From the NCBI RefSeq assembly GCF_000014265.1, contig NC_008312.1, positions 2,370,001 through 2,402,000 on the forward strand: DNA of 32,000 nt. The letters run 5' to 3'. This DNA is from Trichodesmium erythraeum IMS101. Its GTDB lineage: Bacteria > Cyanobacteriota > Cyanobacteriia > Cyanobacteriales > Microcoleaceae. Made by a program: the position numbers and the translations under genes. The notes beneath the pieces were generated by a model that was not told where the DNA came from, did not search any database, and saw only the letters and a list, made by a program, of their open reading frames with translations. Shown here one piece after another: positions 1-32,000 of the stretch (its first letter is position 1; every line of letters begins with the position of its first letter).

Positions 1-784
1 CCAACAAAATACCAGCTAAACTGACAAACTGAGCAATGCGTAATGGTCCTAACATTAAACTATCAGTGCGCAATGCTTCAATCCAAATCCGTCCACTACT
101 ATAAGCAACCATATAGACTAGAAATAAAGTCCCTGGTTTAAGTCGAGGTCTACCCCGCAAATCTCTAAAAAAAAGAAATATTAATAATCCAAATACTATC
201 AAATTCCATAAAGACTCATATAAAAAAGTCGGATGGAAATAATCAAAACTTATTAAGTCTAACGGACGACGTTCTGGAGGAATATACAACTTCCAAGGTA
301 AATCTGTGGGACTGCCAAAAGCCTCAGAATTGAAAAAATTACCCCACCGACCGATGACTTGTCCTAAAATTAAAGAAGGAGCTACTAAATCTGCTAATTG
401 CCAGAAAGAAATTTTATTGAGTCTGGCAAAAATCAAAGCAGCGATCGCCCCACCAATAATTGCTCCATGAATTGCAATTCCTCCTTTCCAAATAGCAATC
501 ATATCTATAGGATTTTGTTGATATTGTTCCCACTCAAAGAGAACATAGTACAAACGGGCTCCAGGAATTGCGGCTAATACTAACCAAATCACTAAATCAC
601 CCAATAATTCTGGGTTAACATGACGAAGTTTAGCTAAGTATTGGGAAAGAGTGACTCCAATTAATAGTGCAGCTGCAATTAAAAGTCCATACCAGCGAAT
701 TATCAAAGGTCCCAACTGAAAAATAATTGGACCTGGAGAAGTAAATTGAAAGCCTAAAGGCAATAAGGTAATCTCTACTGTCAT
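1..784 (-). CDS. lgt: Phosphatidylglycerol--prolipoprotein diacylglyceryl transferase (Lgt); C-terminal end runs off the left edge of the window
   Basis: Absent from the ORF track because it is open at the window edge. I translated the reverse complement from the ATG at 784..782: [43 protein letters not shown]...[19 protein letters not shown]...[18 protein letters not shown]...[13 protein letters not shown]...[14 protein letters not shown]. There are 261 stop-free codons. The IRWYGL, GGIxIHGA, GRWGNFxNxEAFG and [11 protein letters not shown] motifs are the hallmarks of Lgt. Confidence 0.9.
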
Positions 785-785
785 T

Positions 786-813
786 TCAGTTATCAGTTAT
801 AAGTTATTAGTAC
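786..813. repeat. Degenerate heptamer tandem repeat (TCAGTTA x2, TAAGTTA, TTAGTAC), STRR-like, directly 5' of the lgt start codon
   Basis: Read directly at 786..813: tcagtta tcagtta taagtta ttagtac. It sits 2 nt from the lgt ATG (minus strand). Confidence 0.6.
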
Positions 814-3064
814 CTCTCACTTTGGTTGAGGGCTTGAAATCATAAATTTCTTTTTATCCCCATGAAAGGGTAGGCTTAAAACCTTATTTATTGGTCATTA
901 ATCTAGTATCAAAATTACTATGGATGTTCTTTACTATTTATAAGTATAAAAACTTTTATAAAACAGGTGACTATTATAATTTATTATGCTTGGGTATAAT
1001 ATCTAAAATCTAACTGAATTTCCTGTCCAATTTTATGATTATGTATTAACAGTGATATTAGTTGATCTTTCTAATAGACATCTCCAAAATCAAAATTAAC
1101 ATCAAATATAGTAGTCTATTATTCTTTATGCAGCCCCGATCTGAATCAAGTATTAGAATATATTAATAACCATCGAAAACGGACAAAGAGAGTTATTGGT
1201 GTCACTAACATACAGCTTTCAAAAATTAATATAAAATGCTCAGAATATTGTTGGAGAAAGAGAATCGGTCAAAGCCCTTTGTAAAAAAAAATATTAATTA
1301 AAGTAAAGGGTAGTAGAAACATGATTAATTCCTAGTAAGTAAATTAGATAAACTTTATATTATTTCTACTAGAAGCAGATATTTAAATTGATAGGAATAA
1401 ATTTTGGTGTCAGTGATTAATTGCCAACAATATATTTGAGAATAAGTTAAGTGGTTATTTTCCGGTAATTACTACCAGCAAGATTATTGGAGTGGGTAAA
1501 AAAAAAAGAATTATAGAGTTATAGGATAAAGAAATATTAAAATAGCTATAATTAACTTTATACAGTAAACCAGAAAGACATAAAAATACTTTTTAAATAG
1601 GAAACATAGGAAACATATTATTCAGGTAAATACAAAAAATATACATTTAATTTCACAAATAATTATCACAGATAGATGTGGATTAATAGTAGACTTAGTA
1701 GTCAGATAAGTTTGTCAATAAAGTCATAAATACTCATTCAATAAACAGCAAAAAAAATATGATAGGGAGTAAAAAAAATAAGAATATAAAGGATATTAAG
1801 GCAGGGATATATTTGATATATAAAAAAATAAAATCGAAAAATTAACTGTCAGGAAAGGAATAGAATAAGTTAAAATATTAAAAACAATAATATCTGTATA
1901 TTATTAATACCATTTATCATGTATTCATGGTGCCCGGGGAAGATTTTAAAAAATAACTGGATAGATTACAGAGGTTAGTAGAAAATAAAGTTAAGTCAAT
2001 AATAAATAGCATTTATCAATCAATATAAAGTTCAAGTATAGCCAAATGTTTTATGATTTGTAAATAAGGCTTATAAGAGCATTTAAAGTAGTATGAGAAA
2101 TCAAAAGTAATTTTAACCATAAATACTTTTTTAATATTAAAAATAGCAGTATTAATACTGATATTAGTCATACTTAAGAGAGAAAAATAAAAGAATAAAA
2201 AATTGGATCAAGATGGTAAATAGTTAACAATAATTATATCTAATAGTAATCAAGGGTGTAAAAAAACGCTTATTTATACAAGAAAATGCGACATGCCCAT
2301 GGGAAAAAGTTTAAAACTACATTGCTCCCTAAAAAATAGTTATAGTAAATGCTTGATAATTTTTATAAATGTAATAAAAGTAGTTTAGTAAAACGTAAGT
2401 TAAAAATTACATTCAACCCTTATATAAGAATTATTAGATTTTTATTTTTTTATAAAAAGTTGCATATTTATCTTACCCAATAAGAGTAATAATAGACATT
2501 TTTTGCAGTTAAAAAATGTCAAAGTACCGATGAGTAGTTAGACATATATATAGCCTATTATATGTAAGTCCGGAAAGAGTTATTACAGTAGATTTGCTTA
2601 ACAATAATAAAAACTTAATTATATACTTAAAAATTGTTGAAAAAGCTAAATTTACTTTGATTAATAAACCATGAAATCCGCTGTAAATAGTTATATTTGT
2701 GTTAATAAAATCAATATCAATATAATTTTAATGACCAAATCACTTTGCCATAAAAGTGTGAATTTTATAAATTAAATTGACACATATACATGAAATAGTC
2801 GTTTGATACTTATATTTATTTTCAATTATTTGAAATATTTTTAGTGTAAATCAAGTTACTTAAAAAAAATTATATAGCACTAATTTTTAATAAAACTCTA
2901 GAGATTATCTTTGATTTTTTTCAGTTTAACATTATCTTCAGTTATATAAATATTTAATCTTTTTTTAATAAATCAATTATTATTATAAAGTTAAGAAATT
3001 AAAAATAATAACCACATAGATATAGAAGTTAATTAGGATTGAATAGTGTAAACTTAATTTTCAA

Positions 3065-3454
3065 GTGGTGAAGAAATATATGGAACTATTGCAAGAACAA
3101 ATTTTTGCTTTGACTAAAAAAGTTGAAGTAATATATAGAATTATTGAACAACTCAATGACAAGGTATCAAATTACATAATTATTGAGAAAGTAAATAAAT
3201 ATCAAACTACAGAAACTGATTCTAATCTGCAACAAGGCAATGAACTTCAAGAAAAATATGACTATTTTAACCCAGAATTAGAACATAAGGATGTCCTAGT
3301 AGATGATAATTATTTGAATAAGAGTAGTCAAAATATTGATGGAGAATTAACATCAAATATTCAAATTCAACGGTTAACAGCTCAGTTAACAGCAGCTTAT
3401 AATCGAATTGCTTCCTTAGAAGAACAATTACTATCAAAAAAAATTAAATTTTAG
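3065..3454 (+). CDS. Hypothetical small coiled-coil protein (129 aa from GTG 3065; 124 aa if the ATG at 3080 is used)
   Basis: This is the only ORF of at least 60 aa in about 3.4 kb of very AT-rich DNA. Heptad-like segments occur at both ends (MELLQEQIFALTKKVEVIYRIIEQLNDKV; IQIQRLTAQLTAAYNRIASLEEQLLSKK). I recognise no family. Confidence 0.4.
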   Translation: MVKKYMELLQEQIFALTKKVEVIYRIIEQLNDKVSNYIIIEKVNKYQTTETDSNLQQGNELQEKYDYFNPELEHKDVLVDDNYLNKSSQNIDGELTSNIQIQRLTAQLTAAYNRIASLEEQLLSKKIKF

Positions 3455-3681
3455 AGATTACATATATAGCATTTTCAGGCGTTGGTGAATCAAGCTATGA
3501 ATTAAGATCTGATTTTAAATATCATTTTGATTATATAGTCTAAAATTATGCAATGTCCTGAATGTAATCTCATCATATCTGCAACTAAGGAATCAGTTGA
3601 AAAGGAAAACAAAACTATTTAATGAGACTTGATATAACCCTGAGGATTAAAATATAGAGTAAAATATAAACATCATCACAA

Positions 3682-3869
3682 AATTATTTACCTATTCTAA
3701 TTCTCTAGCATCTTTAGAAAGCAAATAATTCAGCTTCTATAGATATGTAATTAATTTTGTGTACTTTCTTAAGTACTTAAAGAAATTATTTACCTATTCT
3801 AATTCTCTGGGTTCTTTAGAAAACAAAGAATTGAGCTTTTATAAATTGTGTAATTAATTTTATGCACCT
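3682..3869. repeat. Two tandem copies of a ~85-nt unit with a ~102-bp period, in non-coding DNA
   Basis: Copy 1 starts at 3682 (aaattatttacctattctaattctctagcatctttagaaagcaaataattcagcttctatagatatgtaattaattttgtgtac). Copy 2 starts at 3784 (aaattatttacctattctaattctctgggttctttagaaaacaaagaattgagcttttataaattgtgtaattaattttatgcac). By eye there are about 10 mismatches plus one indel. Confidence 0.8.
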
Positions 3870-4130
3870 GCTGAGTAGGTTATAATATTGTATAGTAATA
3901 ATATTCATATCAAACCACAACCCTTATGGTGTAGAATCATTAGATGAAATCTTCAGATTAAAAAACTGCAACAAAAAACTCTTACCCAACCGCTATATAG
4001 CTATACATTTAGGACGCCGACATTGACATTGGTAAATCCTGTTTTTGATAATTCATTTGGGTATGGAAAACCCACTTCTTTGATATCTTTTGACTTCTCA
4101 CCTTGGGTTTTTAACCTATTTTTTCCTAAA

Positions 4131-4166
4131 GTTCCCCGAGCTCCCCTGGAACCCCACCTTTTTTTT
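4131..4166 (+). terminator. Possible plus-strand intrinsic terminator (weak stem followed by a T8 run)
   Basis: GTTCC (4131..4135) pairs with GGAAC (4148..4152) across a 12-nt loop. This is followed by CCCACC and eight T residues (4159..4166). The stem is only 5 bp and no annotated plus-strand gene ends nearby, so this is tentative. Confidence 0.25.
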
Positions 4167-4238
4167 GAGAGAAAGAAACAGCCCTAGGGTAAGGGAGGTT
4201 AACTTTTGACTTACGTGTAAAACTATGTTGCTAATTTT

Positions 4239-5345
4239 TTATTCAAGAAATATAAAAGACGCAAACAAATCTTCAACAGCTTTCAGTAATTGAGTTTGAT
4301 TCCAATTTCTATATAAATGAGCAGTGATCGCGCAGCCTCCACAGCCAACTCCTTCCTTAACATATCCCCTTTCATAAGCTTGTAGTTGAGGATAACAAGA
4401 CTCATCAAAATGAAGTTGTGTTGCCATTAAAGGTACACAACCAATCTCTTGTGCTAACCCAACGGTGTCTCCCGTGGGATCTTCAGCAACCCAACGAGTT
4501 GTTCCCACCACAATATTCTCAGGTCTCCAAAGTAAAGATAACTTTTCTGCCAATACTTGCATTAAAGCATAAACAGCCAGCATTTGCGTTCCACCAGCTA
4601 ACATTACCCCCACCTTGAGACTTGCTGCCATTCCCATTCCTGCTACTACTATTTGCATCGGGTCTCCAACTGCAGCGACTAGTTTTAGAGGTTCTGACAC
4701 TGGAAGCGCCGAATGAAAGCCAGCCTCCTGTAAACCCTGATGTACTACAGCCAATTTTTGATCATGATTACATTGAGGATGACTGCTATTTACTTTACCA
4801 ATAGCGCCAATACCCAAACCTAATAAAACTGCTAAAGCGGTAGTTGTTCCTCCAACTACACATTCTCCTAAAATCACATAGCTATCTTTTGCTTCATCAG
4901 CTAACTTCCGACCCCAATAACTACCTACTTCTAGTAAATGTTGAATTGTTGCCAGATCTAAAGCATGACCAGAAGTTAAACAACGAGCAGGAGCGCCTCC
5001 CAAATCAATTGTTGGAACAGTTGGTTTATGGTATAAGCCAGCATTAAATAAATAAAGAGGAATATTGAGAGTATCAATAATTGCTTTTGTGATTAAGACT
5101 GGGGAAGCACCAGCCTCAAGGGGAGGTAATGGATATTGGGGTTGTAGTTGTAGACCGTTATATAAAAATTCTATATCTGCTAAACAAGTATATTGGCGGT
5201 CTTGTGGCGTTGCTCCTGCTGCCGAAATTCCTGGAATTAGACCTGTATCTGTAAATCCTAAAATACAACCAAAAATTGGTTTGTAGCCTTGATACCTTTG
5301 GAGCCAATTTTTTCCCTGTTGTCTCTGGGTATAAACACGAATCAT
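4239..5345 (-). CDS. CobT-like nicotinate-nucleotide--dimethylbenzimidazole phosphoribosyltransferase family protein (UPF0284/TIGR00303 type)
   Basis: 368-aa ORF. The N-terminus IFGCILGFTDTGLIPGISAAGATPQDRQYT and the core ILGECVVGGTTTALAVLLGLG / VAAVGDPMQ / MLAGGTQM match my memory of the cyanobacterial/archaeal CobT-like UPF0284 family. Confidence 0.8.
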   Translation of the reverse strand: MIRVYTQRQQGKNWLQRYQGYKPIFGCILGFTDTGLIPGISAAGATPQDRQYTCLADIEFLYNGLQLQPQYPLPPLEAGASPVLITKAIIDTLNIPLYLFNAGLYHKPTVPTIDLGGAPARCLTSGHALDLATIQHLLEVGSYWGRKLADEAKDSYVILGECVVGGTTTALAVLLGLGIGAIGKVNSSHPQCNHDQKLAVVHQGLQEAGFHSALPVSEPLKLVAAVGDPMQIVVAGMGMAASLKVGVMLAGGTQMLAVYALMQVLAEKLSLLWRPENIVVGTTRWVAEDPTGDTVGLAQEIGCVPLMATQLHFDESCYPQLQAYERGYVKEGVGCGGCAITAHLYRNWNQTQLLKAVEDLFASFIFLE

Positions 5346-5503
5346 GATTGGATAATGGGTGATAGTTCAATTGATAAAGAAAGTAATAAGTCAGGAAAAA
5401 GGAAGGGTTTAAGCTAGGAAATTATTGACAGCACTTTTGAGGATAGTCAGGTAAAGTTTCAAACTCACTTTATATTCCGTGTTTTCTATTTCCTATTTTT
5501 TAA

Positions 5504-6163
5504 CTAATCATAATCCAGCAATTTTTTTATCCATTTAGGAGGTCTAGGAATAGAGTTTCCGATCCTATCTAGTAATAATAAAGCTACTAAATGTACAACG
5601 GATAAGTAGATAACATTGTTTATAAAAATCAGGATTAAAGCTATCAGTTGAACTAATAGTAAATTGGGTTGATTTAATAATCCTAATTTGACAAATACCC
5701 ATTCTACTAATTCTGTAGCTTGTGTAATTAAGTAGATCCAAAGGTCTTGCCCTAACAAAATTGAAAGTAACCAAAATCTAAAAAAGAAACCTATAGAGCC
5801 AAGTAGAGAACCATAAGTAATAGAAACGAACCAACTTTTGCCTCGCCTCCATAATGCTCCCAACATTACTCCCATCAAAGCAAAAGGAATTACAAATAAG
5901 ATGCTGCGAGTTGGCCCCATTAGTATAGATAACAGTAATCCCGATACTATTGCGCCCATCCAAGATGCACGGCTCCCCCAGCGCAAGTAAAGTAAAGCAG
6001 TGGGTATGGGGAAAAAAATCTTTAATAAAGGCCCTACTGGAAAATAATAGTTGATAAACCAAATCAAGCTGGCGGTACTGGCCAGAAAAGCTGTTTCTAC
6101 TAGAATTAAAGGTTGATCTTCTCTGCTGCTTGATGGTTGTTTTTGATCTGAAGTTGTTTTCAC
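5504..6163 (-). CDS. Polytopic inner-membrane protein, DUF2232-like
   Basis: 219-aa ORF with about 5-6 hydrophobic helices. The conserved-looking N-terminal block LVETAFLASTASLIWFINYYFPVGPLLKIFFPIPTALLYLRWG resembles cyanobacterial DUF2232 proteins. It has the same orientation as, and is tightly spaced with, the flanking crp-family and cobT-like genes. Confidence 0.6.
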   Translation of the reverse strand: MKTTSDQKQPSSSREDQPLILVETAFLASTASLIWFINYYFPVGPLLKIFFPIPTALLYLRWGSRASWMGAIVSGLLLSILMGPTRSILFVIPFALMGVMLGALWRRGKSWFVSITYGSLLGSIGFFFRFWLLSILLGQDLWIYLITQATELVEWVFVKLGLLNQPNLLLVQLIALILIFINNVIYLSVVHLVALLLLDRIGNSIPRPPKWIKKLLDYD

Positions 6164-6164
6164 T

Positions 6165-6199
6165 GATTTGGTTTTGGGTTTTGGCTTTTAACTTTTAAA
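6165..6199. repeat. Degenerate heptamer run (GATTTGG TTTTGGG TTTTGGC TTTTAAC TTTTAAA)
   Basis: Read directly. It fills the 31-bp gap between the Crp-family stop codon (6195..6197) and the start of the membrane-protein gene (6163), and overlaps the stop codon. Confidence 0.5.
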
Positions 6200-6899
6200 C
6201 AAGTGTACGTTCTAAAGCGTGGAGGTCAGGAATACATAAAATATCGCGCTCGCGTTTAATTAATGACTTTTTCTCCAACTTACTTAAGACTCTAGTTACT
6301 GTTTCTCTGGCCAAACCACTTAAACTACTTAGCTCTCTATGAGGCAAATTAGGAATTTCTATTCCTTGTTGGGAAGGTGTACCTTGGCCTTCTGCTAGAA
6401 AGAGCAAAATATCTGTTACCCTTGCCTGAGCATCTGCTTCTCGTAATCTAAGTCGTCGATTTACTTGTCGTAAACGTCTGGCCATTAATTGAGCTAATCG
6501 GATTCCTGCTATGGGTTCAGTATTAATGAGATAAGCAAAGTCCTGAGCTGGCATATTAGCAATTAAAGTAGGAGCTAGAGTAATTACATCAGTAGAGCGT
6601 GGTATTTCATCTAAAGCTGCCATCTCTCCGAATAATTCTCCTTTGCCTAAAATATTTAGTGTTACTTCTTTACCATCTAAATTATAGGTGCGAATCTTTA
6701 CCCACCCATCTAAAATAAAGTATACTGAAGATCCCCAATCATTTTCCAGTAAGATTACTTGATTCCCTGGATGTTGACGGCTGACCAAGTGAATCACTGC
6801 TTTTTTTAATGCCTTTTCTGGTAAGCTCTCAAAAAATGGTGTGGACAGTATTAGTTGTTTTATATTTGACTGGGGGTTGTGACTGTACCTATCTTCCAT
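6195..6899 (-). CDS. Crp/Fnr-family transcriptional regulator (cNMP-binding domain plus C-terminal HTH)
   Basis: 234-aa ORF. It has a beta-roll cNMP-binding signature (VYFILDGWVKI...GKGELFGEMAAL...RSTDVITL) and a C-terminal HTH (HRELSSLSGLARETVTRVLSKLEKKSLI). It is not NtcA by sequence. Confidence 0.85.
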   Translation of the reverse strand: MEDRYSHNPQSNIKQLILSTPFFESLPEKALKKAVIHLVSRQHPGNQVILLENDWGSSVYFILDGWVKIRTYNLDGKEVTLNILGKGELFGEMAALDEIPRSTDVITLAPTLIANMPAQDFAYLINTEPIAGIRLAQLMARRLRQVNRRLRLREADAQARVTDILLFLAEGQGTPSQQGIEIPNLPHRELSSLSGLARETVTRVLSKLEKKSLIKRERDILCIPDLHALERTLV

Positions 6900-7504
6900 G
6901 AAGTTATCTGTTCTACTAATTAGGGCAGGGGATTTAGACTAGAGGTAAATTATAAATTAATAATGAAAGCCAATATATTTTTTATTAATAAAATTACCTA
7001 ACTTTAATAATTTGAAAGTCTATAGACTATAGTGCCACGGTTAACTGGGGAAATCATCACTAAAAAAGAGAAAAGTTTAAAAATGTATAAATGTCCATAC
7101 TCTATTTGCTTTGTTCTATAATAAAAATAAATAATTGTAGTTCTTGACTTTGATCATGACTGTCTATGATGAGCAAGATTGGGCAATTCTATAAGCTAAA
7201 TAAAGCTGTTGAATATATGATATTATAATTTTTTAGGGTAACTTTGGCTATAAATGATATATGTGGTAATGATTGCTGATATTTAATGATAAATATTTTG
7301 CTTATTAAGGAATAATATTTGAGCTATAAATACTGCATTAATATTGCCTTGTTTTCACCATCATCTAAATATTTTAACTATAGATAAAATAAAAGGATGG
7401 AATTACTCTGATAAAGTTTATTTAAATATTGTATATCCACTAGGGAAAAGAAAGAAAAAAATTTACTTAGATTATACTTTTATAAGTTCTATGATTCCTA
7501 ATAA

Positions 7505-9259
7505 TTGGTGATTAAAGGGGTAGTAATTTTGAAAAAGCAGAGTAACCGAATTCAATCAATAATCTTTGAGATAGATGAGGTACTAAGTCAATCTAGTACC
7601 GAAAGTTATTGTCAAACTATTGAAGAAACACTGAAAAAATCTCAACATATACTACAGGAAACTCTAGACTATCTGAGTGAAGACCCAGATAATAGCTCCA
7701 ATTTACAGCTACCCTCTATTGACACAGATTTAGCTTCAGAAGACACTACTGACTTTCAGATTAAACAACATCTAATAGAAAAGTTTTTTGCCCCTATTAA
7801 CGAATATATACAGGAAGATTTCACCATACTTAAAAAACAACGGCAAGCTCTGCAAGAAGAAATTAGGGGACTTGAAAAGCAAATAGAGGAAAATTCTTCT
7901 CTAGCTCAACAATACGCTAAACAAGAGCAAATTATTTTTGAGTTTTCTCAAGTTTTACTTGGCCAGATACAAGAAATTTTGGTTGAACATTTGTTTTGCC
8001 TAGCAACTCAATATTTATCTCCTGCTGAAGGTGGTTTATCCTCTAAAAAATATATTTCCCTACAGAATATGAAGGATATGGAAACCTCTGAAGTGATAAA
8101 AATTTTCGAGGATAAACTAGAGGAAAGTTCTAAATATAATCACTCATTGATTGATGATTCAAATAATTATAATAGTGAGCAAAAAAAGCAAACTCAAGAA
8201 AATAATACAGAAGCAAATATGAATGATAAAAATTATCAAAATAAAAAGCTATCCCCTCAAATAGATAGGTCAAATCAACCAATAGATAAATTCCCATTGC
8301 CTTATCCAGGTTATGAGTTTTTTGGAAATGTAGAGATGGAATCAAAAACAACAGAAACAGAAAAAAAAAAGCATCAATTAGAAAAATTAAATAGTCAAGC
8401 ATTTTCTCTAGAAGATAAGTCTAAGATTAACGAAAAGCAAGATTTAGAAACTATTAAAACTCATCAATATCCAAATGAAATTTATGCTGGACTAAAACCT
8501 CCTAGTTTTGATGATAATGATATAGAAAATCAAAACTATCAAAATCAATCTTTAACAATAAAAGATGAAGTACCAATAGTCCCAGAATTGAAATTAGATG
8601 CCTCAGAAAATAGAGACAATTTAGACAATCCTGAAGTCCTAGAATCTCTGAGCAACTTATTTGGAAAGCTAGAAGTCGATAAAGAATCAAATAACAAATT
8701 AATTACTACTACAAAAAATCAACGAAATTTCAAAATTTCCACAGCTCAATTAGAAGAAGATACATATACTCAAGAATCTCTAAGACAAAGTCTATTACCT
8801 GTAGAAGAACCTGATAAAAAACCTAAGGAATTTTTATTAGATAATCAAACTCTACAATGTTTGCGTTCTGATTTAGATAGTTTAGAAGAAATTGATGGAA
8901 ATGAATTAATAGATGATCAGGAGCAAACTAAATTACAATTAGAAGAATATCAGAATGGAGATTTAACAGAAAATACTCCCGGGTTTTCTGAGGATAGTTT
9001 GGTTATGACTTCAGAAGCAGAATTTACTAATTTAGAGGATTTGTTCATAAGTGTTGATGAGCAAAAAAAATCCAGAACGAGTCAACAAGAAAATATTTAT
9101 GGTTCAGCAGAAAATACAACAAATAAAGTAACTCTAGAAGATTTTTTGGATGACTCAAGATTAGAAATAGATGAAAAAATAACGGAAACAGATAATCAGG
9201 AATTTTCTCCTCTAGAAACTTTACTTCAAGAGAAAAAAAATTCAGAAAAAAAAATTTGA
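7505..9259 (+). CDS. Hyper-acidic, low-complexity (E/D/N/Q/K/S-rich) protein with an N-terminal coiled-coil segment; hypothetical
   Basis: 584 stop-free codons, which is highly non-random in AT-rich DNA. The start must be non-ATG (GTG 7505 or TTG 7529). There is a coiled-coil stretch (LKKQRQALQEEIRGLEKQIEENSSLAQQYAKQEQ); the remainder looks disordered. Its stop codon overlaps the next ORF (TTGA at 9256..9259). Confidence 0.55.
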   Translation: MVIKGVVILKKQSNRIQSIIFEIDEVLSQSSTESYCQTIEETLKKSQHILQETLDYLSEDPDNSSNLQLPSIDTDLASEDTTDFQIKQHLIEKFFAPINEYIQEDFTILKKQRQALQEEIRGLEKQIEENSSLAQQYAKQEQIIFEFSQVLLGQIQEILVEHLFCLATQYLSPAEGGLSSKKYISLQNMKDMETSEVIKIFEDKLEESSKYNHSLIDDSNNYNSEQKKQTQENNTEANMNDKNYQNKKLSPQIDRSNQPIDKFPLPYPGYEFFGNVEMESKTTETEKKKHQLEKLNSQAFSLEDKSKINEKQDLETIKTHQYPNEIYAGLKPPSFDDNDIENQNYQNQSLTIKDEVPIVPELKLDASENRDNLDNPEVLESLSNLFGKLEVDKESNNKLITTTKNQRNFKISTAQLEEDTYTQESLRQSLLPVEEPDKKPKEFLLDNQTLQCLRSDLDSLEEIDGNELIDDQEQTKLQLEEYQNGDLTENTPGFSEDSLVMTSEAEFTNLEDLFISVDEQKKSRTSQQENIYGSAENTTNKVTLEDFLDDSRLEIDEKITETDNQEFSPLETLLQEKKNSEKKI

Positions 9260-11265
9260 GTTCATTAGAAATGGAAGCTGATATAACACTAGATCAGGCA
9301 ACTTTACCATGGTATTTAGGAATTGATTTTGGTACTACTAGTATTTCCGCAGCGTTATTTAATAGGAAAAGTGGGGAAGTTTATCCTATTTATTGGGAGC
9401 TTGTAGATGTTAAACCAGAATTGAATATTCCTGAAATTAATCTAGAATTTACTGTCTCTACAAAAAAAGTTAAAACTGATTTTAGCTCGACTCAAAAAAT
9501 ATATAGGCTACCATCAATTGTTTATATAGCTCAACATCTGGAAATATCTGACAATGATCGAGAGGGAAATATAGAACAAAAATGTTTATTGTTACAAAGT
9601 TTTAAGCAGAGTTTAAAAGCTACTATTCCTTACGTTGTAGTTCAATTTAAAAAACAAAAATTACAGAATAAACTAGAAGAACCTTTTCAAATTTCTCCTA
9701 ATTTTTATGCTTCAACTGCTCATGAACCTGTTTTACAGTGGTCTGAAAAACACCAAGTTCCTCTTAGTTTAGTTAAGCAAGGGTTAGTAACTTTATTAGC
9801 TACCCTTCAACCTCAAGGTAATATCCAAAGTTCTATTTCTCTAATTGAGAAGGATACTCAAACAATAGTTATGACTAATGATTATGTTTGTGGTGCAGTG
9901 GGATTGAATTATGAAGCTTTTGTCTCAGCTTTAGCACAATTAAGGTCTGTAGTTATGGGTTATCCGGCAAGTTGGCCAGAAGCTTATCGCTTTAATCTTC
10001 GGGAAGCAGTTTTAGAAGCAGGTTTGGTGAAAAATGTTACTCAGATAGTTTTGATTGAGGATGCGATCGCTACAGGTTTATCAGAGTTCATTTCAGCAGA
10101 AAAAGATACGAACAATTTCACTACCTCAGGATACAGAAGGGGTGTAATTTTAATTGTGAATGTGGGGGCAACTACGACAGAATTCACTTTGATGAGTTTA
10201 CCAGAAAGTGGGCAAAATTTAACCTACTCTAATTTTCATTGTCATAGTTTTGCTTATGGGGGTCATGCTTTAGACCAAGATATTATTTGTCAATTGTTAT
10301 TACAAGATGACAATGTGGAGAGTTTAGGGAAGAGTCAAGAAAAATCTGGTCGGTTATGGCCACGTCCAGGTTATCCAGATTTGTCAATTAGGTATCAACT
10401 ACGGCAGTGGTTACAAACTTCGCCTTATAGGCAAGAATTATTAGTAACAGCTCATAATTTAAAGTTAATTCTGCCATGGGAAAAAGAGTTCACTGTAAAT
10501 ATAGGCGATCGCATAAAGTACTTACAAGAAACAGACTTGGAAAATAAGGTATTGGAACCTTTTGTTAAGCAATTAAATCAAGAGTTAAATAGTTTTTTAA
10601 TTAAGGTGGGAATATCTCCTGTGGGAATTAACCGGGCTGTTTGTACTGGAGGTGGTGGTTGTTGGGCGACGGTTGCTCGTTGGTTACGTCAAAAATTGCC
10701 TAACGCAATTATTGTACAAGATGTAAAAGCTGAGTCTAAAAATTTAGATTTAGGGCAAAAAAATCACCAGGGGGGGAATAATTATTTATCTCAGGCAGAA
10801 AATATTAAGTTAGCTATTGGTCGAGTTGCTTATGGTTTAGCTATCTTACCTCTCTATCCACAACTTCTAGATATACCTGAGCAACAATACAATGATTATT
10901 TTCTACTTTGGGAGATATTGGAAGTTTTCTCATATTATCCTTTATCTATGAAAGAAGTTTTTCAGTTATTAGAAAAACGCGGCATAAATACTCGTGTTTG
11001 CCAAGAAAAAGTTCAGGCTATTTTAGATGGGAAATTACCTCCTGGTTTAATCCCTTCTGAGGAAGATTTAATGCTATTAAGTGAAGTTTCTCGACAAAAT
11101 TTTTACTATCAAAGTTTAAAGGCAAATCCTCTTTTTGATCAAAAAATTGATAGTAGTAAATATGAGTTAAATTATGAACAAGCTGAATATGTAAGAGAAT
11201 ACTTAAATAAGATAGTAACCAGCAATAAGCAAAAGTTTAAGGAACCTTTTCTCAGGGGGCTTTAG
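9256..11265 (+). CDS. Divergent Hsp70/actin-fold ATPase-like protein (DnaK-like nucleotide-binding domain, unrelated C-terminal region)
   Basis: 669-aa ORF. WYLGIDFGTTSISAA resembles Hsp70 phosphate-1 (GIDLGTTNS). GYPASWPEAYRFNLREAVLEAGL resembles VPAYFNDxQRxATKDAGxIAGL. VILIVNVGATTTEFTL occupies the DLGGGTFD position. AVCTGGGGCW occupies the LVGG(S/M)TR position. An alternative start is the ATG at 9271. Confidence 0.75.
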   Translation: MSSLEMEADITLDQATLPWYLGIDFGTTSISAALFNRKSGEVYPIYWELVDVKPELNIPEINLEFTVSTKKVKTDFSSTQKIYRLPSIVYIAQHLEISDNDREGNIEQKCLLLQSFKQSLKATIPYVVVQFKKQKLQNKLEEPFQISPNFYASTAHEPVLQWSEKHQVPLSLVKQGLVTLLATLQPQGNIQSSISLIEKDTQTIVMTNDYVCGAVGLNYEAFVSALAQLRSVVMGYPASWPEAYRFNLREAVLEAGLVKNVTQIVLIEDAIATGLSEFISAEKDTNNFTTSGYRRGVILIVNVGATTTEFTLMSLPESGQNLTYSNFHCHSFAYGGHALDQDIICQLLLQDDNVESLGKSQEKSGRLWPRPGYPDLSIRYQLRQWLQTSPYRQELLVTAHNLKLILPWEKEFTVNIGDRIKYLQETDLENKVLEPFVKQLNQELNSFLIKVGISPVGINRAVCTGGGGCWATVARWLRQKLPNAIIVQDVKAESKNLDLGQKNHQGGNNYLSQAENIKLAIGRVAYGLAILPLYPQLLDIPEQQYNDYFLLWEILEVFSYYPLSMKEVFQLLEKRGINTRVCQEKVQAILDGKLPPGLIPSEEDLMLLSEVSRQNFYYQSLKANPLFDQKIDSSKYELNYEQAEYVREYLNKIVTSNKQKFKEPFLRGL

Positions 11266-11857
11266 TGAAACTTATTTTTTAAATTTAAATATAGCCTCAA
11301 CCCACTCTATGAGAGGTTAATAGGATTATATTTAATGTTAACCAACTCAAAAAATAGTAAAGACATCCCTGTAGGAAAAGCATCCATTGCTTCATAGGAC
11401 CTAAGTCGATCTTCAGTTTGATGCTGTAGAATTTGAGACTCTTGCCTAGATGTAAAATTGAATAATTTCACACCAGACAAAATCAAGCAATGAACTGGGA
11501 AGGGAATTTTGCAAATGTCATCATAGAAAAACTTCCCTAAGTTTTATAGCTTGTGGGATGGAGCGTGTGGAATTTTTGAAATAGATTTGCTCTTCATTAT
11601 CAGAAAAAGTATTGATCAAGAACAGCCACGAAACTCCTAAGTTGGTTATCTTTGTCTTGCTAGTTTTTTTAATACCATTTATTCTGTGGCTGCGCGCTGT
11701 ACTATTTTACTTGCTAGTGAGTACATTAACTCTAACTTATTTCAGCAGCAAAATAACGAGTCGACTAATTTGACCACATTCACAAAGAATAAATAACTAG
11801 GGTATTCAAAACCCTATAGATTAGTAAATTGTCAACTCAGTTATTCCTCCCTACTCC

Positions 11858-13471
11858 CTAACTAGTACAATTAGAACTATCAAAATCAAACTCATACCGA
11901 TATAATTTAGGCTTATTACTACTATCAAATGACTCCTTGCTTACAGCATCTAAAGCAGCGTTATCTAATATTGGAAAACCGCTTTCTATGAGCAACTTCG
12001 GTCCTTTACTAATACTACCATCTGGATCAACCAAAACCCCCACCAGAGCTTTACCTTCCAATTTTTGCTCACAAGCAGCTTCTGGATAAATATCAGGAAT
12101 AGCTTTCGCGTGAGTCGAAATTTCCTTACCTACTCCTAATTCTATTGCCCAATTCGCATAAGCAAGTGCAGCATCTACAGATGTTTCCCTTGACTGCGAC
12201 TCCTCATTAACGGTAGCATTTGTTAGCTTTTTTTGCCGTAGTTTTTGCAACAATGAACCCTTAAATTCTGGTTGCGGTTGTAGAAGTGGGGAAGCATCAG
12301 TAACCTTTTGTTGCTGTAGTTGTTCAAAATTGTTTGAGGGTAAATCTTTTTTAGGTTCTTCTGCTTTTTCTGGAGTTGGAGATGGTTTAGGAGTAAGAGC
12401 AACAGGTTCAGACTTTGGGGCTTTACTAAGTTTTGGGGTAGCAACAACCTTTTCTTTTTGTGTTTCCTGTACTATTTCTTTTATAGTCTTTCCTTCCCGT
12501 AATTGTGTAACTATTGGTGCTTCTCGCAATCTATTTTTTTTGGTCGGGTCTGGAGGTAAAGGTGTTTTTAGTGGTTGAACGTTATTGGTATCATCTTCTT
12601 CTTTATTATTCATTGCATTTTGATTTTTAACTTTATCTTGTTGATTTTTAACTTTATCTTGATAACGTTGTGGAGGCTTTTGTAAACCGTCTAAGTATGA
12701 TTTCTTAGTTGAGTTTTCACCTACAGAAGTTCCATTGACAGAAGTTCCATTTGTGGGATCTATTTCTAGAGTTGGACGACGAGATAAACCTGATTCATAA
12801 ACGTCGTCTGTCAACTTTAAATTTTGTCTAATTTGATATTCATTTATTTGATTTTGTTCTGGAATTTGTGGTGGTTTAGGTTTAGGTTGAAATGTCGGTA
12901 TAAGTGGAGGAATTGTATTAGGTGGTGTGGGTTGATATCTTGGAGCTATTGGTAATGGTGCTATACTTGGTATGGGTGAATTGTAGGAAAATTCTGATGG
13001 CAGTGAGTTTTTAGGCAGCCTAGAAACAGAAGGAGTCGAAACAGAGGGAAGAGGAGAGGATAAATTAGTAGGGTCTAGGGGTGGTAATTCTGGTAAGTTG
13101 TAGTCTGAGGGGTCTAATGGTATTGTTGGCAATTCTGAAGATGGAGGTTCGGCAACAAATGGTACTTCACTTGGAGTTGGTGGTGCAACAGGGGAAAAGT
13201 TCTCTGGTACGGGCATTTCAGAGAATGTAATTTCTGGTTCTTCTGGTTGGGGAAGACGCTCGAGTTGTTCTGGTGTTAATTCAACAAATCCTACTGTTGG
13301 TGGTAATTTAGCTTTCTTGGAGAATAGGGATAGTTTTGGTAAGTTAACCCCTAAAACAGTATGGATAATTACAGAAGTCAAGAGTGCTATCCATATTGGT
13401 TGACGGAGGCTGTTTATTACATAGGATTTTTCGATAGGCTGATCTAGCTCTAGGGAAGAAAAGTTGGACAT
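11858..13471 (-). CDS. TonB-like energy-transducer protein (N-terminal TM anchor, long Pro-rich spacer, TonB C-terminal domain)
   Basis: 537-aa ORF. It has an N-terminal TM helix (PIWIALLTSVIIHTVLGV) and a Pro-rich rigid linker (PVAPPTPSEVPF...PPLIPTFQPKPKPPQIPE). The C-terminus GKALVGVLVDPDGSISKGPKLLIESGFPILDNAALDAVSKESF fits the TonB_C pattern (G.v.v.f.vd.dG.v....v..SSG...LD.aAl.av....f). Confidence 0.75.
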   Translation of the reverse strand: MSNFSSLELDQPIEKSYVINSLRQPIWIALLTSVIIHTVLGVNLPKLSLFSKKAKLPPTVGFVELTPEQLERLPQPEEPEITFSEMPVPENFSPVAPPTPSEVPFVAEPPSSELPTIPLDPSDYNLPELPPLDPTNLSSPLPSVSTPSVSRLPKNSLPSEFSYNSPIPSIAPLPIAPRYQPTPPNTIPPLIPTFQPKPKPPQIPEQNQINEYQIRQNLKLTDDVYESGLSRRPTLEIDPTNGTSVNGTSVGENSTKKSYLDGLQKPPQRYQDKVKNQQDKVKNQNAMNNKEEDDTNNVQPLKTPLPPDPTKKNRLREAPIVTQLREGKTIKEIVQETQKEKVVATPKLSKAPKSEPVALTPKPSPTPEKAEEPKKDLPSNNFEQLQQQKVTDASPLLQPQPEFKGSLLQKLRQKKLTNATVNEESQSRETSVDAALAYANWAIELGVGKEISTHAKAIPDIYPEAACEQKLEGKALVGVLVDPDGSISKGPKLLIESGFPILDNAALDAVSKESFDSSNKPKLYRYEFDFDSSNCTS

Positions 13472-14110
13472 TTGTAGGAAACTCCTCTGTTGATAAATAA
13501 AATGGGTGTAGTTTAAGGTAAAAGCAATAATATCTTTATAAATAAGTTATGTTATTTTTGTGGTTAGAGATTGATTTTGACAACAGTTTTTAGGTGGCAA
13601 ACATAAAAAAATGATAACCTGTTCTAGGACTTGGTATACAACGCTCTAATTTTTATGGTCTATTAATCATGAAAAGCCTTGTCCACTCAAATTATTGATT
13701 ATGATGATATGAATAAGTATAGCACTACAAAAAATAGTTCAGACATTGATAATATTAAAATCCTTTACAGCTAGTTGTTTGTGAAGTATTCCAAAAGTAA
13801 AATACTTAAAATTATAATAGTTTATTTTGAGCAAATATGATATATTTACAAGACTTAGGTAAAATCTTAAATCCTACAGCGTCTTTAGGGGTGTTTCGTT
13901 TTCACAGCAGAGTATTGTTCTTCTGCATAAGTCCTGATTTATCTGAATAGGTAGGATAAAGATTTACGTTTTGACAAAAAATTTGGAAAAGAACCATACA
14001 GGCAAATTATTAACTGGTTTTGAGCACTTTGAATTTACATTGCTATTCTAGGAATAATTAAACCTACCGACTTACGAATATATGTAATAAATGTTTCTCT
14101 TATTGAACTT

Positions 14111-15001
14111 ATGACAAAATTTTATATTTGGAAAGGAAATCGTTGTACTTATGAATTATATCCGCAAAAAGAGGATGTTACTACTAGGGCATCTTTGCTA
14201 TTAATACATCCAGTTGGTGTTGGTTTATCTAAATATTTTTGGCATAGATTTTGTTCTCTATGGCAGTCAGAAAATTTACCAAATTCTATTTATAATCCAG
14301 ATTTATTAGGGTGTGGTGAAAGTTATATGCCATCAGTGGCATATTACCCTGTAGACTGGGCTGAACAATTACAATATTTTTTAGAGACAATTGTGCAAAA
14401 ACCAGTAATTTTAGTTGTGCAAGGTGCTTTATTTCCTGTTGCTATATCTCTAGTCAAACTACAACAAAAATCAAGTTTAATTTCTGGTTTAATTTTATCT
14501 GGACCCCCTCCACTTGAGTTGATGCAAAAGGCTGGTTCACCCATCCAAAAAAAATTAATATGGAATCTTTTTAATTCCCCAGTTGGTAATGCATTTTATG
14601 GTTATGCACGCAGGAGAAAATTTTTAGAATCTTTTTCAAAAAAACAACTATTTGCTAATGCAAATAAAGTTGATAAAGAATGGTTAGATACTTTAGAAAA
14701 AGGGGCAAAAAATCCCCAAAGTAAATATGCAGTTTTTTCTTTTTTAGCAGGTTTTTGGAGACAGGATTTTAGTCAGGCGATCTCTGAAATTAATCAGCCT
14801 ACTTTAGTATTAGTAGGGAGTCAAGCATCAACTATTAGTAAAACAGATACAATTGAAACTCCAGAACAAAGAATAAACACTTATTTAAAATATTTGCCTC
14901 AAGCAAAAGGTAATCAAATATCAGGGCGAAATGTCTTGCCTTATGAGTCAACGGCAGAATTTGTTAAAGCTGTCAGTGAGTTTTTATTAACAATTAATTA
15001 G
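14111..15001 (+). CDS. Alpha/beta-hydrolase-fold protein (apparently lacking the canonical nucleophile)
   Basis: 296-aa ORF. It has an oxyanion-region strand (LLLIHPVGVGLSKYFW), a beta5-elbow region (PVILVVQGALFPVAISL) and a late strand (PTLVLVGSQAS). The C-terminus GRNVLPYESTAEFVKAVSEFL parallels the usual GH.p..E.Pe.f....i..FL. Confidence 0.7.
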   Translation: MTKFYIWKGNRCTYELYPQKEDVTTRASLLLIHPVGVGLSKYFWHRFCSLWQSENLPNSIYNPDLLGCGESYMPSVAYYPVDWAEQLQYFLETIVQKPVILVVQGALFPVAISLVKLQQKSSLISGLILSGPPPLELMQKAGSPIQKKLIWNLFNSPVGNAFYGYARRRKFLESFSKKQLFANANKVDKEWLDTLEKGAKNPQSKYAVFSFLAGFWRQDFSQAISEINQPTLVLVGSQASTISKTDTIETPEQRINTYLKYLPQAKGNQISGRNVLPYESTAEFVKAVSEFLLTIN

Positions 15002-15182
15002 CTATCAGTTTTGAGTATTTCTCTACCAAGATGCTACCCATTCATTCTTCCCCAGGGTTTCATATTGGCGACAGCCGAAAACCTAAACAGCCAGACTCCG
15101 ATGGAGGAAATATGTTAACAGCTTTTAGCAGTTGTGGATGATACCTTTTTTTTTCAGGAAAATTATATAATTATGTATTAAG

Positions 15183-15292
15183 TTTGAAAAATTCAAAACT
15201 TTGACGTTTCCTGTAATTTCGGTAAATTATTTAACATTTAAAGTTGGCAAATATTTGTAACATATTTAAAGTTAATTGGGATTAAAAGTTTC
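15183..15292 (+). repeat. Dispersed repeat family, copy A (starts with the palindrome TTTGAA-AAA-TTCAAA)
   Basis: Sequence: tttgaaaaattcaaaactttgacgtttcctgtaatttcggtaaattatttaacat...gtaacatatttaaagttaattgggattaaaagttt. The first 22 nt are identical to copy B at 18848. It also shares the blocks gtaatttc, aaattattt, acatNtttaaa, aattgg and ataa(a)agttt. Confidence 0.7.
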
Positions 15293-15845
15293 TTCTACTA
15301 GATAATATTATTTCTCAAAAAATCTTTTATTTTTCACTTGAAGTATCCGAATGCGGATAGTTAGTGAGGTTAGATATAATTTCCCTACAATATTGATAAA
15401 ATCAATATGAACTTAGTATTAATTATGAAAAGAAATTGATTTTTGTGTTAATTACTTAAATTATAAAGTTTGAAAAAAAGTTAATATTAATCTATGATAA
15501 TTGGCATCAAAAAAAATGTTATAAGTATTGACTGCTTCTTTAAGGATTTCAAACCCAATAAATAAAGATCAAAATCTCAGAAAATTATAATTAGGTATCA
15601 AGTAAATTACTTAAATTACTATAGCAATATTCAATCATTTATAAAAAATTACTAGCATTTTGAAAAAAAAGCTCAAGATTATTTTTACTTTTTGTTTTTC
15701 TCTGCAGCCCACCAGTTTCAAAAATTAGATATAATTGCTATATGGTAAAAAATAATAGTAAAAATACTACAATAAACACCATAATTTTAATTTTCTATTA
15801 TCACTAAATTAATATAAAATCAGTAGTTATTTTTTTTTGAAAGTA

Positions 15846-16100
15846 TGATTTTAATATTTTCATGCCTATTGATTATCAGCATTTTTTAAAACCAGCAATA
15901 GAAAGTATCTCTATTCTTTCTTATTTATCTCAATTTTTTTCATGTGGGGGGGTAGTTGATTTTTTTTACCTGTAAAATTAAAAGAAATAAAGATATTCCT
16001 GTGATTTTTATGACTGCTTTTCAGAGACAAAGGTAAAATGAATAAGTGGGAATTAGGAGCATTAGATTACATTACTAAACCAATCAAAATAGATAAATAA
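15846..16100 (+). pseudogene. Decayed response-regulator receiver (REC/CheY-like) domain remnant with frameshifts and stops
   Basis: Frame 2 gives ..CKIKRNKDIPVIFMTAFQRQR* (15971..16036). Frame 0 gives ..RDKGKMNKWELGALDYITKPIKIDK* (16023..16100). Joined by one frameshift, these read like the canonical REC C-terminal half (..c..iK.....diPVIfmTA....dk.kg.elGA.DYItKPi). Upstream, YDFNIS..MPIDYQ (from 15846) looks like a degraded YDLILLDI.MP..DG. No intact ORF is present. Confidence 0.5.
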
Positions 16101-16190
16101 TATACTTAATTTATAATTTAAATTCCTATATAGTAAATAGTAAATCAGAAATAGGTAACTATTGATAACTAAATAAAATTAGTACTTACA

Positions 16191-16263
16191 TACCCAAACA
16201 AGAAACTTACAGAAGTCCTACCCAAACAAGAAACTTACAGAAGTATTACCCAAACAAGAAACT
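16191..16263. repeat. 28-bp tandem repeat, about 2.6 copies (TACCCAAACAAGAAACTTACAGAAGTNN)
   Basis: Copies start at 16191, 16219 and 16247; the third is truncated after ..aagaaact. It lies about 170 bp upstream of the P-type ATPase start codon. Confidence 0.85.
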
Positions 16264-16433
16264 GGGTTAATTACCCTAATTTTTAAAATCACGAAATATC
16301 CTTAAGCCAACTGGTTTCTGCCTAAGCCCTAAAAACCTTAAAAAAATAGGTTTAATAACTAAACAGTTATTACTTTTTTTCTATATTTTCTATATTAGAA
16401 TAAAAAAATTAAAAAATCATTGGAGAAAACTTT

Positions 16434-18755
16434 ATGCAAGTTACCCCTAAAAGAGAAACAACAATTCATAATTCCCTACCAGAAACCATTACCCTTGATG
16501 TCAGTGGTATGAAATGCGCCGGGTGTGTTAAAGCAGTAGAAAGGCAACTCAACCAACAAATAGGAGTTATCTCCGCTCGCGTGAACCTAGCAACCGAAGT
16601 AGCAACTGTTGAATGTGAAAAAGACCAGATCGACCCAAACATTCTCGCCCAAAAACTGACAGATAACGGTTTTCCAACTCAACCACGGCTTGATAACTCC
16701 AAAAACTACGCTGCTCAAAAACAAACCGAACGGCATCGCCAAGAAATAAAACAACAGATCTGGCGTATAGCGATCGCTTCTTTACTACTTATTTTGTCAA
16801 GCATCGGACATTTAGGCCACTTCATTGGTTCAGAAATTCCTATTCTGGGAAATATTTGGTTTCATGCAGTATTAGCTAGTCTAGCTCTATTAGTACCAGG
16901 GCGAGAAATTATTATTGATGGTGCTCGCAGTCTGTCACGCAACGCGCCAAACATGAACACTTTAGTTGGTTTAGGAGCAGTCACAGCTTATACTACTAGT
17001 ATCGTTGCCTTACTAGTTCCCGAGTTGGGATGGGAATGCTTTTTTGACGAACCTGTAATGATCCTTGGTTTCATCCTTTTAGGTAAAACCCTAGAACAAC
17101 AAGCTAGATATCGGGCAGCATCTACCCTACATTCATTAATTGCACTCCAACCAGCAACCGCACGTTTAGTTTCTGCACCCAAGTGCAACAATAATTCTTC
17201 TGAGCCTTTAGAAATTCCGGCCTCACAAGTCAAAGTGGGAGAATATTTACAAGTACTGCCTGGGGAAAAATTTCCTGTGGATGGGAAAATATGTGATGGC
17301 AAAACTACTGTAGATGAGTCTATGCTGACGGGGGAGTCTATACCTGTAGTTAAAGAATTTGGTAGTAATGTAGCGGCAGGAACTATTAATAAGTCTAGCA
17401 CTATAGTTATGCAGACAACTCACACAGGTTCGGAAACTACCTTAGCTCAAATTATCAAATTAGTCGAAACAGCCCAAACTAGAAAGGCACCAATTCAAAA
17501 TTTAGCCGATACTGTGGCAGGGTATTTTACTTATGGGGTAATGACTATTGCTGCTATAACGTTCCTATTTTGGTATTTTGTCGGTACTAATATTTGGTCT
17601 GAAGTTTTGCAGACATCTAGTCATCAAGGGATAATGACTTATTCCACTTCTCCACTACTTTTGAGTTTGAAATTGGCGATCGCTGTTTTAGTTATTGCTT
17701 GTCCTTGTGCCTTAGGTTTAGCAACACCCACCGCCATATTAGTAGGTTCGAGTGTGGGAGCTCAAAGAGGTTTGTTAATTAAAGGTGGGGATGTATTGGA
17801 AAAAGTGCATGAGTTAGATACTATCGTTTTTGACAAAACTGGAACCTTGACTACTGGGCATCCCACTGTCACAAATATTGTCGGAAATAACCCAGAATTA
17901 TTATTAAGGGTTGCTGCTACTGTGGAAAGTGGTACGAGTCATCCTTTGGCAGAAGCAATTTTACAAAAAGCACAGGAAGAGAATGTGGAGTTATTATCAG
18001 CAACTGATTTTTATACTGAGCCAGGTTTAGGAGCATCTGCTATTGTAGATGGCAAGCTTGCTTTAGTTGGAAATTTAGAATGGTTGAAAAACTATCAAAT
18101 TGTTGTAGAGCCAGAGAATGTTCCTACTTTAACCGATAAAACAGCAGTTTATGTTAGTTTTGATAGAGCATTACTTGGGCTTATAGAAGTTAGTGATACA
18201 TTACGGGATGATGCTTTGGTAACAGTCAAGAGTCTGCAAGATGTAGGTTTAAAAGTAATGTTGTTAACAGGCGATCGTGCCTGTGTTGCCAAAGTTATTG
18301 CTCAACAGTTAGGTTTAACTGCTGAGAATATGTTAGCAGAAGTGCCACCTGAAGGAAAGGCAGAGGCGATCGCTGCTTTACAGTCAAAAGGTGAGAAGGT
18401 GGGAATGGTAGGAGATGGTATTAATGATGCTCCTGCTTTAGCTCAAGCAAATGTGGGTATTGGAATGCAAACTGGTACAGATGTGGCAATGGAAACTGCT
18501 GATATTGTGTTGATGCAGAATAAGTTGATGGATGTGGTAGAGTCTATTAAGCTGAGTCGCGCTACTTTCAACAAAATTCGTCAAAATCTATTTTGGGCTT
18601 TTGCCTATAATATTGTTGGCATTCCTGTAGCGATGGGGGTATTGTTGCCTAGTTTGGGAATTATTCTTAATCCCTCTGCTGCAGGTGCTTTGATGGCTTT
18701 TAGCTCGGTGAGTGTTGTGACTAATTCTTTGTTATTACGCAATAGGAACTGTTAG
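16434..18755 (+). CDS. Copper(I)-translocating P1B-type ATPase (CtaA/PacS class) with one N-terminal HMA domain
   Basis: 773-aa ORF. Motifs present: HMA GMKCAGCV, TGES, transmembrane CPCALGLATP, phosphorylation site DKTGTLT, HP (SHPLAEAI), and hinge GDGINDAPALAQANVGIGM. Confidence 0.95.
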   Translation: MQVTPKRETTIHNSLPETITLDVSGMKCAGCVKAVERQLNQQIGVISARVNLATEVATVECEKDQIDPNILAQKLTDNGFPTQPRLDNSKNYAAQKQTERHRQEIKQQIWRIAIASLLLILSSIGHLGHFIGSEIPILGNIWFHAVLASLALLVPGREIIIDGARSLSRNAPNMNTLVGLGAVTAYTTSIVALLVPELGWECFFDEPVMILGFILLGKTLEQQARYRAASTLHSLIALQPATARLVSAPKCNNNSSEPLEIPASQVKVGEYLQVLPGEKFPVDGKICDGKTTVDESMLTGESIPVVKEFGSNVAAGTINKSSTIVMQTTHTGSETTLAQIIKLVETAQTRKAPIQNLADTVAGYFTYGVMTIAAITFLFWYFVGTNIWSEVLQTSSHQGIMTYSTSPLLLSLKLAIAVLVIACPCALGLATPTAILVGSSVGAQRGLLIKGGDVLEKVHELDTIVFDKTGTLTTGHPTVTNIVGNNPELLLRVAATVESGTSHPLAEAILQKAQEENVELLSATDFYTEPGLGASAIVDGKLALVGNLEWLKNYQIVVEPENVPTLTDKTAVYVSFDRALLGLIEVSDTLRDDALVTVKSLQDVGLKVMLLTGDRACVAKVIAQQLGLTAENMLAEVPPEGKAEAIAALQSKGEKVGMVGDGINDAPALAQANVGIGMQTGTDVAMETADIVLMQNKLMDVVESIKLSRATFNKIRQNLFWAFAYNIVGIPVAMGVLLPSLGIILNPSAAGALMAFSSVSVVTNSLLLRNRNC

Positions 18756-18847
18756 ATTTTTGTAGTAGTGTCTCTAGCTTGAGAATATAGGTAATAAGGT
18801 AATACCGTTTTACGAATGTCATACATGGATACATTGATGCATTAAGA

Positions 18848-18930
18848 TTTGAAAAATTCAAAACTTTGAGCCTCTCAGTAATTTCAAGAAATTATTTGTG
18901 ACATCTTTAAACTGAATTGGTATAAGTTTG
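18848..18930 (+). repeat. Dispersed repeat family, copy B
   Basis: Sequence: tttgaaaaattcaaaactttgagcctctcagtaatttcaagaaattatttgtgacatctttaaactgaattggtataagtttgag. It has the same orientation as copy A and lies 93 nt after the ATPase stop codon. Confidence 0.7.
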
Positions 18931-19284
18931 AGTAAATATAGATTTTTTCTTAAGTCTTTTACTGGCGGCGCTGAAGTTAGAAGTTATACTAAATCTTTGG
19001 AATAAAAAGCTGGTTATAGATAGATATCTATATTATGCTTTACTTTATAAGCCTATAGTAACTAAATTTAGTATGCTCAAAGTTTTGACTTCATAACTAC
19101 AAAACTTACGGCTTTTGTTTTGAAACCAAAATATCTGTATTTTTGAATAATGAAAACTGCTAAAAATTCGGAGCATGGACTAAAGTTAAGAATGGTAAAA
19201 ATGTTTAGGGGAGTAATGGTGACTACTATATAAGGAAAGGAGAGGATAATTTTATCCCCCTTCTAGCTCCTATTTTCTATTCTC

Positions 19285-19641
19285 TTAAATAATTCTTTCC
19301 AAAAGTTCCCAATTAGAATTTTCTACTATCAAGTAAGTTAATAAATCAAATACTTGACTACAATGATTACTTGATTTTAAAGGGAGTTCTTCATTTCTTG
19401 TAACTATATTTAGTTGGATATTTTCAGAATTATTAGTTACTCTGTAAAGAGTTATTTCTATAGTGACAAGTTGGGAGAAAGAAACTTGGCCAGGAAATTC
19501 ACGAGCCATTAAATAGTATTTTTGGGTATAGATAATTTCACAACCACAATTATTTAATATCTCTGTAAAAACTGGTTGTAAACTTTCGATCTTGACAGCA
19601 ATAGTCAATATAGCAGTATAGTAAGCCATAAAAAACTCCAA
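19285..19641 (-). CDS. Hypothetical protein (118 aa; 114 aa from the ATG at 19629)
   Basis: The ORF is divergent from tmk with a 53-66 bp gap. I recognise no motif. Support is ORF length in AT-rich DNA only. Confidence 0.4.
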   Translation of the reverse strand: MEFFMAYYTAILTIAVKIESLQPVFTEILNNCGCEIIYTQKYYLMAREFPGQVSFSQLVTIEITLYRVTNNSENIQLNIVTRNEELPLKSSNHCSQVFDLLTYLIVENSNWELLERII

Positions 19642-19694
19642 TCAGAGAAAAAACACTTAAAATTAAATATAATTAATTAATTAGAACTTACATA

Positions 19695-20372
19695 ATGATA
19701 GGCAAATTTATAGTTTTTGAAGGTGTAGAAGGAGGGGGTAAAACCACTCAAATTGAACTTTTACAAGATTGGTTATTAGAAACAGGAGAGTCGAGGCAAA
19801 TTTTGCCAAAGTCTATAGATTTAGATTTAGAAGTAGTTATCACCCGAGAACCGGGAGGAACAAAACTAGGTAAAGCTTTACGAGAATTACTTTTAAGTCC
19901 AGATGTATTGGCAGAAAAAATTCAAGAAACATCTGAGTTACTATTATATGCTGCAGATAGAGCGCAACATATAGAAGCTTTGATTAAACCTTGTTTGGAA
20001 AGAGGGACAATAGTTCTGTGCGATCGCTTCATTGACTCAACTATTGCTTATCAAGGATACGGTCGTGGTTTAGATGTTGAATTAATTAAACAACTGAATT
20101 ATATTGCTACAGGTGGTTTAAAAAGTGATTTAACTTTTTGGTTAGATATTGATGTAGAAATTGGTTTAGCTAGAGCTAAAAGTAGGGGAAATTTTGACAG
20201 AATGGAACAAGCAAATATTGAATTTCATCGGCGGGTACAACAAGGGTATCAAGAGTTAGCTAAAAACAATTCTTTAATAGTACGAATAGATGCTAACTTG
20301 ACTAGAGAAAAAGTACAACAGCAAATTCAAGCAATTATTATGCAAAAATTAGTAGAATGGAAGTATATTTGA
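19695..20372 (+). CDS. tmk: Thymidylate kinase (dTMP kinase)
   Basis: 225-aa ORF. It has a P-loop (FIVFEGVEGGGKTTQ), TREPGGT, the DRFIDSTIAYQGYGRG motif and a LID-region arginine (RAKSRGNFDRME). It shows the conserved tmk-holB synteny with the next gene. Confidence 0.95.
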   Translation: MIGKFIVFEGVEGGGKTTQIELLQDWLLETGESRQILPKSIDLDLEVVITREPGGTKLGKALRELLLSPDVLAEKIQETSELLLYAADRAQHIEALIKPCLERGTIVLCDRFIDSTIAYQGYGRGLDVELIKQLNYIATGGLKSDLTFWLDIDVEIGLARAKSRGNFDRMEQANIEFHRRVQQGYQELAKNNSLIVRIDANLTREKVQQQIQAIIMQKLVEWKYI

Positions 20373-20560
20373 TTAAAAGATAGTTTTTTTGTCATTATTA
20401 TGGAGTATAAATATACAGATGATTTCGCGAAAATTATGTGGTGCGGGAAGTTGTCTGAGTGAGCTTACCTTATAAACCTAAAATATTCTGTAATAATCTA
20501 TTATTGAAAAGGATTTCCTGTTGGTGTAGTCTAGCCTCAGCAAATTATCTTATGTTCATT

Positions 20561-20602
20561 TAACTTTTAACTTTTAACTTTTAACTTTTGATTTTTGACT
20601 TT
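20561..20602. repeat. Heptamer tandem repeat (TAACTTT x4, TGATTTT, TGACTTT); reverse complement of the array at 30831..30983
   Basis: Read directly. The last units contain the TTG start (20588..20590) and the first codons of holB. Confidence 0.85.
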
Positions 20603-21550
20603 ATTAATATTATCGGGCAAAACCAAGCCATAGAATTATTAACCCAAGCAATGGCTCATCAACGCATTGCCCCAGCTTATCTATTTGCTGGACCTCCAGG
20701 AGTCGGCCGAGCTTTAACTGCTCAATGTTTTATCCAACTTCTATTCTCTCATACCAACTCTTTCCCTCCAAATAGTTCATCCCTAAAAAGCCGCATCCAA
20801 AAAAGAAACCATCCAGACCTGTTATGGTTAGAGCCAACATACTTACACCAAGGAAAGCTTTTTTCAGCAACAGAAGCAGCTGCAGCGGGGGTAAAACGTA
20901 AGTCCCCTCCTCAAATACGCTTAGAACAAGTGCGCGATATTGGTCAATTTCTGAGTCGTCCTCCCCTACAAGCAGCAAGAGCAGTTGTGGTGTTGCAACA
21001 AGCTGAGACAATGGGAGAAAATGCTGCCAATGGTTTATTGAAGATTTTGGAAGAGCCAGGGAAACGAGCAACCTTAATTTTAATTGCCCCTGGAGTTGAT
21101 GCATTGTTGCCAACTTTGGTGTCCCGGTGTCAACGTATTCCCTTTTATCGCTTGACTCAGGAGAATATGAAGTTAGTCTTGGAAAAGGTGGGTTATGGAA
21201 AAATTTTAGATCAGCCAGAAGTCATGGAAATGGCTCAAGGAAGTCCTGGAGAAGCGATCGCTTGTTGGCAGCAACTACAACAAATTCCAGCAGATATTCT
21301 TGAAGTTGCAACTCAGGGTATTAGAGATATTCCTCAAGCATTGACATTAGCACGGGATATTAGTAAAAGTTTAGATACGGAAGCACAGTTATGGTTGATA
21401 GATTATTTACAGCATTGTTATTGGAGACAACACCCCTTAATTGGAGTGGAGTGTCTGAAACATTTGGAAATGGCAAGAACATATTTACTGTCCTATGTAC
21501 AACCTAGGTTGGTTTGGGAATGTACCTTAATGGCTATTTGTTCAAGTTGA
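20588..21550 (+). CDS. holB: DNA polymerase III delta-prime subunit
   Basis: 320-aa ORF. Motifs: IIGQNQAIELLTQAMAHQRIAPAYLFAGPPGVGR (AAA+ Walker-A-like), NGLLKILEEP, and sensor SRCQRIPF. It lies downstream of tmk. No ATG lies upstream of the essential IIGQ block, so a TTG (20588) or other non-ATG start is implied. Confidence 0.85.
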   Translation: MIFDFINIIGQNQAIELLTQAMAHQRIAPAYLFAGPPGVGRALTAQCFIQLLFSHTNSFPPNSSSLKSRIQKRNHPDLLWLEPTYLHQGKLFSATEAAAAGVKRKSPPQIRLEQVRDIGQFLSRPPLQAARAVVVLQQAETMGENAANGLLKILEEPGKRATLILIAPGVDALLPTLVSRCQRIPFYRLTQENMKLVLEKVGYGKILDQPEVMEMAQGSPGEAIACWQQLQQIPADILEVATQGIRDIPQALTLARDISKSLDTEAQLWLIDYLQHCYWRQHPLIGVECLKHLEMARTYLLSYVQPRLVWECTLMAICSS

Positions 21551-21863
21551 AATTTTTTAGACCCAGTAGCCTGGGTATTTACGACTAAAATTTTTGAGAA
21601 TATAAGTGGTGAAAGATATTAGAATTTTTAGAATTTCCGAAAAATTTTCCATAGCTGTTGAGGAGAAAACTACTGAAATTGATCTAACACTCCCCTAATT
21701 TTAACCCTGGTCGGGTTTAGGAGTGGGTATCCTACTCTTAAAAAAAACTTTTTCAGCAAATTCTATTTAGTTTTTGAACCAAACCATTACAGCGCTTTTC
21801 AAATTTATCAACTACATCGCTATAACTACAACCTTGTCGGGAAGTTGCACGGAATGTCCTCAC

Positions 21864-21892
21864 ATGCAACCTCCCTAAATGCAACCTCCCTA
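21864..21892. repeat. Tandem duplication of ATGCAACCTCCCTA (15-bp period)
   Basis: Copies lie at 21864..21877 and 21879..21892. Related (A)ACCTCCCTAAA words recur at about 31708 and about 2333. Confidence 0.7.
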
Positions 21893-21935
21893 TTGTGGTT
21901 TACCGACATTAAAACTACTGTAATTTAGCAGATAA

Positions 21936-22385
21936 TTAATCTTTTAGCTCTAATATTTTGGGGTACTTACTATTTTTGTGCGATCGCACAAAATCAGCCA
22001 AATTTTCCTGCCCAGACTGTTGCAAATATTTTAATAATTCACAACTTTCTATCAATAATTTATCCACATTAATCCCAAAATAACTAGGCTGATAATAATG
22101 TAATTTACTAATACCTTCTCCTAATAACATCATACTACCACGCCAATTTTCATTTCCTGCATGATAAAGTCCTACTGCTATTTGTAAAATACCTTGATAA
22201 AAAGTTCGTTCAGGCTCTCCAGCTTCCAGCCATAAAGCCTCAAGAATATCATGGCATTTATAAAATTCTTGTTTATTAAACTCTCCTATTCCCTGCCAAA
22301 ATTCTTGGGGAATTTTTTCTTGTTTAGAAGTCATGATTACTAAATCAACAATTAATACTAAAAATTGAATTTCATTCCATATCAA
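21936..22385 (-). CDS. DUF309-domain protein
   Basis: The core FNKQEFYKCHDILEALWLEAGEPERTFYQGILQIAVGLYHAGNENWRGSMMLLGEG matches the DUF309 pattern (F..g.f..aHe.lE.lW.......r.f.qGLiQ.Ava..h...gN..Ga). The real start is probably the ATG at 22334 (MTSKQEKIPQEF.., 132 aa). The upstream 17 codons look like AT-rich read-through. Confidence 0.75.
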   Translation of the reverse strand: MIWNEIQFLVLIVDLVIMTSKQEKIPQEFWQGIGEFNKQEFYKCHDILEALWLEAGEPERTFYQGILQIAVGLYHAGNENWRGSMMLLGEGISKLHYYQPSYFGINVDKLLIESCELLKYLQQSGQENLADFVRSHKNSKYPKILELKD

Positions 22386-22916
22386 TTATCAACTTTATCA
22401 TTTTTTCCCAACCTTTTTAGCACAGACTTTTTTTCTATAAGAGTTATACCATTTATCAAAAGTTTTCCATATTTACTCATAGCAGAGGATCCTCCCCTAA
22501 CCAGTCCCAGGATTAGGATTTTTTGATAGGGTTTTTCCTCAATTAACAGATAGTTGAAAATTTATTATCATTCTTCAATATACAAAATTATTCAGCAATT
22601 AAAACCTAATATTTTGATAAGAAGAAAAAAGAAAATTGACATTATCCTGACGCTGGTTTACAACAGCGCCGGATGTCTTATATAGAAGTCCTTAGTGCCC
22701 CGAGGATATTCGCACTTTTCAAATTAGTCACAGCTAAAAATGTATATAAGAATGGAAATTATCTCCTTTGGAGAGTAAAGGTAGCCTTGACTTCTGACTT
22801 CAGCTTGAGAGAATGGGCCCAAAATCCCCTTGATCAAAATAAATTTTGACTTGTAGCTTCTAAGCTATAGCTTCTAAGTTGATTAACTTTCTTCTTTCTT
22901 CCTTCAAAATTTCAAC

Positions 22917-23282
22917 CTACATATTTTTTCTAGTTGACTCTAGATCTTCTTGAGTAATTTCTTGTTGTTCACCAGCAAAATCATTATCTGGCGTTAAAAA
23001 CAACATACAATGACATTCTTTACGCTCCCGCATTGGTACACAAGGACAATTCCAATAAGTAGCTTTGACTTCTGCTTGTTTATCTTCATAATGACGACAT
23101 GGGCACAAGGGAGCGCCCAAATCTTCTTTATGTTTAGCTAATCCCTCAATTACTACAGCAGTAACGGAAGGATCTATACAAAAATAAGTATTTGTTTTTT
23201 TTGCATATCTTTCCGCGAAATTTTTTATCGCATTCAAAGATTTATCACTAGATAGGTTCTTTTTCTCTGTGGCTAGGGTCAT
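22917..23282 (-). CDS. ftrC: Ferredoxin-thioredoxin reductase, catalytic (beta) subunit
   Basis: 121-aa ORF with the diagnostic CPC..CPC..CHC cluster: APLCPCRHYEDKQAEVKATYWNCPCVPMRERKECHCMLFLTPDNDFAG. Confidence 0.95.
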   Translation of the reverse strand: MTLATEKKNLSSDKSLNAIKNFAERYAKKTNTYFCIDPSVTAVVIEGLAKHKEDLGAPLCPCRHYEDKQAEVKATYWNCPCVPMRERKECHCMLFLTPDNDFAGEQQEITQEDLESTRKNM

Positions 23283-23440
23283 AATATTTGTTTGTTATGG
23301 TGATCTTTGTTCGTTCTGTTAATTTTACTACATAATGCTATTTTTAAAGTCAATTAAATTACAAGTTTCTCATATTATCTACTCCTTTACTATATATAAT
23401 TAAATTTGTCAACTCCTAAAAAAAATATACCATAAATATT

Positions 23441-23475
23441 CAGTGATCAGTGATCAGTTATCATTTATCAGCTTT
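23441..23475. repeat. Degenerate heptamer tandem repeat (CAGTGAT x2, CAGTTAT, CATTTAT, CAGCTTT)
   Basis: Read directly. It lies 159 nt upstream of the ftrC start and belongs to the same heptamer family as 786..813. Confidence 0.7.
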
Positions 23476-23992
23476 AAATTCATGATCTTGAGGGCAGGAA
23501 TTAGTATTGATATCTTTGATAAAAATTAAAAGTATTGGGAAAAAACTTACTTGCAGGAGGCAAAGTGTATGTTTATTCGACATCTCTATAAATAAAAATT
23601 TAGGTCAAATGGTAATAAGTAATTATACATAGCTGTGCCCATATTAATAAATATGAGAATATATTTATCACTATCCATTAATCAAGAAAAATACTTATTG
23701 ATAGTTATTTATAGTTATTGATCCGTAATATCAATAACTAATAAAGTTAATATAAAATTTTCACAAAATTGAACAAAAAAATACTAGCAATTACCTCGAA
23801 AAATTCGACCAGATAGCTCATCAATAAATTAAAGTTAATCAAAGCAACAAAAGGTGAATTAGCAGCAGATAAAACCACTATAGCTTACTCTTAAATTCGA
23901 TTATTACTAGGTTAATTATGGGAATTTTGGTTCTTAAAAAAAAGTTTCTCATTTTAATTTTATTTAAATTTCCACAATTTTAAGCTTGAAGT

Positions 23993-24048
23993 TTATTTGG
24001 AAATACTTATTTGGAAATATTTATCTGGAAATATTTATCTGGAAATAT
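23993..24048. repeat. 14-bp tandem repeat x4 (TTATTTGGAAATAC / TTATTTGGAAATAT / TTATCTGGAAATAT x2)
   Basis: Read directly. It is followed 10 nt later by a HIP1 site (24058..24065). Confidence 0.85.
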
Positions 24049-24704
24049 ATAGGTGAAGCGATCGCTCCAAATATTACCTAATTTTGAGAATAGTATGAAA
24101 GCTCTGATTTATATTCTTAAAATAGAATATTTTTCTGTCTTGAATTGCCTACTAATTTGTCGATAAAATTAATCAATATAATACCCAGAAATTTATAATC
24201 ATTAAAAATAAAAATGCTTTATTTCTGCTTCTTCCGTAAGAGATATTCAATAACAATTTCTTAAATCTTATGAAAATAAATATGAGATTTTAGGAGGTAA
24301 TATGGTGATCAACTGCAATCACTAATGCTATAATAAATTTGGAAAAATTTCACAGTTAAGGAAATTATAGGAATCAGGAATGAAATGTAATCAAAAACTC
24401 TAAGATTTTGATATACAAATTCTATTTTCCCCTAACTTGGGACATCATACCCCTAAGATTAAATATGATAGTCTCTTTGGGTAAGTCAGGCTCAAAAATT
24501 ATGGTTGTTAATTACACCGTTTCCGTTTTTATAAGGTACAGCGACGGGGGCAAGATAACTGCACTACATGATTTTCACAAAATACAGCAGTACATCATTT
24601 GCCCGATCCAATGCTGTCATTAAAGCTCAAATATCAAAATATTGAAAAAACTTATCTGACTAGACCTAGATCAAATATTACAGTTTATAGGCGGATTTAT
24701 TTAT

Positions 24705-27167
24705 ATGAAATACACGATAAAGTTTACAATGTTACTAACAACATTAACCCTAGTTAGTTGTGATAAAATACCTTTTATGAACAAACAATTATCACAACCA
24801 GAAAAACTAACTTTTGTTGCTAAAAAATCAGGTACTCCTAAGAATTATAGTGCTTTAAATAGATTAGCACAACAAACTATGGTTGAGATTGTGAGCGAGG
24901 GTTATTTGGTCGGAGATGATAAATATATTCTTAAAGGTTCCGGAGTAATTATTGGTAGAAAAGACTTTGTTTATTATGTGCTAACTGCTAATCATATTTT
25001 TAATATGAATGATATATTTTATGTATTTATTCGCAGTAAAAAGCTAGGGAAAGCAGGAGAAGTGACTGGTTTAAAATTTATCAACCGTTACCCACAAGAA
25101 GATTTAGCTCTGATAGCGTTTGCTAGTTTCACTAATTATAGAGTGATGGAGTTAGGGGATGTGAGTCAGCTAGATGATAATAATCAAGTTTATGTGGCGG
25201 GTTGGCCGGGATATGATAATAGGGAGAATTTTCAGTTTACTCGCGCTAAGGTGACTAACTCACAGATGGGAAATAATTTGACTTATAAACCTATTGAACT
25301 TGAAAATGGTTTATATAAGGGGATGAGTGGGGGAGCAGTTTTGAATGAAGCAGGGCAGTTGGTGGGTATTCACCTGGGGTTGACCAAGGTTGATGAAGAT
25401 AGAGAGGGAGTTTTGATCTCGACTTTTTTGCGGATGGTATCGCCGGAGGTTAAAGACATATTGGAGAGACCCACATTTTTGATAATTCTGCAAGCGTTTG
25501 TTTTGCTATTGTTGGCATGTTTTTTCTTCATAGTTTTTGACCAATATGTTTACCCTTGGAAGAAAATTTGGAAAAAGAAAAAAACATCAGTTGCTATTTT
25601 GCCTCTTCCCACTAGAGAAGATCAGACTATCACAAAATTTTTAATTCAGAATGCTGAAAGTTATTTTAACCAAGGCCTTAAGTATCGAAATCAGAGAAAA
25701 TATGATTTGGCGATCGCTGAGTTTAACCAAGCCATTAAACTTAATCCCAAATATGCTGAAGCTTACTACAACAGGGGTAATGTTTACAATACCCAGGGAA
25801 AATATGATTTGGCGCTCGTTGACTATAACCAAGCCATTAAATTTAATCCCAAATATACTCAAGTGTACAATAACAAGGGTATTATTTACAATAAACAGGG
25901 AAAATATGATTTGGCGCTTGCTGAGTTTAACCAAGCTATTAAACTTAATCCCAAATATTCTAAAGTTTACAATAACAGGGGTATTGTTTACAATAACCAG
26001 AGAAAATATGATTTGGCGATCGCTGAGTTTAACCAAGCCATTAAACTTAATCCCAAATATGCTGAAGCTTACTACAACAGGGGTAATATTTACAATAACC
26101 AGGGAAAATATGATTTGGCGCTTGCTGAGTTTAACCAAGCTATTAAATTTAAGCCTAAATATGCTAAAGCCTACTACAACAGGGGTCTTGTTTACAAGAC
26201 TCAAAGAAATATTGAAAGAGTCATATCAGACTTTGAAAAAGCTGCCAAGTTATACAAAGAACAACAAAATCAAAGGTGGTATCAAAACTCTCTAGATAAA
26301 CTCAAAAAATTACAATATATTTATAGTGAGCAGGAAAAATCAGAAAAAGGACAGGTATTTACTTTTGAAGTTGTAAGACTCAATAATTCTGGTAATATTA
26401 TTAGTCGTACTCAGGGAAGGGCTCAACAAAAAATCGAACACTTGGGTAATGACATTAAATTGGAAATAGTTTATATTCCTGGGGGAAGTTTTCTCATGGG
26501 TTCGCCAACAGAAGAAGTAGGTAGATACAGTGATGAAGGTCCCCAACATAGGGTAACTCTTCAGCCTTTTTATATGAGTAAATACCCTATAACTCAAGAC
26601 CAATATCAAGTCATTATGGGAAATAACCCTTCTAGGTTTAGAGGAGGAAGATGCCCAGTAGAAACAGTAAGCTGGCACGATGCTACAGAGTTTTGTGAAA
26701 AGCTATCTCAGAAAACGGGAAGAGACTATAGACTGCCCAGTGAGAGTCAGTGGGAATATGCCTGTCGTGCAGGAACAACAACACCTTTTTATTTTGGAGA
26801 GACCATAACACCTGACTTCGCTAACTATTATGGCAACTCTTCTTACGGTAATGGTCCTAAAGGAAAATATCGACAACAAACAACATATGTGGGAATTTTT
26901 CCACCTAATGCCTTTGGTTTATATGATATGCACGGGAATGTTTGGGAATGGTGCGCTGATGAATGGCATGACAACTATGATGGTGCCCCTACAGATGGCA
27001 GTGTTTGGCTAGATGGAAATAAAAATCGTTCTCCACTGCGGGGGGGTTCCTGGGTATACTGTCCTTATTATTGCCGTTCTGCGATCCGCAGCCTCTTTCT
27101 TCCGCGTGACGTCCACAACTACGATTTTGGTTTTCGTGTTGTCTGCAATAGCAGGAGAACTTTCTGA
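24705..27167 (+). CDS. Multidomain protein: lipoprotein signal peptide, trypsin-like serine peptidase, one TM helix, 6 TPR repeats, C-terminal FGE-sulfatase (formylglycine-generating-enzyme / C-type-lectin fold) domain
   Basis: 820-aa ORF. Lipobox LTLVSC (Cys19). Trypsin-like triad contexts: VLTANHI (His97), EDLALIAF (Asp133), KGMSGGAVLN (Ser208). TM helix TFLIILQAFVLLLLACFFFIVF (aa 257-278) is followed by WKKIWKKKKT. There are six 34-aa TPRs (aa 317-520). FGE-sulfatase motifs: IPGGSFLMGSP, VSWHDATEFCEKLS, YRLPSESQWEYACRAGT, GLYDMHGNVWEWC, RGGSW, FGFRVVC. Confidence 0.9.
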   Translation: MKYTIKFTMLLTTLTLVSCDKIPFMNKQLSQPEKLTFVAKKSGTPKNYSALNRLAQQTMVEIVSEGYLVGDDKYILKGSGVIIGRKDFVYYVLTANHIFNMNDIFYVFIRSKKLGKAGEVTGLKFINRYPQEDLALIAFASFTNYRVMELGDVSQLDDNNQVYVAGWPGYDNRENFQFTRAKVTNSQMGNNLTYKPIELENGLYKGMSGGAVLNEAGQLVGIHLGLTKVDEDREGVLISTFLRMVSPEVKDILERPTFLIILQAFVLLLLACFFFIVFDQYVYPWKKIWKKKKTSVAILPLPTREDQTITKFLIQNAESYFNQGLKYRNQRKYDLAIAEFNQAIKLNPKYAEAYYNRGNVYNTQGKYDLALVDYNQAIKFNPKYTQVYNNKGIIYNKQGKYDLALAEFNQAIKLNPKYSKVYNNRGIVYNNQRKYDLAIAEFNQAIKLNPKYAEAYYNRGNIYNNQGKYDLALAEFNQAIKFKPKYAKAYYNRGLVYKTQRNIERVISDFEKAAKLYKEQQNQRWYQNSLDKLKKLQYIYSEQEKSEKGQVFTFEVVRLNNSGNIISRTQGRAQQKIEHLGNDIKLEIVYIPGGSFLMGSPTEEVGRYSDEGPQHRVTLQPFYMSKYPITQDQYQVIMGNNPSRFRGGRCPVETVSWHDATEFCEKLSQKTGRDYRLPSESQWEYACRAGTTTPFYFGETITPDFANYYGNSSYGNGPKGKYRQQTTYVGIFPPNAFGLYDMHGNVWEWCADEWHDNYDGAPTDGSVWLDGNKNRSPLRGGSWVYCPYYCRSAIRSLFLPRDVHNYDFGFRVVCNSRRTF
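25653..26264 (+). repeat. Intragenic 102-bp tandem repeats encoding the six TPR units, with long perfectly identical blocks
   Basis: A 90-nt block (cagagaaaatatgatttggcgatcgctgag...caggggtaat) is identical at 25692 and 25998, an offset of 306 = 3x102. A 42-nt block (aaatatgatttggcgcttgctgagtttaaccaagctattaaa) is identical at an offset of 204. Each long copy carries a HIP1 site (25710 and 26016). Confidence 0.9.
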
Positions 27168-27803
27168 CCCTTTTCTATTTTCCCTTTTTGCTCTTTATCC
27201 TGTTTTTCTTCTTCCTTTAATTTCTCGCTTTAGCGGATCGAAATTTTTGAACGCAATGTAGTGTTTATATAAAAAAGTACCACAATATTGATAAGTCTGG
27301 GCTACAACTTCTTGAGTAGGAGAGTAAGAGAGTGAGGGAGTGGATGTGTAGGGAGGTTCTATGGATACTCCCTACTGTAGTCTACTGAAATGAAAACTGC
27401 TGTAGGGGAGGACTCTTTCTCAGGTCAAGGTTAGCCGCCGACTCCCTCCAAAGTTGAGCTACAGAAAACAAACGCCATTTGCCACAACTATAGAAGTTAT
27501 GGGTAAGTCTTGTAATATTTGCCTACTGCTTTATCAAGCTAATACAAAGCTTCATATAGCTTGACAAATTAATGTTTACTTCCAGCTTCTACTGAAGCTG
27601 TCGGCAGTTACTCATCCACAGGTATTTATAGGTCTTGCCCGACCGCATTTCTTAAATTAATACTTATATTTAGATCGCGGTCTATAGATATCCCAAAATT
27701 TCTCTAGGTTTGACAAATTTCACCACATTATTATTTGATACAACTAACTCATGATATCGCTTTATCAGGTAAATTCTCAACTAAGTCAATTTTCCTGACT
27801 CCC

Positions 27804-28958
27804 TCAAACACTAGACTGAAGTTGAAACTCCAAAGGTTGATCAGAACTAATATTCAAACCAGAACAATATTGCATCCTTGGTGTTTCTGCTGCATAACCA
27901 ACAGACTCATCTAACCACAACAACCATCTACTCCCAGGAGGAAGAGAACTCAGACTCAGAGAATTTTGAGTCAACCAAACCAAAGGCTTTTCCGGTGGGT
28001 TTCCCACCACCACCTCTTCCCCAAACCTAACCCCAGCCAAAGTTTGCAACATAGCCAAATTACCATAAACCAACCCAGTAGCAGCTGTCCAAAGTCGAAC
28101 ATTTAACAAAGAGCGGTTAGCATAAAAATATAAAGAAGCAGCAGCAGTCACCGCAGCCTCAAAATTATCAGGTTGCCACTCAGCAGCACTATCAAGACAA
28201 ATTAGAACTTCTTCACCAGCCTTAGATACCTCTAGCTCTCGAACCCGCAACTCCCCATAACGTGCACTACTCCGCCAGTGGATCAAACGACTAGAGTCTC
28301 CAAACCGATACGGTCTTAATGTCCGAGTTAGTCCCTGGGAAGCCATTTCAAAACGACTATGTTCATGAAGTTGGCGACTATATTCTTCACCAAGCTCATC
28401 CAAGATCGGGCAACGACTCAAAGGTAAAACCGTGGGATAGACAATAGCAGTAGCTTTAGCATTTCGACTACGCCGACACCAGAAGAGACCTAGAGGTGCT
28501 GCAGTTCTAAGCTGAAGATAATGCCATCTATATATACCCCTTTTTTTAGTAGGAAGGTAGTAAACCCAATGGTAACTTTCTTTAGGGGGAATAACCTCTA
28601 TTGCTTGTTGCACTGGTTTCCCTAATACAAAAGGAATTTCATCTTGGACTTGTAGCAAAGCCAGTGGTTTGTTAGTAGTATTTTCTATTGTTAAAGCGAT
28701 CGCTAAACTATCACCCACAGTTATAGGTTGAATTCGATCACGACGTACTTTTATTTCACGTAGCGATCGCCCAGGCAAAAGAGCACTTACTCCCAACAGT
28801 GCGAAAGTAATGGCACTAATTAAGTATAACCATCCTGCCATAGTATTAGCAGCAGCAGCAAAGAAGAAAATTGACAATACTCCGAGTAACCCACCCCCAT
28901 AGGCGGGTTTAACCCAATTAATTTCTAACCAGTCAGATATTTTGTCGTAAATTTTCAT
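27804..28958 (-). CDS. DUF58-domain protein (two N-terminal TM helices)
   Basis: 384-aa ORF. N-terminal hydrophobic helices: GGGLLGVLSIFFFAAAA and WLYLISAITFALLGVSALL. The signature RPYRFGDSSRLIHWRSSARYGELRVRELE matches the DUF58 core (R.Y..GD..r.I.Wk.sAr.g.l.v.e.e). Confidence 0.8.
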   Translation of the reverse strand: MKIYDKISDWLEINWVKPAYGGGLLGVLSIFFFAAAANTMAGWLYLISAITFALLGVSALLPGRSLREIKVRRDRIQPITVGDSLAIALTIENTTNKPLALLQVQDEIPFVLGKPVQQAIEVIPPKESYHWVYYLPTKKRGIYRWHYLQLRTAAPLGLFWCRRSRNAKATAIVYPTVLPLSRCPILDELGEEYSRQLHEHSRFEMASQGLTRTLRPYRFGDSSRLIHWRSSARYGELRVRELEVSKAGEEVLICLDSAAEWQPDNFEAAVTAAASLYFYANRSLLNVRLWTAATGLVYGNLAMLQTLAGVRFGEEVVVGNPPEKPLVWLTQNSLSLSSLPPGSRWLLWLDESVGYAAETPRMQYCSGLNISSDQPLEFQLQSSV

Positions 28959-29102
28959 TTAGTAAATTATTTTATTTATTAGCACTAACCGAGAAGCCTA
29001 ATAGTTAGACATTTCAAGAAAAGTCAAAAACAATAATCAAAGCAATAAACCCGGTTTCTAGTAATGGTAAATCATTCCTATTGATATTGTTTAAAAATAA
29101 TT

Positions 29103-30650
29103 TTACCAATCTAACCCTTCCTCATCATCTTCATCTTCCACTCTATCAAAAAGAGATAACTGTTTGATATCTTGGTAAATCACATAAACATTAGAATTCT
29201 TTTCTAACATTATTTTTCCTTCTGTTTTAGCTATTTTTAACCAATCTTCTAATTGGCTTTTATTTACATTTAAAATTTTAGCTAAATCTTGAATTTTTTG
29301 TGGTTTATTTAAATTATCTAGTAGAATTGGCAACACCATTTCATAAACATTTAATTCCTCTGTTGAAATTTGATAATTTTGATATTGTTTAGTTTCAGCA
29401 ACAATTCTATATATTGCTGTTTTTTCATCTTTAACTATTTTTTCTTCATCACAGGCTTGACTTAACCAATTACGTAACTGACCAACTCTCACATCTAATA
29501 TTTTACTTAAAGATTTTGCCTTTTGTGGCCGAATTAAATTTTTCAGTATAATAGGTAAAACTTTCTCATAAATACTTGGATTAGTTCCTTCATAAATAGA
29601 TAAATTAGACTTAGTTTCAACATTTAAATTAGCAGTTTTTGCAGATATATTAACTGGAGTTTCTAATTCTATCAACGAAATATTTTCAGACAACTTTAAA
29701 TCGCATTTTGAACCCACCAAAAAATCCTTTAAATTACCATCCCATGGATCAAAAGGAAAAGACCTTGCTCCTTTATCCAAAAGAGCTTTATTTCCCTCTT
29801 TTACCTTTCCTTGAACTTTCACAAATACAGGTATTTTCTTATATTTCTTCAACACCTCTGTAGCCCCAGCCCAAGTACCACCCTTATTGAAACTACTACT
29901 TACAACTAAAGCATAATCAGATAAAGCATAAATATATTTATTCCGACCCATAGCATTACCAACACTAAATCCCGCATCAGGGTCATAAGTAGAAATTAAA
30001 GTTAGTTTATCAGCCCTAATACTGTCACGATATTTTCTAGAAACAGACGCTTTATTTAAACTATTTGCCAAAACTCCAACAGCAGTACCACCAAACTCTA
30101 AAGTTCCTAACATTGCCTCTTGATCTATCCCTTTTGCACCCCCAGAAATTACATTAATACCTTCAGACGCACAAACTTTTCCAACTTTTTTTGTATATTC
30201 AACTTCTTCTTCATTAATATCACGAGAACCCACTATAGCTAATCCACCCTTTTCCAATAATTCTATATTTCCTACACCATAAATAATTACAGGAGCCAAA
30301 TATTGCAGATTCTGTTTCCATTTTATAGGATAATTTTGGTCACTTCTTGTAAGTACCCATAAACCTTGGTTCACCCACTTTTCCAGAGTAATAGCTAAAA
30401 TTCCACCTCTTTCCAATAGAGCCACTAACCGCTCATAGTTTAATTTTTTATCATTAATTTTTGGTAGTATATCTAATCCATTTTTACTTAGTAAATATCC
30501 TGGTCTAACTTGATTTTTAATTAAAAAATTAGCAACTATATTATACTCAATTAGAGTTAAAGGTTGTGGCTGTATATTTCTATTTTGACCAAAACTAGCA
30601 CATAATAATAAAGTCACTTGTGCATCTGAAGATAAAACATGATTAAGCAT
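29103..30650 (-). CDS. Atypical DprA/Smf-family (SLOG-type Rossmann) protein with two tandem C-terminal winged-helix-like modules and an acidic tail
   Basis: 515-aa ORF. DprA core: GGLAIVGSRDINEEEVEYTKKVGKVCASEGINVISGGAKGIDQEAMLGTLEFGGTAVGVLANSL ... GRNKYIYALSDYALVVSSSFNKGGTWAGATEVLKKYKKIPVFV ... GNKALLDKGA. This parallels the canonical vaiVGsR...SGlA.GID..aH..aL..gG.TiaVl..gld...RNriI.gLS...lVVea...SGsl.TA..Al...r.VfavPG....GcN.Li..GA. The internally duplicated C-terminus spans aa 360-417 and aa 436-492. Confidence 0.75.
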   Translation of the reverse strand: MLNHVLSSDAQVTLLLCASFGQNRNIQPQPLTLIEYNIVANFLIKNQVRPGYLLSKNGLDILPKINDKKLNYERLVALLERGGILAITLEKWVNQGLWVLTRSDQNYPIKWKQNLQYLAPVIIYGVGNIELLEKGGLAIVGSRDINEEEVEYTKKVGKVCASEGINVISGGAKGIDQEAMLGTLEFGGTAVGVLANSLNKASVSRKYRDSIRADKLTLISTYDPDAGFSVGNAMGRNKYIYALSDYALVVSSSFNKGGTWAGATEVLKKYKKIPVFVKVQGKVKEGNKALLDKGARSFPFDPWDGNLKDFLVGSKCDLKLSENISLIELETPVNISAKTANLNVETKSNLSIYEGTNPSIYEKVLPIILKNLIRPQKAKSLSKILDVRVGQLRNWLSQACDEEKIVKDEKTAIYRIVAETKQYQNYQISTEELNVYEMVLPILLDNLNKPQKIQDLAKILNVNKSQLEDWLKIAKTEGKIMLEKNSNVYVIYQDIKQLSLFDRVEDEDDEEGLDW

Positions 30651-30830
30651 TTTTATTGGATAATTTTTGAGCAGGTATCTCTATTTTATTATTTAGCAAA
30701 AAAACATAGTTGAAAGGAAATAAATTCACATAACAATATTCAAAAAAAAGAATCTACTTAGGATGTGCTTTCTAAATCTTTTTAAGAACTAGGAGACCCA
30801 AACCTAAACCCCTTATACCATTTCACCTAA

Positions 30831-30983
30831 GTCAAAAGTCAAAAGTTAAAAGTTAAAAGTTAAAAGTTAAAAGTTAAAAGTTAAAGTTTAAAAGTTAAAA
30901 GTTAAAGTTTAAAAGTTAAAAGTTAAAAGTTAAAAGTTAAAAGTTAAAGTTTAAAAGTTAAAGTTTAAAAGTTAAAGGTTAGG
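30831..30983. repeat. Heptanucleotide microsatellite, about 22 units of GTTAAAA (= AAAAGTT), with four GTTAAA+GTTTAAAA variant pairs; STRR-like
   Basis: Parsed unit by unit: gtcaaaa x2, gttaaaa x5, gttaaa gtttaaaa, gttaaaa, gttaaa gtttaaaa, gttaaaa x4, gttaaa gtttaaaa, gttaaa gtttaaaa, gttaaag, gttagg. It lies about 180 nt upstream of the dprA-like start (minus strand). Confidence 0.95.
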
Positions 30984-30995
30984 TTTTTCCGGCAT

Positions 30996-31050
30996 AAAAC
31001 TTTGACCCTACAGTAATTTTAGGAAATTATTTGATATCTAAAGTTTTAAA
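30996..31050 (+). repeat. Probable third, more diverged copy (C) of the dispersed repeat family
   Basis: aaaactttgaccctacagtaattttaggaaattatttgatatctaaagttttaaac shares the blocks aaaactttga, gtaattt, aaattattt and ctaaag/tttaaa with copies A and B. It lacks the 5' palindrome. Confidence 0.4.
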
Positions 31051-31791
31051 CTATTTATAATATTATTTATGACATTATTTTTGACCCTTAGTGTTATAAG
31101 AGTAATTTTTTAACAAAGGGGTAAGTAATCACTATTATTCAGTATAAAATATCAACAAAAGTATATTTGATTTTATACAATAACATAGCTAAAAATTTCT
31201 TCTAGCCTTCATCCATTCATCTTCTCAAATTTTTTTATCAACTTTAATATCAAAGATAAAAAATATACCCTTATAAGTCTCTAACCCCTTCTAAGAAAAA
31301 AAAGAAAGTAAGTAAGTAGAAAAGTTATATTAAACTGACTTAAGTTTGAACATATAATTTATAGAAGAATTAGTTGGATATATTTATGCCTAAAACTTTC
31401 TGCTATAGTTATCAAAAAAATACTAATACTAATTTAATAAACATCTATCATACTAATTTTTTTTGAAGTCAGACTACACATACCTTAACATTTTAGTTTT
31501 TAGACTTACAGCTAATTTTGGACAAATGATGTACAGGGTCAATAGTAAAAATCATGTAATGCAGGTATCTTACCCACGTAGGCGTACCTCATAAACCTCA
31601 AATATGCTGTAATAAATTACTCTTACAAATTTTGTTTAAGTTAATCAAATTTATATTGCACTTTCTTAACTAGAGAAGCACAGGAGTAGGTAGAGACCTT
31701 ACATAAAACCTCCCTAAAACATTTATACAATTAACACGCTTTTGAAATACTAATTATCAAAAAAAACTATTGGTACAATATTAATTACTAA

Positions 31792-32000
31792 ATAATTAAA
31801 ATTTTATCCAAGAATAACATTTTTTTTTAAATTGGCATCAAACTGGTTATTCTCCATACCGAAAACCAGACACTTTTTCCATCAAAAAAATACTCAAGCC
31901 TTTATAGCTTAATACCTTAATATTTTATGCATTCAACATAATTAAAATTTTATCCAAGAATAACATTTTTTTTTAAATTGGCATCAAACTGGTTATTCTC
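31792..32000. repeat. Direct repeat with 146-bp period; a 63-bp block is perfectly duplicated and the second copy is cut by the window end
   Basis: ataattaaaattttatccaagaataacatttttttttaaattggcatcaaactggttattctc occurs at 31792..31854 and again at 31938..32000. Each copy contains an 8-bp inverted repeat, AGAATAAC ... GTTATTCT. Confidence 0.85.

Follow-up and report, generated by a model that had tools for sequence, protein, structure and literature searches.

A probable fossil DGR variable region in a Trypsin-TPR-lectin protein of Trichodesmium erythraeum IMS101

The window, by which we mean the whole 32,000-nucleotide stretch analysed here, which comes from strain IMS101 of Trichodesmium erythraeum, carries on its forward strand (24705..27167) a gene for an 820-aa protein, recognised from its open reading frame, Pfam matches and an exact sequence match. 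The product is identical to ABG50848.1 / UniRef100_Q115H6 of T. erythraeum IMS101, and ENA contig L017 matches the window with 100% identity across 5.5 kb. Since its coordinates and length fit entry RVP_2394704 (2394704-2397167), which is Tery_1568 in PMC8867640 Table S2, the gene is most probably Tery_1568. In order, the protein comprises a lipobox-like signal, a Trypsin_2 peptidase, one TM helix, six TPR units and an FGE-sulfatase/C-type-lectin domain, and is predicted to be anchored in the membrane. The TPR units are encoded by 102-nt tandem repeats at 25587..26311 on the forward strand (repeat family D1; Pfam TPR matches), and the FGE-sulfatase (C-type-lectin-like) domain by 26463..27143 on the same strand (PF03781, E=2e-54). 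Among PDB sequences, this domain matched PvdO (5hha, 1.8e-46), TvpA (2y3c, 6e-24) and FGEs (~1e-21), the likeness to the solved catalytic FGEs (SUMF1/FGE) being one of sequence level only. Two published DGR surveys of IMS101 already catalogue the gene, and its non-hypervariable status has already been reported: Vallota-Eastman et al. (2020) enter it among the paralogs, under ‘CLec & Trp Ser-Protease’, and do not flag it as a remote VP (PMC7517822 Table S3), and Paul & Eren (2022) gave it ‘TR2 homology’ and scored it ‘Hypervariable: no’ from read recruitment (PMC8867640 Table S2). With its C-terminal CLec/FGE domain, its protease module and its DGR-bearing genome, the protein belongs with the cyanobacterial CLec/DUF323 ‘VP homologs’. 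It shares with the IMS101 remote variable proteins (PMC4143802; PMC7517822; PMC8867640) the genome, the DUF323/FGE-type C-type-lectin domain, the multidomain architecture, a variable region at the extreme C terminus and a position far from any RT, and the gene itself stands in the published tables.

The initial annotation had read the C-terminal end of this domain as the variable region of a remote DGR target, on the grounds of its scarcity of adenine and its NNC/NNT codons between scaffold codons. The segment at 27036..27149 (forward strand) encodes LRGGSW VYC P YY CRSA I R SLFL P RD V H NYDF GFRVVC, and was characterised by composition, family motif and comparison with the class-A variable regions described below; it does lie at the end of the FGE/C-type-lectin-fold domain, which spans residues 587-813 of 820. 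The compositional claims were equally sound. The 108 nt at 27039..27146 contain 12 A, 39 T, 29 C and 28 G, where the A content is 34.6% in the window and 33.6% in the gene. Only 4 of the ~31,900 sliding 108-nt windows have 12 A or fewer, and all 4 start at 27036-27039, so that the segment is the minimum of the 32 kb; on the other strand of the same 32 kb, no 108-nt window is equally T-poor. The codons are those listed by the annotation, and in the 25-codon block at 27054..27128, 22 of the 25 are NNY while one (GTA) ends in A, as against 55% NNY and 27.6% A-ending codons gene-wide. A count of at least 22 NNY is reached by 13 of the 796 25-codon blocks of the gene, with the maximum at 27054..27128. 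Mutagenic retrohoming leaves A-free scaffold codons and randomised NNY codons, and thereby very few adenines. The absence of a partner nearby was likewise as annotated: within the 32-kb window, our search, which included a repeat search, turned up neither a reverse transcriptase nor a TR-like repeat, nor any further FGE domain.

The paradigm for such variable regions is the Mtd/Brt DGR of the Bordetella phage BPP-1, in which mutagenesis is adenine-specific and directed to the C-terminal variable region of a protein with a C-type-lectin fold, and which requires a 3′ IMH and a downstream hairpin (reviewed in PMC4143802 and PMC7517822). The segment resembles this system in being C-terminal on a C-type-lectin fold; however, the BPP-1 target is a phage tail-fibre protein of the Mtd-type lectin fold encoded in a cis cassette, whereas the window element is of the FGE-type fold and is without any active DGR component. 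A closer counterpart is TvpA of Treponema denticola (PDB 2y3c), a structurally characterised FGE-type C-type-lectin DGR variable protein of the same fold family (E=6e-24), whose alignment runs across the 27036..27149 segment and matches the variable region residue for residue (LRGGSW...C....R.....GFR..C). Placed where its ORF ends and on a C-type-lectin/FGE fold, the segment has the position of an active target. The cognate TR and RT adjoin TvpA, unlike in the window gene, and TvpA is a small lipoprotein without the protease and TPR domains of the window protein. Around 100 Trichodesmium and Okeania homologs share the motif RGGSWxxxPxxCRSAxRxxxx(R)RDxHxxxxGFRVVC and differ at its x positions. 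The family motif, RGGSW..P..CRSA.R....RD.H....GFRVVC, is a DGR variable-region scaffold.

By the same kind of comparison, the segment appears to be a member of a third class, ‘A’, beyond the two DGR classes described for IMS101. The class-A scaffold (...GFRVVCDGGRTL) is distinct from those of TR1 (...GFRVISSSPVVS) and TR2 (...GFRLVSFPP), both of which are unlike the segment scaffold and have other 3′ homing sequences. Contigs L014, L015 and L016, from three ENA assemblies of which at least one is from Tara Oceans, represent one locus that holds a variable region and a GC hairpin together with the beginning of a bAvd-like gene. In the scaffold of its variable region, in its 3′ UTR element and in where its hairpin lies, this class-A cassette comes closest to the window segment. 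It is hypervariable, differing in each of the three contigs, and when contigs L012 and L013a are included, the differences across the variable codons are confined to positions 1-2 of 17 codons. The class-A template was deduced from five variable regions, and their perfect fit to it is therefore circular. The cassette varies between samples only at the deduced adenine sites and adjoins a bAvd-like gene, whereas the window copy is invariant and carries scaffold substitutions, a degraded GC-rich 3′ element and a weak hairpin. Compared with the common class-A scaffold, the window differs at 15 of the 106 non-A sites. Seven of these 15 differences are common to the pseudogene L013b, and may represent an older template variant rather than decay; the remainder includes three G>A substitutions within the GC-rich 3′ element.

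These comparisons bear on the idea that the A-poor, NNY-rich pattern is unrelated to DGRs, and that an ordinary FGE-fold C terminus has come to resemble a variable region through constraints on composition or codon usage. PvdO (5hha) and true FGEs do align over the same C-terminal region and carry a related motif (RG..W....... R...R ....GFR). However, the homologs vary at exactly the positions that are variable in the class-A locus while the scaffold is kept, the class-A differences are confined to the first two codon positions at a locus beside a bAvd-like gene, bona fide TRs of the sister classes carry AAY at the homologous codons, and the adenine count is the 32-kb minimum. We regard such a coincidence as highly improbable.

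Downstream of the segment, the gene 3′ end and a conserved pyrimidine-rich 3′ UTR (TGC AAT AGC AGG AGA ACT TTC TGA CCCTTTTCTATTTTCCC...) occupy 27144..27200 on the forward strand. In the class-A alignment this is the counterpart of the stretch conserved 3′ of class-A variable regions (TGCGATGGCGGGAGA.CTCTTTAACCCTTTTCTCTTTTCCCC), from whose consensus it departs by the three G>A in the GC-rich element and four more changes; the scaffold mismatches of the 3′ stretch lie at positions 112, 115, 118, 124, 127, 129 and 131. Further on, at 27213..27235 (forward strand), is a weak remnant of a GC hairpin and T-run (CTCGCTTTAGCGGATCGAAATTTTT), homologous to the element that follows variable regions at related loci. 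Its folding energy of -3.9 kcal/mol (z = -0.57) is no better than that of shuffled sequences, and the 6-bp GC stems that lie 3′ of the class-A locus L014/L015 (-6.6) and 3′ of the L009 cassette (-7.3, z = -3.0) fold better. A requirement for a downstream GC-rich hairpin is established for BPP-1-type systems only.

IMS101 itself carries DGRs. Two DGR RTs are annotated in its genome, so that by published annotation an RT is present, and one is pseudogenised (PMC4143802; PMC7517822; PMC8867640), namely that of DGR2 (PMC4143802). The statement in the initial annotation that Trichodesmium DGRs diversify multiple remote multidomain proteins holds for this strain, in which the T. erythraeum DGRs serve such targets, 12-18 of them and dispersed (PMC4143802; PMC8867640 Table S2). 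We aligned the window with TR1 and TR2, taken from PMC8867640 Table S1. The TR2 alignment shows 60.5% identity, and of its 47 mismatches 18 fall on template A and 29 on other bases (18/47 = 38%). For TR1 the identity is 54%, and 26 of the 64 mismatches fall on template A as opposed to 38 on other bases (26/64 = 41%); this alignment also requires gaps. In the Trichodesmium MAG_R01 cassette (L011; bAvd-RT-TR), which served as positive control, 9 of the 10 TR/VR mismatches are at A (90%). Neither TR1 nor TR2 therefore qualifies as a cognate template, for which more than 80-90% of mismatches would be at template A. Similarity to TR2 fades soon past GGTTTTCGT, and no shared 3′ homing sequence (IMH, or 35-bp conserved stretch) was seen in the alignments with TR1 or TR2. 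Pfreundt et al. (2014) held the 3′ conserved stretch to be necessary for homing and reported that such variable regions lost diversification after mutations at non-A sites and in this stretch (PMC4143802). Because neither the mismatch spectrum nor the 3′ end fits, we reject the reading of the Tery_1568 variable region as a TR2 target, as implied by ‘TR homology’ in PMC8867640 Table S2. In scaffold and 3′ stretch the window gene matches neither TR1 nor TR2 of IMS101, and it sits in the non-hypervariable subset.

Sequences from other strains and from the ocean point the same way. One and the same variable region occurs in no fewer than 11 protein variants, which come from IMS101, a strain of the Great Barrier Reef, an ALOHA MAG and Tara assemblies (P0289 [IMS101, GBRTRLIN201], P0290, P0292 [ALOHA_ZT_67], P0294, P0295, P0297, P0298, P0301, P0302, P0001, P0121 and P0122), whereas four full-length variants have 10 residues outside it that are polymorphic relative to IMS101. 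At the DNA level, contigs L004 and L005 have SNPs at 26954 and 27277 and 0 within 27036-27200, and the variable region is the same in all contigs examined for this gene, with no strain or population hypervariability at template-A positions. In all sampled T. erythraeum, the variable region is now one fixed sequence. The expectation that variation in the segment would exceed that elsewhere in the gene is thus contradicted, by these sequences as by the ‘Hypervariable: no’ score in PMC8867640 Table S2. With ~1% polymorphic residues in the protein, chance and ordinary evolution alone would be expected to leave ~37 residues with 0 changes. The invariance thus counts against hypermutation and does not prove purifying selection, which we dropped as an unproven explanation of the fixed variable region.

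The segment could nevertheless be a live remote target, rewritten in trans by TR2 (DGR2) or by an undetected template, too slowly or too episodically to register in the sampled assemblies. In its favour are the 12-18 dispersed targets of the IMS101 DGRs (PMC4143802; PMC8867640 Table S2), the ‘TR2 homology’ assigned to Tery_1568 (PMC8867640), a variable region with a full scaffold and an intact reading frame, and the capacity of consensus sequences in assemblies to hide minority variants. Such rewriting is very unlikely when only 38% of the TR2 mismatches are at template A and 29 are at non-A, when the homing stretch of Pfreundt et al. is not common to TR2 and the window and the DGR2 RT is a pseudogene in IMS101 (PMC4143802), and when read recruitment returned ‘Hypervariable: no’ (PMC8867640). 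Moreover, the variable region is identical across strains from different oceans and more than 20 contigs, in contrast to the class-A cassette, which is different in each of three contigs, and for which the four antisense ORFs recovered all differ.

The window's A-free scaffold bases, written as CCTN6TGCCGTTCTGCGN3CGCN14GCGT and scanned against species-representative genomes, with IMS101 assumed to be the T. erythraeum representative, gave no Trichodesmium match; the only matches in the collection were one Okeania variable-region-like gene and two unrelated sequences. The TR-like sequence with A-confined mismatches that the initial annotation proposed to find was accordingly not recovered, TR1 and TR2 having failed as well. 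A TR-shaped pattern found only a class C TR and cassette in JGI metagenomes (L008-L010), although it demanded CGT where class A has CGC and was therefore blind to a class-A template. Viral contigs gave no matches to a class-A template, and contigs L007, L012 and L013 held no RT or TR near their class-A homologs. The search for RT homologs led to the MAG_R01 cassette, but its TR is of class B, equivalent to IMS101 TR1, and is not the cognate template. When the antisense translation of a hypothetical class-A template was used as query, antisense ORFs of class-A variable regions were retrieved, though not the template itself, and these led to the hypervariable class-A cassette locus. No class-A template or cassette is reported for IMS101 in the published surveys (PMC7517822; PMC8867640), and the case that IMS101 lacks a third TR is made by the scan of species-representative genomes together with these two surveys.

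Diversity at the locus might also have come from paralogous lectin domains exchanging sequence, through recombination or gene conversion, with no DGR involved. Contig L006 has the same upstream 10 kb but another FGE 3′ half, variable region and downstream sequence: it is 99.3% identical to the window until ~26584 and then diverges gradually, with homology stopping at 27187, and the variant domain is joined to the same TPR region in several independent assemblies (P0002 cluster). An assembler chimera between paralogs would look alike, however; L006 stops 945 bp past the gene, with a tail of repeats found near other FGE genes, and there are two forms only, each with its own invariant variable region. 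We consider this origin very unlikely.

Taken together, we propose, with a probability of about 0.8, that the segment represents a DGR variable region now fossil (‘frozen’, orphan), and not a current remote target. Of the initial reading, the variable-region identity is upheld by composition, codon pattern, position and scaffold motif, whereas present targeting is not, given the non-A mismatches to TR1 and TR2, the lack of a shared 3′ stretch, the invariance and the ‘Hypervariable: no’ score. Past mutagenic retrohoming from an AAY-rich class-A template would have written the last ~25 codons in the Trichodesmium lineage; the class-A element would later have been lost from T. erythraeum, and point substitutions of the ordinary kind would have followed, both at scaffold sites other than adenine and within the GC-rich 3′ element. 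At present the region may serve as the fixed ligand-binding face of the membrane-anchored Trypsin-TPR-lectin protein. More tentatively, and at slightly less than even odds, Tery_1568 would record, as a molecular fossil, a third DGR lineage (class A) that still operates in other wild Trichodesmium-like populations and is apparently lost from T. erythraeum, its last-written region being kept as the fixed specificity of a membrane protease-TPR-lectin sensor.

An A-depleted, NNY-rich C terminus on an FGE/C-type-lectin fold is thus a sign of past DGR writing and not proof of present activity, and the call of a target needs a template, a shared homing sequence and variability. Among the third-class variable regions of Trichodesmium, some copies are hypervariable in the ocean and others appear to be fixed relics. 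If this is true, the class-A relics (Tery_1568, ABG53529.1-like and P0011-like, each with an invariant variable region) could date the loss of the DGR, and would allow ‘diversify, then fix’ evolution of sensors to be tested in natural populations.

The segment of interest (27036..27149) lies within the last 40 codons of an 820-aa ORF on the forward strand (24705..27167), the product of which is ABG50848.1/UniRef100_Q115H6 of T. erythraeum IMS101 by exact look-up. Strain GBRTRLIN201 carries an identical 820-aa protein, and over 5.5 kb the window has a 100% match in an ENA contig (L017). From coordinates and accession order we infer that the gene is Tery_1568, because entry RVP_2394704 in Table S2 of Paul and Eren 2022 (2394704-2397167 (+), DUF323, Tery_1568; PMC8867640) is equal in length and offset when the window starts at about 2,370,001 of CP000393. 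Tery_1568 is already known from two published surveys, in one of them as a non-hypervariable candidate: Paul and Eren scored it ‘Hypervariable: no’ by read recruitment (PMC8867640), and Vallota-Eastman et al. listed ABG50848.1 as a ‘CLec & Trp Ser-Protease’ paralog, without a remote-VP flag (PMC7517822). Pfam assigns Trypsin_2 to residues 78-222, six TPR units to about residues 317-520 and an FGE-sulfatase domain (PF03781, E=2e-54) to residues 587-813. The N-terminus (MKYTIKFTMLLTTLTLVSC) resembles a lipoprotein signal and a hydrophobic stretch at about residues 255-278 is followed by KKIWKKKK, a layout that would place the protease in the periplasm and the TPR-lectin part in the cytoplasm. 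The TPR units are encoded by 102-nt tandem repeats (25587-26311), and related assemblies hold forms of 718, 812 and 820 aa together with split gene calls of 327 + 384 aa, which suggests either variation in repeat number or repeat-induced assembly errors. A 51-nt inverted repeat, 82% complementary (24528-24578 and 31545-31595), flanks the region from just upstream of Tery_1568 to past a DprA-like gene. Elsewhere in the window, 30806-31009 is a tandem array of heptanucleotides, (AAAAGTT/AAAGTTT)n, of which a 44-nt copy recurs in inverted orientation some 10 kb away (20559-20602). The array is reminiscent of the short tandemly repeated sequences known in filamentous cyanobacteria. A perfect 63-nt direct repeat (31792-31854 and 31938-32000, 146 nt apart) lies at the window end.

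The initial annotation described the segment accurately as A-poor and NNY-rich. There are 12 A in the 108 nt of 27039..27146, compared with 34.6% A window-wide; this count is the minimum of all sliding windows and is reached only by starts at 27036-27039. Among the 25 codons of 27054..27128, 22 have the form NNY and a single one ends in A, compared with 55% and 27.6%, respectively, for the whole gene. A query with the FGE domain retrieved proteins of Trichodesmium, Okeania and other cyanobacteria, whose C termini fit the pattern RGGSW xxx P xx CRSA x R xxxx (R)RD x H xxxx GFRVVC, with the x positions varying from protein to protein. The solved structures matched were PvdO (5hha), FGEs and the DGR variable protein TvpA (2y3c, E=6e-24), whose variable region (VR) aligns with the segment. 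Since the homolog motif is shared and the TvpA VR aligns, the segment is, by homology, a DGR-type VR scaffold. We regard a coincidental compositional feature as improbable; Tery_1568 is within the known family of cyanobacterial DGR variable-protein paralogs.

As the initial annotation had also stated, neither a reverse transcriptase (RT) nor a template repeat (TR) is present in the window; our search there detected no RT or TR-like repeat, nor a second FGE domain. IMS101 has two DGRs, with 12-18 dispersed targets between them; the RT of DGR1 is Tery_1035 and that of DGR2 is the pseudogenised Tery_1728/1729 (PMC4143802; PMC7517822; PMC8867640). Against the TR sequences of PMC8867640 Table S1, the segment is 60.5% identical to TR2, with 47 mismatches (18 at template A and 29 at non-A), and 54% identical to TR1, with 26 mismatches at template A, 38 at non-A, and gaps. 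The similarity to TR2 fades shortly past GGTTTTCGT, and therefore the 3' conserved (homing) stretch is not common to both. In a DGR1-type cassette of Trichodesmium sp. MAG_R01 (L011; kinase-FGE gene, variable-region gene, bAvd, RT and TR), used as a control, 9 of 10 TR/VR mismatches fall at A. In that cassette, the VR gene directly upstream of bAvd has 90% of its TR mismatches at A, and the kinase-FGE gene (4735-6576) has 54% at A and 12 non-A mismatches to the local TR (11080-11229), so decayed and intact targets adjoin each other. When one genome per GTDB species was scanned with 23 A-free scaffold bases of the segment, IMS101 being assumed present and the window masked, no Trichodesmium sequence was returned, and a TR-shaped pattern, unable to match class-A scaffolds, found only another class in JGI metagenomes. 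Because of the TR1/TR2 mismatches, the homing stretch misfit and the scans free of Trichodesmium matches, the window scaffold appears to be one with no detectable template partner in the scans made. In another cyanobacterium's cassette with a class-C TR (L009, 817-2183), the RT reading frame is split into an N-terminal part of 227 aa and a C-terminal part of 91 aa, separated by a 121-aa ORF (1539-1904), and no YxDD region can be seen.

The scaffold of the window is unlike those of the TR1 class (...GFRVISSSPVVS) and the TR2 class (...GFRLVSFPP). We place it in a third class, class A (...GFRVVCDGGRTL), which is frequent among proteins from Trichodesmium metagenomes. A hypothetical class-A template, translated in antisense and used as a query, retrieved four 76-aa ORFs, which we rejected as template candidates, being antisense reads of class-A VRs. 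Three of the contigs with these ORFs (L014, L015 and L016), from three ENA assemblies of which at least one is from Tara Oceans, hold one class-A locus: the end of a VR gene, read on the reverse strand of each contig, is followed by a GC hairpin of 6 bp and a T-run, and then by the beginning of a bAvd-like gene (MTELSVIQKNHDLIKYYVQIIERFPKVHKF). The hairpin, about 95-110 nt past the VR-gene stop, reads CCCGCTCCGCGGG in L014 and L016 and CCCGCGGAGCGGG, its exact reverse complement, in L015; the stem is kept and the loop flipped, so that the hairpin is inverted between samples. These three VRs and those of L012 and L013a have one common scaffold and differ in their variable codons only at 27 sites, all of them first or second positions within 17 codons, which is the signature of an active DGR. 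Since the VRs of L014, L015 and L016 differ between samples only in this way, they indicate a putative third, active Trichodesmium-like DGR outside the two described for IMS101, of which the VR and the start of the bAvd-like gene were recovered. The locus is an example of hypervariability in comparable public assemblies. The class-A template was inferred from these five VRs, whose fit to it is by construction; the window departs from the scaffold at 15 of its 106 non-A sites. A pseudogene (L013b) has seven of these differences too, so that they may reflect an older template variant; among the remainder are three G>A substitutions, which turn GATGGCGGG into AATAGCAGG in the GC-rich 3' element. 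The hairpin downstream of the window VR is degraded (-3.9 kcal/mol, z = -0.57, versus -6.6 to -7.3 for the hairpins of L014/L015 and L009). Further class-A-like genes with fixed VRs occur in the clusters of P0004, P0007/P0012 and P0011.

IMS101, GBRTRLIN201 and the ALOHA_ZT_67 MAG all have the same Tery_1568 VR peptide, VYCPYYCRSAIRSLFLPRDVHNYDF, and none of the ENA variants read in its clusters departs from it (P0290, P0295, P0297, P0298, P0301, P0302, P0001, P0121 and P0122). Other residues of the protein do vary, four full-length variants differing from IMS101 at residues 40, 199, 239, 244, 251, 260, 279, 360, 538 and 559. Two contigs with 99.3-99.7% DNA identity to the window (L004 and L005) have SNPs at 26954 and 27277 and none within 27036-27200. 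The polymorphism within 27036-27149 for which the initial annotation proposed a test was thus not observed in the sequences compared, and its proposal of a remote target currently diversified in trans is not upheld, as the TR1/TR2 mismatches are not confined to A, the homing stretch is unshared and the VR is identical in all variants read. Tery_1568 shows none of the defining features of an active target, namely a template with A-specific mismatches, a shared homing sequence and hypervariability, and a live target that is rewritten only rarely is, in our view, unlikely. Recombination between lectin-domain paralogs would also be an improbable source of diversity at this locus; it draws on contig L006 (ERZ17095334), which shares the upstream 10 kb and has a different 3' half of the domain, but this pattern is possibly an assembly chimera. 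L006 is 99.3% identical to the window over 10 kb upstream and into the FGE domain; its 10560-12100 stretch, compared with window 26573-27187, has a diverged 3' half (83% identity), another VR (FSSSNACRSTYRLNIGRRDIHSFNI) and unrelated downstream DNA. The variant domain is present in several assemblies, and the 3' half is either a real allele or gene conversion, or an assembly chimera.

We conclude that the segment was written by adenine-directed retrohoming in the past and is now frozen. Its scaffold codons would be A-free where the template avoids A, and the other codons would be randomised AAY derivatives, which would account for the NNY codons and the low A count. Today the segment would serve as a putative fixed binding surface, with no detectable template, no matching homing sequence and no diversification. 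Our results make a modest addition to the published record, in that the VR of Tery_1568 is placed in a third VR class with one copy that is hypervariable between three ENA assemblies. Tery_1568 would therefore be an orphan relic and not a weak target of TR2.
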